Origin: Minisyncoccota bacterium
Lineage (GTDB): Bacteria > Patescibacteriota > Minisyncoccia > Phycocordibacterales > JABAAK01
NCBI GenBank assembly: GCA_965222235.1
Contig: OZ244939.1
Coordinates: forward strand, 248,585-312,584
DNA: 64,000 nt
Direction: 5' to 3'
The notes below the pieces were generated by a model, which was not told where the DNA came from, did not search any database, and was given only the letters and a program-made list of their open reading frames with translations. A program made the position numbers and the translations under genes. The stretch's first letter is position 1, and each line of letters begins with the position of its first letter. This document shows positions 1 through 64,000 of the stretch, piece after piece.

Positions 1-1617
1 CAGCCGGCCCGCATCAGATGTGCGCCGTTTCTTCGGCACCTCAATCTGCCGGTCGCCGCGCAGGTACGAAAGTGTGAGCGATCCGGATGTGTTCCGTTTC
101 GCGGAAAGCAGCGGCTCAAGGAACCCTGACACGACGACCTCGCCGCCGTGTTTTCCCGCCGCAGGACCGATGTCAACGAGATAGTCAGACGCGAATATGG
201 TGTCCTCGTCATGCTCAACGACAATGATGGTATTGCCGAGGTTCCGAAGATGCAGGAGTGTTTTGATCAGCCGGTCATTGTCGCGCTGGTGCAGCCCGAT
301 GGTCGGCTCGTCAAGCACATACAGCGCACCGACCAGGCCGGAGCCGAGCTGTGAGGCGAGACGGATGCGCTGTGCCTCGCCACCTGAAAGCGTGTTCGCC
401 TTGCGGTTGAGCGTCATGTATTCCAGACCGACATCCCGCAGAAATGACACCCTGTTTGCAATCTCATTCAGCAGCGGCTCCGCGATTTCCTGCTGTTGTT
501 TTGACAGTGACAGTGACGTGAAAAAATCCGCGGCATCCTCAACGGTCAGTCCGATGACGGTATGAATATCATGTTTCTTTTTCCCGCCGCCCACAAACAC
601 GTTGAGTGCCTCGGGGCGGAGACGCGCGCCGTCGCAGGCATCGCACGGCGTGTCATCATAGATCTCAACCTGCCCGAGTCCGTTGCATTCGGTGCACGCG
701 CCGTAGGGTGAATTGAAGGAAAACAGTCGCGGCTCAATTTCCGGGAAAGTGAACCCGCATGCGGGACAGAGAAACCTGGACGAAATGAGCGACTCCTCGC
801 CGTTCGGATATTCGACGCGTACCATACCGTCAGCCTCATGAACAGAACGCTCCACCGCATCGGAAAGGCGCTCGCGAAACACCCGCGGATGTTTGGCATA
901 GTCGGTGAGATACAGCGAATCAATGTAGATATCAATAGTATGTTTTTTGTTCTTGCTGAGATTGATACGGTCGCGGAGCGACATGTCGGCGCCGTCAATA
1001 CGCGCCCGCTCATATCCTTTTCGGAGCATATCATAGAGAAGCTGGTAGTATTCGCCCTTTCTGCCGACCACCGCCGGCGCATATATCTTCAGCATCCGGT
1101 CGTTATACGCGACGCCGACCACCTTAGTATTTTTTTCAAACCATTTTTCTTCCTTAATCCGCTTCTCAATACGCCGGACAATTTCATCCTTGGACACCTT
1201 TTCAATCACATGCAAACACGACGGACAGTACGGCACGCCGATACGGGAGAACAGCACGCGGAGGTAGTCATATACCTCGGTAATGGTCGCGACTGTTGAC
1301 CGCGGATTGTTAGAGCGGTTCTTCTGGTCAATGGATATGGCGGGAGACAGTCCGGTGATTTCCCTGACCTCCGGCTTCTGCATCTGCCGGAGAAACTGCC
1401 GCGCGTACGCGGAGAGCGACTCCACATACCGCCGCTGTCCCTCGGCAAAGATGGTGTCAAACGCAAGTGAGGACTTTCCCGACCCGGAGAGCCCGGTACA
1501 CACCGTCATCATGCCGCGCGGAATATCAACATCAATATGTTTCAGGTTATGCGTTGACGCGCCTCTGATACGGATCCACCCGTCGGCGCACTTTTCTTGT
1601 TTTTTCTTTGCCGGCAT
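1..1617 (-). CDS. uvrA: Excinuclease ABC subunit A (UvrA), partial: N-terminal ~539 aa, C-terminus beyond window start
   Basis: Manual reverse translation from ATG at 1617: MPAKKKQEKCADGWIRIRGASTHNLKHIDVDIPRG...CTGLSGSGKSSLAFDTIFAEGQRRYVESLSAYARQFL... then ABC signature LSGGEAQRIRLASQL and Walker B LYVLDEPTIGLHQRDN. Not in the ORF track because it runs off the window edge. Confidence 0.9.
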   Translation of the reverse strand, partial: MPAKKKQEKCADGWIRIRGASTHNLKHIDVDIPRGMMTVCTGLSGSGKSSLAFDTIFAEGQRRYVESLSAYARQFLRQMQKPEVREITGLSPAISIDQKNRSNNPRSTVATITEVYDYLRVLFSRIGVPYCPSCLHVIEKVSKDEIVRRIEKRIKEEKWFEKNTKVVGVAYNDRMLKIYAPAVVGRKGEYYQLLYDMLRKGYERARIDGADMSLRDRINLSKNKKHTIDIYIDSLYLTDYAKHPRVFRERLSDAVERSVHEADGMVRVEYPNGEESLISSRFLCPACGFTFPEIEPRLFSFNSPYGACTECNGLGQVEIYDDTPCDACDGARLRPEALNVFVGGGKKKHDIHTVIGLTVEDAADFFTSLSLSKQQQEIAEPLLNEIANRVSFLRDVGLEYMTLNRKANTLSGGEAQRIRLASQLGSGLVGALYVLDEPTIGLHQRDNDRLIKTLLHLRNLGNTIIVVEHDEDTIFASDYLVDIGPAAGKHGGEVVVSGFLEPLLSAKRNTSGSLTLSYLRGDRQIEVPKKRRTSDAGRL

Positions 1618-1620
1618 ATA

Positions 1621-3369
1621 TTATTCAAATACCCTGTTTCGTTCCGCGAGCGACGCAACGGCATCTTCAGCGGACATCACCTGTTTTTCTCCCGCAGATT
1701 CCATTGTCACCGTATCGTTCTCTTTCTCTTCCGCGCCGACAACGATGCGGACCGGTATCTTTTCACCGTGCGCCCGCGCAACCTTTCTGCCGATGCTCTC
1801 ATCCTGCATGTCGGCATCCGCGCGCAGCCCCGCGCGCCTGAGACGGGAGAGCACCTGCAGTGCGTACGCGTGCTCCGCGGCGCCAATCGGCAGTATCCGC
1901 ACCTGCACCGGAACAAGAAAGAACGGAAAGTCGCCGGCAAAGTGCTCAATCATCACGCCGAGGAACCGCTCCAATGATCCGGAAACGGCGCGATGAATCA
2001 TGATCGGGGTTTTTTTGGTATTGTCCGCGGTAACATAGGTGAGGTTAAATCGCTCCGGCATGACGAAATCAAGCTGGATTGTGGAGAGCTGCCACTTGCG
2101 GCCGAGTGAATCACGGAAAACGAAATCAATCTTCGGTCCGTAGAAGGCTGCTTCTCCTTTCTCTTCGGTATACTCCAGCCCGCATGCGTGCAGTGCATGT
2201 TTCAGCGACTGCTCCGCCGCGGTCCAGGTTGTTTCATCGCCGAGATACTTTGACGCGTCATCGCTGCGCACCGAAAGCGAAATCTCGCAGTCATCACCCT
2301 GAAAAAATCCGAGCGCGGTATAGAATTCCTTAATGAGACTAATCGTGGCGATAATCTCCTGCTCCATCTGCTCCTCAGTGCAGAAAATATGCCCGTCATC
2401 CTGCGTGATGCTGAGCACTCTTGACAGCCCGAGCAGCTCGCCTTTCTGTTCGTCTCGGTACACGGTCGTGAATTCGGCGTAGCGCACGGGAAGATCATGA
2501 TAGCTGCGCGGGGCGCCGGCGTAAATCTGCGTGTGGTGCGGGCAGTTCATCGGCTTGAGCACGAATTCGTCATTCTTCCCCCGCACGTTGAACAGCTCGT
2601 CGCCGAACTTTTCCCAGTGTCCCGATGTCTGATACAAATCCCGCTTTGCCAGATGCGGAATCCACACCTTCTCGTATCCGTACCTATCCAGCAGCACTGA
2701 CAGCGACTGCTCAAGCGCCAGGCGGAGTGCATTGCCTTTCGGTGTGAACAGCGGAAGCCCCGGACCGACCAGCGGCGAAAAAGTGAACAGCCCCATCTCC
2801 TTCCCTATCTTCCGGTGATCCCGCTCCTTCGCCTGCTCCAGCATATGCCGATACGCATCAAGCTCTTCTACGGTGTCAAATGCCAGACCGTACACCCTGG
2901 TGAGCATCGTGTTATTCTCATCGCCGCGCCAATACGCGCCGGCGACAGAGCGCAGTGCGAATGCGTCGGGGTTAATATCGGCGATGGTGTCAACATGGCC
3001 GCCGCCGCAGAGATCCGTGAAGCTGCCCGAGGTGTAGAGTGTGATTTCTTTTCCCTCCTCCTCAAACTGATTGATGAGATCCGTTTTGTACGGATTGTCC
3101 CTGAACCGTTCGCGTGCCTCATCAGGCGTTATTGTTTTTTTTTCAAATGACAGCCAGGACGCCGCTATCTCCCGCATTTTTTTCTCCACCGTTTCAAGAT
3201 CATCGGCCGAAAGGGATACCGGCAGCTCAGCGTCGTAGTAGAATCCGTCGTCCACAGCAGGGCCGATGGCGAGCTTGGTGCCCGGATACAGCTCAACCAA
3301 AGCTGCGCCGAGTACATGTGCCAGCGAATGTCTCTTTTTTTGCAGCGTATCTGCCGGTGCGGAACTCAT
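1621..3369 (-). CDS. thrS: Threonyl-tRNA synthetase (582 aa; appears to lack the N-terminal TGS domain)
   Basis: ORF track 582 aa. Class II aaRS motifs, HxxxH editing-domain motif near the N-terminus, C-terminal anticodon-binding domain. Ends 3 nt from the uvrA start. Confidence 0.9.
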   Translation of the reverse strand: MSSAPADTLQKKRHSLAHVLGAALVELYPGTKLAIGPAVDDGFYYDAELPVSLSADDLETVEKKMREIAASWLSFEKKTITPDEARERFRDNPYKTDLINQFEEEGKEITLYTSGSFTDLCGGGHVDTIADINPDAFALRSVAGAYWRGDENNTMLTRVYGLAFDTVEELDAYRHMLEQAKERDHRKIGKEMGLFTFSPLVGPGLPLFTPKGNALRLALEQSLSVLLDRYGYEKVWIPHLAKRDLYQTSGHWEKFGDELFNVRGKNDEFVLKPMNCPHHTQIYAGAPRSYHDLPVRYAEFTTVYRDEQKGELLGLSRVLSITQDDGHIFCTEEQMEQEIIATISLIKEFYTALGFFQGDDCEISLSVRSDDASKYLGDETTWTAAEQSLKHALHACGLEYTEEKGEAAFYGPKIDFVFRDSLGRKWQLSTIQLDFVMPERFNLTYVTADNTKKTPIMIHRAVSGSLERFLGVMIEHFAGDFPFFLVPVQVRILPIGAAEHAYALQVLSRLRRAGLRADADMQDESIGRKVARAHGEKIPVRIVVGAEEKENDTVTMESAGEKQVMSAEDAVASLAERNRVFE

Positions 3370-3410
3370 ATACTTGACAGAATACCACGGAAGATTGATG
3401 AAATATACCG

Positions 3411-3875
3411 CTATGCAAATCCCTCGTCATGCATGAACGGACCGCGGGACGACGCCGTCACGGCAAGACTGTCCGCCATCTCGTTGCCCTCGTCATTCGC
3501 ATGCCCCTTGACCCACTGAAACACCACATGGTCGTCCGCCAGCGCATCAAGCTCCCGCCAGAGATCGGCGTTCTTCACCGGTTTCTTCTGTCCTCTTTCC
3601 GTGCGCATCCAGGCGTTTCTCTTCCAATTCTCTTTCCATTGTGTCATTCCTTTCTGTACATATTCGCTGTCAGTCCAGACCGTGACGGTGCCGGCATTGC
3701 CGAACTTTTTCAGCGCGGCGATGACGGCGAGCAACTCCATGCGGTTGTTTGTCGTTCTGTAATAGCCCTGGGAGAATGTGTGCACAACTGAACCGTCACG
3801 GTACACCACAGCACCGATGCCGCCGGGACCGGGATTCCCCTTGCACGACCCGTCCGTGTACACCGCATATTCCAT
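3411..3875 (-). CDS. rnhA: Ribonuclease HI
   Basis: MEYAVYTDGSCKGNPGPGGIGAVV...NNRMELLAVIAAL...TDSEYV...WVKGHANDEGNEMADSLA. Start taken at the internal ATG at 3875; the track ORF extends to 3959. Confidence 0.85.
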   Translation of the reverse strand: MEYAVYTDGSCKGNPGPGGIGAVVYRDGSVVHTFSQGYYRTTNNRMELLAVIAALKKFGNAGTVTVWTDSEYVQKGMTQWKENWKRNAWMRTERGQKKPVKNADLWRELDALADDHVVFQWVKGHANDEGNEMADSLAVTASSRGPFMHDEGFA

Positions 3876-3932
3876 AGTATGTTTCAGTGTACCACGGCTC
3901 TTCATCCCGCTTGATGATATACTGCGTGTACC

Positions 3933-4006
3933 GGACCGTAGCATAGTGGTAGTGTGCACGCATGGGGTGCGTGTGGCCCGGGTTCGATTCCCGGCGGTCC
4001 GACCAG
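3933..4006 (+). tRNA. tRNA-Pro (anticodon GGG), CCA encoded
   Basis: Cloverleaf folded by hand: acceptor CGGACCG/CGGTCCG, anticodon stem CACGC/GCGTG, loop AUGGGGU, T-arm CCGGG-TTCGATT-CCCGG. Close to E. coli tRNA-Pro. Confidence 0.8.
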
Positions 4007-4007
4007 A

Positions 4008-4871
4008 CTACGCGCTTTTCTGCGTGGAACGCAGGCTTTTAAGGAATGTGATGGTGCCCCGAATACCTGTCATAAACCGCTCGTCCGTCTTTCTGGCAAG
4101 TGCCTCATACCGGTCATGGTGCGGCGGTCGGTCTTTCTCTCCCAGATATATGCGGGTAAGGGACATGCACATGTTCCGGATGAAATAATCAAACGCCCTT
4201 TTTTCCAGGACAGATACATCAGTCAGGTTTCCTTTCATCTGTTCAATAATAGTAAACACCATGTTGCCGGGGATTGACAGTGAACACAGCGGAAAATCAC
4301 CGGCACTGCGGTCAGTCGGCATGAATGAACCGTCATCCTGCTTTTTGTACCCGTATTCAAGACGCGCATATCCCCCGTTGATTGAAAGTATCTGCTGCTC
4401 CTTGTTATGCAGCGTCCTTTTGTTTCCGAACACCACTTCGTCAACGGAACAGACGACATCACCGTTCTCCCGGTTGACAATAACAGTGTCAATGCCGTTT
4501 TTCAGGTCATCATAGAGTGATGACCGCACGGCGACCACCCGTTCCGGAACCATTTTAGTGAAAATAATAGGCACCAAATGCTCAAAAAGTTCCGATTCTG
4601 CCGCTGTCTTCTCTCCTTTCTCCCGCATATCCTCCTGCCGCGAGCGTACATAGTGTTCATGGCGACGCATATCTTCAGGTGCACGGGAATCGCGGAATGC
4701 GGACGGATGAATCCGTCCGTTCCGATCAAGGCGCACGCCGACCTGCCGATAGTGCTCAACAAGATCCGCCGTGGCGGCCTGCACTGTTTCCTGCGCCCTG
4801 GCGTGCTCCTGTTGTGTTGTGCGCTCGTTCGGAGCGGATGTTTTGCGCTCAAAACTCTTCATTGTCAACAT
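4008..4871 (-). CDS. Hypothetical protein (287 aa)
   Basis: Long ORF with gene-like composition. No family recognised by eye. Confidence 0.5.
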   Translation of the reverse strand: MLTMKSFERKTSAPNERTTQQEHARAQETVQAATADLVEHYRQVGVRLDRNGRIHPSAFRDSRAPEDMRRHEHYVRSRQEDMREKGEKTAAESELFEHLVPIIFTKMVPERVVAVRSSLYDDLKNGIDTVIVNRENGDVVCSVDEVVFGNKRTLHNKEQQILSINGGYARLEYGYKKQDDGSFMPTDRSAGDFPLCSLSIPGNMVFTIIEQMKGNLTDVSVLEKRAFDYFIRNMCMSLTRIYLGEKDRPPHHDRYEALARKTDERFMTGIRGTITFLKSLRSTQKSA

Positions 4872-4903
4872 ACTACCACGACATACCGTGGTATAACGGG
4901 GAT

Positions 4904-5560
4904 ATGGACATTGGTATCAGCGTGCTGCAACCGGATGCATATCCCGAATCCCTGCGTGAATTGCCTGATATGCCCGAACAGCTCTACATGCGCGGCGGCG
5001 CTATTGATATGTCACGGCGCATGATTGCCGTTGTCGGCGCCCGCGCATGCACTGAATACGGCAGAAGAGTATGCGAGACGATTATTGCGGACCTTGCCGG
5101 GCATCCCGTTACCGTCATATCCGGTCTGGCGATCGGCATTGACGGCATCGCCCATGAAGCTGCGCTGCGCTGCGGCCTTCCCACGATTGCCATTATGGGG
5201 TCGGGGCTTGATGATTCAGTATTATACCCCCGGGCAAACCGGCCGCTCGCACGTAGGATTCTTGAGAGCGGCGGCACGCTCATATCTGAACTGCTGCCGG
5301 AAGATCGGGGATCAAAACACACATTCCCCGCCCGTAACCGCATCATCGCGGGGTTTGCCGATGTCGTAGTCGCTGTTGAATGTGCGGAACGGTCGGGCAC
5401 GCGCATCACGACGAAACTTGCCGTGGAATATAATAAGGAAGTCGGCGCGGTGCCACACAGCATTTTTTCTGAAACCGGTGCCGGTGCAAACGCGCTCATT
5501 CAGCAGGGAGCACATGTCATACGAAACGGCGGGGATATTCTGTCACTGCTTAATTTGTGA
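4904..5560 (+). CDS. dprA: DNA processing protein DprA/Smf (short form)
   Basis: MIAVVGARACTEYGRRV...VISGLAIGIDGIAHEAAL...ARNRIIAGFAD. Start at ATG 4904, inside the longer track ORF. Confidence 0.8.
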   Translation: MDIGISVLQPDAYPESLRELPDMPEQLYMRGGAIDMSRRMIAVVGARACTEYGRRVCETIIADLAGHPVTVISGLAIGIDGIAHEAALRCGLPTIAIMGSGLDDSVLYPRANRPLARRILESGGTLISELLPEDRGSKHTFPARNRIIAGFADVVVAVECAERSGTRITTKLAVEYNKEVGAVPHSIFSETGAGANALIQQGAHVIRNGGDILSLLNL

Positions 5561-5579
5561 TGTATGAATACAGCGGGCA

Positions 5580-6668
5580 TCAGTTCCGCCTCTTCTTTTT
5601 GAAGAAATAGATTGATCCGCTAATAGCTGCAAGGATGACAATCAGCAGTGCGATGGGGTTATGCGCGATGATGGAGACGATGATTGTCACGGTTGACATG
5701 ACCAGCGCTATGAGCACTGAAGCGAGAAAGGCGACGAACTTTCCTGCCGCTCCGAAAATCGGAATGACGCTGAGGAAGATGACGAATGGATTCACTATGA
5801 GAAAGAGGCCGAACGCCATCATGCCGAAGCCGAGCAGTCTGAGCATCCATGTCCGGAAGGTGTCCTCGCTTCGCGCCTGCCGGTATGCCGCGTCACGATC
5901 CCCCGCGAACAGGTCAAAAGCGTTCGTCTCGCCGTGCCGACGCAGTTCCCCGCGGTCTAATGTACCGACAAATGTCATCTCATCGTCAAGCGGTACCGCT
6001 TTATACATAATTCGCTGGTCCCCCACCGTCGGATCAAGCGGTCCGGTCGTTCCGTTTCGGGACAGAAACAGCACAGTGCCTTCAACCACCTCGCCGCTCT
6101 GAACGCTGACCCGACCGAGCTCAAGCGGCGCATAGTTGTGCAAATGCAAAGTATTTTCCGAATGCAGCGGATAGTCGCCGATCAGAACACCCTCCGCAAT
6201 CTCGTCAAGATCGGTGATTGTTTTCTGTATATTCTCCCGTCCGCCCGGATCTTTGAAATCACGTGTATTCGGGGCGGAAGACACCCACTGTTTTTCATAG
6301 CTGTAGTCGGTGGTCTCCGTCTGGGACCCGCCGAGATTGTCCTCAGTCGTCGTGGACTGAACCTCCTCCCATGCGAACACTTCCGCCCGACGCTGCAGCG
6401 CCAGGAACTCGCCACCAGTGATGTACTCGTCGCCGAGTACCGGACTCGCGGCTGTTGCCGTATCGGTATGGGTGATAACGCCGTCCGCAGATGTCTGACC
6501 AGCCTCAAGCACCGCCGCATCCTCTATCACTTTAGCGAATTTCTGCAGCCCTTCATTGACATATAAAACAACGAATGAACCGAAGAAGAGAACAATACCG
6601 ACAAGCACCCCGATAAACGCATTTTTTATCCTGTCAAAAAATCCTATAGTACCTACTTCGGTTACCAT
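5580..6668 (-). CDS. Hypothetical membrane protein (N-terminal TM, central soluble domain, C-terminal TM cluster)
   Basis: Track ORF 5580..6845. The first ~59 aa are the antisense read-through of tRNA-Ser, so the start is placed at the internal Met (MVTEVGTIGFF...). Confidence 0.55.
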   Translation of the reverse strand: MVTEVGTIGFFDRIKNAFIGVLVGIVLFFGSFVVLYVNEGLQKFAKVIEDAAVLEAGQTSADGVITHTDTATAASPVLGDEYITGGEFLALQRRAEVFAWEEVQSTTTEDNLGGSQTETTDYSYEKQWVSSAPNTRDFKDPGGRENIQKTITDLDEIAEGVLIGDYPLHSENTLHLHNYAPLELGRVSVQSGEVVEGTVLFLSRNGTTGPLDPTVGDQRIMYKAVPLDDEMTFVGTLDRGELRRHGETNAFDLFAGDRDAAYRQARSEDTFRTWMLRLLGFGMMAFGLFLIVNPFVIFLSVIPIFGAAGKFVAFLASVLIALVMSTVTIIVSIIAHNPIALLIVILAAISGSIYFFKKKRRN

Positions 6669-6751
6669 ACATATAAGTATAGAATACATACAGCCGGCAT
6701 GAACAGCGATGGTGGATAACCGGCGCCGTACTGTGGTACGCTGTGCGTATT

Positions 6752-6842
6752 GGAGAGGTGGCTGAGCGGTCGAAGGCGCTCCCCTGCTAAGGGAGTAGGG
6801 GGTTTCAAAGCCCCCTCGAGGGTTCGAATCCCTCCCTCTCCG
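6752..6842 (+). tRNA. tRNA-Ser (anticodon GCT), long variable arm
   Basis: GGAGAGGTGGCTGAGCGGTCGAAGGCGCTCCCCTGCTAAGGGAG...GGGTTCGAATCCCTCCCTCTCCG. Near-identical to the E. coli tRNA-Ser(GCU) architecture. Confidence 0.85.
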
Positions 6843-7527
6843 CATCTGCGGGTACGGATGCTTCGTAGGCTTTCAGTGCTTTCTGCGCGGCGCGCTGTTC
6901 GGCATCCTGCTTGGACCGGCCCTCCGCCTGCGTGTATTGTGTATCACCGATGACAACGGCAACGGTGAACACTTTTTCATGATCCGGCCCGCGCTCATCC
7001 AGCACGGTATATACGGGAGTAGTGCGCAGATCCCGCTGCACCGCTTCCTGCAGAGCAGTCTTGGCGTCGCGCAGAGGTGCTTGCGCCAGGTATGACTGAA
7101 CATTAGTGAGAATATGCGTATGAATACATTCCCGGGCGGCTTCAATCCCGCCGTCAAGGAATACGGCACCGATAACTGCTTCAACGGCGTCGGCAAGCAG
7201 TGCTACATTCCGCTCCATTTCCTTCCGCTGTCCGGTGGATACCCTGAGATGCGCCGATATTCCAAGCACCGTCGCGACGCGCACCAAAAAATCGGTTTTG
7301 ACCAGCAGAGACCGGTAGATGCTCAGTACCCCCTCCGGTTCATCGGGGTACCGCCGGTACAGTTCGGCGGTGGAGACAAACTGCAGCACCGCGTCGCCGA
7401 GAAATTCCAGCCGTTCGTTGTGCACCGCATTCCGATGCTCGTTAGAAAACGAACGGTGCGTCAGCGCCTGAATCAGCAGATCTTTGTCAGTAAAGGCATA
7501 CCCGAGTCTGCGCTCAAGATCTTTCAT
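6805..7527 (-). CDS. rnc: Ribonuclease III
   Basis: MKDLERRLGYAF...ERLEFLGDAVL (RNase III signature) plus dsRBD. The last ~18 codons are antisense to the 3' part of tRNA-Ser. Confidence 0.85.
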   Translation of the reverse strand: MKDLERRLGYAFTDKDLLIQALTHRSFSNEHRNAVHNERLEFLGDAVLQFVSTAELYRRYPDEPEGVLSIYRSLLVKTDFLVRVATVLGISAHLRVSTGQRKEMERNVALLADAVEAVIGAVFLDGGIEAARECIHTHILTNVQSYLAQAPLRDAKTALQEAVQRDLRTTPVYTVLDERGPDHEKVFTVAVVIGDTQYTQAEGRSKQDAEQRAAQKALKAYEASVPADAEREGFEPSRGL

Positions 7528-7568
7528 GGTATCAGAACCGGTATGTGCCATATATCTGCATTCTACCA

Positions 7569-8450
7569 TCAGCGCATTTCCCGCGCCCGGTTCATACCGT
7601 CAAAGATAATCTGCTTGAGATCGGGGTACAGCGTCAGTTTCTGCACCTCGTCATGTGAAAACCAACGTGCATCGTCCAGTCCTTCCGAATCTTTCAGCCG
7701 CAGAGCCTCGTTCTCCGTCCGGCCGAGCAGGTAGGATACTTCCTTGCGGACAGCGCCTTCCGGCGGATGCGCGACATATGCGTTGGTTCCGATTACTTCA
7801 AGCGGCGTCACATCCACACCAATCTCGTCTTTGATCACGCGACGAAAACCGCCGTCCTCAGATTCGCCGTTTTCAAGACCGCCCTTTGACAGTGTCCAAC
7901 GTCCGAACACATCATGCACGAGCGCGAACTGCAGCTCACTGTCATCGCCGACGGAGAACACGACACCGCCGACCGACTTTTTCACGCGTATCTTCCGCTC
8001 AACATGTTCGTCCTCATCCTGATCTTTCACTTCAAGATACACCGCGCCCAGGACACCGTTAATGAATTTCCGGGCGCTGGAGTTTAGAAATACTTTTGTA
8101 ATCTCAATCGCCTCGTTCAGCGCAACCCGCCCCGGAACATCAAATTCCTTCCCGAACAGCAGTTCAAACACCCCGAGTCGCAGAATGTTTCGGTCAACAC
8201 TCCCCATTTTTTCCAGTGACCAGTTCGGGGCCGCCTGCTCTATGATCCGGTTGATATCGTCGTACTTTGAGGCGATGCCCTCCAGTATCTTTGTCGCGAA
8301 CGCATTGTTGATAAGTTCGGGGTTATGCTCCCGGACCAGGACATTGAATGTGTTAATATATGCGTCAGCACTCGGTGTTCGTTTATGAAAATCATGTTCA
8401 AACAACGTCTGGACAATTAAAATACGGATTTCCCTTCTTGAAGTAACCAT
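7569..8450 (-). CDS. NusB-like antitermination domain fused to a C-terminal Nudix hydrolase domain
   Basis: N-terminus IRILIVQTLFEHDF...RNILRLGVFELLF (NusB). C-terminus G-GLENG-E-SEDGGFR-RVIKDEIGV approximates the Nudix box GX5EX7REUXEEXGU. Confidence 0.7.
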   Translation of the reverse strand: MVTSRREIRILIVQTLFEHDFHKRTPSADAYINTFNVLVREHNPELINNAFATKILEGIASKYDDINRIIEQAAPNWSLEKMGSVDRNILRLGVFELLFGKEFDVPGRVALNEAIEITKVFLNSSARKFINGVLGAVYLEVKDQDEDEHVERKIRVKKSVGGVVFSVGDDSELQFALVHDVFGRWTLSKGGLENGESEDGGFRRVIKDEIGVDVTPLEVIGTNAYVAHPPEGAVRKEVSYLLGRTENEALRLKDSEGLDDARWFSHDEVQKLTLYPDLKQIIFDGMNRAREMR

Positions 8451-8923
8451 AGATGCTCGTGATATATACAAATACCATTGTGAGTATACCATCTGTTTCG
8501 GCATACGACCGGCGAACGGGGATACTCTGCGGCAGGATGTACCCCTTATGCACCGGAAGCGGGCAGAGATGCCTGCTCTTCGGTCCGCTGTTCCTCCCCG
8601 GTGTCCGCTGACTTCCTGCGCATAAGCCGGCTCTCCCGCTTGGCGGTGTCAATAACATTCCGTCCGCGATAGACGCCGGTTATTCTGCTGGCGCGATGTC
8701 GGAGGCGCGCCACGCCGTTCTCCCGGGTATGCCCCGGCAGCGTGGTGCCGTGGTGCGACCGACGGGTATTTCTCTTCCCTTTTGTTGTCCGCATGCGTAC
8801 CATATTCCGCACTATACCACAGACAGTGCCCGGCACCAATCTTGCAGATGGCGGTGTGTGTATGGTATTCTGCATGTGTTGGAACCTCCAACGGAACTCC
8901 CGTGTAATAATCCCCAACTCTCT

Positions 8924-8953
8924 CCCTTCGGGACGCCGAAGGGGGATTTTTTT
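8924..8953 (+). terminator. Rho-independent terminator (8-bp GC stem CCCTTCGG/CCGAAGGG, 4-nt loop, U7 tail)
   Basis: Read directly in the sequence. The T-run is only on the + strand. It sits at the end of a ~500-bp region without a credible ORF. Confidence 0.6.
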
Positions 8954-9015
8954 GCCGACATTCCGAGCAGACACCGCACACTTTTTTTCCATGCTACGCT
9001 ACGCTCTGTATCTGT

Positions 9016-10008
9016 ATGAATATATACACCATCATCTCGCTCATATTTCTCATTGCCATGGTCGCGGTGTTCGCGCCGAACCTTCGGCAGGAACGGCAGT
9101 CCGGGCTGAAGGACACCGCACAAACTGATGAGCATTCAGACAGGCAGGCATTCGCCCGCTACAGTCTCAAAACCGACACCACAAAACGGAACATTGATCT
9201 GGATCTCGTTCTCTCCGGAGGTCCGGGCAAAGACGGAATACCCGCTATTACCAATCCTACATTCATTCCCATCGCCGAGACGGACATTCAGGACGATGCC
9301 CGCGGTATTCTGGTGAACCTGCACGGCACCCGCCGCTTCTATCCGTACAATATTCTGGTCTGGCATGAAATCGTAAATGACCGCATCGGGGAGACCTCGT
9401 TCGCCGTCACATTCTGCCCGCTCTGCGACTCGGGCATCGTGTTCAACCGGCAGGTCGGCGGGAAGGTTCTGCAGTTCGGCGTCAGCGGACTGTTGTATGA
9501 ATCCAACCTGCTGATGTATGATTCGCTGACCGAATCACTCTGGTCGCAGACGCGGCGGGAGGCGGTTGCGGGTGCCTACACCGACACAACACTGAACATT
9601 CTGCCGTTACAGGTGCTTACCCTGCGTGAGGTTCGGGACAAGTATCCTGACACCGCCGTGATGAGCACCGACACAGGTCACCGGCGGGATTACGACCGGA
9701 TGCCGTATGACGGCTACGGAGGCATAGAGGAGACGCTGTTTCCGTTCTCCGGATCGGACAGCCGGTTTTTAGCAAAGGAGCCGCTCTATGTCATCCCGTT
9801 CAGAGGGCATTCAGTCGCTTTCCCGTTCAGAGACTTTTCGCCGGGCACACAAACCTTTACCGTTAAGGGGGAGGAGATTGTCATTTCCCGCGACGGCGAT
9901 GAAATCACTGCCATGAGCGGCGAAAAGACGCTCCCCGGCTATTTTGAATTTTGGTTCTCGTGGACAACACACCATCAGGATGACGGTATTGTGCTTGAAG
10001 TCACATAG
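9016..10008 (+). CDS. DUF3179-family protein with N-terminal membrane anchor
   Basis: SGLLYESNLLMYDSLTESLWSQ motif characteristic of DUF3179, with an N-terminal hydrophobic helix. Confidence 0.6.
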   Translation: MNIYTIISLIFLIAMVAVFAPNLRQERQSGLKDTAQTDEHSDRQAFARYSLKTDTTKRNIDLDLVLSGGPGKDGIPAITNPTFIPIAETDIQDDARGILVNLHGTRRFYPYNILVWHEIVNDRIGETSFAVTFCPLCDSGIVFNRQVGGKVLQFGVSGLLYESNLLMYDSLTESLWSQTRREAVAGAYTDTTLNILPLQVLTLREVRDKYPDTAVMSTDTGHRRDYDRMPYDGYGGIEETLFPFSGSDSRFLAKEPLYVIPFRGHSVAFPFRDFSPGTQTFTVKGEEIVISRDGDEITAMSGEKTLPGYFEFWFSWTTHHQDDGIVLEVT

Positions 10009-10208
10009 CGATGTTATTCACATGGACATTCCCCACCCGCTCCGCCTGTGCTACAGTACGGACATATGGAAATAGATGATGAGACAAAGAAACATATTCG
10101 GCATATATCGTTCTGGGTGCGGCTTTGGTCAATTATGAGTATTGTATGCCTCGTATCTGTTCCCTTTCTGGTAATATACCTCAACATCACCGCCAGTGTT
10201 TCATCCTC

Positions 10209-10754
10209 ATGAAAAACATTGTTGTTCTATATATACTCGGTGCCGTCATGGTGGCTGTGATAGGGTATGTATATATAACCGGCAATGAACACGATCCCGG
10301 TATCCGCACACTTCCTGTGTATCCCGCTGATATTTCCGCAGATGACCCCCGAGCGGCAGAACAGGCTGCACCGCCCGTTCTCAATGCTGAATCACCGGAT
10401 GCGGAGGCAATCCCACAGCTCCCGGCCGGTATGTATGTTGCATACAGCGGGGACGCCGTGCGGGAATATATATCGGCGAACCCAAGCGGGCGGGCGGTAC
10501 TCTTTTTCCATGCCGGATGGTGTCCCACCTGCCGATCCCTGCACAAAGCACTCACTGCCGCCGCGGATACTATACCCCCGGATATCGCCATATTCAAAGT
10601 AAACTATGACACGGAAAAGGAACTAAAACGTATATACCGGATAACCAGGCAGCACACCTTGGTTCTGCTGGACAGCAATCTGCAACCCGTGGACACCTGG
10701 TACGGTTCCCAAAATCTTGATGATGTAATCGCCCGTATTCACCGCGCACAGTAA
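10209..10754 (+). CDS. Membrane-anchored thioredoxin-like protein (CxxC motif WCPTC)
   Basis: FFHAGWCPTCRSLHKAL active-site motif and an N-terminal TM helix. Start at the internal ATG at 10209. Confidence 0.7.
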   Translation: MKNIVVLYILGAVMVAVIGYVYITGNEHDPGIRTLPVYPADISADDPRAAEQAAPPVLNAESPDAEAIPQLPAGMYVAYSGDAVREYISANPSGRAVLFFHAGWCPTCRSLHKALTAAADTIPPDIAIFKVNYDTEKELKRIYRITRQHTLVLLDSNLQPVDTWYGSQNLDDVIARIHRAQ

Positions 10755-10756
10755 CT

Positions 10757-11473
10757 ATGGAACCTTCTTTTCTCATCGCGGCATTTATTGCCGGCTTTCT
10801 TACCGCACTGGCGCCGTGCCAGCTGCCGTTTCTGCCGGTTATCATCGGCGGGTCCGTCGGCGGCGCGCGCCGAAATTCGTACATCATCATCGGATCCCTC
10901 CTTTCCTCAATCGTTATCTTCACCTTCATTATTGAAGGACTCGCCTCATTGTTCTATGTCCCGAACGAGGTGTGGGCATATATATCCGGTTCGCTGGTGC
11001 TGTTTGTCGGCATATCGTTTCTGTTTCCGTCGGTGTGGACGCGCATGCCGTTCATCTCCCGTTTCCTACACACATCCAATACCGCTATCGGCGCGCGCGC
11101 GGCGCGGCGCGGCCATGTCAACGACATGGTCATCGGCGCGGCACTGGGTCCCGCATTCTCGTCCTGTTCACCGACATACCTGCTCATCCTGCCGATACTG
11201 CTGTCATCAGCATTTCTCGAAGGGCTGCTGTACCTCTTCGCCTTTCTCGCCGGACTCGGCGCGGTGCTTCTTTTTGTCGCCCTGCTCGGACAGATGGCGG
11301 TCAGGCGGCTCAATATCATGGCGGACACAAGAGGCTGGTTCAAGCGCATTGTCGGCATTCTCATTGTTCTTGTCGGCATTTCCATACTGACGGGGTATAA
11401 CCGTGTTATTGAAGAACGCCTGCTGGATATTGAGTTTCTCAGCACCTCGCACGTTGAAACGCACATCAGATAA
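10757..11473 (+). CDS. ccdA: Cytochrome c biogenesis protein CcdA / DsbD-type thiol-disulfide transporter
   Basis: Polytopic, with LAPCQLPFLPV and a second Cys motif SCSPTYLL. Sits immediately downstream of the thioredoxin gene. Confidence 0.7.
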   Translation: MEPSFLIAAFIAGFLTALAPCQLPFLPVIIGGSVGGARRNSYIIIGSLLSSIVIFTFIIEGLASLFYVPNEVWAYISGSLVLFVGISFLFPSVWTRMPFISRFLHTSNTAIGARAARRGHVNDMVIGAALGPAFSSCSPTYLLILPILLSSAFLEGLLYLFAFLAGLGAVLLFVALLGQMAVRRLNIMADTRGWFKRIVGILIVLVGISILTGYNRVIEERLLDIEFLSTSHVETHIR

Positions 11474-12428
11474 CGGGATTCAGCGGACTGCCGCCCTGCA
11501 GCACGGCAATGACATTGTTCGCGGCCATTTCAGCCATGCGACTCCGGGTTGCCACGCTCGCCGATGCGGTATGCGGCGTCAGTACAACATTGGACAGCCG
11601 GCGGAGCCTGCGCGGCACCTCGGGCTCATGTTCAAAAACATCCAGACCGGCACCGAAGATGGTCCCGTTTTCAAGCGCCGAAGCGAGCGCCTCCTCGTCA
11701 ATCACGGCGCCCCGGGAGGTGTTCACCAATATCGCGCCCGGTTTCATGTATGTAAGCCGCGTTTCATTCAGGAAGTGATAGGTGATCTCCGTCAGCGGCA
11801 GATGCACTGATATGACATCCGATCGGCGCAGCACATCCTCGGGCGCATCGCACCGCTGCGCGCTGACCGACTGTTCAAGTGCGGGGTTCGCCTGAATGTC
11901 GTAATAGCAGACGGACATGTTGAATCCCTTCCCCGCCATTTCGGCGACCCTGCTGCCGATACGACCCGCGCCCAGTATGCCGAGGGTGCCGCCGCGCAGA
12001 TCAAGCCCAAGCAGCAGCTCCGGCTCCCAGCCGGTAAATCGTCCGCCGCGGACGAAAGTATCCGCTTCCACGACCCGGGTTGCGACCGCGCATATCAGCG
12101 CTATTGTATGTTCCGCAACCGTTTCGGTGAGCACACCCGGCGTGTTGGTCACTATCAGACCCCGATCCTGTGCTTCCTGCACCATAATATTGTTGTACCC
12201 AACGGCATAATTGGCGATGACGCGCATATCGGAGCCGACCGCATCAAGCACTTCCATATCAACGGCGTCAGTGAGCAGTGTAATCATTCCGTCATACGGC
12301 CGTTTCCTGAGCGCGCGGACAACATGTTTCTTCTTCGTGCCGTCGGGCAGTATGTCAAATGTAATGCCTGCCCCGCGCAGCAGCTGCAGACCGGCATCGG
12401 GAATATGACGGGTAATGAGAACATGCAT
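11466..12428 (-). CDS. D-isomer-specific 2-hydroxyacid dehydrogenase (GyaR/SerA-like)
   Basis: NAD-binding GILGAGRIGSRVA motif and family catalytic residues (R, E, H region LPLTEITYHFLN). Confidence 0.75.
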   Translation of the reverse strand: MHVLITRHIPDAGLQLLRGAGITFDILPDGTKKKHVVRALRKRPYDGMITLLTDAVDMEVLDAVGSDMRVIANYAVGYNNIMVQEAQDRGLIVTNTPGVLTETVAEHTIALICAVATRVVEADTFVRGGRFTGWEPELLLGLDLRGGTLGILGAGRIGSRVAEMAGKGFNMSVCYYDIQANPALEQSVSAQRCDAPEDVLRRSDVISVHLPLTEITYHFLNETRLTYMKPGAILVNTSRGAVIDEEALASALENGTIFGAGLDVFEHEPEVPRRLRRLSNVVLTPHTASASVATRSRMAEMAANNVIAVLQGGSPLNPVI

Positions 12429-12497
12429 ACATACTCAGTATATATCACCCATACACATATACGCGCGACTGTACACACGCATGGTATATATACATAT

Positions 12498-13493
12498 ATG
12501 AACGGCACCTTCTTTTCCCTCGGCGATGTCACCACCGACGCGTTTATCACGCTGCAGGATGCGAAAGTGGACTGCACCGTTGACCCCGAACAGTGCACCA
12601 TTTCCATGCGCTGGGGGGATAAGATTCCGTACAGGAGCGTCACCGTTGTGCCGGCGGTCGGCAACAGCGCGAACGCCGCCGTAGCGGCGGCGCGCCTCGG
12701 CATACCGGCCAGCTTTGTATCTTTTGTCGGCGCCGACCGCAACGGTGAGGAATGTGTCGCGGCACTCAAAGATGAAGGAGTGGATACCGCATATATTACC
12801 GCGGAGCCGGGAAAAAGCACCAACTATCACTTCGTACTTTCATATGAAGCGGAGCGGACGATACTGGTGCGGCACGAACACTTCTCATACAAACTCCCTG
12901 AACTCCCGGACACCGTATCCTGGCTCTACTTCTCTTCGGTCGGCGAGGCGGCGGAAACATTGCATGACAATCTGGCGGCGTGGCTTGCCGTCCGTCCGAA
13001 GGTGAAAATGGTGTTTCAGCCGGGAACCTTTCAGATTCGGCTGGGGTATGAACGGCTACAGGATATCTACGAGAAAACGCATCTCTTTGTGTGCAACAAG
13101 CAGGAAGCGCAGCGCATCCTGAAAACCAAAGAATCGGACTGCCGGACGCTGGCATGCAGCATGCGGGCGAAAGGTCCCAAGATTGTATCCGTAACGGACG
13201 GACCGAACGGTGCCTACGCATATGACGGCGAAGCGGTGCTGTTCGTACCGCAGTATCCGGACATATCTCCGCCGAAAGAACGGACGGGTGCGGGTGACGC
13301 ATACACCGCGACACTTGCCGTGTTTCTCGCCAAAGGATACCCGCTCAAAGAAGCACTGCTGCGGGCTCCGATTAACTCAATGTCAGTTGTGCAGCATATC
13401 GGCGCACAGAAAGGGCTGCTCACAGAGCAGGACATACAGCGGTATCTGGACCGGGCGCCGGAGACATACGCAGTTTCAATACTCCCCCGTTAG
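12498..13493 (+). CDS. PfkB-family carbohydrate kinase (ribokinase/fructokinase-like)
   Basis: C-terminal PfkB signature TGAGDAYTATLAV. Start at ATG 12498, inside the longer track ORF. Confidence 0.7.
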   Translation: MNGTFFSLGDVTTDAFITLQDAKVDCTVDPEQCTISMRWGDKIPYRSVTVVPAVGNSANAAVAAARLGIPASFVSFVGADRNGEECVAALKDEGVDTAYITAEPGKSTNYHFVLSYEAERTILVRHEHFSYKLPELPDTVSWLYFSSVGEAAETLHDNLAAWLAVRPKVKMVFQPGTFQIRLGYERLQDIYEKTHLFVCNKQEAQRILKTKESDCRTLACSMRAKGPKIVSVTDGPNGAYAYDGEAVLFVPQYPDISPPKERTGAGDAYTATLAVFLAKGYPLKEALLRAPINSMSVVQHIGAQKGLLTEQDIQRYLDRAPETYAVSILPR

Positions 13494-14146
13494 CGACGGC
13501 GCGTAACATATGCCATGCCGCGGTGTGCAAGGCGCTCAATATATGGGCTGGCGATGATTGAAAGAAGCAGAAAGAGAATGAACGCGGTGAGAAACATGCC
13601 GATGGTTCTGCCCTCACTCTCCGTGAGAAGCTGCCTGCCGATAAGCACGCCGGGAATGAATATGCACCCTCCCCACAATATGGTGACAATCATATCCCGA
13701 ATGATGAACTGCAGGACGGTCATCCGATAGCGGAGCGCAAAGAAAAAGATGGTGATTTTTGTAAACGGCAGCACCTTCAGGACAAACAGAAGGAGCAGCG
13801 GGAATGATTGGTATTCCAATTCATACTCCTTAATCCGGTTGCAGAAGCCGACGAGGAATGGCGGCACGGACAGACATTCTATCTGTTTCCGAAACAGACC
13901 GTACCGGCGGATACACTTAACGCCGAGAAATACCGCGGTATCATAGAATACAACGCTCAGAAACATCAACAGAACGGCAAACAATGATGTATCGCCCGAT
14001 CCGAACAGCACACTTATGAAATATATACCCACTTCACCGGTGAGAATCGGGGTGAGCACCGCAATGAGATACTGATGCTCCTCCACAAATATGATGAACT
14101 CATTAAATGCTTCCGGTGAGGATATTATACCGAGAAGATCAATCAT
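13490..14146 (-). CDS. DedA/VTT-like integral membrane protein (tentative)
   Basis: 218 aa, multiple TM helices. The family assignment is a by-eye impression only. Confidence 0.35.
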   Translation of the reverse strand: MIDLLGIISSPEAFNEFIIFVEEHQYLIAVLTPILTGEVGIYFISVLFGSGDTSLFAVLLMFLSVVFYDTAVFLGVKCIRRYGLFRKQIECLSVPPFLVGFCNRIKEYELEYQSFPLLLLFVLKVLPFTKITIFFFALRYRMTVLQFIIRDMIVTILWGGCIFIPGVLIGRQLLTESEGRTIGMFLTAFILFLLLSIIASPYIERLAHRGMAYVTRRR

Positions 14147-15126
14147 ACTCGTTCGGCGGCGGTGCGGATAACAGCAATAATATGATCCTTGGTCAGGCTG
14201 TAATGCGTAAGCAGCTCCTCGGGCGTGCCGGACTGACCGAACACATCATCAATGCCGATACGGTATACCGGCATCGGACATTCTTCGGACAGACGCTCGG
14301 CGACTGCCGAGCCAAGACCGCCGATTCGCTGATGCTCCTCAACGGTCACCACCGCGCCGCTCTCGCGGGCGAGAGAACAGACTGCGCCGTCAAGCGGCTT
14401 GACGGTCGGCACATTCACAACGATGCAGCCGATATCCCTCTCAAGATCCATCGCCGCCTGTACGGCGGTATGGAGTATCGCTCCGCAGGCAAATACGGTC
14501 ACGCGGGGGCGGCTGCTCCTGAATACACAATACGCCCTGCCGATTTCAAACGGCGAAATGTCGGTGGTCATCACCGCCGTCGGCTCCCGCTGCAGGCGGA
14601 TGTAGACCGGTCCGTCATACGCCGCGGCGGCAATGGTCGCCTTGCGCGCCTCTTCCGCATCACAGGGAACGAGCACCGTCATCCGAGGAATGACCCGGGT
14701 GATGGCTATATCTTCCAGCGCCTGATGCGTGCCGCCGTCGGGACCGACGGAGACGCCGGCATGCGATCCGACTATTTTTGCATTTGCGTTGTTGTAGCAA
14801 ATAGTGGTGCGAATCTGCTCCCAGTTTCGTCCGGGGGAAAACACTGCATATGAGGTGAAGAACGGTACCTTTCCCATCGCCGCCATACCGGATGCGACGG
14901 ATGCCATGGACTGTTCACCGATACCCATCTCAAAAAACCGACCCGGGAAACGCTCTTTGAAATAGTGGGTCTTGGTTGATTCCGTCAGATCGGCGCACAG
15001 CGCGACGACGCGGATATCCTTCTCCCCCGCCTGAACCAGGCCCCGTCCATATCCCTCGCGAATCGGAACATATTCCTCCTGTTCGCTGAACGCCTTGCCG
15101 TGAATGTGTATATTCTTCTCCAACAT
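14143..15126 (-). CDS. Transketolase, C-terminal subunit (split tkt)
   Basis: Pyrimidine-binding and C-terminal transketolase domains. Directly follows the N-terminal subunit gene with a 1-nt gap. Confidence 0.85.
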   Translation of the reverse strand: MLEKNIHIHGKAFSEQEEYVPIREGYGRGLVQAGEKDIRVVALCADLTESTKTHYFKERFPGRFFEMGIGEQSMASVASGMAAMGKVPFFTSYAVFSPGRNWEQIRTTICYNNANAKIVGSHAGVSVGPDGGTHQALEDIAITRVIPRMTVLVPCDAEEARKATIAAAAYDGPVYIRLQREPTAVMTTDISPFEIGRAYCVFRSSRPRVTVFACGAILHTAVQAAMDLERDIGCIVVNVPTVKPLDGAVCSLARESGAVVTVEEHQRIGGLGSAVAERLSEECPMPVYRIGIDDVFGQSGTPEELLTHYSLTKDHIIAVIRTAAERV

Positions 15127-15127
15127 A

Positions 15128-16018
15128 TTATTCGCATTCTGACACAATAGTTCCCTTCAGTGTGCGCAACTGTTTGAGCGCGCATTCGCCCTGCCGGTCT
15201 TTCGTCAGCACATCCTCCGGCCCCTTACCCGGAGGAACGCCGTGCCAGCGGTAGTCCCGCTCAAACTGCGGTACACCCTTTCCGGGAATTGTGTGGGCAA
15301 TGATGACGACGGGCTGAAACGCCGACTGTGCCTCACCGAACGCGGTATAGAGATCCTGAATACTGTGCCCGTCAACATCAACAACATGCCAGTTGAATGA
15401 TTCAAATTTTTCCCTGAGCGGCTCAAGCGGCATGATGTCGCGGGTGAACCCGTCTATCTGAATCCCGTTCCGGTCCACAACGGCAATAAGATTGTGGGGC
15501 TGCTCCCTGCCGGCGAGCATGACTGCCTCCCAGGTCTGTCCGCAGTTCAGCTCTCCGTCACTCATAAGACAGTAGAAAAAGATATGTGACTGCGGCCGTT
15601 CAATCCGGTCCGCGAGCGCCATACCGACCGCCTGCGAGAGTCCGGAGCCGAGCGGTCCCGAACTCGTCTCTATGCTCGGAAGAAACTCACGATGCGGATG
15701 TCCCTGTAACTTGGTGCCGAATTTTCTGAGTGTTTTCAGCTCTTTTACCGGAAAGTAGCCGGCGTGTGCCATTGTTGAGTAGAGCACCGGACAAATGTGG
15801 CCGTTTGAAAGTATCAGCCGGTCGCGGCTGTCCATGTGCGGATTCTTCGGATCGTACCGCATGACGGCGAAAAAGAGTGTCGCGAACACATCGGCCATGC
15901 CGAGCGGACCGGCGGTGTGCCCCGAACCCGCTTCTATGAGCGATTCAATGAGCGACACACGAATCTGATTTGCCTTTTTTTCAATAACGGCAACCTCTCT
16001 GTCCTGTAAATGCTCCAT
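15128..16018 (-). CDS. Transketolase, N-terminal TPP-binding subunit (split tkt)
   Basis: SGHTAGPLGMADV...GHP...DGELNCGQ TPP-binding motifs. Confidence 0.85.
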   Translation of the reverse strand: MEHLQDREVAVIEKKANQIRVSLIESLIEAGSGHTAGPLGMADVFATLFFAVMRYDPKNPHMDSRDRLILSNGHICPVLYSTMAHAGYFPVKELKTLRKFGTKLQGHPHREFLPSIETSSGPLGSGLSQAVGMALADRIERPQSHIFFYCLMSDGELNCGQTWEAVMLAGREQPHNLIAVVDRNGIQIDGFTRDIMPLEPLREKFESFNWHVVDVDGHSIQDLYTAFGEAQSAFQPVVIIAHTIPGKGVPQFERDYRWHGVPPGKGPEDVLTKDRQGECALKQLRTLKGTIVSECE

Positions 16019-16112
16019 TTTATATCAGCATAGCACACCGCCGAACGGACGACCGTCTGTTATCTACAAAATAGGGGCGAATGAAAGGAACCGCGGTATA
16101 CTGCATATATCC

Positions 16113-16898
16113 ATGGAATCAATAGCCGTTTCTATCACCTACACCAGAACATTCCACTTTATCTCCGTCATCTTTGATGTGGCCAGCATCACTTATTTCC
16201 TCATATCCTTCTTTATGCTTGAAAGCCCGCTCGTGCCGCTGGAGATATTTCTCGGAACGTATTTCCTGCTGGAATACATTCTGCTATTTCTCGCAAGCGA
16301 GAATCGAACGGAATATATGAAACATCCGCTCGCCATCTCAAACACTCTTATCATATTCGGCTATCTCGCGGCACCGTTCTGGAATCTCGGATTCCTGCGC
16401 GTTCTGAGGTCGTTCCGTATCATCCACCTGTATCAGATCATACCGGACATACGCATGATGACCGACCGTATTATCATCTGGGAGAAAGTTCTGGCGGTGT
16501 TCTTCCATGTCTGCGTGCTTGTGTTCATCATCTCTGAGGTCATCTACCTGCTGCAGGTGGACATCAACAATGATATTAATTCACGGTTTGACGCCTTCTA
16601 CTTCACCACCAACGCCATCACTAAGGTCGGCAGCGGCGAAACCATCGAACTGGTCGGCCTGCAGGGGCAGATATTCACCCTGTTCATCGCCTTCCTCAGC
16701 CTGTCGGTCTTTGTACAGCTGCTGGATACGGCGCGGGAGGTTCAGCAGGTGCGGCTGAGGAACAAGAAGGAGAAAATGAAAAAGGAAGCGGGCAGAAAAA
16801 CAAACGAAATATATTCCGAACAGATATGCACATTTTGTGATATTAAAAACCGGGAGAAAATTGCGAAAGACAAAAAGAAACAGCAGCGATATATATAA
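16113..16898 (+). CDS. Ion-channel protein with S4-like voltage-sensor segment and pore loop (non-canonical filter TKVGSGE)
   Basis: FLRVLRSFRIIHLYQII (Arg every third residue). Pore region FYFTTNAITKVGSGETIELVG aligns to the K-channel TTVGYGD but with T->K and Y->S. Confidence 0.6.
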   Translation: MESIAVSITYTRTFHFISVIFDVASITYFLISFFMLESPLVPLEIFLGTYFLLEYILLFLASENRTEYMKHPLAISNTLIIFGYLAAPFWNLGFLRVLRSFRIIHLYQIIPDIRMMTDRIIIWEKVLAVFFHVCVLVFIISEVIYLLQVDINNDINSRFDAFYFTTNAITKVGSGETIELVGLQGQIFTLFIAFLSLSVFVQLLDTAREVQQVRLRNKKEKMKKEAGRKTNEIYSEQICTFCDIKNREKIAKDKKKQQRYI

Positions 16899-16968
16899 AA
16901 GCCCGAACGATGGCCATTCGGACTGTTTTACGATATAGAAGGGTATTCGCTCAAAACAAACGGAATAA

Positions 16969-17625
16969 TTACAACATGCGCGTCAGGTGAGTGAAATTTT
17001 CCTTCACATCTCCCCGGAAAAGCGCCGAGCCGACGGCAAATTGCGACACGCCGGCTTCAGCAAGCATCGGTAGTGTGTGTGCTGATATGCCGCCATCAAC
17101 GGTGACCGGTACGGCCGGCCGCAGCAGCCGCGCCGCCTCTATAAGCCCGACCGCCTGTTCATCAAACGGTGCGCCCTGCGCGCCGATGTGCCGGATACCC
17201 ATACACTGCACGCCGTCAATCTGGTTGATATATTTTTCAAGATCAGCAAGATTGTCGCCGATGACAATGCCGACGTATATTTCCCTGCCCGCGTCCCGCA
17301 CCTGCTGAATACACTGTTCCATATGCCGGGTGGAGCTGAGATGGATAATGCAGCGCGACACATTTGTTTTAAGGAAGTGTCGCAGCAACCGCTCCGGCGT
17401 GCTGATCATCAGATCTAACTCATACGCAATATGCAAATTATCCAGCCGTCCGATTTCATTCCGCATATCATGTTCCGTAAAGAACGGCCAGGTCGTGTTC
17501 GGCGCATGTATGCCGTCAACAATATCTATCTGCACATATGAGGCGATGTCCGACACGCAGGCAACCGCCTCGGCTATGCCGCCGAATGTCTGCTGCAATA
17601 TCGCGGGAATGATGCGGGGCTGCAT
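16969..17625 (-). CDS. rpe: Ribulose-phosphate 3-epimerase
   Basis: Typical Rpe length and motifs (DIVDGIHAPN...VDGGIS). Confidence 0.8.
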   Translation of the reverse strand: MQPRIIPAILQQTFGGIAEAVACVSDIASYVQIDIVDGIHAPNTTWPFFTEHDMRNEIGRLDNLHIAYELDLMISTPERLLRHFLKTNVSRCIIHLSSTRHMEQCIQQVRDAGREIYVGIVIGDNLADLEKYINQIDGVQCMGIRHIGAQGAPFDEQAVGLIEAARLLRPAVPVTVDGGISAHTLPMLAEAGVSQFAVGSALFRGDVKENFTHLTRML

Positions 17626-17639
17626 ATAGTATCACTGTA

Positions 17640-18080
17640 TCATCTGTCTATCTGTCCAATCCGCCGTATATGACGGTCCTCGGCGGAAAACGGTGTTGAG
17701 AGAAACAGTTCAACCGCTTCCCGCATCTGCGCGTCAGTAAGCAGTCGCGCGCCGATTGAAAGTACATTCGCGTCATTATGCCGCCGTCCGAGAGTGACTA
17801 TCTCCGGATCATGCGCCGGATATACAATTGCCCTGACACCGGGATGACGGTTCGCGACGATGGACTCCCCCTGCCCTGATCCGCCGAACATGATGCCGAC
17901 GGTATCGGAAAATTGCGCCACCCGTTTCGCAAGATCATGCATGTACGCCGGATAGTCATCAACGGGATTCATGGTGTGTGCGCCCACATCCTCAACGGTG
18001 TGCCCCTGCTCCGTGAGCAGGACCTTTATATCCTCCTTCATGGAAAAACCTGCATGATCTGCTGCAAGCACTATCTTCAT
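17640..18080 (-). CDS. rpiB: Ribose-5-phosphate isomerase B
   Basis: MKIVLAADHAGF...GIMFGGSGQGESIVANR. Confidence 0.85.
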   Translation of the reverse strand: MKIVLAADHAGFSMKEDIKVLLTEQGHTVEDVGAHTMNPVDDYPAYMHDLAKRVAQFSDTVGIMFGGSGQGESIVANRHPGVRAIVYPAHDPEIVTLGRRHNDANVLSIGARLLTDAQMREAVELFLSTPFSAEDRHIRRIGQIDR

Positions 18081-19078
18081 ATGCTGTTCCTGGTATGTTC
18101 AATAAGCGACCGGGTATATCCCATTTCATTGTCGTACCACAGGAGTATTTTTATCAACGTCCCGTTTACCACCTTCGTCATACCGAGATCGGCGACTGAA
18201 ACGAACGGCTGACCGATAATATCCGATGAGACAACGGGGGCATCGGTCACGGCAAAGAGCGGGTCGGCAATATTCTTCAGCACTGTATTCACCTCATGCA
18301 CGGATGCGGCTTTCCCGGCAACGCAGGTCAGATCAATAAGCGAGCCGGCAACAATCGGCACTCTGAGTGCGATGCCGTCAAAACTGTTCTCAAGTGATGA
18401 AAGCACCTTGGTGGTGGCGACTGCAGCGCCGGTGGTGGTGGGAATGATATTCATCGCGGCAGCTCTGCCGTAGCGAAGGTTGTTCTTCTTTTTAGTCGGT
18501 CCGTCCACGGTCTGCTGCGATTTAGTGTAGCCGTGCACGGTGGTGAGAATAGCGCTTTCTATGCCGAATGCCTGATCAAGTGCGTCAAGAGGGATGCCCA
18601 CGGCATTGGTTGTACACGATGCGTTGGAGGTAACCGCACATGTTTTTGCCGTATCCGTGTTCAGTCCGACGAGCACGGTCGCTGCCTGCACATTCGCGGG
18701 CGGACTGCCTTTCGCGGGCGCGGTGATGATGGTGTGTCCGGCACCCGCAATATTATGTGCATATGCCTTTTCATAGCTGGTGAACACTCCGGTCGCCTCT
18801 ATGACAACATCAATATTCATGGCGCGCCACGGCAACTCGGTCGGATTCTTCGTCGAGAGCATGGAAATGGTTTTCTTCCCGATCCTGAGCGTATCGCCGT
18901 CCGCGACAACCTCTTCTCCGAATCTTCCGTACACCGTGTCGTACTGCAGCAGATATGCCGCTGTTTCACAGTCCATCAGATCATTGACCGCCACGACTGA
19001 TATATCTTTGCACGCGTGGGCAAGTCGAACATACGCCCGCCCTATTCTCCCGAATCCGTTAATTGCAACCCGCTTCAT
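18077..19078 (-). CDS. gap: Glyceraldehyde-3-phosphate dehydrogenase
   Basis: INGFGRIGR NAD motif and SNASCTTN active-site signature. Confidence 0.9.
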   Translation of the reverse strand: MKRVAINGFGRIGRAYVRLAHACKDISVVAVNDLMDCETAAYLLQYDTVYGRFGEEVVADGDTLRIGKKTISMLSTKNPTELPWRAMNIDVVIEATGVFTSYEKAYAHNIAGAGHTIITAPAKGSPPANVQAATVLVGLNTDTAKTCAVTSNASCTTNAVGIPLDALDQAFGIESAILTTVHGYTKSQQTVDGPTKKKNNLRYGRAAAMNIIPTTTGAAVATTKVLSSLENSFDGIALRVPIVAGSLIDLTCVAGKAASVHEVNTVLKNIADPLFAVTDAPVVSSDIIGQPFVSVADLGMTKVVNGTLIKILLWYDNEMGYTRSLIEHTRNSI

Positions 19079-19132
19079 ACCTATTGAACAGTGTAGCAGA
19101 TGTTTTGAATATGTATATACAGAAATATCCGG

Positions 19133-20545
19133 CTACATCAGTTTCTTTTTCAGCAGTTCCTGCACCTTCGCCGGATTCGCTGATCCTTTTGTTTCTTTCA
19201 TAACCTGGCCGACCAAAAATTGAAGTGCGCGCTCCTTGCCGGCACGGTATTCATCAGCCACATCGCCATGTCGTGCCGCAACAGCGGCGACGGCTTCACT
19301 GAGAACGCCCTCATCCGACTGCTGAAAGAGATTTTCTTCCTGAGCGACAGCGCGCGGACTGCCGCCCCGCTCAACAATAATTGCGATAATATCTTTGGCA
19401 CCGCGCGAGGAAATTGTTCCGGTGGTAATAAGTCCGATGAGCTCGGCCATCGCGTCTTCGGTCAGATTGGCAAAGAGGGCATCCCCCTTTGATTCGCTGT
19501 ACCGCATGACATCGGAGAGCAGATAATTCGCCGCAAGACGGGGGGCGTCGGCGTGATTAACGGATGCGGCAACATAATCAAACATATCCGCAAATGCCGT
19601 ATGTTTCACCAGGCGCTCCGCCTGCTCCTCCGGCAGACTGAAATCAGCAATGTAGCGGTCTTTTCTCTGCAGCGGCAGTTCGGGAATGGTTTTTCTGAGC
19701 GAGTCCTCATCCCAGCCCGGCACCTGATCAATGCGGCACGGCGGTATATCCGGCTCCGGCATGTAGCGGTATTCCGCTGATGTTTCCTTCAGTCGTTGAG
19801 AAAATGTTTTTCCGGTATGTTCGTTCCATCCCCGCGTTTCCTGTACCACATTCTCCCCGCTCTCCAGAAGATTCGTCTGTCGCTCAATTTCAAACAGGAT
19901 GGCACCGCACAGTGCTCTGAACGAATTGAGGTTCTTGACTTCCGCTTTGGTGCCGGGCGTACCGGTTGTGCTGACGGAGATATTCGCCTCAACCCGCATC
20001 TCACCCCATTCCATCCTGGCACGCGCAACACCGAGGTACCGAAGTATCAGCTGCAGCATCTCCGCGAACCGTCTCGCCTCTTCCGCATCGTGTATCACCG
20101 GACCGGTGACAAGCTCCATGAGCGGCACGCCGGACCGGTTAAAATCAATGACGGATCCCTGATCCGTGACATCATGGGAGCTCTTTGCGGTATCTTCCTC
20201 AAGATGAATCCGTTCAATGAAAACACCGAGCAGTTCCGCGTTTTTCACCAGCGGATACGGATACTGGCTGATCTGATATCCTTTCGGAATATCGGGATAG
20301 AAATAGTGTTTTCGATCAAATGCAGTGTATGTCGCCAGCTCCCCGCCGAGCGCGGTGCCGATACGCAGCATGTGCTCAACCGCCTTTCTATTGAGAAACG
20401 GCAGAGCGCCCGGATAGCCCATACAGACCGGACAGATGTGGGTGTTAGGCTGCTGCTCATTCGGGTCATTGCGGCAACCGCAGAAAAGTTTGCTTTCGGT
20501 CAACAGTTCCGCATGAATTTCAAGACCTATCGTCGGCGTATACAT
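19133..20545 (-). CDS. gatB: Asp-tRNA(Asn)/Glu-tRNA(Gln) amidotransferase subunit B
   Basis: MYTPTIGLEIHAEL...CPVCMGYPGALP... and C-terminal YqeY-like domain. Confidence 0.9.
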   Translation of the reverse strand: MYTPTIGLEIHAELLTESKLFCGCRNDPNEQQPNTHICPVCMGYPGALPFLNRKAVEHMLRIGTALGGELATYTAFDRKHYFYPDIPKGYQISQYPYPLVKNAELLGVFIERIHLEEDTAKSSHDVTDQGSVIDFNRSGVPLMELVTGPVIHDAEEARRFAEMLQLILRYLGVARARMEWGEMRVEANISVSTTGTPGTKAEVKNLNSFRALCGAILFEIERQTNLLESGENVVQETRGWNEHTGKTFSQRLKETSAEYRYMPEPDIPPCRIDQVPGWDEDSLRKTIPELPLQRKDRYIADFSLPEEQAERLVKHTAFADMFDYVAASVNHADAPRLAANYLLSDVMRYSESKGDALFANLTEDAMAELIGLITTGTISSRGAKDIIAIIVERGGSPRAVAQEENLFQQSDEGVLSEAVAAVAARHGDVADEYRAGKERALQFLVGQVMKETKGSANPAKVQELLKKKLM

Positions 20546-20593
20546 ACAGGCAGTGTAGCAAACATTCCGTCAATACAGAAATCACTCAGACCC

Positions 20594-21737
20594 AAGTTCA
20601 AACAAATAATAGAACACCTGTCATATACCAAGTAATACTGGAGACATATGACAAAAGCAAAGAAAAAGAGACGGGAACCGTTCACCCGTCTGAATATTCA
20701 TGAACGGAGTAGTATTGAAGTGAGATACTGTGCTGACAAGAGATCCCTGCGGGAGATAGCGAAAGAGTTGGGCAGGTCACCGGGAACCATACATCGGGAA
20801 ATAGGGGGAAAACCGAGAAAAGGAGTCGGACGGTACTGCGCGCTGAGGGCACAGCGGGAAGCAGAGAAAAGGATACACACCCGGGGGAGGAAAGGAGTGC
20901 TGACCGACAGAGCACTCCTTGGGTATGTGCGGGAGAAGATGGAGGAAGGATGGTCTCCCGAGCAGGTGAGTATTCGTCTTCCCCGGGAGTTTCCGGAGGA
21001 CACAACCATGCGGGTATCTCATGAGACGATATATACCTTCATATATGCGCAGATTCACCAAAGCGGACACGGTATCGTGAAACCGGGGTATCTAGACTTA
21101 CGGTCTCTTCTGCCGAGAAGAAGGAAGAGACGCATACGGCAAGGAGTGAGAAACACACAGAAAACAGAACGAAGAGCGGCCTTGCCCTCCATTGAGGAGA
21201 GACCGGGGATAGAGGGGGTAATCGGTCATTGGGAAGGTGACACCATGCTCTCAAGGAAAAGCAGCGTTAGGGTAAAGAGTATGAATGAAAAGATGACCGG
21301 TCTGGCATTCTTTGAGAAAACAAAAGACGGTACCGCTGAGTCCTGTGACGCGGCAATCATCAGACGAATGCGCGCTGTCCCTCCGAGATACCGCAAGACC
21401 CTCACCCAGGACAGAGGGGCGGAGAATAGGGGGTACCGCACCGTTGAAAAAGAACTCAGTCTCTCCTGCTACTTCGCCCATCCGTACTGCTCTCATGAAA
21501 GAGGATCAAACGAGAACACCAACGGATTGTTCCGTCGGTGTTTCCCGAAGGGGACTGACTTTGACAAAAGCAATGACCGTGACATTGCCAAGGTTGAGTA
21601 CCTATTGAATACCCGTCCCAGGAAACGCCTTACTGGTCTGACCCCTTACGAGGTATTCTACCGCATGACCGGTGTCAATCTCCAGAGGATGGCATATTAC
21701 AAACTGACAGGTGTTCAATTAGAAGTTTGAATGTAGG
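20594..21737 (+). mobile_element. IS30-family insertion sequence, copy 1 (1144 bp; imperfect ~27-bp terminal inverted repeats TTCAAAC...AACACCTGTCA)
   Basis: 100% identical to 42828..43971. The IRs were found by comparing the left end with the reverse complement of the right end. Confidence 0.85.
20648..21730 (+). CDS. IS30-family DDE transposase (360 aa)
   Basis: N-terminal HTH, HWEGDT and NENTNGLFRRCFPKG..LNTRPRK motifs typical of IS30 transposases. Confidence 0.9.
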   Translation: MTKAKKKRREPFTRLNIHERSSIEVRYCADKRSLREIAKELGRSPGTIHREIGGKPRKGVGRYCALRAQREAEKRIHTRGRKGVLTDRALLGYVREKMEEGWSPEQVSIRLPREFPEDTTMRVSHETIYTFIYAQIHQSGHGIVKPGYLDLRSLLPRRRKRRIRQGVRNTQKTERRAALPSIEERPGIEGVIGHWEGDTMLSRKSSVRVKSMNEKMTGLAFFEKTKDGTAESCDAAIIRRMRAVPPRYRKTLTQDRGAENRGYRTVEKELSLSCYFAHPYCSHERGSNENTNGLFRRCFPKGTDFDKSNDRDIAKVEYLLNTRPRKRLTGLTPYEVFYRMTGVNLQRMAYYKLTGVQLEV

Positions 21738-21877
21738 AGATAGATCGTTGTAGTGTTCGCGGAATGAAAAATTTTTTTGAATCATCACCATACCAACTAT
21801 ATCTACCTCATCTTCACTGCTCGGTACGGTATACACCGGAGCACGACCGTGCGAACACAACGGTATTAAACTATGGG

Positions 21878-21948
21878 TGACCCCACGGGGAATCGAACCC
21901 CGGTTTTCGCCGTGAAAGGGCGATGTCCTGCCGCTAGACGATGGGGCC
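21878..21948 (-). tRNA. tRNA-Glu (anticodon TTC)
   Basis: Reverse complement GGCCCCATCGTCTAGCGGCAGGACATCGCCCTTTCACGGCGAAAACCGGGGTTCGATTCCCCGTGGGGTCA. Very similar to E. coli tRNA-Glu. Confidence 0.85.
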
Positions 21949-21975
21949 CGGATAACTAATACTATACACAGTGAA

Positions 21976-22938
21976 TTACATCTCCACAATATCACCGGCG
22001 CGGGAAATTGTAAATGCAGCACTCTGCACGAAACCGTCATCCTGCGCAATATCCACCTCAAGCACCGAACCGTCACCCACGAAATGCATGTCCACCACCT
22101 CCCTGCCCGGAAGCGGAATAACCGCAACACCTTTCGCTTTCGGCAGGTGGGAATCGTATACCCGCAATGATGCCAGGTACAGACTTTCTGTCACTGATGA
22201 GATGAGCGGAACGAGGATGAGATTGTCTTTCCTGACTGCGTGATTGGTCTGAACCGTCACGCTGCCGATTTCCGCACCGCTCTGATATAGCCCAAGTATA
22301 ATATCACCCGGCATGTCGTAGGAAACATCCGCCCCCTGCCGTATGCTGGGAAATACCCTGCTGTCTTCATGATGAAGATCCAGTGTGGAGAAGAAAATGG
22401 CATTCCGTATCTGCTGATCAGGCTCAACGATGCACTGACGCTGCTGCTCATCCCACTCACCGAACCGCAGAGTTACGCAGGATGTCTGATCTGCCCCCTT
22501 TAGTGCGTATGAAATCAGCCATGCCGCGCCCATAATGAGGATGAGAAAGGCAATTCCCAGAACGATAAACCGTTGCTGCATATGCTGTGTTTTGTAAAGC
22601 ACACCCCCGCCGAATATGAGCAGAATGGCAAGCGGAATACCCGAGCCAAGTATGATGCCGTAGGCCCCCAACAGTCCTCCTATCAAAACACCGTACGCGA
22701 CGAACGGAAAGGCGATGCAGGAGAGAATGATAAATATATGCTGGTGCCGACGGGTCTCTATGCGGTTCAGAACACCAATGTATGCAGCACCGGCAGCGAG
22801 CATCCACAGAACGGACAGAAGCGGGTGCAGGAGCGCCGCCCAGCTGAGGACAGACATGCCGGGAAGAAACATGAAAAGAATGATAATTGCAGGAATAACG
22901 GCGAACCTGCGACGCACCGAATATTTATTTTTTTCCAT
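21976..22938 (-). CDS. Hypothetical polytopic membrane protein (320 aa)
   Basis: Multiple TM helices in the N-terminal half and a soluble C-terminal domain. No family recognised. Confidence 0.5.
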   Translation of the reverse strand: MEKNKYSVRRRFAVIPAIIILFMFLPGMSVLSWAALLHPLLSVLWMLAAGAAYIGVLNRIETRRHQHIFIILSCIAFPFVAYGVLIGGLLGAYGIILGSGIPLAILLIFGGGVLYKTQHMQQRFIVLGIAFLILIMGAAWLISYALKGADQTSCVTLRFGEWDEQQRQCIVEPDQQIRNAIFFSTLDLHHEDSRVFPSIRQGADVSYDMPGDIILGLYQSGAEIGSVTVQTNHAVRKDNLILVPLISSVTESLYLASLRVYDSHLPKAKGVAVIPLPGREVVDMHFVGDGSVLEVDIAQDDGFVQSAAFTISRAGDIVEM

Positions 22939-23002
22939 ATACCGGTAGTATATAGCATGTGCTTATTAAAAAAAAGATGTGTGGATAAAGTCACTGCCTT
23001 AA

Positions 23003-23185
23003 GTGCACCGCAAGCGGGAGAATATCACCTCTCTATGTAAACAATATACTGATATATCGCTATTTCTACCGAAAAACGCCTACGCTGCCGACAATGCCGT
23101 GATGATCGCTCTAACCGCCTATATCCATCGCAATCGCACAATAGACCCCACCGCCCTTCCCAACCTCTCATTCCCTGAGGCATAG
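23003..23185 (+). pseudogene. Possible gene relic resembling the C-terminus of TsaD/Kae1 (…NAYAADNAVMIA…)
   Basis: Short ORF in an AT-rich intergenic stretch. The motif resembles the CTDNAAMIA C-terminal region of TsaD. Weak. Confidence 0.2.
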
Positions 23186-23247
23186 TAGTAACACAGGATA
23201 CCACACGCTATCCATTTTAGTTATATGTTTTATCAACGCAACAATAT

Positions 23248-23287
23248 AAAAGAAAAAAGAGGCAAAATTGTTTTTAATTTTGCCTCT
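23248..23287 (-). terminator. Rho-independent terminator downstream of the 23322..23945 gene (12-bp perfect stem AGAGGCAAAATT/AATTTTGCCTCT)
   Basis: Perfect inverted repeat followed by TTTTTTCTTTT on the minus strand. Confidence 0.6.
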
Positions 23288-23321
23288 CTGTTGAACTTTA
23301 TGGAATCCACATCAAAAGACT

Positions 23322-23945
23322 TTATTTCTTCCCCTGGGTGACTGGTATATACTCACGCAGATTCAAAGAGCGACACACGCCGGCAATGGGTGCGATGTCT
23401 TCTTCCTCCCCGCCGCCATAGCGACTTTCCCACTCCAACATTACTCGTGCCGGTTGCGGTCCAGCTTCTTCACTCCAGCCGCGGGGAGCGCGCCATGGAC
23501 TGAAAATCAATTCACAACGCGCAGAATTGTCATATTTGTTATTGTTATAACAATCCTTGAAGAAGTGAAGGCTGCCGCGATATCCCTTGCGCAGGAAACC
23601 GGCGGCGATCTGTTTTGCGAGATCAAGAGTAATGATGCGGGATTCGTAACCGGCTTCGTTAAAATTGATGAAACCGGGCAGTTTCTGTTCCACCATGATT
23701 GCGAAGAGGTTGGGGATTCTGCGCTTCCCATTACTTTGATCGTAGCTGCCGACGATTGTGGGACGGATAGTATGGAAACGCTCCAACGCAAAACCCGTGT
23801 TCTCTTCAACTTCTCCGGAAGAGATAAGAGTGTTGAGAGCCCGGAGTCCGCCGTCCAACCATGCCCAGTCTGACGGCACCGCTTCAACCAGCTTTGCCAT
23901 AACCTCTTGATTGTCAGGAATTTCAAAAAACAGATTGCTTTTCAT
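23322..23945 (-). CDS. Hypothetical protein (207 aa), first gene of the lower-GC island
   Basis: ORF with AT-richer composition than the flanking core genes. No family recognised. Confidence 0.45.
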   Translation of the reverse strand: MKSNLFFEIPDNQEVMAKLVEAVPSDWAWLDGGLRALNTLISSGEVEENTGFALERFHTIRPTIVGSYDQSNGKRRIPNLFAIMVEQKLPGFINFNEAGYESRIITLDLAKQIAAGFLRKGYRGSLHFFKDCYNNNKYDNSARCELIFSPWRAPRGWSEEAGPQPARVMLEWESRYGGGEEEDIAPIAGVCRSLNLREYIPVTQGKK

Positions 23946-24203
23946 GCGAAAGTCTCCTTGTGTTGGTTTGCTTGACTTCTACATACAGGTTATCACAGGT
24001 TGCTAATTTTGTCTTGATCGCAAAATCTATATGACTTTGTCATTGAGTGATGACGAATGTGTACCACTTGTGCCCTCATGTGCTGATGAGTGCATAGCGT
24101 TGGAGTTGAGGTGTTGATAAGGTTCATATGCACCTAGTTTTATCACACATATTTTTATTTTAAGTTGGGTGTGTATAACTAAAAATCCATATCGGAATCG
24201 GAT

Positions 24204-24878
24204 CTACGGAATAATGCTCTCAACTTTGTGCACATATTCCATACACTTATGCCCTCCGTATTGAGTGCAAAACGGAATTAATGCGCTGTTATCTGTTCCG
24301 TCATACGGTATAAAATTATGTGGCATTGGAAAAAACTTTTTATCAAAAATGAAGACATTGGAAACTTCAATTGGCTTCAAGTAAGATATGTGCCCTGTTT
24401 TGATAATACGATACCTGTTTTCTTCTCCAGAGAGACGTATAACAACGATCTCTTCATGTATCCCGGAACCAAGAGTTATCCATGATTTTATGACATCACG
24501 AGGATCATCGGAGTGTGGCCTGGAGGATGTTACATACCCCAACAGGTCAATAAACAAAATACCATCCTCTCGGTATACATCGACGTCCAAATAGGAGGGG
24601 GGATTAGTAAAGTCATGTGTATATTCAGCGTTAAACACCACGATATTTCCTTGATATATAGGTCTGGTAGTGGTGCTATACGCCCCCAGCAGAGCTCTCG
24701 GCACATGCAATAGTTCCGGCGGTTGGGTGGGCTTATCGGCGGGTTTATTTTCAGGCAGTAATGTAATGAATACCGCCAATGCAACAAAGGGGGGAAATAA
24801 GAATCCAACCCGCACAACCCAGAAGCAGTTTTTTAGTAAAACGCATATACATGAAGTGCGCCATGGCACACGCCTCAA
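24204..24878 (-). CDS. Hypothetical secreted/membrane-anchored protein
   Basis: N-terminal hydrophobic segment followed by a Pro/Lys-rich linker. No family recognised. Confidence 0.4.
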   Translation of the reverse strand: MRRVPWRTSCICVLLKNCFWVVRVGFLFPPFVALAVFITLLPENKPADKPTQPPELLHVPRALLGAYSTTTRPIYQGNIVVFNAEYTHDFTNPPSYLDVDVYREDGILFIDLLGYVTSSRPHSDDPRDVIKSWITLGSGIHEEIVVIRLSGEENRYRIIKTGHISYLKPIEVSNVFIFDKKFFPMPHNFIPYDGTDNSALIPFCTQYGGHKCMEYVHKVESIIP

Positions 24879-25012
24879 GACTCGTCCCCGCCACTGTTAT
24901 TTCCAAACACCGTCAATGGTATCAAGCGACCGAATTCGACAGCGGAGGCAGGTACACATAAACAACTTTCAACCGTATGATATAGCAAATGTGTACCATC
25001 TTTACACTCCAG

Positions 25013-25096
25013 TGCCCAGGAGAGGACTTGAACCTCCACGGGATTACTCCCATACGCTCCTGAAGCGTACGCGTCTACCAATTCCGCCACCTGGGC
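25013..25096 (-). tRNA. tRNA-Leu (anticodon CAG), type II long variable arm
   Basis: Reverse complement GCCCAGGTGGCGGAATTGGTAGACGCGTACGCTTCAGGAGCGTATGGGAGTAATCCCGTGGAGGTTCAAGTCCTCTCCTGGGCA. Confidence 0.85.
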
Positions 25097-25230
25097 AATA
25101 CACCTCCAGTATGACACAAACATGGGTGCGGTGCATACATTTCCTGTCGGCGCACGGTAGAAACAGCATACAAAAACAGGACCGCCTATACGGTAAAAAC
25201 GGAGGAATATATGGTACAGTATGGTTACAC

Positions 25231-26139
25231 ATGGCGGTATACCAACTGAATCATGCGCAACATGTATCCGTATGGCTGTCGCTGTACGGACAGATAGAGC
25301 GGTTACGGATATTTCTTCATTTATGGAGAGTGGAATTAAAACTGCGGTCAGCGAATGTTGCACACCTTCCCGGACACCTGCAACGGAAACGGGCATTAAA
25401 TATCAGACGCCTGCGCACATACAGAAAAGAGGGATTGTTTCCTAAAAATCTTGATTTCCGCGGTGCCTTTATTCCCTACTTCAAAGATGCAACCGGCACA
25501 CCGTGCGCAGTCGCCTATCTCATGGAACAGTCCGGACAGCGGGATATAGTTGCGGATGTCGCAGTAAAAAACAACCATGTATATGTAAATGACATCAAGG
25601 ACGGACCGGTGCTTATATGGATTAAACAGTCCGGTCTGACACAACAGGAGGCGGCTCGCATACAGCCGTCCTATAGCGGTTGGGTGGGTGGGTTTGAATC
25701 GTCATATCAAACTCCTCATCTGGTTGATCTTTTCTACCCTGCGGCGGTTAACATAACGGTCATTTCAGGGCTGACGATTGCTCTGGCATTTCTGTTGTCC
25801 CGTTCATATCTTGCTTCATTGTGCGCCGGTATCGGCAAAAAAAGATTTTATACCGTCATGATTACGACGCTCGTTATGATTAATGTCGTATCTCTTCTCA
25901 CACATTTTGTCATCTATGATGGCTACGGCACTCGCAATCCTGATATTTCTTGGGCAATACTACTGGTTATCGCCTTCCCTCTTTTTATAATAACTGTCAT
26001 TGTCGGACTGATAAAACTGTTTCTGTATTTTTCGAATAAAAAGCGCTTCATATCTTCACTCATCATCTACCCGTTAACCGGAATCGTGCTCGCAATACTG
26101 CTGATATCCCTGCCTATAATGCTGCTGCTTCTCTGGTAA
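25231..26139 (+). CDS. Hypothetical membrane protein (soluble N-domain plus C-terminal TM helices)
   Basis: The track ORF 24670..26139 crosses tRNA-Leu, so the upstream part is spurious. Start set at the first ATG after the tRNA (25231); the true start is uncertain. Confidence 0.4.
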   Translation: MAVYQLNHAQHVSVWLSLYGQIERLRIFLHLWRVELKLRSANVAHLPGHLQRKRALNIRRLRTYRKEGLFPKNLDFRGAFIPYFKDATGTPCAVAYLMEQSGQRDIVADVAVKNNHVYVNDIKDGPVLIWIKQSGLTQQEAARIQPSYSGWVGGFESSYQTPHLVDLFYPAAVNITVISGLTIALAFLLSRSYLASLCAGIGKKRFYTVMITTLVMINVVSLLTHFVIYDGYGTRNPDISWAILLVIAFPLFIITVIVGLIKLFLYFSNKKRFISSLIIYPLTGIVLAILLISLPIMLLLLW

Positions 26140-26265
26140 CAGTGCTATCGGTACACCGAATCAGCGCATACCGACTGCTATCCCCACGTCATCTGTGCTT
26201 TGATTGGAAAAAATATTAGAACACTAAAGCGGTGCAATGATGAAGCCTGATATACTGTACTGGGT

Positions 26266-27990
26266 ATGAAATTTACTCGCAATCTTAAAGACATGGGAAG
26301 AAATGATACTGCAATCGCGGGCGGAAAAGGATTCTCTCTCGGTAGAATGATTCAAGCCGGCATACCGGTGCCGGATGGTTTCGTGATTCTTTCAACCGTC
26401 TTTGAGCATATTTCAGAAACATCAGGATTAAAATCTGAAATTAAATCAATACTTTATTCTGTAAACAGTAATGATAGTGACACAATCAAATATGCTTCGG
26501 AAAAAATTAGAAAACTTGTATTCAAATCAGAAATTCCCGAAAACATTTCTCATGAAATAATGAGCAATTTTGACCTTCTTCATTCCCAATATGTTGCTGT
26601 ACGATCATCAACCCCCACAGAAGATTCAGCGGATGCGACCTGGGCCGGCATACTTGAGAGCCATCTTGAGACAACAAGAGAAGATTTGTTGGAAAATATA
26701 AAGAAATGCTGGGCATCATTATTCACACATCATGCTATTCAATATGGTTTTGAAAAAGGGTTGGATGAGAAAAATATATCTATTGCGATTGTTATACAAA
26801 AAATGGTGAAAAGTGAAAAGTCCGGAGTTGCTTTTTCTGTTCATCCGGTGACACAAAACAGGGAGCATATGATAATTGAAGCCGGTTCGGGTCTTGGCGA
26901 GGCTGTAGTATCCGGCAAGACTATACCGGATTCCTACATTGTCAGGAGAAAGTCTCTGACAATTGTCAGTAAAAGCATTCATGGGAAGCGGAGTATTCTC
27001 TCTGAAAATGAAACATTGAAACTCTCGGAGATGGTTCTCACTGTTGAAAATCTTTTCGGTTTTCCTGTTGATGTTGAATGGGCATATGAAAAAAGAAAGT
27101 TCTTTATTCTACAGAGCCGCCCCATCACAACACTAACGGAAATAGAGAACCGGATGGTTTTAGTCGGCAAACGAAGAACAGACAAAATGCATGCTGAATT
27201 ACGTATCAAGGGGTGGACAGAGGGATTAAAAAAAGAAATCGGCACCGGTTATAGAAAGATAGTTATAAACTCGGGCGGTGAACATTTTGTAGATTCTGAA
27301 AGTAGGGATGAAATAAATGAATTACTTTCTCAAAAAAGTTTTCAGGATTTTAAGTTTTATTCAGATAAAATGCGTGTATTTAGAGGTGAGAATTTTTCTG
27401 ATTTATTCACATACTTTCTTATAGCCAGACACACTGCTGACGGAATCTATAAAACATGTTCCTCCGAACAACAAAAAGCTATTGAAGAGTGGCGCAACGA
27501 TGAAAATCTCTTTCAGCCACTGGATGAATATATAAAAACAAATCCTGTTAATAAAAGTAAGGAACATTGGAAGTGGGAATTTTATAACGGAAAAATGGTT
27601 CTTACTGAACAAAATGAAAAAAACGTTGATCAAGGCGACAAAGGTGGTTTACTGTCTAAAAAAACACATAAAGAAATAAAAGGTGAGCCGGTGTACGGGG
27701 GTGTGGTTCACGGAACGGTAAAAATTGTTGAAAACTTGGATGACCTTGCAAAAATTACTGAAGGAGATATAGCAGTCGCCCAAATGATGAGCCCTGACTG
27801 TCTTCCCATTATTAAAAAATCCCGGGCAATTATCACGGATGAAGGCGGAATATTAAGTCACACCGCAATTATGGCAAGGGAAATGGAAAAGCCCTGTATT
27901 GTTGGGACCGGAACAGCAACTACAATATTGAAAGATGGGGATCAGATTAAAATTGATGCGGCATCCGGCATGATTCACATCTTGAGCTAA
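26266..27990 (+). CDS. PEP-utilizing phosphotransferase: PPDK-N-type ATP-grasp, unique ~190-aa middle region, C-terminal swivelling phospho-His domain (rifampicin-phosphotransferase-like architecture)
   Basis: N-terminus ...AGGKGFSLGRM...VAVRSSTPTEDSADATWAGILES...FFILQSRPITT. C-terminus GGILSHTAIMAREMEKPCIVG with the catalytic His motif. Confidence 0.7.
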   Translation: MKFTRNLKDMGRNDTAIAGGKGFSLGRMIQAGIPVPDGFVILSTVFEHISETSGLKSEIKSILYSVNSNDSDTIKYASEKIRKLVFKSEIPENISHEIMSNFDLLHSQYVAVRSSTPTEDSADATWAGILESHLETTREDLLENIKKCWASLFTHHAIQYGFEKGLDEKNISIAIVIQKMVKSEKSGVAFSVHPVTQNREHMIIEAGSGLGEAVVSGKTIPDSYIVRRKSLTIVSKSIHGKRSILSENETLKLSEMVLTVENLFGFPVDVEWAYEKRKFFILQSRPITTLTEIENRMVLVGKRRTDKMHAELRIKGWTEGLKKEIGTGYRKIVINSGGEHFVDSESRDEINELLSQKSFQDFKFYSDKMRVFRGENFSDLFTYFLIARHTADGIYKTCSSEQQKAIEEWRNDENLFQPLDEYIKTNPVNKSKEHWKWEFYNGKMVLTEQNEKNVDQGDKGGLLSKKTHKEIKGEPVYGGVVHGTVKIVENLDDLAKITEGDIAVAQMMSPDCLPIIKKSRAIITDEGGILSHTAIMAREMEKPCIVGTGTATTILKDGDQIKIDAASGMIHILS

Positions 27991-28188
27991 CCTCTTCGTC
28001 GCCGCTGCTAAAAATGTATGTCTTCTCTGGTGCCCAGGAAAGGATAGCGTTGGAACTGAAAAAAGTTTTTAGACCAAATATCGCCCGCTCCGAGCGCACA
28101 GTAAACCCACGAATCAACATCGTACGCTTCAAACACCAACCAAAATTACCCGGCCAAACCACCACAAACAACCACAACAAACAAAAAA

Positions 28189-29928
28189 ATGATACAATAC
28201 CAATCAATGGGTATGCTTCGTTTATGTATTTTGGCTGTTTGTCTTGCGGCAGGGCTACATTTTGGGTATGAGGCATGGCAAACATATACGCAACATGGAG
28301 TGCCGCTTAAAACGGTTGCAACCTATGCTGTACCAAGTATTACTCATAACGGTATTGAATACACCATTACTGACGCAGGGTTGCAGGGCATCAGTGACAA
28401 ACACCGGAACAAACTGCTGCAACTTGCTTACTTTGCAACAGTTGCGCGAATTGATCCGCTCCTTGCCTTACCGGGTGTAGACCTAGAAGTATTTCGTGCG
28501 GTTATTGATGAGATAGAAGCGTCACAGGAACGGGTCACGTCCGTGTATAGTCCCGAAGACCGGAAGATGATTCGAATGTCACTGTATCCGATTTCATTCC
28601 TCAAATCGCTGCATGATCTGGAGCAACTACGTCGACAGGTTGTGGAAACCCCATCGTTTAGTGATACAGAGACATATCAACGACAGTTCGTTGAAACCTA
28701 CGAACTATATATAGAAAATATAGAAACTTTGCAACATGCGATTGAAGTGCTTGTTCCTGATGCAATCAAGCGAAGCACAATCCGCTTTCATACGGGAAAC
28801 TCAAGTATGGGATTTATTGCAAACACACTGGCCAAGTATCAGGACGGTATCACTCAGGTATATGAAACACAACTTGATCGGTTTCGCTGTTATAAGGGGG
28901 TAGCTAAATACTGTTTTGAAATTACCCGACCGCAGTTACCATCAATCGTACAGTCAACCGCATCGGACGAGTATAAGAATACAGTCATGCAACATCAAAC
29001 TTTTATTGAGGCGTTTCGGCAAGATCCGTATCGCGGATACAGTCACCCGTATGCCAATGTAGAGCTGTCTACGAGCAGGTGTGGTGACCCAGATAAGCCG
29101 GGTTACTACTACCTGTGGTGGCGTGAAGACGATTCAGGATTAGCTATTTTTCGCCCTGATTTGCTACACGAGCTATTTTTCTATGATTTTTGGCACGGAA
29201 AACAGGCTGATTGGCAGTATGCGCAAGTATACCGAACGCTTCGTGGTCCGCAGTATACCTACCAGCCAATTGCAAGCCATTATGTCTGTCCGGATCTTGG
29301 GTTAGATATGGCCACCATATTGTCAATGCTCTATGTAGATGAGAATAAACTACACATAGTACCCGTTGGGTCTGAACCACAGCCCGAGATTGACCCACTC
29401 ATTGATGCAGCTAATTTCGCATACGATGAATTGACTGACTCACAGCAACTTATCCAAGTAGCGATTGAGGTATATATTGATGCATTGCATGCGCTGCTAA
29501 CCTCTACATCAGAGTCAGAATTGTATGAATACATCGGTACTACCGCTACTCAAACGGCGCATGACCTGGTCACCGTATACTATGCCCGAACTGCCTATGT
29601 TCCGGATGTATTGATGAGTGTAGTCAGTGATAACGAAGCGGTTGCTAACTATGCGTTGCATGGCACATCAACCGGATTAGACGAGTTGCTATTACTACGA
29701 ACCGTACCAATGGTGTTGTATGGCGGTTTCACCCCGACAATTCAACCACAACCTCACACCTTTGTCCGTGAATTTATCTCTGAACCGCCAGATATTCTCG
29801 TTACCTGGCCAGATTTAGAAATTGTAGATACAGCAACATTTGTCCGCGAGCTACAGAAGGCTGAGCGGGTGAAGATTGATATGTCTGCCTCTGTTGGCAC
29901 TGTGTATCCAACCAACTCGTCTAACTAA
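28189..29928 (+). CDS. Hypothetical large protein (579 aa) with N-terminal signal anchor
   Basis: N-terminal hydrophobic helix, rest unrecognised. Part of the island. Confidence 0.45.
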   Translation: MIQYQSMGMLRLCILAVCLAAGLHFGYEAWQTYTQHGVPLKTVATYAVPSITHNGIEYTITDAGLQGISDKHRNKLLQLAYFATVARIDPLLALPGVDLEVFRAVIDEIEASQERVTSVYSPEDRKMIRMSLYPISFLKSLHDLEQLRRQVVETPSFSDTETYQRQFVETYELYIENIETLQHAIEVLVPDAIKRSTIRFHTGNSSMGFIANTLAKYQDGITQVYETQLDRFRCYKGVAKYCFEITRPQLPSIVQSTASDEYKNTVMQHQTFIEAFRQDPYRGYSHPYANVELSTSRCGDPDKPGYYYLWWREDDSGLAIFRPDLLHELFFYDFWHGKQADWQYAQVYRTLRGPQYTYQPIASHYVCPDLGLDMATILSMLYVDENKLHIVPVGSEPQPEIDPLIDAANFAYDELTDSQQLIQVAIEVYIDALHALLTSTSESELYEYIGTTATQTAHDLVTVYYARTAYVPDVLMSVVSDNEAVANYALHGTSTGLDELLLLRTVPMVLYGGFTPTIQPQPHTFVREFISEPPDILVTWPDLEIVDTATFVRELQKAERVKIDMSASVGTVYPTNSSN

Positions 29929-31172
29929 AACTCCAGTTTGATGCTTTTGTTCTTATCCTTTACTTCGTAGGTCGTGTCAAAGTAGAGTCTCGGCGGATTA
30001 AATAAACCAGCTTCGATGGCCTGCTTTAGAGTTACTCTGTGTGAAATCTGGACAGCATCAAGCGCGCTAAGTATACGTTCTCGTAATGATGATGTATCCT
30101 TAATACCGTCACAAAGCACCAGTGTGATATCTAGTAGTGCAACAATACGGTCACCAGTACGTATCTCACGCACGATGACATGTATTACCGGCTTGAGTTC
30201 GGTACTGAATACTGCCAGAGCAGCTTGTAGGTATTCAATTCTAAGTTCCGTCCCTCGTACGCGAACAAAATCTACTCCACTACGACCGGTGATTTTGAAC
30301 CTCGGTTTATCAAGACCACAAACACACGGCTCCTTGAGCAGAATCCCACTATCGCCAGTTTGATATCTAATCAATGGGAGGGGGTATAGGGGGGGGTTGA
30401 GGATGGTTATCGCAATCTCATTTGTAGAGTCAATATCGACCACAAAATCCTCATCGTTGATGTGCATGATGGTATAATCTTCACCACAGGCTGGCGTGTG
30501 AAAACCAAACGCTCCGGAGGATTCAATACTCCCAAAGTGGTTAAAAATTTGAGCCATTGGATACTGCTGTTTGAGTAGTTGTAGGGTGGTTGGAGTGAGG
30601 GCTTCACCACCGAGATCCAGTACCTTAAATTGCTCAAGCAGCTTCATGTTTTTGAGGTGTTGAGGCAACATTGTGGCAATTGATGGCGAAGCAGCTAATG
30701 TATCAAATGTTTCAGTCTGTAACAGTTCTTCGCAATACGATAATTGATGTGGGTCAATTGACATTACTTCAATCCCCGATGAGCGTATGGATGATGCCCA
30801 GAGAGGGGTTGTTGTGTAATTCCAGATAAGGAACATTCTTTTGGTGCCCCACTGTTGTAGTGTGCGATAGAATGAAATTGCATATTCATGCAGCCATACA
30901 AAAAAAGGTTCTCCCGAGGTTGATCCTGAGGATGAATTTAGCAGCGAAAGCTTTTGTGGTGGTACGAATATGTGGATACCTTGGGTGCGTGCAGCGACAA
31001 AAACAGCTTTGGTGACTGGTGGGAGTTGTTGTAGATCGGTTATGTCGGCAATGGTTGGACAGACCGTGATACCGGCTAATCGCCAATGTGTTTGGTATAA
31101 ATCGCTGTAGTCATTATTCCATGCAGCATTGATGGCGGCTTGGAGCTTGAACATTGTTTCATTCTGATACAT
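29925..31172 (-). CDS. PaaK/CapK-family adenylate-forming enzyme (phenylacetate-CoA ligase / F390 synthetase-like)
   Basis: P-loop SSGSTSGEPF, downstream YQTGD motif, length ~415 aa. The start is either ATG 31172 or 31154. Confidence 0.65.
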   Translation of the reverse strand: MYQNETMFKLQAAINAAWNNDYSDLYQTHWRLAGITVCPTIADITDLQQLPPVTKAVFVAARTQGIHIFVPPQKLSLLNSSSGSTSGEPFFVWLHEYAISFYRTLQQWGTKRMFLIWNYTTTPLWASSIRSSGIEVMSIDPHQLSYCEELLQTETFDTLAASPSIATMLPQHLKNMKLLEQFKVLDLGGEALTPTTLQLLKQQYPMAQIFNHFGSIESSGAFGFHTPACGEDYTIMHINDEDFVVDIDSTNEIAITILNPPLYPLPLIRYQTGDSGILLKEPCVCGLDKPRFKITGRSGVDFVRVRGTELRIEYLQAALAVFSTELKPVIHVIVREIRTGDRIVALLDITLVLCDGIKDTSSLRERILSALDAVQISHRVTLKQAIEAGLFNPPRLYFDTTYEVKDKNKSIKLEF

Positions 31173-31641
31173 AGTGTGAAAGCGGGTTAGATAGGCGTAT
31201 GACCTTTGACTCCCTGAGGTCAAACGACCTTCCGAGCACGAACTCATCCTCATCACTATCTGACACTAGAATAAGTTGTAGAGGTGTAGTTACTTTGTGC
31301 CGGCTCTCAAGTGCTTTTAACAAGTAAGGAAGTACACTGATTTCAGACACTATGCATGTAGCACCGCTGTAGGTATACGCCTGAACTGTCCAGGGCAAAT
31401 CATACACTGATCCGCACACCAGCGGAATCCCAGTTAACATAGTGACTGAAAGAATTACAGGTTCTAGGTGTCTCTCGGGCGGCAGAAAACTAATAATTGC
31501 CTCCGGTCGGTTGGTATCTAAAAACAGTTTTAATTCTGGCCAAACCAAATCGTTCACCGAGACAATTTTAAGTGACCCGTCTGATTGTCTCACTGGTATC
31601 AGTTGCGGGACATCAGATTTTACCAACGAGTTACTGCCCAT
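31159..31641 (-). CDS. Hypothetical protein (160 aa) immediately upstream of the adenylating enzyme
   Basis: Its start codon lies inside the conserved 3' UTR shared by the two small peptide genes. Confidence 0.45.
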   Translation of the reverse strand: MGSNSLVKSDVPQLIPVRQSDGSLKIVSVNDLVWPELKLFLDTNRPEAIISFLPPERHLEPVILSVTMLTGIPLVCGSVYDLPWTVQAYTYSGATCIVSEISVLPYLLKALESRHKVTTPLQLILVSDSDEDEFVLGRSFDLRESKVIRLSNPLSHYVSE

Positions 31642-31685
31642 AAAATCAAACTACAAACATTTTTAGATTATCCATTACTTATATA

Positions 31686-31940
31686 CTAAAGGAATCCGCC
31701 GCATCCGGCAAAGAGCACTTCATCTGAATCGTCAGCACTCTCCAAGTACTCAAGGTAATCCATTGTACCGAGTACGTCACACTGTAGACTTGATTGAGCG
31801 ACGGTATCATCGGTGTTAGATGAAGAATATCCCAACAATGGAGCTGTTTGCTCAGCACTTATCCACTGCAAACCAAAAAACCCTAATACCACTACAACAA
31901 AAAATACAATGCACTCCACGATTGTCTTTGTTTTAGTCAT
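31686..31940 (-). CDS. Small secreted/membrane-anchored peptide P1 (84 aa) with conserved acidic Cys-containing C-terminal core
   Basis: N-terminal TM/signal, then a Ser/Thr-rich stretch, then VAQSSLQCDVLGTMDYLEYLESADDSDEVLFAGCGGFL. Paralog of 34354..34614. Confidence 0.55.
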   Translation of the reverse strand: MTKTKTIVECIVFFVVVVLGFFGLQWISAEQTAPLLGYSSSNTDDTVAQSSLQCDVLGTMDYLEYLESADDSDEVLFAGCGGFL

Positions 31941-32289
31941 ATATATAGTATATCTATACAGTTCTGATTCTGGGAACGAAACTGGTCCAGACTGTGGATA
32001 ACCCGATTTTTGCTTGATTTCATAATCGCTTTCGAATCGTGTGGTCCGGTTCCACAGTTAAGTCATGAGATCTAAAATTATACTATCCTTCTTTGATATT
32101 ATAGACAAAAGATGCTTGATTAAGATTGATGGTTTCGTGTTTTGAATAATTCTTGAGCCAAAACATCCTGGAGGTAAGGCAACTATAAGTACGCGACTAC
32201 TGCTTGTCTGTTACTGAACATATCTTGCACCTTTCACTTACCATTTCTTTTTCAATTTCTTTCCGCCGCCATTTCGCGCTCCGTGCGAT

Positions 32290-32480
32290 TCAAAAGGCAA
32301 AAGAAATGGGTTGTGTGATCGGCACGGCAGAGCGAAGCGCATGGAGGAGCGGCACGGAACGAAGTGGAGTGTCACTCTGAAGCACTCCGACTGTTCCCGC
32401 GTGAAAGAGCGGTGCCGAACGGGGCGAGTTGCCTGCTCGGAGTAAGTGGAGTGACCACGAGCCTCGTTTGAAATGTTCTC
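32290..32480. repeat. GC-rich degenerate direct repeats (units approx. CGGCACGG..GCGAAG..GGAG; GAAGTGGAGTG twice) in the gap between membrane gene H and peptide P1
   Basis: Seen directly. It generates the spurious repetitive ORF 32290..32490 (SAPLFHA/SVPLLHA). Confidence 0.5.
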
Positions 32481-32506
32481 CGAATTTCAATGCACTGTCC
32501 GGCGAA

Positions 32507-34153
32507 TCACAAGATTCCTTGCCGGCGGATTGTATCGTAGGGAACAGTCTCTAAATTTTCCCGGTCAATTAAAATCCACGGATTGTGTCTTAATGGGTGA
32601 TACTCTACAGCACAAACATTGACCTCGTCCAACACCCGCCGATAAGGTTCCAAGTTAATGGCAATGTCCATGGTAAGCAATGCTGACTTGAGATTATTGT
32701 GCAAACACCGCTGCTTCAATACATACCATTGATAGTAAGGTCTGCAATACCCCATGCGTTCTTCTTCCCACCATTGAACGGATTCAGTGTTATCTTGATC
32801 ACGAATAGAGGTGGTAATGTAACACCAAGGCAACGCCTGAAACATATGCAGACCAAAACGGACTCCTTCACGGGTGAGTCGTGAATCGCCCGGTATGACA
32901 AGAGAGACACTCTGCCCCAGGATTAATAAGGCAGTTAACCCGATGATGATAATTTGATGCAGGCGTTTTGCGGGCCAATGTATAGGACATTCGTGTCCCA
33001 GGAACACAATAAGTAGTATCACCACAGCTACCGCCGGAAAGAAATATTGAATTAATACGACCGAATAAATATGAAATATGAACAATGCGCCGATCGCAAT
33101 ATATCGTAACGGTTTTTTACTCAACAATAACCAAATGATGCCCCCATGTATGGCTATGACTGTTAAGGCAAGTGGTGTGTGCAATTGGTCACCGACGATC
33201 GGGAGTCCCAGGTCAAGTGATTTAAATATTTCCCCCCCCCCCAACCACGAATCGTTCATTTTAGAGCTTAGTGATAAGATATAGGTCATCATAAGCACCC
33301 ATCCCACGGTCATAATTTTATTTGGCAAAAACAGAAGAATGAAATTGATTATGCAAACATAAAACATCACATGGCCATAGTAAAAATCATTATGGGTTAA
33401 CAATCCCACCAGGACTATGTGCCACACTGCAGGTACCAACAGCAGCATGTGTCCCAAAACCAGACGGCGCGAAAGCACGGCAACCAGGGCTCCGGAGAGA
33501 AATAGCATCAACACAATACTCCAGATGTGATATCCGTACTCTGAAAAAATATAATATTCATAACAATTTTGAAACCAGATGGGACAGATGTACTCCCCAA
33601 CCTGCAAAGGAGTGACGATTGATAGGGCTGGGTTTTTCAGGGCAAAAACTAAAAATGCAATTGAAGCGATTAATAGGTACGGTGCCAATTGACTGTTTTT
33701 AAACTCATGTACACTAAACAGTCGTTCGTATCCGGTAAAATATTTACGGAATGGCGACACATTCAACATGACACGTTGACCGATAGTTTTGACAAGTAGC
33801 CACAAACCGACACCCAGTACAAACCAATGAAGGTATGTATGTTCAAGGCTGGTATGTATAGTGGGATCTATGTAGCCCAGAAAAGCGGTGATAATTGACG
33901 GCAGCAAGAGTAACCATGCTGTTGTTGTATAACCACGATACATCTGTATGCCGCTGAGGAGAAACAATAATAACAACCCCGCGTACAAATACATAAAGGA
34001 ATAGCCCACCGGCTGTATAGTCAAATCGGACCCTAATATTGCTTTGCTGACATAGGGGGACTCAAGGATAACGAATGCTGTGATCAATGTCGTCCAATAT
34101 ATGACTGTGCCGGTCTGTTTGGTCAGGATGTGCTTTATGATATACATCGGCAT
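32507..34153 (-). CDS. Hypothetical polytopic membrane protein (548 aa, >10 TM)
   Basis: Highly hydrophobic ORF directly downstream of peptide P2. No family recognised. Confidence 0.5.
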   Translation of the reverse strand: MPMYIIKHILTKQTGTVIYWTTLITAFVILESPYVSKAILGSDLTIQPVGYSFMYLYAGLLLLFLLSGIQMYRGYTTTAWLLLLPSIITAFLGYIDPTIHTSLEHTYLHWFVLGVGLWLLVKTIGQRVMLNVSPFRKYFTGYERLFSVHEFKNSQLAPYLLIASIAFLVFALKNPALSIVTPLQVGEYICPIWFQNCYEYYIFSEYGYHIWSIVLMLFLSGALVAVLSRRLVLGHMLLLVPAVWHIVLVGLLTHNDFYYGHVMFYVCIINFILLFLPNKIMTVGWVLMMTYILSLSSKMNDSWLGGGEIFKSLDLGLPIVGDQLHTPLALTVIAIHGGIIWLLLSKKPLRYIAIGALFIFHIYSVVLIQYFFPAVAVVILLIVFLGHECPIHWPAKRLHQIIIIGLTALLILGQSVSLVIPGDSRLTREGVRFGLHMFQALPWCYITTSIRDQDNTESVQWWEEERMGYCRPYYQWYVLKQRCLHNNLKSALLTMDIAINLEPYRRVLDEVNVCAVEYHPLRHNPWILIDRENLETVPYDTIRRQGIL

Positions 34154-34353
34154 ATCTGTAAAAAGTATTCATGATGGATGACATGTGTACTCCGTGTGTT
34201 TCCGAGGCAGGGTTCGTAATGAGTAATATACAATAGATTCGGTGGATACTGGATAGAATCCGAACATTTCGACAAAAAGTATCGTGACCACACACCAATA
34301 AAATCAAACTACAAACATTTTTAGATTATCCATTGTTTATATACTATCATATA

Positions 34354-34614
34354 TTAAAGGAACCTCCCGCATTCGGCAAAGAGCGCTTCATCTGAATCGT
34401 CAGCACTCCCCAAGTACTCAAGGTAGTCCGTTGTGCCGAGTACGTCACACTGTAGACTTGATTGAGCGACGGTATGTGTATCAGTAGAATCGGTGGATGA
34501 GTTAGAGAATTTGCCAGATCCTGAAAAGGCGGATGTCAACACCAGGAAATATATTGAGCTGATGAAAAATCTTGTAAAAATGAAACGCAAATGATATATA
34601 ACCATGACTACCAA
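34354..34614 (-). CDS. Small secreted/membrane-anchored peptide P2 (paralog of P1)
   Basis: C-terminus VAQSSLQCDVLGTTDYLEYLGSADDSDEALFAECGRFL. The track start is a TTG; the likely ATG start is at 34605. The 3' half of the gene and 45 bp downstream are near-identical to the P1 locus. Confidence 0.55.
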   Translation of the reverse strand: MVVMVIYHLRFIFTRFFISSIYFLVLTSAFSGSGKFSNSSTDSTDTHTVAQSSLQCDVLGTTDYLEYLGSADDSDEALFAECGRFL

Positions 34615-34663
34615 AAAAGAGTGCTACCATTTCTGATAGCACTCCTCCGCTGATGCCGGCCCG

Positions 34664-35962
34664 TCAGAGCCCGATAACATTGCGCAAACGCTTCTCCTGC
34701 CGGAGACGAAGCTCGGCGTAGAGCAACGGATTCCGCATTGCGAGAATCTGCAGCGCCGCAAGGATGGCATTCTTGGGACTGAGAACGGTGGTAACCGGTG
34801 TCTCGCTCGGCGTACGAAGAGACGACCACACATCCTCGGGAAGTTCCCGCCACGTCGCGGGAACAGTGATTACTGGCACGGTACACTGAGCGGACAGGGT
34901 CGGTCCCGCACCGTTGCTCCTCCCGCAGTATACGATGACCACGGTATCAGGAACCTCTTGAACCAGTCGTCCGATCACCTCATAAGCCGTCACCGGATCC
35001 TTATGAAGCGAACAGGTTACCGTCTGCACACTGCACACCCCGTTCGCATCGTACGCCGCGAGCGCATCCTGAAACGGCTTCAGCTCATCGGATGCTGATG
35101 CCCGCCAAAGAATGATTCGCTGATGCGGCACGGTGAAACGCTCGGTCAGATTGGCTACCAGTCGGTAACTCGTGGTGACGGTATTGAGGTCAACGCCGTC
35201 GCGGTAGAGCTGCTTGTCAAGGTGCCGCTCGTGGTCAACCACCCGCCACGAATCGTTGTCGATCACGTCCGCGAGCACCAACTTGTCCTCCATGTTGGTG
35301 CCGAACTCCACCTTGAAGTCAACGAGCCGTCGCCCGACAATCCGCCACGCCTGCTCCAAAATGAGAAAGGCCTTGATGGCGATTTCGCCCATCCGTTCAA
35401 TATCTCCCGGTGAATTCCGCAGAGGAAAAGCATTAAGAGAACGGAACGGTGCCTGTTGATGGATCGGCCGATTGGGAAGGTATAAATCCGCATGATCCGA
35501 CTCAAAACGAATGAGTGGATCGTCCGTGGGAAGATCAGACCCCTCCCACGTCTTGCCGGAAGTCTTCAGGAAAAACTCCAACAGAAGACGCGGAAACACG
35601 TGACCCTTGTGGAGCCCCGGATGACGCTTGAGGAACGAGCCGTGTGCTTCACGCCGGACGACCACCTCGTAGTGAATCATGTCGCACCGCTCCGAGAGAA
35701 AGCTCGTCTCGTTCAGCTCCTGAATGAACGCGACAGGGAGACGGTCCGACACCTTGAGCAAACGGAACACATTCGATGTGGTGCGGTTCGAAAGTGCCGC
35801 CTTGCCGGTGATAACATCGCGCTTGGCGCCGTCGCCGGCAGTCACGTCGTCCTTGGACTCGATAATCACCTGTCCGGACTTCTCCGTCGCGAAGACTTTC
35901 TTGGTCTTCCCTTCGGTCAACAACTCTCCGGCAACTACACCATTGTTCATTGCACTGGTCAT
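34664..35962 (-). CDS. Bifunctional SAICAR synthetase (PurC) + AIR carboxylase (PurE) fusion, PAICS-like
   Basis: N-terminus GKTKKVFATEKSGQVIIESKDDVTAGDGAKRDVITGKAA (PurC). C-terminus ...VVIVYCGRSNGAGPTLSAQCTVPVITVP... (PurE fold). Strong SD AAGGAGGAAACG before the ATG. Confidence 0.75.
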   Translation of the reverse strand: MTSAMNNGVVAGELLTEGKTKKVFATEKSGQVIIESKDDVTAGDGAKRDVITGKAALSNRTTSNVFRLLKVSDRLPVAFIQELNETSFLSERCDMIHYEVVVRREAHGSFLKRHPGLHKGHVFPRLLLEFFLKTSGKTWEGSDLPTDDPLIRFESDHADLYLPNRPIHQQAPFRSLNAFPLRNSPGDIERMGEIAIKAFLILEQAWRIVGRRLVDFKVEFGTNMEDKLVLADVIDNDSWRVVDHERHLDKQLYRDGVDLNTVTTSYRLVANLTERFTVPHQRIILWRASASDELKPFQDALAAYDANGVCSVQTVTCSLHKDPVTAYEVIGRLVQEVPDTVVIVYCGRSNGAGPTLSAQCTVPVITVPATWRELPEDVWSSLRTPSETPVTTVLSPKNAILAALQILAMRNPLLYAELRLRQEKRLRNVIGL

Positions 35963-36600
35963 CGTTTCCTCCTTCTAAGGAAAAGAACTGGTAATCAATC
36001 CGCCCAATCTCCCACTGAAACGGGAGCAGTTGGATCTGCAATAAATAATACCAGAATTCCGTAAAAACACAACGAATTGATTATCAATAAAACTATAATG
36101 AAAGACAACTGATGGGAAAGCTCACTATTGTGCTTCAGCAACATTCAGATAATATTCATCATCTGTCGTTTGAAACAGACAGGTGCCTTTGCTTTGACTT
36201 GCTTTCCGTTGTCTTTCTCTTGAAGTACACCTTGGCTTTTGTGTTGCCGCGGGGCACCTTTCTCCTTTTTCAAACTGTTTTTTTGAGTTTTAATGCTATT
36301 CTCTATTGGAAACTTGGAAAGAAGAATGTATGGTATATTGCGAAACATAAAAAAACTCATGGAGGAACATTCCGTGAGATGAGACATCAAACGCGAAACA
36401 GAAAGGAGTCCGAGGGATACCATACCGTTTTCGGATTCTCCCATATGACATTAACGGAACGGAAGCCTGTGGCAGTAGTTGGTTCCGGCTCAACGGTGAA
36501 ACTGGGATCAAGGAAAACAGCACGAACGAACGGGGATACCGTGATACCGATACCCTCCGGTGCGGTGAGATACGCTTCGCCGGAGATTTATACTGTCCAG

Positions 36601-36684
36601 TGCCCAGGAGAGGACTTGAACCTCCACAGGATTACTCCTATACGCCCCTCAAGCGTACGCGTCTACCAATTCCGCCACCTGGGC
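36601..36684 (-). tRNA. tRNA-Leu (anticodon GAG)
   Basis: Near-identical to tRNA-Leu(CAG) at 25013..25096, differing by C34G, A38G and a compensatory pair in the variable arm. Confidence 0.85.
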
Positions 36685-36731
36685 TCACCATGTTGTACAG
36701 TATGACACAAATGATGTGCAGAAAATATGTG

Positions 36732-37364
36732 TTACTTCCAGTAAATGGTGGGGGCTGTTATGCTGGAATCCTGAGGACCGGTCGGAAGCATATAGTGTGA
36801 AACGGGAGGTCTGCGCTGCGGCACATCTCCTTCCCCGGGCTGAACAGGCTGCTGCACGGACACACCGTCGCTTGTGGATGAGAATGAAGAAACAGTCCGC
36901 CTTGCGCTGAGCGCTGACGGCAATCCGGACGGCAGGGATGATGTTTGCGGTGCATCGGTTATGACCCGTTCTGTTGATGTCGGCTTGAGCTCTTTCTGTA
37001 TCTGTCTTGACTCAGTTTTGCGCTGTTCAATGATGTCACTTATTGATAATGTGTCGCCGGTATTCAGCTCGGACAGTGACGGCGAACGCCGATCCACCAG
37101 CGACGTTAACAGCTGAATATTCGGCAAATGTATAACTGTTCTGTCCGCCTGCTGCTTACGCGCTTCAAGCAGCATCCGAATGCGCTTCTCCACATCCGCT
37201 ATCCTCAGTTTCAGGTATGTGATGAGAACCTCACGCTCATCCGTCTGAACTTTAAGCGCGGAATCACCCGGTACTTTATAAACAGGAGAGGTGGCATGCG
37301 CAGGATGCACGGTGAACAACAACAGTACTGCCAATGAAAAAAAGGCGGTGTATCTGCATGCCAT
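36732..37364 (-). CDS. Hypothetical secreted protein with signal peptide and coiled-coil region
   Basis: MACRYTAFFSLAVLLLFTVHPAHA signal-like N-terminus. Start at the internal ATG of the track ORF. Confidence 0.45.
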   Translation of the reverse strand: MACRYTAFFSLAVLLLFTVHPAHATSPVYKVPGDSALKVQTDEREVLITYLKLRIADVEKRIRMLLEARKQQADRTVIHLPNIQLLTSLVDRRSPSLSELNTGDTLSISDIIEQRKTESRQIQKELKPTSTERVITDAPQTSSLPSGLPSALSARRTVSSFSSTSDGVSVQQPVQPGEGDVPQRRPPVSHYMLPTGPQDSSITAPTIYWK

Positions 37365-37509
37365 ATTTTCAAACACCGCACCATTATTGTTAAATGAAAC
37401 CATATACAGAATTATACACCCTTTTTAGGAGGATAAGGATTATCCACAATACCGGCAATACGGAACGCACCGGTCGCATTGTTCGTTACTTATGCTACAG
37501 TATTCAGTA

Positions 37510-38331
37510 ATGAACCCGACGCCAATCGCTCTCATATATGATTTTGACGGCACTCTCGCCACCGGCAACATGCAGGAGCACGGTTTCATCCCCTCTCTCG
37601 GCATTAATCAGGATGCATTCTGGCGTGAAGTCGAAGACACCGCCAAAGAAGGTGATATTGATCCCATACTCGTGTACATGCACCTCATGATTCGCGAAAG
37701 CGCGAAACGAAATATACCGATTACAAGACAGACGCTTCGGGGTCATGGAGAGAATCTGCCCCTTTTCCCCGGTGTCACCGAATGGTTTGATGCACTGAAC
37801 GCCTACCGGCCCGATGCAGATGTGCGGCACTATATCATCTCCTCCGGACTGCGCGAAATGATACACGGGCTGCCGATTGCCCGCAACTTCACCCGTATCT
37901 TCGCCTGCGACTTTATCTATAAAAATGACATTGCCGTCTCTCCCGGACTGGGTATAAACTACACAAACAAGACGCAGTTCCTTTTTCGTATCAACAAAGA
38001 CACGAATGATGTTTCCGACACCTCCATAGTCAATGCCGTGGTTGTCCCGGAAGACCGACCTCTTCCCTTTTCACATATGATATATATCGGCGACGGTCCG
38101 ACGGATATTCCGTGCTTCACGGTAATCCGCAAAAATGGCGGATACGGTATTGCGGTGCATGAAGCTGAACAGCAGCGCGCGAAAGAAACCTGTGAGCAGA
38201 TGCTTGATGACGGCCGCATACATCATATAGCGGAGGCTGACTATCGCACGGATAGGCGGCTGATGCGCGTGGTAAAGGGGATGATAGATATAATTTGCGC
38301 GCAGCAACGGATTTATGATGAGCGAGGATAA
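37510..38331 (+). CDS. HAD-superfamily hydrolase/phosphatase
   Basis: Motif I DFDGTL and motif IV IGDGPTD. Confidence 0.7.
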   Translation: MNPTPIALIYDFDGTLATGNMQEHGFIPSLGINQDAFWREVEDTAKEGDIDPILVYMHLMIRESAKRNIPITRQTLRGHGENLPLFPGVTEWFDALNAYRPDADVRHYIISSGLREMIHGLPIARNFTRIFACDFIYKNDIAVSPGLGINYTNKTQFLFRINKDTNDVSDTSIVNAVVVPEDRPLPFSHMIYIGDGPTDIPCFTVIRKNGGYGIAVHEAEQQRAKETCEQMLDDGRIHHIAEADYRTDRRLMRVVKGMIDIICAQQRIYDERG

Positions 38332-38357
38332 CCGTGCTATTTCCTGGACACTACCCC

Positions 38358-38888
38358 TTATCCACTCAAGTTCGGCAGTCCTATTTTTCGTAAAGGGAGA
38401 TGATTAAAATAGCAAGAACACCCTCGTATTGAGAGTATGTAATTCAGGACATCTTTATATTCTTCCTTTTTAAACCAATCATTGAGTATATAAATATATT
38501 CAACTTTCACCCTTAACTTTGAAAGCAGTTTTCTGTATTGTTTTACTTTAAAATCACATGTTTGCAATTTTTCATCTGTAGATCCGGATGTTCTTTGAAA
38601 CTTTATTTCTAAAATGAAAAAAGTGTTATTTTTTATCACAAAAATTGCATCATCAGGTAGTAATTTTTTGGTAATATATTTTCTATAATCTATACCCCTA
38701 CCTTTCAAATAGTCATATAGCCCGTGTTTTCTGAAAGATGTCGCAACATACTTTTCTTTGTAATGTATATCAATGTCATTCTTAATGGTGTATCCTTTTT
38801 GTTTTGAAAGGAAAGAAACAAGATCCACCTCTCCTTCAAAATACAAACCTGTCTTTGTGCTCTCGCCTCCTACACCACCGCGCCTCAT
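38358..38888 (-). CDS. Putative type II restriction endonuclease
   Basis: AT-rich small ORF whose ATG overlaps the stop of the upstream DNA methyltransferase (ATGA). No family recognised; the call rests on context. Confidence 0.45.
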   Translation of the reverse strand: MRRGGVGGESTKTGLYFEGEVDLVSFLSKQKGYTIKNDIDIHYKEKYVATSFRKHGLYDYLKGRGIDYRKYITKKLLPDDAIFVIKNNTFFILEIKFQRTSGSTDEKLQTCDFKVKQYRKLLSKLRVKVEYIYILNDWFKKEEYKDVLNYILSIRGCSCYFNHLPLRKIGLPNLSG

Positions 38889-39709
38889 AGTGCCAACTGT
38901 AAGGTCCCCACACAATCATTAAACCTACTTTTGCTTAATTCTAAATATTTTCGCTCTTTGTCAAAGCCGATAAATTTTCTCTTGTGGTTAAAAGCAGCAA
39001 TTCCTGTTGTGGAACTTCCTGCAAATGGATCTAACACAACATCTCCTTCGTTTGTACTCGCTAAAATAATTCTTTCCAACAAGTTAATCGGTTTTTGTGT
39101 CGGGTGTTTTCCGTGTTGTTTTTCATTGTTCCTCGGGGTGTTGATAGACCACACCGATCGCATCTGTTTTTTGGGTGTTTTCATCGTATCCCTGCTCCAA
39201 TCTCCTTCTTTCATAAGGGCATAATTAAACACTTGTTTACTTTTTTTATCTTTCTTTGCCCAAATTAATGTTTCGTGACTCGCAGTAAACATTCTGCAGG
39301 ATAAATTAGGCGAAGCATTCGGTTTGTACCATGCGACATCGTTGAGTATATGGTATCCTTCAAGCTGCAATGCAAAACCGCACTGATAAATAGAGTGATA
39401 AGTGCCGCTAATCCAGATGGTCCCGTTCGGTTTTAACACCCTCTTACAGGCACGGATCCAGTTTCTTTGAAATTCAAAATCTTTTTCTGTCCCCTTACTC
39501 TTATCCCACGATCCTTTGTTTACGCTAACTCTTTTACCTGCATGAACAGAGAAACCGTCATTAGACAAATTATACGGCGGATCTGCAAAAATAAGATCAA
39601 CGGAGTGCTCCGGTGTTTTGTCCAATAAATTTATGCAATCACCCTCATACAGAGTAAAATGAGGTGAATTTTCTTTATGAAAATATGGTTTTATGCCTGA
39701 AAGCCTCAT
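38885..39709 (-). CDS. DNA methyltransferase, beta-class N6-adenine/N4-cytosine (DPPY motif precedes the FxGxG motif)
   Basis: LIFADPPYN (motif IV) followed by C-terminal VLDPFAGSSTTGIAA (motif I). Start at the internal ATG 39709. Confidence 0.75.
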   Translation of the reverse strand: MRLSGIKPYFHKENSPHFTLYEGDCINLLDKTPEHSVDLIFADPPYNLSNDGFSVHAGKRVSVNKGSWDKSKGTEKDFEFQRNWIRACKRVLKPNGTIWISGTYHSIYQCGFALQLEGYHILNDVAWYKPNASPNLSCRMFTASHETLIWAKKDKKSKQVFNYALMKEGDWSRDTMKTPKKQMRSVWSINTPRNNEKQHGKHPTQKPINLLERIILASTNEGDVVLDPFAGSSTTGIAAFNHKRKFIGFDKERKYLELSKSRFNDCVGTLQLAL

Positions 39710-39734
39710 ATATACAGTATATGGCAAATTTTGG

Positions 39735-39760
39735 ATATATAGATTTGAAGGATGTGACAA
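39735..39760 (-). promoter_or_regulatory. Candidate sigma70-like promoter for the methyltransferase-endonuclease operon (TTGTCA ... TATATA)
   Basis: Hexamers read on the minus strand ~25 nt upstream of ATG 39709. The spacer looks slightly short (~14 nt). Confidence 0.3.
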
Positions 39761-39855
39761 TTTGTGCACAATTTCTACGCCAAATCGTCTAAAACTCACT
39801 ATTCTTCTTTGCTTTCTTCTGTAAGATGTTTTATGCCCCCCTCTATCCACTCAAG

Positions 39856-39929
39856 TAGCGGGGGTTGGATTTGAACCAACGACCTCCAGGTTATGAGCCT
39901 GGCGAGCTACCTGACTGCTCTACCCCGCT
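39856..39929 (-). tRNA. tRNA with CAT anticodon (elongator Met or lysidine-type Ile2)
   Basis: Reverse complement AGCGGGGTAGAGCAGTCAGGTAGCTCGCCAGGCTCATAACCTGGAGGTCGTTGGTTCAAATCCAACCCCCGCT. No GGG/CCC initiator signature in the anticodon stem. Confidence 0.8.
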
Positions 39930-40057
39930 TCACTGCCGCAGGGTATATATACGCCTCATACATTTCTCTCAATATATGTATGTCTGTACAGCGTGTTTCA
40001 TGATTACCTTACGACGTACCGCCAGTATACAAAAATTGAACAATAAATGCAAATACA

Positions 40058-41080
40058 CTATGCCCAATGCGGCAGGAGACCGAGCCAAATGAGCGCTTCT
40101 TTGTACACTGAAGAAACTTTCTCCGCCACCTGCCCCGTTATCACCACGCTGTCCCCGGATTCATCTCCGAGACCGCGCATCCGGACAATGACACTGTGAG
40201 CTTCCCAGAGCCGATCAATCATCCACAGATCGTCTTCAGTCATTTCCTGCAGTCTCCCGTGCAGATCAGTGCCCTCAAACCGAAGGAGTATCAGCACGCC
40301 GTCAAGCACCTCCTCAAAGCTGACAAACGCCCCCTTCCACGATTCGGCGTCGCCTGATTCCGCGGCGACGCGTGCGGTCTCCCACTGCTCCCGCAGCTGG
40401 CGCGTCCGCCGCTTATCCTGCATCAGGCGGGAAATGTAGGTCGCGCGAAGCGTATGCTGTTCATACCACACTGTCCGCTTTTTTTCATACCGATATCCGA
40501 TGTAGCCGAACGCCACAACCGGCAGTGCAAGCAGCGCCATGAGAATATATATTGTATTGAGATAGAAATTGCGGAACCAGTTCGTGTACTGCTGTGTCGC
40601 AACGGGGGTGATCTGATGCAACGGCACATCCCCGGACGGCGTGCCGGCGTGAAGAAAGAGGATCGATGACACCGGAACGGAAAACAGAGAAGAAAACACC
40701 GACAGCGGACGGTACTCCCCCTCAACGAAGGAGGGCTGCGCCTTCGCAAGAATGTGCACACGTGCTGTTCCTTCCTCTTTATCCACCGAGTCAACGATGC
40801 CGCAGGCACCGGCGGTAATCACCGTCTCGCCGATTGAAACTGAACTCGTCGTTACCACCGTCGCGCCCGGAATATAGTCAATGGTGCGGGGATCGGGAAA
40901 GTTCGCGTCGTCATCCACATTGCCGCAGAAACCGACAAGGGTTGTCGCGGCGATTGAAAGCACACCGAACACCAGCAGTGCCAAAAAGAATATTTCAACC
41001 GGCGTCTGCACTGACTCCAACACCTTTTCCCCTATCTCATCCGCAATAGAGCGGGATGCATCCTGTGAATCTTCAGCCAT
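40058..41080 (-). CDS. Hypothetical membrane protein (340 aa)
   Basis: Two TM helices and acidic termini. No family recognised. Confidence 0.45.
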   Translation of the reverse strand: MAEDSQDASRSIADEIGEKVLESVQTPVEIFFLALLVFGVLSIAATTLVGFCGNVDDDANFPDPRTIDYIPGATVVTTSSVSIGETVITAGACGIVDSVDKEEGTARVHILAKAQPSFVEGEYRPLSVFSSLFSVPVSSILFLHAGTPSGDVPLHQITPVATQQYTNWFRNFYLNTIYILMALLALPVVAFGYIGYRYEKKRTVWYEQHTLRATYISRLMQDKRRTRQLREQWETARVAAESGDAESWKGAFVSFEEVLDGVLILLRFEGTDLHGRLQEMTEDDLWMIDRLWEAHSVIVRMRGLGDESGDSVVITGQVAEKVSSVYKEALIWLGLLPHWA

Positions 41081-41110
41081 ACTACTTCCAGTATATATGA
41101 TAGTTCCGGA

Positions 41111-42508
41111 CTACATTGACTGTATATCACGCGCACAGGCGAACAATATATCCTCGCATCCGTATCCTGATATGCACTGCACACCCCGCGGCAGCCCGTC
41201 AGTCCGCATCGGCACCGACAGTGCCGGCAGACCGGTCAGATTCGCCTGAAGCGTCAGCCGGTCCTCGGCATACATAGCAAGCGGATCCTGCTTCTCGCCG
41301 GCAATAAACGCCGTATCAGGCGCCGTCGGCAAAAGCAACACCGGCACCTCGTGCAACGCCGTAAGAAACGCCGAGCGCATTGCCCTGCGCGCCGCCATTG
41401 CTTTTTTGTAGTATGCGTCATAGTAGCCGGCAGAGAGCACATAGGTGCCGACGACGATGCGCCGCGTCACCTCATCCCCGAATCCGGCGCTCCGGGTGTT
41501 GATATAGTCAGCCCACAGCGTGTCGCCATCAATATGCAGCCCGTACCGCATGCCGTCAAACCGGGCCAGGTTTGATGATGCCTCGGCAGGCTGAATGATG
41601 TAATATATCGGACCGGCATGCTCCATAACCGGCAATGACACGGTCCGAACGGTATACCCGCAGCTTTTAAGCGAACGTAGTGTTTCGTTAAACGCCGCCA
41701 TGGTTTCCGCCGATACGCCGATCGTCTCAAGACTGTCGGGCACACCGACTATTTTTTCACCGGAACACGAACCTGAATCGGTATAGAAATCAAGCGTACT
41801 GTCATACGCCTCCCCCTCACCGGCTATCACCTGAAATAACAGTGCGGCATCATCAACCGTACGCGCGAGCGGACCGATGACATCAAGTGACGAACCGAGT
41901 GCGATGAGTCCGTGGCGTGATACGGAGCCGTAGGTCGGTTTCAGACCGACCAGCCCGCAGAAACCTGCCGGCTGACGAATGGAGCCGCCGGTGTCCGAGC
42001 CGAGTGCCAGCGGTACCGCGCCCATAGCGACCGCCGCGGCCGATCCCCCCGAGGAACCTCCGGGCACCCGGGTGATATCGTGCGGATTGCGCGTCGGACC
42101 GTACACGGAATGTTCGGTGCTTGATCCCATCGCGAACTCATCCATATTCGTCCGACCGACCAGTACCGCCCCCTGTTCGCGCAACCTGGAGATGACCGCG
42201 GCATCATACGGCGAGATAAACCCCTCCAGTATGTGGGAAGCGGCGGTTGCGGCATGCCCTTTCACACAGATGTTGTCCTTCACTGCGACAGGAATGCCCG
42301 TCAGCGGCTGTGTGCGTCCTTCGGCAATCATCGCATCAGCGATGCACGCGTCCTCATCCGCGGAATCAAAGGTTTCAATGAACGCATTGACGGAGGGGTT
42401 TTTTTCAGTGATGATTCGGCGTGCTTCTGCCAGCAAATCCGCGGCGGATGTTCCGCCGTCCTTCAATGTCCGCTGCATGTCCCGCACTGTTGCCTCCGCG
42501 TACTTCAT
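41111..42508 (-). CDS. gatA: Glu-tRNA(Gln)/Asp-tRNA(Asn) amidotransferase subunit A
   Basis: Amidase signature GGSSGGSAAAVA...GSDTGGSIRQPA. Confidence 0.9.
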   Translation of the reverse strand: MKYAEATVRDMQRTLKDGGTSAADLLAEARRIITEKNPSVNAFIETFDSADEDACIADAMIAEGRTQPLTGIPVAVKDNICVKGHAATAASHILEGFISPYDAAVISRLREQGAVLVGRTNMDEFAMGSSTEHSVYGPTRNPHDITRVPGGSSGGSAAAVAMGAVPLALGSDTGGSIRQPAGFCGLVGLKPTYGSVSRHGLIALGSSLDVIGPLARTVDDAALLFQVIAGEGEAYDSTLDFYTDSGSCSGEKIVGVPDSLETIGVSAETMAAFNETLRSLKSCGYTVRTVSLPVMEHAGPIYYIIQPAEASSNLARFDGMRYGLHIDGDTLWADYINTRSAGFGDEVTRRIVVGTYVLSAGYYDAYYKKAMAARRAMRSAFLTALHEVPVLLLPTAPDTAFIAGEKQDPLAMYAEDRLTLQANLTGLPALSVPMRTDGLPRGVQCISGYGCEDILFACARDIQSM

Positions 42509-42777
42509 GACAATATCTTTTTAGAAAGAAACCAGTCCTTATGTCGCGCGGGCGCCTGAGCCAACATCTCATCGCGGTATATGCCGGCGGGCACCGTAAC
42601 GGCATCATCACGGAACATATTCACGCGACCGGCGAATTCGTCCGAACCGGCAACGGACTGCACTTCCGCGACAAATGAGAGAATATCCTCGACGGTCTCG
42701 CGCAGTTTTTCGCGTTCACCCTCACTCTTTTCAAGAAGCGAGAGGCGTATCGCCCGTTCAATGGCATCCTGTTCCAT
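42505..42777 (-). CDS. gatC: Amidotransferase subunit C
   Basis: ~90 aa, overlaps the gatA start by 4 nt. MEQDAIERAIRLSLL... Confidence 0.75.
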   Translation of the reverse strand: MEQDAIERAIRLSLLEKSEGEREKLRETVEDILSFVAEVQSVAGSDEFAGRVNMFRDDAVTVPAGIYRDEMLAQAPARHKDWFLSKKILS

Positions 42778-42827
42778 ATATGCATAATATACCGCAAAAA
42801 TACCGCACACCCAAATAACTACCCCCT

Positions 42828-43971
42828 AAGTTCAAACAAATAATAGAACACCTGTCATATACCAAGTAATACTGGAGACATATGACAAAAGCAAAGAAAA
42901 AGAGACGGGAACCGTTCACCCGTCTGAATATTCATGAACGGAGTAGTATTGAAGTGAGATACTGTGCTGACAAGAGATCCCTGCGGGAGATAGCGAAAGA
43001 GTTGGGCAGGTCACCGGGAACCATACATCGGGAAATAGGGGGAAAACCGAGAAAAGGAGTCGGACGGTACTGCGCGCTGAGGGCACAGCGGGAAGCAGAG
43101 AAAAGGATACACACCCGGGGGAGGAAAGGAGTGCTGACCGACAGAGCACTCCTTGGGTATGTGCGGGAGAAGATGGAGGAAGGATGGTCTCCCGAGCAGG
43201 TGAGTATTCGTCTTCCCCGGGAGTTTCCGGAGGACACAACCATGCGGGTATCTCATGAGACGATATATACCTTCATATATGCGCAGATTCACCAAAGCGG
43301 ACACGGTATCGTGAAACCGGGGTATCTAGACTTACGGTCTCTTCTGCCGAGAAGAAGGAAGAGACGCATACGGCAAGGAGTGAGAAACACACAGAAAACA
43401 GAACGAAGAGCGGCCTTGCCCTCCATTGAGGAGAGACCGGGGATAGAGGGGGTAATCGGTCATTGGGAAGGTGACACCATGCTCTCAAGGAAAAGCAGCG
43501 TTAGGGTAAAGAGTATGAATGAAAAGATGACCGGTCTGGCATTCTTTGAGAAAACAAAAGACGGTACCGCTGAGTCCTGTGACGCGGCAATCATCAGACG
43601 AATGCGCGCTGTCCCTCCGAGATACCGCAAGACCCTCACCCAGGACAGAGGGGCGGAGAATAGGGGGTACCGCACCGTTGAAAAAGAACTCAGTCTCTCC
43701 TGCTACTTCGCCCATCCGTACTGCTCTCATGAAAGAGGATCAAACGAGAACACCAACGGATTGTTCCGTCGGTGTTTCCCGAAGGGGACTGACTTTGACA
43801 AAAGCAATGACCGTGACATTGCCAAGGTTGAGTACCTATTGAATACCCGTCCCAGGAAACGCCTTACTGGTCTGACCCCTTACGAGGTATTCTACCGCAT
43901 GACCGGTGTCAATCTCCAGAGGATGGCATATTACAAACTGACAGGTGTTCAATTAGAAGTTTGAATGTAGG
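42828..43971 (+). mobile_element. IS30-family insertion sequence, copy 2 (identical to copy 1); possible 4-bp CCCT flanking duplication
   Basis: 1144/1144 identity with 20594..21737, same orientation. The flanks read ...cccct|IS|ccctg... Confidence 0.85.
42882..43964 (+). CDS. IS30-family DDE transposase (identical to 20648..21730)
   Basis: Identical 360-aa translation. Confidence 0.9.
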   Translation: MTKAKKKRREPFTRLNIHERSSIEVRYCADKRSLREIAKELGRSPGTIHREIGGKPRKGVGRYCALRAQREAEKRIHTRGRKGVLTDRALLGYVREKMEEGWSPEQVSIRLPREFPEDTTMRVSHETIYTFIYAQIHQSGHGIVKPGYLDLRSLLPRRRKRRIRQGVRNTQKTERRAALPSIEERPGIEGVIGHWEGDTMLSRKSSVRVKSMNEKMTGLAFFEKTKDGTAESCDAAIIRRMRAVPPRYRKTLTQDRGAENRGYRTVEKELSLSCYFAHPYCSHERGSNENTNGLFRRCFPKGTDFDKSNDRDIAKVEYLLNTRPRKRLTGLTPYEVFYRMTGVNLQRMAYYKLTGVQLEV

Positions 43972-44415
43972 CCCTGAGGCACGGCGACGGATAATCAAAA
44001 GTATCAATTGGCGGGGTTCATATTATTTCACTTCCCCGGATGACCGAGGAAACCACACGATATCTAGAAAGTCGTACTGCACTCTCTGTAGCAAACTCTG
44101 CCTGGATGCCAGTCTCTGGACATTCATGCTTGAGTACGAAAACGACATCTGCGCGTATGATACGGAAGAGCACAACGACCTGTCATATCGGTTTACGGCA
44201 TGACATACCCTGCGCTATTATTTATTATTTGGCGCGTTCGGGTATGTTGAAATCTTCTTTTACGCTCTCTTCCACCATCGGAGATTTATATATTCCTCTC
44301 AAAAGTCTGTTGAGTAAATCTTCAGATACGGGATCACACATTATGAAAGCATCAACGGAAAAATGTTTCGCAGTAATTGGCATCGGCTTATTACAGTCAA
44401 AACATGTTTTCTTTG

Positions 44416-44646
44416 TTAATGAACACTCTCTGCTATTCCTAGCACTTTGATATTCATCTTCCTCAACCAGTACCAGAGCATTTTGAACATAAAGATTTTT
44501 TTCTGTGTATATGAAATTCTTTTTTCTACCTGAGAGGTCGCCATAACGAGCAACACTTTTGACTTAACGGTGTTGCTCTTGCTGATAACAACCCATCTGT
44601 GACTTCCCTCACTGAAGTCATATACAAACACAGATCCGATACTCAT
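44416..44646 (-). CDS. Small protein (76 aa), candidate toxin partner of the Panacea-domain antitoxin
   Basis: Its start overlaps the PanA stop (ATGA). N-terminal beta-rich segment IGSVFVYDFSEGSHRWVVISKSN..VLLVMATSQ is vaguely MazF/PemK-like. Confidence 0.4.
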   Translation of the reverse strand: MSIGSVFVYDFSEGSHRWVVISKSNTVKSKVLLVMATSQVEKRISYTQKKIFMFKMLWYWLRKMNIKVLGIAESVH

Positions 44647-45293
44647 ATTCGCGCCGCTTCCAAAATTTTCTCTGCCTGCTTATGTTCGATATAAAGATCT
44701 CTCGCCGTTTTAAGATCACACACTCCGAGTATATCTTTATTGTTCCCCGTTGCCGCACTCAACAGTTCTTCCTCGTCTATGTCCTCCCACTTTTCGCTTT
44801 TTTCAAACTTCGCCCCTTCCGGATATATGTGCGTTTTTTCCCAAAACACCCCCCTGCTTTCCGGCTGCTTGAGATCCTTCCTGAATATGTTCCAAACAAA
44901 ATCAAGAACCTCCCGGTCAGTTTCAGACAATTGTTTCATATCCGTTTCTCTCACGGATTCTATTTTCATGCGCGGGCGGTTCCCATCTTTGGAAGGGGTG
45001 TTCGGGAATGCCGTGACCGCAATAAACTCACGCGCATACTTCACCTGTTCCGCCCTGTTTTCGTCATCGTTTGAACAGGACTCAATCAACTCGACCGTGT
45101 TTTTCGCAACCGGTCCCATCTGTTTCGCCTGATATAAATCACCCGTTATGGTCCGCAGGTAGTCGCAAATGTGTTTTTTGTCGGCAAAATACACTAGTTT
45201 GAGCATGTTTGTTTTGTACAGCGGAATACCTTCTTTTTCTGCCCTTGCCGCAAAAAAGCTGAGGACCTGCGTTGCCTTTTTATAATTAAACAT
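44643..45293 (-). CDS. Panacea-domain (DUF4065, SocA/PanA-like) antitoxin
   Basis: LKLVYFADKKHICDYLRTITGDLYQAKQMGPV matches the conserved KLLYFA...GPV core of DUF4065 proteins. Confidence 0.55.
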   Translation of the reverse strand: MFNYKKATQVLSFFAARAEKEGIPLYKTNMLKLVYFADKKHICDYLRTITGDLYQAKQMGPVAKNTVELIESCSNDDENRAEQVKYAREFIAVTAFPNTPSKDGNRPRMKIESVRETDMKQLSETDREVLDFVWNIFRKDLKQPESRGVFWEKTHIYPEGAKFEKSEKWEDIDEEELLSAATGNNKDILGVCDLKTARDLYIEHKQAEKILEAARI

Positions 45294-45503
45294 ACGCCTT
45301 ATGTATAAACAGTATACCTATTAACCGCCTTTTCACCAAATTCCGTGGAAAACTCCGTTTAAACCGTACGGTGGTGTTCATGATTTGACGCTTGAACTAA
45401 TCCGATACTTTTGCTCTGTTCAAAAGTTTCATTGGGCGGAGTGAACGGAACCACGCTTGAACTTGTGCGGCACTTCAAGAATGAAATAATCGGAGATGAC
45501 CAC

Positions 45504-45550
45504 TGATCCGTCTTTTCATTTTACCACCCCAAAAAACGCACTACAGAGCC
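45504..45550 (+). repeat. 47-bp element TGATCCGTCTTTTCATTTTACCACCCCAAAAAACGCACTACAGAGCC, copy A
   Basis: An exact inverted copy lies at 46304..46350, immediately upstream of the DUF805 start. Copy A is followed by hairpins and a T-rich tract. Confidence 0.7.
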
Positions 45551-45764
45551 AAGAAAAGTGCCATAACTATGGAAATGACCTACTCGCTCGCTCCGTACCG
45601 ACACTGAAGCCGTGTCGGCACATCGCTCGCTCATATTCCGGCACCAGCAAAGCCGGTGCCGGAGACAGATGGTGTCCCTACTTTTTCTTTGCAATTTCAT
45701 CCCGCCGCACATCGCCTCGCAAAGCGAGGCAGTGAACGGAAAAGAAAAAAGTAGGGACGCTCCA

Positions 45765-46295
45765 CTAAAATGTATGAAAGAGACACACCTCGCCGTCTTC
45801 ACAGTTCTGAGTATGAAACTTACTATAGATTGCACTAAATCCCAGAAATAAAAAAACAATAAAGAGAATAATAAAAAGAAAATGGTACCCACGAAACCTG
45901 GGCTGTTTTGTATGTTCGTCTATGTTTTTCCCTCGGAAAGCAGAGAGAACAAGTACGGTAGGTATATTTATCAAGGGAATGGCAATGAGGATAGAAAACC
46001 ATCGTGACCAGCCAATGTCATTGAGCCGTTTTGATGCAACAGGTATAAGGAGAAGTGGAAGTATAATTAAAAAACTCGCAATCGCGTCAATCCAGAAAGT
46101 AGGGTCCTTGAAAGTCTTATAAAGAGTGGTTGTAAAGTAAAGTAAGTATGTAAGTTCAATCAGCGGAAACCAGAGAAAATACAATGTCCAAACAAAAAAA
46201 GGCAATCTCCCCACACGCCCCTGAAACAATTTTTTGTGATCTGAAATAAGTTTTTTGATACTACCCATATACACAGAATATACCATGGGATACAT
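45765..46295 (-). CDS. DUF805-family inner membrane protein
   Basis: LFQGRVGRLPFFVWTLYFLW (GRxxRxxFW signature). The track ORF extends through tRNA-Ser, so the start is set at the internal ATG 46295. Confidence 0.6.
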   Translation of the reverse strand: MYPMVYSVYMGSIKKLISDHKKLFQGRVGRLPFFVWTLYFLWFPLIELTYLLYFTTTLYKTFKDPTFWIDAIASFLIILPLLLIPVASKRLNDIGWSRWFSILIAIPLINIPTVLVLSAFRGKNIDEHTKQPRFRGYHFLFIILFIVFLFLGFSAIYSKFHTQNCEDGEVCLFHTF

Positions 46296-46303
46296 TTTTT
46301 TCC

Positions 46304-46350
46304 GGCTCTGTAGTGCGTTTTTTGGGGTGGTAAAATGAAAAGACGGATCA
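46304..46350 (-). repeat. 47-bp element, copy B (inverted), forming the 5' leader/promoter region of the DUF805 gene
   Basis: Exact reverse complement of 45504..45550. Confidence 0.7.
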
Positions 46351-46431
46351 TAGGCGCGCGCCTGCGCGCGCTCCATCAAGGCACCGGCAAAGCCGGTGCC
46401 GAACACACGACCGACAGGGAGTGTGTCCCAC

Positions 46432-46524
<93 letters not shown>

Positions 46525-46568
46525 TGAATACATACCACCATATCACACAACCGCGGACACGAATACCC

Positions 46569-46958
46569 CTACTCAAACATAATATCGTCATCCCGCTCCC
46601 GAAGCCTGTCCAGATAACTTTGAAGGATAATTGTAGCGGCCTCCGCGTCACTCCCTCTACCTATTCGGGCGGCCTCCCGCGTGGAAAACTGTTCCGGATG
46701 CAGAACCACTTCGGCAACTCCGTGTAGTGCGTCAGCAATATCACGAATATGCGCCATAACCGGATTGTCAGATCCGTCCAGCGCATACGACGCGCCGATG
46801 ACGACCGTACCGATGCGTCTCTCAGCGATGAGTGCGGTGATGGATGCAACACACTCGGACCGGGAGACAACCGAAAGTGGAAATGCGACCGTGCCGCCGT
46901 CATCAGAAACGGCGATGCCCACGCGCTTTTCACCGATATCAGCACCGAGATATTTCAT
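46569..46958 (-). CDS. ruvX: Holliday-junction resolvase-like YqgF/RuvX
   Basis: MKYLGADIGEKRVGIAVSD... typical RuvX N-terminus, 129 aa. Confidence 0.8.
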   Translation of the reverse strand: MKYLGADIGEKRVGIAVSDDGGTVAFPLSVVSRSECVASITALIAERRIGTVVIGASYALDGSDNPVMAHIRDIADALHGVAEVVLHPEQFSTREAARIGRGSDAEAATIILQSYLDRLRERDDDIMFE

Positions 46959-46967
46959 ATATTCATG

Positions 46968-48632
46968 TTACTTCTTTCTCCTGCCGCTCCGCTTCTTCCC
47001 CGCTTTCACCAGGCCGGTGAAGAGCGGATTGGGAGAAAACGGCCGGGCCGTAAATTCAGGATGATACTGCACACCGACAAAGAACGGGTGTTCTGTAGTC
47101 GGCAACTCCACCGCCTCAACGAGACCGGTCTTTGAGTACGCGGACACACACAGCTTATGCTCAAGAAGATCGTCAACATACGCATCATTTACCTCATACC
47201 GGTGCCGGTGCCGCTCATCGGCCTTGTCAGCACCGTAGAGCGACCGGAGCACGGTTCCCTTTTCAAAATACGCAGTATAGGCACCGAGGCGCATGCTTCC
47301 GCCGTATCGCTGCTCCGCCAGCTTATCACGCTGATCTTCCATAACGGTGATGACGGGATGCTTCGTTTTCGGATCAACCTCAATGGTATGCGCTGACTTT
47401 TTTCCGACCACATACCGCATATATTCAACGACCATCAGTTGCATACCGTAGCAGATGCCGAGCAGCGGAATGCCCCTGCGCCGCGCATGATGGATGACGG
47501 CAATCTTGCCGTCAACACCCCGCAAACCGAAACCGCCGGGGATAATAATGCCGTCATACTGCTCAAGATCCTTGAGAGATTTCGCCGCCGGTCGGTCCTC
47601 AAACTTCTTCGCACTCAGCCATGCAATTTCCGGGCGCACGCCGGCCTGAACACAGGAGAAACGAATTGCCTCTATGACCGAGACATATGAGTCGCCGAGC
47701 ACGTATGAACCTGTTTCAAAATACTTGCCGATGATACCGATACGCACAACCGACTTCCCGTTTTTGCGGATACTTTCACTGATTCGCTTCCAGCGCGTCA
47801 GCACACCGGCTGATTTCTGCTTCGGCAGATGCAGTTCGTTAATAAGAATGGAGCCGAGATGCGCCCTGTTGAAATTCAGGGGGACATCGTAGATGCTTTC
47901 CACATCGGGCGCCGGGATAATATTCTCTTTTTGTATATTGCAGGCGTTCGCTATCTTCTCCCGCCGTTTTGTGTCAATCTTCCCCTCCGAGCGGGCGATG
48001 ACAACGGAGGGATTGATACCGTATGAATTCAGCATGCGCACCGCATTCTGTGTCGGCCGGGTTTTCACCTCACCGATTGTTTTCGGATACGGCAGATAAC
48101 TGATGAGTACGAACAGTACGCTGTCCGGCGCGTCCAGGTACATGCACCGGGCCGTCTCAAGAAAGAGCATGTTCTGATAGTCACCGAGCGTGCCGCCGAT
48201 CTCAACGATCTGCACATCGCATTTGGACCGCTGCGCGGACAGCTCAATGCGCGTGCGAATCTCCTCAACAACGTGCGGAATCGCCTCAACGCATTTACCG
48301 CCGTACTTAAACGAACGCTCCCGCTCAATGACGGACTGATACACCATGCCGCTCGTCATGTAGTCATGCGGAGAGAGCGAGCGGTTCAGAAACCGTTCGT
48401 AGTTGCCCATATCCTGATCCGTTTCAAGGCCCGAATCCAGCACAAACACCTCTCCGTGCTCAGTCGGGCTCATGGTGCCGGCATCAACATTGAGATACGG
48501 ATCAACCTTCATGACGTTCACCCGGTATCCGTAGTGCGTAAGGATAACGCCGATGGATGAGGCACTGATTCCTTTTCCAATACCCGACATGACACCGCCG
48601 ACAATGAATATATATTTCGTGTTTTTTTTCAT
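46968..48632 (-). CDS. pyrG: CTP synthase
   Basis: N-terminal synthetase GGVMSGIGKGI and C-terminal glutamine amidotransferase GICYGMQ. Confidence 0.9.
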   Translation of the reverse strand: MKKNTKYIFIVGGVMSGIGKGISASSIGVILTHYGYRVNVMKVDPYLNVDAGTMSPTEHGEVFVLDSGLETDQDMGNYERFLNRSLSPHDYMTSGMVYQSVIERERSFKYGGKCVEAIPHVVEEIRTRIELSAQRSKCDVQIVEIGGTLGDYQNMLFLETARCMYLDAPDSVLFVLISYLPYPKTIGEVKTRPTQNAVRMLNSYGINPSVVIARSEGKIDTKRREKIANACNIQKENIIPAPDVESIYDVPLNFNRAHLGSILINELHLPKQKSAGVLTRWKRISESIRKNGKSVVRIGIIGKYFETGSYVLGDSYVSVIEAIRFSCVQAGVRPEIAWLSAKKFEDRPAAKSLKDLEQYDGIIIPGGFGLRGVDGKIAVIHHARRRGIPLLGICYGMQLMVVEYMRYVVGKKSAHTIEVDPKTKHPVITVMEDQRDKLAEQRYGGSMRLGAYTAYFEKGTVLRSLYGADKADERHRHRYEVNDAYVDDLLEHKLCVSAYSKTGLVEAVELPTTEHPFFVGVQYHPEFTARPFSPNPLFTGLVKAGKKRSGRRKK

Positions 48633-48720
48633 ATGATTGCACACCGCCCTGCCGGCCGCGCAGACGCGCGACCGTACAACACCCCACCGACTGAGTAATA
48701 AGGAGCGGGAGACCCGAACG

Positions 48721-49407
48721 CTATTCGGAAGCGTTCAGCATGACATTGATGACCTTGCTGGTCATGTCTGGAACGCCGTAGAATTGGGTATGATGCACCA
48801 CCTCGGCATTCGTCGCGGTACCGTTGGCAATATTTTCCGCGCCGCGGGATGGATCGGGCTGCCCTCCCGCAAAACCGGAACCAATCGGGGTATTCTCTTC
48901 AGTTCCCATGTCAAGAATCTCCGACCAGATGGAAACATCGTCAATGAGTGAACCGTCATCCCTGTACAGCGGAATGTGGTTAAGGAACACGACGCCGTCA
49001 TTGGTCTGCACAATCATCGCCATATATGACATCTTGGCATCAAGCTCCTCGGCGGCAACGACAACTGTCTGGGAACCGCCCGGGGACATTTCATGTGTCA
49101 TATATACACTGTACACATCAGTGTTGTCGCGCAGCAGATTGATAACTTCTTCGGGGTTGCCGACCTTGGCGAGAGACTCGTACGGTGCCGGCACTTCCTG
49201 ACCGAGATAGTTTATAAGGTTATCATGCTTGTGAACTACCAGCACGCCCGGAGAAATGTCATACTCGGATTTGTTCTCAAACAGAATGGTGACTTCCTGC
49301 CCGCCGCCGAAGCTCGGAACGATGGTTCCCGACGAATTACTCAACATGGCTGCGATGACCCCTACCAGAATGATCAGCAGTATTATCCATAAAGAAAACT
49401 TTTGCAT
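48721..49407 (-). CDS. Hypothetical secreted protein with N-terminal signal anchor
   Basis: MQKFSLWIILLIILVGVIAAM, then a soluble domain. No family recognised. Confidence 0.45.
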   Translation of the reverse strand: MQKFSLWIILLIILVGVIAAMLSNSSGTIVPSFGGGQEVTILFENKSEYDISPGVLVVHKHDNLINYLGQEVPAPYESLAKVGNPEEVINLLRDNTDVYSVYMTHEMSPGGSQTVVVAAEELDAKMSYMAMIVQTNDGVVFLNHIPLYRDDGSLIDDVSIWSEILDMGTEENTPIGSGFAGGQPDPSRGAENIANGTATNAEVVHHTQFYGVPDMTSKVINVMLNASE

Positions 49408-49498
49408 AAAAGTTGGTGTAATGATTGATAATAGTTTGGTGCAACCCCGTAACTGAGATTACATATATATACTACACTGATTCCCGTATACTGAACAT

Positions 49499-51619
49499 AT
49501 GAAATCCACAGCACAGAGTCTTGAAGAATACCTGCGGCGCCCAAAAAAGGCGACCCTTGCAGGGCTTAAACGATTCGGCATACACACCGTCCGCGATCTG
49601 CTTTATCACTTCCCCAGCCGGTATGCCGGCGCCGCGGAGATATTCGTCGGCGTCCTTGAGCCGAATAAGCATTTCACCATTATCGGCACCGTGCAAACGA
49701 TGCGCATGCGGAAAACTCGCGGCACGAGACGGGTGATGATCGCCGAGGCAACCGTCATAGCGGAAGGGGCGAAGATACCGGTCATCTGGTTCAACCAGCC
49801 CTACATCGCCAGGCAGTTTGCCGCCGGCGACACAGTGACTGTGTCGGGGAAAACGGCGGGTACAAAAAAAATATATCTCACCAACCCGATCATAAAACAC
49901 ACACAGCACGCGGAAGAGGGTGCGGAGACACGAAAAGAGCTCATCGCCGTATACCCGGAAACGGGCGGCATATCGTCAACATGGCTGTCGGAAACTGTCG
50001 GACAACTACTTGCGGAAGACACGGTAAAGCGTATGCCGGATCCACTGCCGGAGAATATGCGCAAAGGCCTGAAACTTCCCGGAATCTACGACGCATTGGT
50101 GTACATCCACAAGCCGAGAAATGATGACGATCATCAGGCGGCAAAAAAACGCTTTATCTTTGAAAAGACGCTGATCATGTTCACCATACAGCAGATGAGA
50201 AAACATGAACATATGGAATCAAAGGCGTATGCCATGCACATAGACACCGGACAGGCCGACGCATTCATGGCCGACCGGCTTTCGTTCAGGCCGACCGGCG
50301 ATCAGAAAAAGGCCGTGCAGGATATCCTGAACGACATACAGAAAGACAAGCCCATGGCGCGCCTTCTTGAAGGCGATGTCGGTTCCGGAAAAACCGTCGT
50401 CGCGGCGGCAGTCATGCACAGCGCCGTTACCGCGCGGCCCGAAGAGCGGACCAGCGGCAGACCCCAGATTGCCTACCTCGCGCCGACCGATGTGCTCGCC
50501 AAGCAGCAGTTCCATGCGATAATGGACCTCTTCTCCCACCTCCCCATCACCATCGGCTATATCAGCGGAAAAACATGCCTTAAATATCCGTCAAAGATAA
50601 ATCCGAACGGGGCGACCGCTGTCAGCAAGGCGCAGCTGAAAAAATGGATAGCATCGGGCGAGGTCGTCGTCCTGTTCGGCACCCACGCTATGATTCAGAA
50701 AGATATACAGTTTCAGCGGCTCGCACTCGCCGTCATAGATGAGCAGCATCGCTTCGGCGTCGCCCAACGCCAGTCGCTCATCAGCCTCGCAGAAACACAC
50801 CGTCCGCACCTGCTTTCAATGACCGCCACCCCTATCCCCAGAACGCTGGCGCTCACCATCTACGGAGATTTGGACATCAGCGTCCTTGAAGATATGCCGA
50901 AAGAGAGAAAAACGGTGCGGACAAAACTTGTCAGCTCAGCGAAAAAACAGGAGGTATATGACCACATCAGAGAAGAAATCGCGAAGGGGCACCAGGCGTA
51001 TATTCTCTGCCCGCGCATTGAGGAAAGCGATGATTCACCGCTGAGATCCGTGGAAGAGGAATATGCGCATCTGGTAAATACCGTCTTCCCGGACATGACT
51101 ATAGTGATGCTGCACGGAAAAATGAAACCAAAAGAAAAACAGGAAATCATGGAACGCTTCACTGACGGCACTGTACACATACTCGTGTGTACAACTGTCA
51201 TTGAAGTCGGTATCAATGTGCCTAATGCAACCATTGTTGCCATACTGCACGCCGAGCGGTTCGGACTCGCACAGCTGCACCAAATCCGCGGACGGGTCAT
51301 ACGCAGTAGCCACCAACCGTATTGCTACGCAATCACCGACAGCACGGGAGAAAACACGCTGGAGCGGCTAAACATATTTGAAACAGAGCATAACGGATTC
51401 ATCCTCGCACAGAAGGACCTTGATATGCGCGGTTCGGGCGAGATTGCCGGACTCAGGCAGTCGGGCATACCGGATCTGGTGGTGGAAGGGTTACGGAACC
51501 AAAAACTGGTCGCCTTGGCGCAGCAGGAAGCAAAAAACATCATTGATCGGGATCCGGAATTGAAACGGCACCGGGAACTTCGCATCTGCATACAGCAGGA
51601 TACGACACACCGGGAATAA
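49499..51619 (+). CDS. recG: ATP-dependent DNA helicase RecG
   Basis: Wedge domain, then helicase motifs LEGDVGSGKT, DEQHRFGV and QIRGRV. Confidence 0.9.
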   Translation: MKSTAQSLEEYLRRPKKATLAGLKRFGIHTVRDLLYHFPSRYAGAAEIFVGVLEPNKHFTIIGTVQTMRMRKTRGTRRVMIAEATVIAEGAKIPVIWFNQPYIARQFAAGDTVTVSGKTAGTKKIYLTNPIIKHTQHAEEGAETRKELIAVYPETGGISSTWLSETVGQLLAEDTVKRMPDPLPENMRKGLKLPGIYDALVYIHKPRNDDDHQAAKKRFIFEKTLIMFTIQQMRKHEHMESKAYAMHIDTGQADAFMADRLSFRPTGDQKKAVQDILNDIQKDKPMARLLEGDVGSGKTVVAAAVMHSAVTARPEERTSGRPQIAYLAPTDVLAKQQFHAIMDLFSHLPITIGYISGKTCLKYPSKINPNGATAVSKAQLKKWIASGEVVVLFGTHAMIQKDIQFQRLALAVIDEQHRFGVAQRQSLISLAETHRPHLLSMTATPIPRTLALTIYGDLDISVLEDMPKERKTVRTKLVSSAKKQEVYDHIREEIAKGHQAYILCPRIEESDDSPLRSVEEEYAHLVNTVFPDMTIVMLHGKMKPKEKQEIMERFTDGTVHILVCTTVIEVGINVPNATIVAILHAERFGLAQLHQIRGRVIRSSHQPYCYAITDSTGENTLERLNIFETEHNGFILAQKDLDMRGSGEIAGLRQSGIPDLVVEGLRNQKLVALAQQEAKNIIDRDPELKRHRELRICIQQDTTHRE

Positions 51620-52162
51620 TTAATCCCGGACAAACGGAATACCGATATGCTTAAAAAATGCAGTTGCCTCCTCGCGGTCCTGCGCCGAAGTAACGATTGT
51701 TATTGACAGACCGAACACATCCTGCAGATTTTCGTCGGGCGTCTCGGGAAATATAGTATGTTCCGGTATGCCGATAGTCAGATTGCCCATCTCATCCACG
51801 GAGGTGCGGGGAATGCCGCGGAAGTCGCGCATACGCGGTATCGCTATATTAATCAGGCGGTCAAGAAAACTGTGCATGTTCCTGCCGCGAAGCGTGACCA
51901 TGTAGCCGATAACCTCGCCCTCACGGAGTTTGAACGAAGCGATGGAAAGTCGCGCCTTTCTGGGCGCCGGCTTCTGCCCCGTGATTTTCGCAAGGCGGTT
52001 CTGAACGAGTTCAATTCGCTGCTTGTCCTTGCGCACCCGTCCGGTGCCGGTTGAGACGACGACCTTTTTCAGGCGGGGACGCTGCATCGGATTGTTCCAT
52101 GAAAACACACCCTTCAGTGCGTCAAATGTTTTTTTAATAGTTGTCTCGAGTGTCGTTGTCAT
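51620..52162 (-). CDS. rplE: 50S ribosomal protein L5
   Basis: Typical L5 sequence. Last gene of the S10/spc-type cluster here; its stop abuts the recG stop. Confidence 0.9.
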   Translation of the reverse strand: MTTTLETTIKKTFDALKGVFSWNNPMQRPRLKKVVVSTGTGRVRKDKQRIELVQNRLAKITGQKPAPRKARLSIASFKLREGEVIGYMVTLRGRNMHSFLDRLINIAIPRMRDFRGIPRTSVDEMGNLTIGIPEHTIFPETPDENLQDVFGLSITIVTSAQDREEATAFFKHIGIPFVRD

Positions 52163-52165
52163 ATG

Positions 52166-52510
52166 CTATTTTCCTCCGGCTTTCTTCACCGCTTTCTTCG
52201 CGCCGCCGATCACGGTTCCGCTTTTCCGCGCTGTCCGCTGCTTGTCTCTGCCGGTACCGGTATATGCGATTCTCGTTGGTTTCTTCGTTTTCGAATCAAG
52301 AATCGCCACGTTTGAAATATTGATCGGCCCCTCCTTTTTGACTATACTTCCCTTCTCCCCCTGCGTCCGCGGCTTCCGGTGCATCGTTCGGATATTGACA
52401 CCGGCGACGATAACGGCATCGCGCTCGTGCAGCACACGCAATACCTCGCCGACCCTGCTTCTGTCGGATCCTTTAAGAACGGTTACGGTATCTCCCTTTC
52501 GTATTCTCAT
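52166..52510 (-). CDS. rplX: 50S ribosomal protein L24
   Basis: MRIRKGDTVTVLKGSD..KGSIVKKE. Confidence 0.9.
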   Translation of the reverse strand: MRIRKGDTVTVLKGSDRSRVGEVLRVLHERDAVIVAGVNIRTMHRKPRTQGEKGSIVKKEGPINISNVAILDSKTKKPTRIAYTGTGRDKQRTARKSGTVIGGAKKAVKKAGGK

Positions 52511-52520
52511 AAGTTATGTG

Positions 52521-52892
52521 TTATACCACCTCGGGAGCCATGGAGATAATACGCTTGTATCCCGCTTTCTCAAGCTCGCGGGGAACCGGACCGAAGATAC
52601 GGGTCGCCTGCGGCTCCTTCTTTTTTCTGTCCACCACAACAACGGCGTTCTCATTGAACGATACATACGATCCGTCGCCGCGACGGAACGGCTTCTTCTG
52701 GCGCACGACCACCGCATGCACCACCTGCTTCTTTTTGATATTCTTGCGCGGTTCCGCTTCCCGCACGGAACACACCACTTCGTCACCGATGTGTGCGTAC
52801 CGGCGCCGCGTTCCGCCGAGCACCTTAAACACCCGGCACATACGCGCTCCGGAATTGTCAGTTACTCTTACGATTGTCTGCGGCTGTATCAT
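52521..52892 (-). CDS. rplN: 50S ribosomal protein L14
   Basis: MIQPQTIVRVTDNSGAR.. Confidence 0.9.
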   Translation of the reverse strand: MIQPQTIVRVTDNSGARMCRVFKVLGGTRRRYAHIGDEVVCSVREAEPRKNIKKKQVVHAVVVRQKKPFRRGDGSYVSFNENAVVVVDRKKKEPQATRIFGPVPRELEKAGYKRIISMAPEVV

Positions 52893-52898
52893 ATGCGG

Positions 52899-53156
52899 TT
52901 ATGCGGCGGATTCCGCTACAATGCGGAAATGTTTCTGTTTTGATATCGGACGGCATGACTCTATGACCACACGCTTGCCGACAGAAATGCCGCCGGGCGC
53001 ATGCGCCTGATACCGCTTCGTAATCCGGCGGTACTTGCCGTATATGGGATGCTTCACATACCGATCCACCGCAACAACGACCGTATCCTGCATCTTGGCG
53101 GACACGACGGTTCCCCGGAGTGTCTTTTTATTCACTGTTTTGGCATCCTGTGTCAT
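52899..53156 (-). CDS. rpsQ: 30S ribosomal protein S17
   Basis: KTLRGTVVSAKMQDTVVV. Confidence 0.9.
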   Translation of the reverse strand: MTQDAKTVNKKTLRGTVVSAKMQDTVVVAVDRYVKHPIYGKYRRITKRYQAHAPGGISVGKRVVIESCRPISKQKHFRIVAESAA

Positions 53157-53164
53157 ATATACCC

Positions 53165-53392
53165 CTATGTTACACGAGAAGTGTCCTTGCCGCCAGTATC
53201 CCTCCGCAGCGCTTTCAGCGCGGTCGCCGTGCGGGCTATGTCCCTGCGGAGCATGCGGCGCTTCGCGGTCCGTCGTTGCACCTCGGGCGAGAAGCGGAAT
53301 CGCGCCTGCTGCAAATCCTTTTTCTTGCCGCGGATGGCGGTGATGAGTGATTCCTTACTCGCTGGTTTTTGTTCTGATTTCTTCTTTATCAT
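53165..53392 (-). CDS. rpmC: 50S ribosomal protein L29
   Basis: 75 aa, Lys/Arg-rich helical protein in the canonical position. Confidence 0.8.
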   Translation of the reverse strand: MIKKKSEQKPASKESLITAIRGKKKDLQQARFRFSPEVQRRTAKRRMLRRDIARTATALKALRRDTGGKDTSRVT

Positions 53393-53395
53393 ATG

Positions 53396-53818
53396 TTATA
53401 TGTCTTTGACGACAAACTTCGTCCTGACGGGCAGTTTCTTCCCCGCCTTGGTGAGCGCGGTCCGCGCGAGCTGTTCCGACACGCCCGACACTTCAAACAG
53501 CACCCGTCCCGGCAGCACCTCAACCTCAAATCCTTGTGGATCGCCCTTGCCCTTGCCCATGCCGACTTCAGCGGCCTTCTGCGTCCACGGTCGGTCGGGG
53601 AATATGCGGATCCACATACGGCCGGTTTTTCCCATTGTGCGGGAGATGACCCGGCGGCTCGCCTCTATCTGATTACTTCTGATGCGCGCCGGAGTCACCG
53701 CCTTTATGCCGTATGAGCCGAAGTTAATCTTCGTACCGCGATCCGCGATCCGTACCTTCTTCGGATTCCTGCGCATACGCTGAAAACGGCGGTACTTTAC
53801 TTTCTTCGGAAACAACAT
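53396..53818 (-). CDS. rplP: 50S ribosomal protein L16
   Basis: MLFPKKVKYRRFQRMRR.. Confidence 0.9.
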   Translation of the reverse strand: MLFPKKVKYRRFQRMRRNPKKVRIADRGTKINFGSYGIKAVTPARIRSNQIEASRRVISRTMGKTGRMWIRIFPDRPWTQKAAEVGMGKGKGDPQGFEVEVLPGRVLFEVSGVSEQLARTALTKAGKKLPVRTKFVVKDI

Positions 53819-53819
53819 A

Positions 53820-54473
53820 CTATTTTTTTACAATCTCTCCTTTATATATCCATACCTTGATGCCGAGTGTGCCGTACGACATCACCACCTCCTTATGCGC
53901 ATAATCAATGTCCGCACGCAGTGTCTGCAGCGGAACCTTGCCGCGCTTCACTTCCTCACTCCGCGCAATCTCCGCGCCACCGAGCCGTCCGGCGACGAGA
54001 ATACGGCAGCCCTTTACACTTCTGTTCGCCATCACCTTTTCTATGGTGTGCTTAATCACGCGATTGTGGTGCATGTGCTGTTTCAGCGACTTGGCGACGG
54101 ATTCGGCAACCAGCACCGCGTCCTGATCAACATACCGCACCTCCTCAATGCGGATGTTGATCGTTTCGTTCAGTCCGTTTTTCTTCGCGAACTGTTTGGT
54201 GCGACGGATGAGCGCGTCAATGCCCGCGCCTTCGCGTCCGATGATGAGACCGGGTCGGGATGTTTTTATAGTCACCACCAGCGTCTCCCGGTCCCGTTCA
54301 AACAGTATAGCGCTCACCGCCTTGTCCTTCAGGTTCTTTTCAAGAAAGGTGCGGATGAGATGGTCTTCCCGCAACATCTTACAGTATTTCTTCCGGTTGC
54401 CCGCGAACCACTGCACCCGCCAGTCACGGGTGATGCCTAATCGGAAACCGTACGGATGTGCTGTATGTGTCAT
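53820..54473 (-). CDS. rpsC: 30S ribosomal protein S3
   Basis: KH domain and C-terminal S3 domain (GRLGGAEIAR). Confidence 0.9.
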   Translation of the reverse strand: MTHTAHPYGFRLGITRDWRVQWFAGNRKKYCKMLREDHLIRTFLEKNLKDKAVSAILFERDRETLVVTIKTSRPGLIIGREGAGIDALIRRTKQFAKKNGLNETINIRIEEVRYVDQDAVLVAESVAKSLKQHMHHNRVIKHTIEKVMANRSVKGCRILVAGRLGGAEIARSEEVKRGKVPLQTLRADIDYAHKEVVMSYGTLGIKVWIYKGEIVKK

Positions 54474-54477
54474 ATGT

Positions 54478-54795
54478 CTATTGCAGTATTATGTGTATAG
54501 TGCTTGTTCGCTTGCGCAGCGGAGTCGCCCTGCCGAATGCGCGCGGACGCCAGCGCTTGAAGATGATGCCCTCATTGATAGTGATACCGGCGACCGTCAG
54601 GTCATCGGCGTTTTTCCCCGCATGCTTCGCGTTGTGCGCCGCGGACTGAATGAGCTTCTGCAGCGGTCCGGCCGCCTTCTTGTCAAGCAGACGCAGTGAC
54701 TCAAGCGCATGCGGCACTTTTTTGCCGCGGACCGCGCCCGCAATCAGGCGAACCTTCCTCGGTGACTGCCGGTAGTTTTTCAGTATTGCTTTCAT
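54478..54795 (-). CDS. rplV: 50S ribosomal protein L22
   Basis: MKAILKNYRQSPRKVRLIAGAVRGKKV.. The start is internal to the track ORF. Confidence 0.85.
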   Translation of the reverse strand: MKAILKNYRQSPRKVRLIAGAVRGKKVPHALESLRLLDKKAAGPLQKLIQSAAHNAKHAGKNADDLTVAGITINEGIIFKRWRPRAFGRATPLRKRTSTIHIILQ

Positions 54796-54802
54796 ATATA
54801 TA

Positions 54803-55132
54803 TTATTTTGTCGTGCGCACCGCCTTTGCCGCCGCAATCTCCGCCTGCTTCACGGCTTCATCGGATGCCTTCTGCAGCTTACCGCCGTGGCGCAGGAATT
54901 TCTTTGACGGCGCGAACTCTCCGAAACGGTGACCGACCATATCCTCGGTGACCAGCACATCAACATGGACTTTGCCATTGTGCACGCCGAATGTGAAACC
55001 GATCATCTCGGGGGAAATCTGACTCCGACGCGCCCATATATTGATTACACCGGCATCTTCCGGTTTCTTTCCCGTGACCTTTTTCAACACCTTATTGTCA
55101 ACAAACGGTCCTTTTTTTACTGATCTCGTCAT
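54803..55132 (-). CDS. rpsS: 30S ribosomal protein S19 (with short C-terminal extension)
   Basis: [12 protein letters not shown]...[19 protein letters not shown]. Start at ATG 55132. Confidence 0.9.
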
Positions 55133-55182
55133 ATGTCTACCGGAATATATATACTGTAGCCGAGAGAACGGTATTCTGCAAG

Positions 55183-56040
55183 TTATGACCGCCGTTTCTT
55201 CGCCAATTGCCTGCGGCGGACAATGTGTGTGTCGGAGTATCGCTTCGGGTGCCGGGTCTTCTGCCCCTTGCCGGACGGCTTGCCCCATTTGGTAACCGCC
55301 CGCCTCCTGCCGCGGCCCTGCCGGCCTTCACCGCCGCCGTGCGGGTGGTCAACGGGATTCATTGCGTTGCCACGGACCGTCGGCCGCTTTCCCATCCAGC
55401 GATGACGCCCGGCTTTGCCGACCACGCGGAGGTGATGCTCCTTGTTGCCGACGGATCCGACCGACGCGAAACAGGCAGCCGGCACTTTCCGCACTTCCTT
55501 TGACGGCATGCGGATATGCATAAACGAACCGTCCCGACCGAGCACAACCGCGGCATTGCCCGCCGAGCGCGCGATTTTTGCACCGCCGAGCGACTTGAGC
55601 TCAATGTTGTACACCGCGGTGCCGACGGGAATATGCCTGAGCATCATGCGGTTCCCGGGTTTCAGCGGCGCCTGTTCCGAGGTGATGACAGTGTCGCCGA
55701 CCGCTACTTCCGCGGGCGTGAGCAGGTATCGCCGTTCGCCGTCGCGATAGCAGACGAGAGAAATATATGAACTGCGGTTCGGGTCGTATTCAACGGTCTC
55801 CACTTTCGCCGGAACATCAAATTTGTTCTGAAGAAAGTCAATAGCGCGGTACCGCCGCTTATGCCCGCCGCCGCGGTGGCGCATGGTGATGCGACCGTCA
55901 CTGTTGCGTCCGGAGCCGCGGCGCATACCGCGCACCAGCGGACGGAACGGACTGTTACCTTGTGATAGTATCTTGCGGTACAGCGGGACAACGGTGCCGC
56001 GTATTCCCGGAGTGGTCGGTTTGTATTTCTTGACTGCCAT
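55183..56040 (-). CDS. rplB: 50S ribosomal protein L2
   Basis: Canonical L2 motifs (...GGGHKRRYR...HPHGGGEG). Confidence 0.9.
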
Positions 56041-56045
56041 ATGTG

Positions 56046-56528
56046 TTATGTTAACTGTATAGTATCGCCCTTCTTCAGAAAGACATATGCCTTTTTGCGC
56101 TCCGCGGTGTACCCGTACCCGCGCTCCCGTCCGCGGACGCGGAGACGCCGACGCTTCGCCGGAGACTTCGCGATACGCACGCGCATCGGACGGACACCGT
56201 AGAGCGCTTCAACCGCGTCGGCAACGCTGTGTTTGGTTGATGCGCGGCGCACGAAAAATGCATAGACTCCTTTCTCGGACAGTCCCGCAACCTTTTCTGT
56301 CACTACCGGACGGGTGATGGTGTCAAACACACGGACCTGTTCTTTCACCGGCCGCCGCTTCGGGGCATAAAACGATTTTTGTGTGTGCACCGGCCGGCGG
56401 GTTCGGCGCTTGTCTGAGACCGTTCTGCTCTTTTTTGCCCGGCGCACCGGCGCGACATCGGACGGCTGCTCCGGCGTGTCTTTCTTGGGACCCTTGGTGC
56501 TGAATATCTTATCAAAAAACATACGCAA
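56046..56528 (-). CDS. rplW: 50S ribosomal protein L23 with long basic N-terminal extension
   Basis: C-terminal L23 core VFDTITRPVVTEK..YAFFV... The N-terminal ~60 aa are K/R-rich. Confidence 0.8.
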   Translation of the reverse strand: MRMFFDKIFSTKGPKKDTPEQPSDVAPVRRAKKSRTVSDKRRTRRPVHTQKSFYAPKRRPVKEQVRVFDTITRPVVTEKVAGLSEKGVYAFFVRRASTKHSVADAVEALYGVRPMRVRIAKSPAKRRRLRVRGRERGYGYTAERKKAYVFLKKGDTIQLT

Positions 56529-56532
56529 TATA

Positions 56533-57204
56533 TTATGACACCGGCACCGGTACGCTCACCGTTTTGCCGCGGGCTTCAAGGGCGGCGACTGTCCGTTCGG
56601 TACCGATGAAGATGAGTTTCTTCGCCGCAAGCACATCCCGGGTATTCAGCGCCTCAAGCGCGACTGTTCGGACACCGGGAAGGTTGGCGAAACTTTTCCT
56701 CGCAGCAATATTGTTCTCCGAAAAGATGATCGTGCAGATATTCTTTCCGGAGATGTCACCGCACAGTGCCGCAACACAGGCGGCGGCGGTTTTTGTTGAC
56801 GGTTCATTGACGGAAAATGTGTCAAGAAATATGAGCGCATCCTGGCGCAGCTTCTCCGAAAGCGCGGTGAAGAGTGCCTTCGCCCGCATCTTCGCGGGTA
56901 TGACGACGGCATATTTTTTCTGATTGTTCGGCCCGAAAGTGACGCCGCCGCCGACCCACAGCGGAGAGCGAATGCTGCCGTGGCGCGCGCGTCCTGTCCC
57001 TTTCTGCCGCCACGGCTTCCGTCCGCCGCCGCGGACATCGCCCGATCCCTTGGTGTGTGCGGTGCCGGCACGGCTGTTGTGCTCAATGCCGACTGCCACC
57101 TGATGCATCAGCGCATCCGTCCACGGAAGCGTGAACAGACGACCCGGAAGATCCAGTGTTCCGTGTTTCTTTCCGTCCTGTGTATATATCATTGCCTGTG
57201 TCAT
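56533..57204 (-). CDS. rplD: 50S ribosomal protein L4
   Basis: ...[16 protein letters not shown].. Confidence 0.9.
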
Positions 57205-57776
57205 ACGCCCTGAATTTCCACCAATGTGCCGTGCCGCCCCGGAATGGATCCGTGCAGCATCAGAAGCCCACGCCCCCTGTCAACCAGCACCACCCTGGTT
57301 CCCTTTACGGTAACTCGGTTGCCCCCCATGCGTCCCGGCATTTTCGTGCCCTTCGGCACGCGCGAACGCAGACCGGAGCCGATTGATCCGGGTTGCCGTT
57401 CATTGTGCTTCTGTCCGTGCGTTCGGGGACCGCCGGCGAAGCCGTACCGCTTCACCACGCCCTGGAACCCCTTCCCTTTGGATGTGGCGCGCACGCGCAC
57501 GACATCGCCCTCAGTGAACATGTCGGCACCGTCAATACTGGCGCCGGGGACATATTCTCCGGAGCCGCGGAACTCCTTCCGGCGCTTCGGACCGGAATGT
57601 TTCCCTTTCTTCTCCGGGCCGTAGCCGACCTGCACCGCATCGTAGCCGTCTTTGTCGGCGGCACGAAGCAGGGTCACGGTGAGCGGTTCAATCGCCACCG
57701 CCGTGACAGGATATACCAACCCGTTTTCATCGAACAGTTGCGTCATCTGTAGTTTTCTGCCTAATGCGAATTTCAT
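57201..57776 (-). CDS. rplC: 50S ribosomal protein L3
   Basis: ...KGKGFQGVVKRYGFAGGP.. Confidence 0.9.
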   Translation of the reverse strand: MKFALGRKLQMTQLFDENGLVYPVTAVAIEPLTVTLLRAADKDGYDAVQVGYGPEKKGKHSGPKRRKEFRGSGEYVPGASIDGADMFTEGDVVRVRATSKGKGFQGVVKRYGFAGGPRTHGQKHNERQPGSIGSGLRSRVPKGTKMPGRMGGNRVTVKGTRVVLVDRGRGLLMLHGSIPGRHGTLVEIQGV

Positions 57777-57835
57777 ATATATATGGGTAGAGGTGAGCGG
57801 CTCAGGACCGGCTTCGTCCGCTGCCTGCGGCTCCG

Positions 57836-58177
57836 CTACGACAGCATCTGCGCTTCAATGGAGACACCGGCGGGCAGCGAAAGACTGCCGAGTGCCTCAA
57901 TCACCTGCGGTGTCGGATGCTCAATGTCCAGCAGGCGGGTGTGCGTGCGCATCTCAAACTGCTCCTGCGATGTCTTGAAGACGAAGGGTGCCCGATTCAC
58001 CGAATATTTCTTCACCTTCGTCGGCAGCGGTATCGGACCGACCACTGTCGCCTCAAGACGGTTCGCCGTCTCCACAATCTGCTTTACCGAAGAATCCAGC
58101 ACGCGGGACTCGTACGCCTGCACGCGGATGCGGATCTTCTGAACATTGGATTTCTTTGTTGCTTTTGCCTGGGCCAT
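57836..58177 (-). CDS. rpsJ: 30S ribosomal protein S10
   Basis: IRIRVQAYESRVLD.. canonical S10. Confidence 0.9.
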   Translation of the reverse strand: MAQAKATKKSNVQKIRIRVQAYESRVLDSSVKQIVETANRLEATVVGPIPLPTKVKKYSVNRAPFVFKTSQEQFEMRTHTRLLDIEHPTPQVIEALGSLSLPAGVSIEAQMLS

Positions 58178-58202
58178 AGCTGCTGGATATATGGTGAAAT
58201 AT

Positions 58203-59393
58203 CTACGCGACTATCTTCGTCACCACGCCCGCACCGACAGTCCTGCCGCCCTCGCGAATGGCGAAACGCTGCTGCTCTTCAAGTGCGATAGGGTTGATGA
58301 GTGAGATGGACGCTTTGATGGTGTCCCCCGGCATTGCCATCTCCGTTCCCTGTGCGAGCTTCAGCTCACCGGTCACATCTGTCGTACGGATGTAGAACTG
58401 CGGTTTGTAGCCGTTCAGAATCGGGGTGTGACGACCGCCTTCATCCTTGGAGAGAATGTAAATCTCCGCCTCAAACTCCTTGTGCGGTGTCACGGTTCCC
58501 GGCTTCGCAAGCACCTGCCCGCGGGTCACATCCTCTTTCTTCACGCCCCGGATGAGGATACCGGCATTGTCGCCGGCACGACCTTCATCCAGCTGCTTGT
58601 TGAACATTTCAACACCGGTAACGGTCGTCTTGCTCGTGTCCCTGATGCCGACAATCGCTATCTCCTCGCCGACCTTCACTATGCCGCGCTCAACCTTGCC
58701 GGTCACCACGGTTCCGCGTCCCTCAATGGAGAACACATCCTCAATCGGCATGAGAAACGGCTTGTCGGTGTCGCGCACCGGCTCGGGGAAATACTCGTCC
58801 ATCGCGTTGACCAGATCAAGTATTTTCTGTCCCCACTCGCCGCCCGGATCCTCCAGCGCCTTCAGACCGGAGCCGCGGATGACGGGAGCGTTGTCGCCGT
58901 CAAACTCATATTTGGTGAGGAGTTCCCGCATTTCAACCTCAACGAGGTCAACAATCTCAGGATCGTCCACCATATCGCACTTGTTAATGAACACGATCAA
59001 ATTCGGTACACCGACCTGGCGGGCAAGGAGAATATGCTCTTTGGTCTGGGGCATGGCACCGTCCGATGCCGCGACCACAACGATCGCGCCGTCCATCTGC
59101 GCTGCGCCGGTAATCATGTTTTTGATATAGTCGGCGTGACCGGGCGCATCCACATGCGCATAGTGGCGCTTCGGCGTTTCATATTCATTGTGCGAAAGAG
59201 CGATAGTGATGCCCCGCGCCTTTTCCTCGGGTGCGTTGTCAATACCGTCAACGCCCTTCACGCGCGCGCTGTAGCCGTCCGTCTTGTCAAGGACTGTCAG
59301 GATAGCGGCGGTAAGTGTTGTTTTGCCGTGGTCAACATGACCGACGGTTCCCACATTCACATGGGGTTTGCTTCTGTCAAATGTCTCTGCCAT
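58203..59393 (-). CDS. tuf: Elongation factor Tu
   Basis: [31 protein letters not shown]... Start at ATG 59393. Confidence 0.95.
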
Positions 59394-59455
59394 ATATATA
59401 TTCTGTAAATGAAATAATCTGCATTCAGGGTTTTTTCGCCTTCCGGAAAAGCCGA

Positions 59456-59471
59456 CACACGAATTCGTGTG
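59456..59471. promoter_or_regulatory. Perfect 16-bp palindrome CACACGAATTCGTGTG ~63 bp upstream of tuf (candidate operator)
   Basis: Read directly from the sequence. Its position in the tuf/S10 operon leader suggests a regulatory role, which is inference. Confidence 0.3.
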
Positions 59472-59666
59472 CAAAAAAGAGCCCCATACACTGCCGCCTT
59501 ACACGACAAGATATATAGTACCGTGATATACCTGCATCAGTCAAGGCGGGTATACACGGAAAGCGGGTATGTGACGCATGAGGTGTGGTGGTGGTGTGGT
59601 GCGGCACTGCCGCATCTTCCACGGTCTGCACCGCCGTCCGACCGTACGGTGGTATACTTACCGCAT

Positions 59667-60074
59667 ATGGATATAAACGAGGGGCTGCACGCTGAGACGG
59701 CGGGGAGTGCCGATTTTGAAAAAAACATGCGCGGTATCGCAGAACAGGTACGGACAAAAGAAACGCCGTCTTCGTCGGAAAAAAAACGCGGAGAGCTGGA
59801 GCACATTCGGCGCGAACTGCATGAAACCTACGCAACCGCGGAGCAGGACGGACCCATATCACCCGCGGCGGATCCGGGCGGCGGGTATCTGGACGGGGTT
59901 GACCGGGAATATCGGGAACAGGTTGCGTCCCTGGTCAGCCGCGCGGTCAGCGACGGGATTCCCGCGGCCGTAACGGAGGCGCAGAAGCGGAACGATCCGT
60001 ATCTCATGGACTCCTTTCATGACGCACTCGCCCGCTTTCTTCATCAGAAGATGCAGGAGAATAACTTACTATGA
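59667..60074 (+). CDS. Hypothetical acidic small protein, overlapping the start of the downstream ATPase gene
   Basis: Start set at the internal ATG 59667. The stop overlaps the ATG of the 795-aa ORF (ATGA). Confidence 0.4.
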   Translation: MDINEGLHAETAGSADFEKNMRGIAEQVRTKETPSSSEKKRGELEHIRRELHETYATAEQDGPISPAADPGGGYLDGVDREYREQVASLVSRAVSDGIPAAVTEAQKRNDPYLMDSFHDALARFLHQKMQENNLL

Positions 60075-62458
60075 TCCCTGAACTTTTTTCAGACACCAAA
60101 ACACTCCAACTTGTCGCGCTCATCGCCGGAATCATCACTGTTTGGATCGCCGTCATGGTTATTGGCACGGGCATCAGCCGGAGAAAAAAAAGAAAACTGA
60201 TGCAGGACGCGGCCTCGTATGTGCTGCTTGAAGTAACACAGACAGCGCACGCGGAAGGAGGCACTGACGGCATTGAGGAAATACGGCTGTTTGAAGATGT
60301 GCTCGCCTCCGTCGTGCCGGAAGATGCGGCGATAACATTTGAAATCGCGGTGCCGAACGACGGAACCGATATCCGTTTCTATCTCGCCGTGCCGTCCGCA
60401 TATGTTGAAACCGCGCGCAATCAGATTCGCCGCGTCTTCACGCGGTCGGAAGTGAAAGAAGTGCCGGACTACACCATTTTTGAAAAAGGAGGCAGTACAA
60501 CGCTGGCGAGCGTGCGGCTGAAAGAATTCTACGGACTCCCGGTCAAAACATATGCAGAGAGCGGCGCGGACACATTCGCGTCCATCGTCACCGCGTTTGC
60601 CGGAGCGCGGGAGGAGCATGCCGGCATGGCGATGCAACTGGTGCTGCAACGGGCGGCGGCGGGAACGGTCGAAAACATACAACAGGTCATACACGGACTG
60701 AAATCAGGAAAAAAGCTCAGACATCTGAAACCGACGAATGTCGCCGACTCCGTTGCCGGCACACTCGCTTCCCTGTCCGAACAATCCCGCGAAGAACGGG
60801 AAACGGGGCAGGATATACAGCGCATGGAAAAAAAATCACAGGGGCTGCTGTATCAGGCGAATATCAGAATCGGCGTGTGTACCGCAAAAAAAGAGGAGGC
60901 CGCGATGCTTTTCAGCACGCTCAAACAGCGGTTCGCACAGTTCGGACCGTCGGGATACAACCGTTTCATATTCACCGAACAGACGGACAAAAAAACGGTG
61001 CTGGATTTTTCATTCCGGCTGGCGAACGCATCGGAGGCGGCGATACTGAGCGCGGAAGAAATCAGCAGCATATTCCGCCTGTTCAACCGCGGTGTTGAGG
61101 TCACGAACCTGGCACGGGAGAAAACGAAACACATCGCGGCGCCGACCGATCTCGCACGGGAAGGGCTGCTGCTGGGCGATAATATCTTTCACGGCAGAAA
61201 AACGCCGGTATATATACCGGATGAGGACCGGCTGCGGCATATCTACATCATCGGGCAGACGGGTACCGGAAAAACAGCACTCATAAAATCAATGGCGCAT
61301 CAGGACATTCAGAGCGGCAAAGGCGTCTGTATCATTGATCCGCACGGCGATCTGGTGGATGACATGCTCGCCGTGGTGCCGGAACACCGGCTTGACGATG
61401 TCATTATATTTGATCCGAGCGACACCGAACGGACACTCGCGCTCAACATGCTGGAGTATGACCGGAACCGGCCGGAAGAAAAAACCTTTATCATTGACGA
61501 GATACTGTCCATCTTTCATAAACTTTTCAGCGCGACGCCGGAAGGGCTCGGTCCGGTGTTTGAACAGTACATGCGCAATTCCCTGCTGTTGCTCATGGAA
61601 GGTAAACGGGGCGAGCCGGCGACACTGCTTGATGTGCCGCGGGTGCTCACCGACGAACAGTTCCGCGCGTCACTGCTCAGCAACTGCGGGATTGAACCGG
61701 TAACAAGGTTCTGGAAAGAGGAAGCACAGAATGTGGAGGGTGAGGCCTCACTGAACAACATCGCGCCGTACATCACCTCAAAATTCACCGGTTTCATTTC
61801 AAATGACTATGTGCGTCCCATTATAAGCCAACCGCGATCGTCATTCTCGTTCAGACAGGTGATGGACGAAGGCAGACTGCTGTTTATCAAACTGCCGCAG
61901 GGGAAAATCGGCGAGATTAACACAGGGTTGCTGGGTATGATCACCGCCGGTAAAATCGCGCTCGCCGCATTCTCGCGTGACAACATCCCGCCGGAGGAAC
62001 GGAAAGATTTCTATCTCTACATTGACGAGTTTCAGAACTTCACTACGGACAGTATCGGCAAAATATTTTCCGAGGCGAGAAAGTACCGTCTCGGTCTGAC
62101 GGTTGCCAACCAGGTCATGGCGCAGCTCACCGACACCGTCCGCGGCTCCGTGCTCGGCAATGTCGGCACCACCGTTTCATTCCGCGTCGGTATTGAGGAT
62201 GCGGAGATACTTGCAAAGAAATTCGCACCGGCATTTTCAGCGCCCGAACTGGCAAAGATAGAGAATCTGCACTGCGTGATAGCGATGCTCTCTCACAGCG
62301 CGCCGCTTGAGCCGTTCACCATGCAGATACGGTTCGCACCGGACGGATCAGGAGCGGTCAGGGATAAGATTATGCGGTACGCTTCGGTGAAATACGGAAA
62401 AGAGAGCCGGGTTGATAGCGAAACATCACAACCGGTCATGCCTGAGTTTCTGCAGTAG
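60071..62458 (+). CDS. Membrane-anchored P-loop NTPase of the VirB4/VirD4/HerA-FtsK (TraG-TraD-like) type
   Basis: N-terminal TM helix, Walker A IIGQTGTGKTALIKSM, then IIDPHGDL, Walker B LYIDEFQNF. The family-level call is by motif spacing only. Confidence 0.5.
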   Translation: MIPELFSDTKTLQLVALIAGIITVWIAVMVIGTGISRRKKRKLMQDAASYVLLEVTQTAHAEGGTDGIEEIRLFEDVLASVVPEDAAITFEIAVPNDGTDIRFYLAVPSAYVETARNQIRRVFTRSEVKEVPDYTIFEKGGSTTLASVRLKEFYGLPVKTYAESGADTFASIVTAFAGAREEHAGMAMQLVLQRAAAGTVENIQQVIHGLKSGKKLRHLKPTNVADSVAGTLASLSEQSREERETGQDIQRMEKKSQGLLYQANIRIGVCTAKKEEAAMLFSTLKQRFAQFGPSGYNRFIFTEQTDKKTVLDFSFRLANASEAAILSAEEISSIFRLFNRGVEVTNLAREKTKHIAAPTDLAREGLLLGDNIFHGRKTPVYIPDEDRLRHIYIIGQTGTGKTALIKSMAHQDIQSGKGVCIIDPHGDLVDDMLAVVPEHRLDDVIIFDPSDTERTLALNMLEYDRNRPEEKTFIIDEILSIFHKLFSATPEGLGPVFEQYMRNSLLLLMEGKRGEPATLLDVPRVLTDEQFRASLLSNCGIEPVTRFWKEEAQNVEGEASLNNIAPYITSKFTGFISNDYVRPIISQPRSSFSFRQVMDEGRLLFIKLPQGKIGEINTGLLGMITAGKIALAAFSRDNIPPEERKDFYLYIDEFQNFTTDSIGKIFSEARKYRLGLTVANQVMAQLTDTVRGSVLGNVGTTVSFRVGIEDAEILAKKFAPAFSAPELAKIENLHCVIAMLSHSAPLEPFTMQIRFAPDGSGAVRDKIMRYASVKYGKESRVDSETSQPVMPEFLQ

Positions 62459-62460
62459 TG

Positions 62461-63447
62461 TTAGGTGACATCACGGTCAAGCAGCGCCTGCACGGCATTA
62501 AGATCTATCGTCTCTCCCGGCTGCAGGATTCCCGCCCTGCCGCTTGCAATGCCGATACTCCTAATCGCCTCCTCATCCTCCGTGACGGAATGGATGAAAT
62601 CTTCAATGACCCCCTCAGGAACGCCGTGCTTCTCCAGAATCCCCCACAGCGTATCGTTCGGCTGCACGACATAGGTGCCGGATAGTTTTTCCCCGCCGGA
62701 CAGCGGCACGCGCTCTTCAGCCGGCGACCGGTTTTCCGGAACATTCGCTGACCGCAGTTGCCGTATTGCTGCGCACAGGTACTGCCTGATACGTCCCCGC
62801 GCTGCCTGATTAACATCGCCGCTTTTTCCGGAACCGTACATCGGCGGATACATCTCCAACACATTCTCGCTGATGTCTTCGGCAAGCTCGTCCGCGGAAA
62901 CAGATTCCGCCAGGCGCGGTACAACCATGGACTGAACAATCTCCTTCAGCATCTCAGGACTATATATCTTATTCCTCCCGAGCACCGCCTCCGCGTCGGC
63001 GAGCTCCTTCGCGATGGAACGCTCTTCATCCGACTGGTGCTGAAACGGCACGTCCTCTGAATGACGAAACGGGAACACGCGCGCCGGAGACTCCTGTAAT
63101 TTCTCCGTATTCGGCGACCCGATCTTTTCCATGACATCCTTATAAAATGTACGCAGCTGCCGGATATTCGCCTCGATTTCCTCAAGAATCCGTTTCTTTG
63201 ATTCTACAGAAAGTGCGGCATCCATGTCCGATATACTTTGATATTCATGCTGCATCTTTTGCAGCAACATGCTGCCCGCCTCGGCAAACGCTGCGGTTGA
63301 CTCCGGATTGTTGGGCTGTTTTTCCAGACGTTCAAATGCGTCAAGAAACGCGCCGTGGGAGGTCTTCGGCAGCCTATCACCGGGAAACTGCAGCACGTTC
63401 CCCCGCTCATGCGTGTTCCTGTTCTTTTCCTTGTCGTCATCATCCAT
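62461..63447 (-). CDS. LysM-domain protein
   Basis: C-terminal YVVQPNDTLWGILEKHGV matches the LysM consensus. The start is uncertain (internal Met used). Confidence 0.5.
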   Translation of the reverse strand: MDDDDKEKNRNTHERGNVLQFPGDRLPKTSHGAFLDAFERLEKQPNNPESTAAFAEAGSMLLQKMQHEYQSISDMDAALSVESKKRILEEIEANIRQLRTFYKDVMEKIGSPNTEKLQESPARVFPFRHSEDVPFQHQSDEERSIAKELADAEAVLGRNKIYSPEMLKEIVQSMVVPRLAESVSADELAEDISENVLEMYPPMYGSGKSGDVNQAARGRIRQYLCAAIRQLRSANVPENRSPAEERVPLSGGEKLSGTYVVQPNDTLWGILEKHGVPEGVIEDFIHSVTEDEEAIRSIGIASGRAGILQPGETIDLNAVQALLDRDVT

Positions 63448-63498
63448 ATATACATACTGTATACCGATATTGAACAGATGACCGGTACATATACACAA

Positions 63499-64000
63499 TT
63501 ACGCAGGCGGCGCAAGGGATGAAAGAGTTTTAATATACCGGCTCACATATGAATCTGCCGAGGCGCGACGGTACTGCATGATGAAACGGGGGTGCTCAAG
63601 CGGCACGACCGTTTCAAACCATCCGTGCACATCGTTCATCTTCGCGACGGCGGCATAGTTTTTCCCCTTGCCGAGCACGACGGCGACCGGTGCGGCGCCG
63701 AAGCCGTGCTGCACGGCGAATGTTTTCTGAATGTACGGTAAGAGCATGTTCATCCCCGCCGTGTCATCGTAGTAGTTGTAGTTCACTCCGTCTTTCACGA
63801 AACCGAGCGGGCAGATACTGGTGAGAAAGAAACGGCGATAGAACTCCGTAGGCCCGCCGAAACCGTCCACCACCTGAGATATAAATCCGGCGCTCAGCTC
63901 CCGTGTTTCCGGAACATCGTTCGGCACATTCCATGCCCGCAGCGCGTCAGTGTCGGCAAATGCGATGCCGGTTACTCCCGCGCCGAGCCGTCCCGGGTTA
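63499..64000 (-). CDS. Uracil-DNA-glycosylase-superfamily-like protein, partial (N-terminus beyond window end)
   Basis: The ORF continues off the window; the track start is a GTG. ...VVLGKGKNYAAV...VPLEHPRF resembles the UDG-fold LGxxA...HPS region. Weak. Confidence 0.3.
   Translation of the reverse strand, partial: NPGRLGAGVTGIAFADTDALRAWNVPNDVPETRELSAGFISQVVDGFGGPTEFYRRFFLTSICPLGFVKDGVNYNYYDDTAGMNMLLPYIQKTFAVQHGFGAAPVAVVLGKGKNYAAVAKMNDVHGWFETVVPLEHPRFIMQYRRASADSYVSRYIKTLSSLAPPA

Follow-up and report, generated by a model that had tools for sequence, protein, structure and literature searches.

An intact Panacea-domain antitoxin candidate next to a frameshifted partner gene of a predicted MazF-fold family: a probable PanAT-type cassette in decay

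Genomic context of the locus

The DNA analysed here (the window, 64,000 nucleotides in full) contains two ORFs on its minus strand, encoding proteins of 216 aa (44643..45293) and 76 aa (44416..44646). The upstream gene, panA, ends in a TGA stop codon that overlaps the ATG start of the downstream partner gene within an ATGA tetranucleotide. This overlap had been described in an earlier note made from the sequence, which gave no strand, and it is real and positioned as reported there. In plus-strand order, the left part of the locus comprises gatA and gatC (assigned by Pfam) and then an IS30-family element. To the right of this element lie the broken partner (toxin) gene and panA, both transcribed leftward. 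A DUF805 membrane-protein gene follows to the right of panA, located between the arms of a 54-nt inverted repeat, and beyond it are a tRNA-Ser(GGA) gene (46433-46524), ruvX, and pyrG (the last two by Pfam). The placement of the pair to the right of an IS30 copy is borne out by the inverted repeats of the element (Table 1). The surrounding stretch had also been called ORF-poor; in part, this stretch is the broken toxin gene itself.

The G+C content is 37-47% at about 44000 to 46400, compared with 53-60% in the flanks. The low-GC stretch between IS30 and tRNA-Ser is a small foreign insertion on the 3' side of the tRNA gene. An att-type duplication of the tRNA-Ser 3' end was considered and discarded, as no such repeat was found. 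The IS30 copy was also discarded as the cause of the break in the toxin gene, since the IS end at 43971 lies about 250 bp past the toxin stop codon. Searches with PADLOC gave no meaningful match for the 216-aa protein and none for the 76-aa ORF.

Table 1. Features of the panA locus in the window, and breaks in the partner gene across loci given as positions of the partner-family HMM
Feature	Position	Strand	Evidence or remark
IS30-family copy	42825-43971		inverted repeats 42825-42857 / 43939-43971; HTH_38
Partner (panT-like) 3' segment, -1 frame, 90 codons, NLYVQNALVLVEEDEYQSARNSRECSLTKKTCFDCNKP...CDPVSEDLL...SPMVEESVKEDFNIPERAK	44225..44497	-	HMM 42-133
Out-of-frame tail of the 76-aa ORF, 26 codons + stop	44416..44495	-	no HMM match past residue 51
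A7 homopolymer (CAG AAA AAA ATC), most likely 1-nt deletion site	44496..44502	-	join scores
Partner (panT-like) 5' segment, frame 0, codons 1-50, MSIGSVFVYDFSEGSHRWVVISKSNTVKSKVLLVMATSQVEKRISYTQKK	44497..44646	-	HMM 1-51
panA, intact 216-aa Panacea-domain antitoxin candidate	44643..45293	-	PF13274, homolog alignment, subfamily HMM
AAGG Shine-Dalgarno-like motif	45297-45300		near panA start
TATACT -10-like hexamer (AGGTATACT), candidate operon promoter	45311..45316	-	17 nt upstream of panA ATG
Partner split, window	model positions 1-51, then 42-133
Partner split, locus L007	model positions 1-45, then 39-133		+1 nt
Partner split, locus L010	model positions 1-100, then 99-133		within A6/C7 stretch
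Partner split, locus L012	model positions 1-56, then 68-133		two shifts + stop in EYQS

The Panacea-domain gene and its upstream region

The 216-aa protein matches the Pfam family SocA_Panacea (PF13274; DUF4065) with 52.3 bits (cutoff 25.7; E 1.3e-13), residues 31-138 aligning with profile positions 2-95 of 113. This match above the cutoff confirms the Panacea/DUF4065 core that had been recognized in the sequence. The protein scores 12.1 bits against the SocA equivalog model NF047745 and does not reach its cutoff of 190. Eleven PanA homologs share 46-50% identity with the window protein, and PF13274 is precomputed for all 11. In the alignment with these homologs, the window PanA is complete and retains all subfamily-invariant residues, and the subfamily HMM covers it at positions 1-208 of 210. 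Five runs of 6 nt or more are present inside panA, and the gene is still intact. The AF2 model of PanA (pLDDT 88.2) consists of the Panacea core, a conserved extension and then a long terminal helix (194-214). The conserved C-terminal extension spans residues 139-216 (~78 aa) and includes W151 and the motif WxxTHxYPEG. Foldseek of the PanA model against the PDB gave no meaningful match, the best being DarG with a TM of ~0.4, and the Panacea assignment therefore rests on the HMM.

In 10 of the 11 loci compared, a (T)GxTATACT motif precedes panA by 15-40 nt, and the window carries its hexamer (Table 1). On the minus strand, a generic sigma-70 scan placed no site in front of panA, so that conservation is what marks this hexamer as a promoter candidate; promoters and terminators were not above shuffled expectation in that scan. 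The sole tandem repeat at the locus is a 15-nt TATTATT duplication, and the Rfam search of the locus returned nothing besides tRNA-Ser. A type III toxin-antitoxin (TA) arrangement, similar to ToxIN or CptIN, was excluded because the locus has no tandem RNA repeat array and no Rfam element other than tRNA-Ser.

Reconstruction of the partner gene

The partner-family HMM, which was built from relatives elsewhere only, detects the window gene in two frames. Frame 0 covers model positions 1-51 with 48 bits, and the -1 frame covers positions 42-133 with 97.6 bits. In the -1 frame, no stop is encountered between 44563 and the TAA codon at 44227-44225 (about 112 codons), and no start occurs before 44383, where the first Met of the 3' segment is located. 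The overlap of this open frame with the 76-aa ORF takes in two A-runs, A6 at 44520-44525 and A7. When the frames are joined at A7, the family HMM gives 156.0 bits; joining them at A6 gives 145.8 bits, and the A6 run was rejected as the joining site on account of this 10-bit deficit. Homologs read ..QKRKQYIQK.. in this region, and window frame 0 matches through ..EKRISYTQKK. Because the family HMM switches to the -1 frame, residues 51-76 of the 76-aa ORF (IFMFKMLWYWLRKMNIKVLGIAESVH) are out of frame. As judged from these alignments, the real partner gene extends from 44646 to 44225 (about 140 codons) and has lost one base from an ancestral A8.

The 140-aa join of both window frames aligns end to end with the genes of 133-143 aa located directly downstream of PanA homologs. 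Motifs common to the join and these relatives include HRxV, (A)TSxI/V, EYQS, CxLTKxTCFDCN, CD, and SPxV..KE. The HR (Arg17) and ATS (Thr37) motifs lie in the 5' segment, and all family-invariant residues of the 3' segment are retained. A complete, uninterrupted MazF-type coding sequence is absent in the window, being split at A7. Public gene callers divide the partner gene into 76-aa and 52-aa 'genes'. The downstream frame carries no further lesions, an observation that fits a very recent mutation and equally an assembly error or functional slippage.

The earlier note proposed that the 76-aa ORF could be a novel toxin, and had considered that it might be unconserved. The reconstructed gene is conserved, with family members directly downstream of PanA homologs. 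It is hardly credible that the 76-aa ORF encodes a whole small toxin that PanA neutralises: its ATG start is coupled to panA through ATGA, it retains the Arg and Thr motifs, and gene callers do annotate a 76-aa CDS, but none of the relatives has anything corresponding to its last 26 residues, whereas the same DNA scores 98 bits in the -1 frame. Moreover, intact relatives are all 127-143 aa, and the strands and C-terminal helix that form most of the MazF fold and dimer are missing from the short product. The 76-aa ORF is thus the 5' fragment of a ~140-codon gene of a MazF-fold family, with its last 26 residues out of frame.

Conservation, distribution and decay of the pair

The panA-partner pair is present at 12 of 12 loci, namely the window and 11 others, which all come from candidate-phyla-radiation (CPR)-type genomes. 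The partner is directly downstream of panA in every case; the two genes overlap or are at most 25 nt apart. The other neighbours are unrelated between loci and include pheST/rpoB, secA, dnaK, pilins, giant surface proteins, and Fic. Because the pair alone is conserved among differing flanks, it is regarded as a mobile two-gene module. The candidate PanAT-type pairing proposed earlier holds in this respect, with the Panacea protein residing in a tightly coupled two-gene cassette that is conserved at all 12 loci.

The genes that directly follow the PanA homologs encode 129-143 aa and carry no Pfam annotation. Searches with Pfam, NCBIfam, PADLOC, and PHROGs returned no significant family for either the 76-aa ORF or the 140-aa reconstruction. 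When the reconstructed sequence alone served as the query, a word-indexed search of 5.8 billion proteins gave no match, and an exhaustive representative search with the 76-aa ORF retrieved itself, a frameshifted relative (P0017) and a low-complexity false positive (P0018). The family came to light only through genes adjacent to PanA homologs and through profile searching. The profile search of 5.8 billion proteins retrieved no more than about 14-15 family members, all lacking a Pfam domain and all from ENA or Logan metagenome assemblies. Carriers include a MAG assigned to Candidatus Kaiserbacteria and a Candidatus Paceibacterota chromosome of 697 kb. The member that diverges most (P0029) is encoded 1 nt after a Panacea gene in a UGA-recoded organism. 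No partner-family relatives were found in viral-contig or JGI-metagenome collections. In the sequences retrieved, the partner family is restricted to CPR-type bacteria (Paceibacterota / Kaiserbacteria).

A frame-resolved HMM survey of the 12 loci found panA full length at all 12; the partner is a single ORF at eight and split at four (Table 1). Lesions therefore number 0/12 in panA vs 4/12 in the partner, though panA makes up 61% of the combined length and holds 71-73% of the homopolymer runs. Under random placement, this asymmetry has a P of about 0.006-0.024. Partner-only lesions are the pattern expected if loss of the toxin is tolerated and loss of the antitoxin is not, and they provide indirect in-silico support for a costly partner and a retained antitoxin. 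L007 and L012 belong to an assembly in which dnaK is split as well, so part of the decay at other loci may reflect sequencing errors.

Predicted fold and putative catalytic residues of the partner family

The MazF fold, an SH3-like barrel built of two sheets with a C-terminal helix, was predicted for an intact homolog (P0015) rather than for the broken gene of the window. The AF2 model of P0015, computed from a 14-sequence alignment, has a pLDDT of 94.8 and a pTM of 0.89. The top 50 Foldseek PDB matches are all MazF/PemK/EndoA toxins with the exception of one type III toxin, CptN; CcdB is not among these 50. The matches have a Foldseek probability of 1.00 and TM values of 0.57-0.61 when query-normalised and up to 0.77 when target-normalised, and include B. 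anthracis MoxT, B. subtilis YdcE/EndoA, S. aureus MazF, and M. tuberculosis MazFs. The MazF/PemK-like strand pattern that had been noticed at the N-terminus is thus consistent with a predicted MazF/PemK-type fold for the intact partner.

Sequence searches give a fainter signal. The partner family retrieved nothing at E<=10 in a profile search of PDB sequences, and Pfam at E<=10 assigned no family to the reconstructed 140-aa protein, the PemK/MazF model included. The family profile was aligned by hhalign with B. subtilis MazF, whose sequence was checked against 4ME7 (E 2.2e-4, probability 45%). In this alignment, the Arg of the family HR motif falls on Arg25 and the Thr of the ATS motif falls on Thr48. 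Arg25 and Thr48 are the catalytic residues of MazF, and their mutation abolishes activity (PMC7354611). The Arg is nearly invariant and the Thr invariant in the partner family (R21/T41 in P0015 and R17/T37 in the window). The equivalence of these residues to the catalytic pair is suggested by a weak sequence alignment (probability 45%) together with the fold. A Lys-rich helical linker follows the Thr motif, and the family contains invariant or near-invariant cysteines at C79, C86, C89, and C106 (P0015 numbering).

The predicted fold and the conserved residues suggest that intact members would be toxic and would have RNase activity. In the window, Arg17 and Thr37 are both inside the surviving 5' segment. 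The truncated product, in which the other strands and the C-terminal helix are missing, would not be expected to form a functional MazF-type dimer.

An alternative is that the pair is no classical TA system but serves in defence, in sensing or in another function, with a MazF-fold protein that does not arrest growth. The partner could then be, for example, a CcdB-like protein or a non-catalytic binder, with Panacea acting as the sensor. A sensory role has been proposed for the Panacea core (PMC10440598), several of the predicted PanTs showed no toxicity in E. coli (PMC8832971), and the invariant Cys-rich motif CxLTKxTCFDCN...CD is unseen in classical MazF. However, the fold matches are MazF RNases and not CcdB, the putative catalytic Arg/Thr pair is (nearly) invariant, and decay of the partner only fits a costly toxin. 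The pair also has no PADLOC matches and no relatives in viral contigs. We consider this alternative very improbable.

Origin of the frameshift

The Logan assembly of ERR13605531 contains a 1591-bp contig, found in 2 samples, that is identical to window positions 43943-45533 with the A7 run included. The window has 41 homopolymers of 7 nt or more, and 37 of the 41, with A8, T9, and C11 runs among them, lie inside frames that stay open (non-overlapping frames of 200 codons or more were considered). Homopolymer indels are thus not a general problem of this assembly. Since the independent assembly is identical and the other homopolymers of the window are clean, the frameshift is probably biological rather than an assembly error. 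The toxin of the window has most likely been inactivated, as far as the sequence can indicate.

If the run were in truth A8, the window would contain an intact 140-codon toxin ORF and a fully functional PanAT module. We regard such a sequencing or assembly artefact as unlikely. It would suit a lesion of one base in a homopolymer that is followed by 90 flawless codons with every invariant residue present, and related long-read-style assemblies do contain likely errors, for example the dnaK split in L012. Nevertheless, the A7 is identical in the independent Logan assembly from 2 samples, 37 of the 41 runs of 7 nt or more lie in long open frames, and panA is intact despite its five runs of 6 nt or more. 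In addition, the lesions across loci avoid panA (P about 0.006-0.02), unlike random error.

The A-tract could also be functional, with the Lys-rich linker containing a site of transcriptional slippage, -1 ribosomal frameshifting or phase variation. Under this reading, full-length toxin would be produced only in a subpopulation, or in small, adjustable amounts. The shift needed is -1 on CAG AAA AAA A, a sequence that allows tRNA-Lys to re-pair, and the frame beyond it is kept without flaw. The same linker (model positions ~40-56) is also the site of the break in three of the four family members that are disrupted. On the other hand, the partner is encoded in a single frame in 8/12 relatives, so frameshifting is not a feature of the family, and the other breaks occur at different nucleotides and differ in sign (+1 nt in L007; two shifts and a stop in L012). 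The register is G AAA AAA and not the canonical X XXY YYZ, and downstream RNA structure is not significant (z -0.61 and +0.78). Efficient transcriptional slippage occurs at runs of 9 or more, and the A7 run falls short of this length as given in the slippage literature. The hallmarks of a programmed-frameshift or slippage gene are missing, and a programmed-frameshift signal was rejected: the shift is not conserved, the register is off and the stimulatory structure is not significant. It is distinctly unlikely that the Lys-coding, A-rich linker is a slippage hotspot serving as a reversible on/off or dosage switch for the toxin. If this were true, variation between A7 and A8, or slippage of RNA polymerase or the ribosome, would give rise to full-length toxin on rare occasions, and the locus would represent a phase-variable or slippage-gated TA module in an ultra-small CPR genome.

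Proposed model

Collectively, the reading favoured here, with a probability of roughly 0.78, is a decaying PanAT type II TA cassette with an intact PanA and a frameshifted gene for a MazF-fold toxin. In intact members, both genes would be co-transcribed from a TATACT-type promoter and translationally coupled via the ATGA overlap. The partner would dimerise like MazF and may cleave RNA with its conserved Arg/Thr pair. PanA has been shown to neutralise either directly with its Panacea core or with elements added at the N- or C-terminus, Phd-C helices being one example (PMC10440598, Ernits et al., 2023). By analogy with Ernits et al. (2023), PanA of this subfamily would neutralise its partner by direct binding, probably via the C-terminal extension and the terminal helix, and the Panacea core may serve as a platform or sensor. 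In the window, one A would have been lost from an A8 run in the toxin gene. Translation from the ATG would yield the 76-aa product, made up of 50 native and 26 junk residues, in which about two thirds of the MazF fold would be missing. The module would thus represent an orphaned antitoxin beside a recently inactivated toxin pseudogene.

Comparison with known systems

The Panacea domain is shared with SocAB, a type VI TA system, in which SocA is the founding Panacea/DUF4065 protein. SocA acts as a ClpXP adaptor in its mechanism. The pair described here differs from SocAB in having a MazF-fold partner rather than SocB, and in its gene order and predicted neutralisation by direct binding.

Compared to MazF/PemK/EndoA toxins (PF02452; 4ME7, 4MDX, 1NE8, 4HKE), the partner family has the same predicted fold, a similar size and a C-terminal helix. 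The GD-hydrophobic strand is also shared, as are an Arg (HR) and a Thr (ATS) at the catalytic positions. Unlike these toxins, with which identity is about 15%, family members are about 20-25 residues longer and carry the Lys-rich linker and conserved cysteines, and their antitoxin is a Panacea protein and not MazE/PemI (AbrB or RHH).

PanA is paired with dozens of toxin types, including clusters that HHpred assigns to EndoA/PemK/MazF, and the pairs have an antitoxin-then-toxin order with overlapping genes (PMC8832971, Kurata et al., 2022). Translation is inhibited by the PanTs of P. moraviensis and B. ruminantium, and the same study lists a 'MazF' pair of Chryseobacterium bovis as toxic (PMC8832971). 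Because Kurata et al. (2022) list and validate EndoA/PemK/MazF-like PanTs, the toxin class is not new for Panacea. Our pair resembles PanAT T5/T6 of that study (Pseudomonas moraviensis, Bifidobacterium ruminantium) in having Panacea upstream of an overlapping small MazF-fold gene, in a partner that is missed by conventional domain searches, and in forming a mobile two-gene unit. It is set apart from the descriptions of T5/T6 by its occurrence in CPR-type genomes only, the TCFDCN/Cys-rich motif, the ~78-aa C-terminal extension of PanA and, in the window, the frameshifted toxin. CPR-type genomes were not found in the accessible portion of the Kurata et al. (2022) dataset (PMC8832971).

The architecture and likely mechanism have thus already been described for PanAT, and the present locus adds a family member and leaves the understanding of these systems unchanged. 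What is new is modest, namely a rare, highly diverged, Pfam-invisible family of putative MazF-fold PanTs with a matching PanA subfamily in CPR-type bacteria. TA and defence biology is little studied in candidate-phyla-radiation bacteria, and a PanT family with a dedicated PanA subfamily is defined there. Furthermore, what had been wrongly annotated as two 'hypothetical proteins' (76 aa and 52 aa) is corrected to one frameshifted toxin gene. This locus is also similar to orphan antitoxins beside toxin pseudogenes, with an intact antitoxin and a simply frameshifted toxin. It is not exceptional among such degenerating chromosomal TA loci; its lesion is a single homopolymer deletion that is apparently very recent.

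The PanA-partner cassette in related loci

The partner gene, a MazF-fold toxin-like gene directly downstream of the Panacea-domain antitoxin candidate panA, was compared among relatives' loci from metagenome assemblies. The partner in L011, which belongs to the most divergent pair, contains six in-frame TGA codons, indicating a host in which UGA is recoded (translation table 4 or 25). The PanA-partner cassette has therefore moved between lineages of differing genetic code. In L008, the public gene caller skipped the intact partner and called an antisense 84-aa ORF (3714-3968) in its place, so the partner family is under-counted in protein databases. Each of the three Panacea-domain genes of L005 adjoins a small unannotated gene, and together they form a PanAT-rich hotspot adjoining the gene for a 6589-aa surface protein.

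Coordinates of the genes, repeats and mobile elements discussed in the text
Feature	Location	Position	Description
Partner gene	L011 (ERZ23495284 scaffold_6036)	3001-3423	Most divergent PanA-partner pair
Panacea gene cluster	L005 (ERZ25067264 ctg835787)	2224-6245	Three Panacea-domain genes in 4 kb, DUF3800 gene
Partner gene	L008	3628-4035	Intact
54-nt inverted repeat arms	Window	45504-45557, 46297-46350	94% complementary
DUF805 membrane-protein gene	Window	~45765-46270 (-)	Pfam 38 bits
127-nt direct repeat	Window	31681-31807, 34349-34475	92% identity
C11 homopolymer	Window	33232-33242	Within 553-codon open frame
tRNA-Leu pair (CAG, GAG anticodons)	Window	24998-25096, 36586-36684	
IS30-family copy 1	Window	~20579-21730	360-aa transposase with HTH_38
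IS30-family copy 2	Window	42813-43971	360-aa transposase with HTH_38
Terminal inverted repeats, IS30 copy 2	Window	42825-42857, 43939-43971	33 nt
Family cysteines	Window	Codons within 44225-44497	C74, C81, C84, C104 of reconstructed protein

Assembly quality

In L012 (3344-5106), a 1-nt insertion (GAAGGTAAA) interrupts the dnaK/HSP70 gene, leaving two ORFs of 193 aa and 368 aa, and assembly ERZ21830300 probably contains indel errors. Such errors weaken the case for a biological origin of the toxin lesions in L007 and L012.

Repeats and mobile elements in the window

Upstream of panA, a 739-bp segment carrying the DUF805 gene is enclosed by the 54-nt inverted repeat arms. A hairpin-like 28-nt sequence lies beside each arm as a direct repeat (45640-45667 and 46380-46407), and the left arm is where the Logan contig, an independent assembly, stops. 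Possible readings of the arrangement are a cassette that inverts or moves and a duplication of the region downstream of tRNA-Ser. The two IS30-family copies share 98% identity across their first 300 nt. The tRNA-Leu genes are 92% identical over a 99-nt stretch, of which 14 nt are flanking sequence. A 548-aa ORF (32507-34153) sits between the copies of the 127-nt direct repeat. The C11 run, of unusual length for coding DNA, may itself allow slippage or phase variation.

Conserved cysteines of the partner family

The family alignment revealed the motif CxLTKxTCFDCN...CD, with two invariant and two near-invariant cysteines that might serve in metal binding, in disulfide formation or in lining the RNA groove. 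Classical MazF proteins, in contrast, lack these four cysteines.
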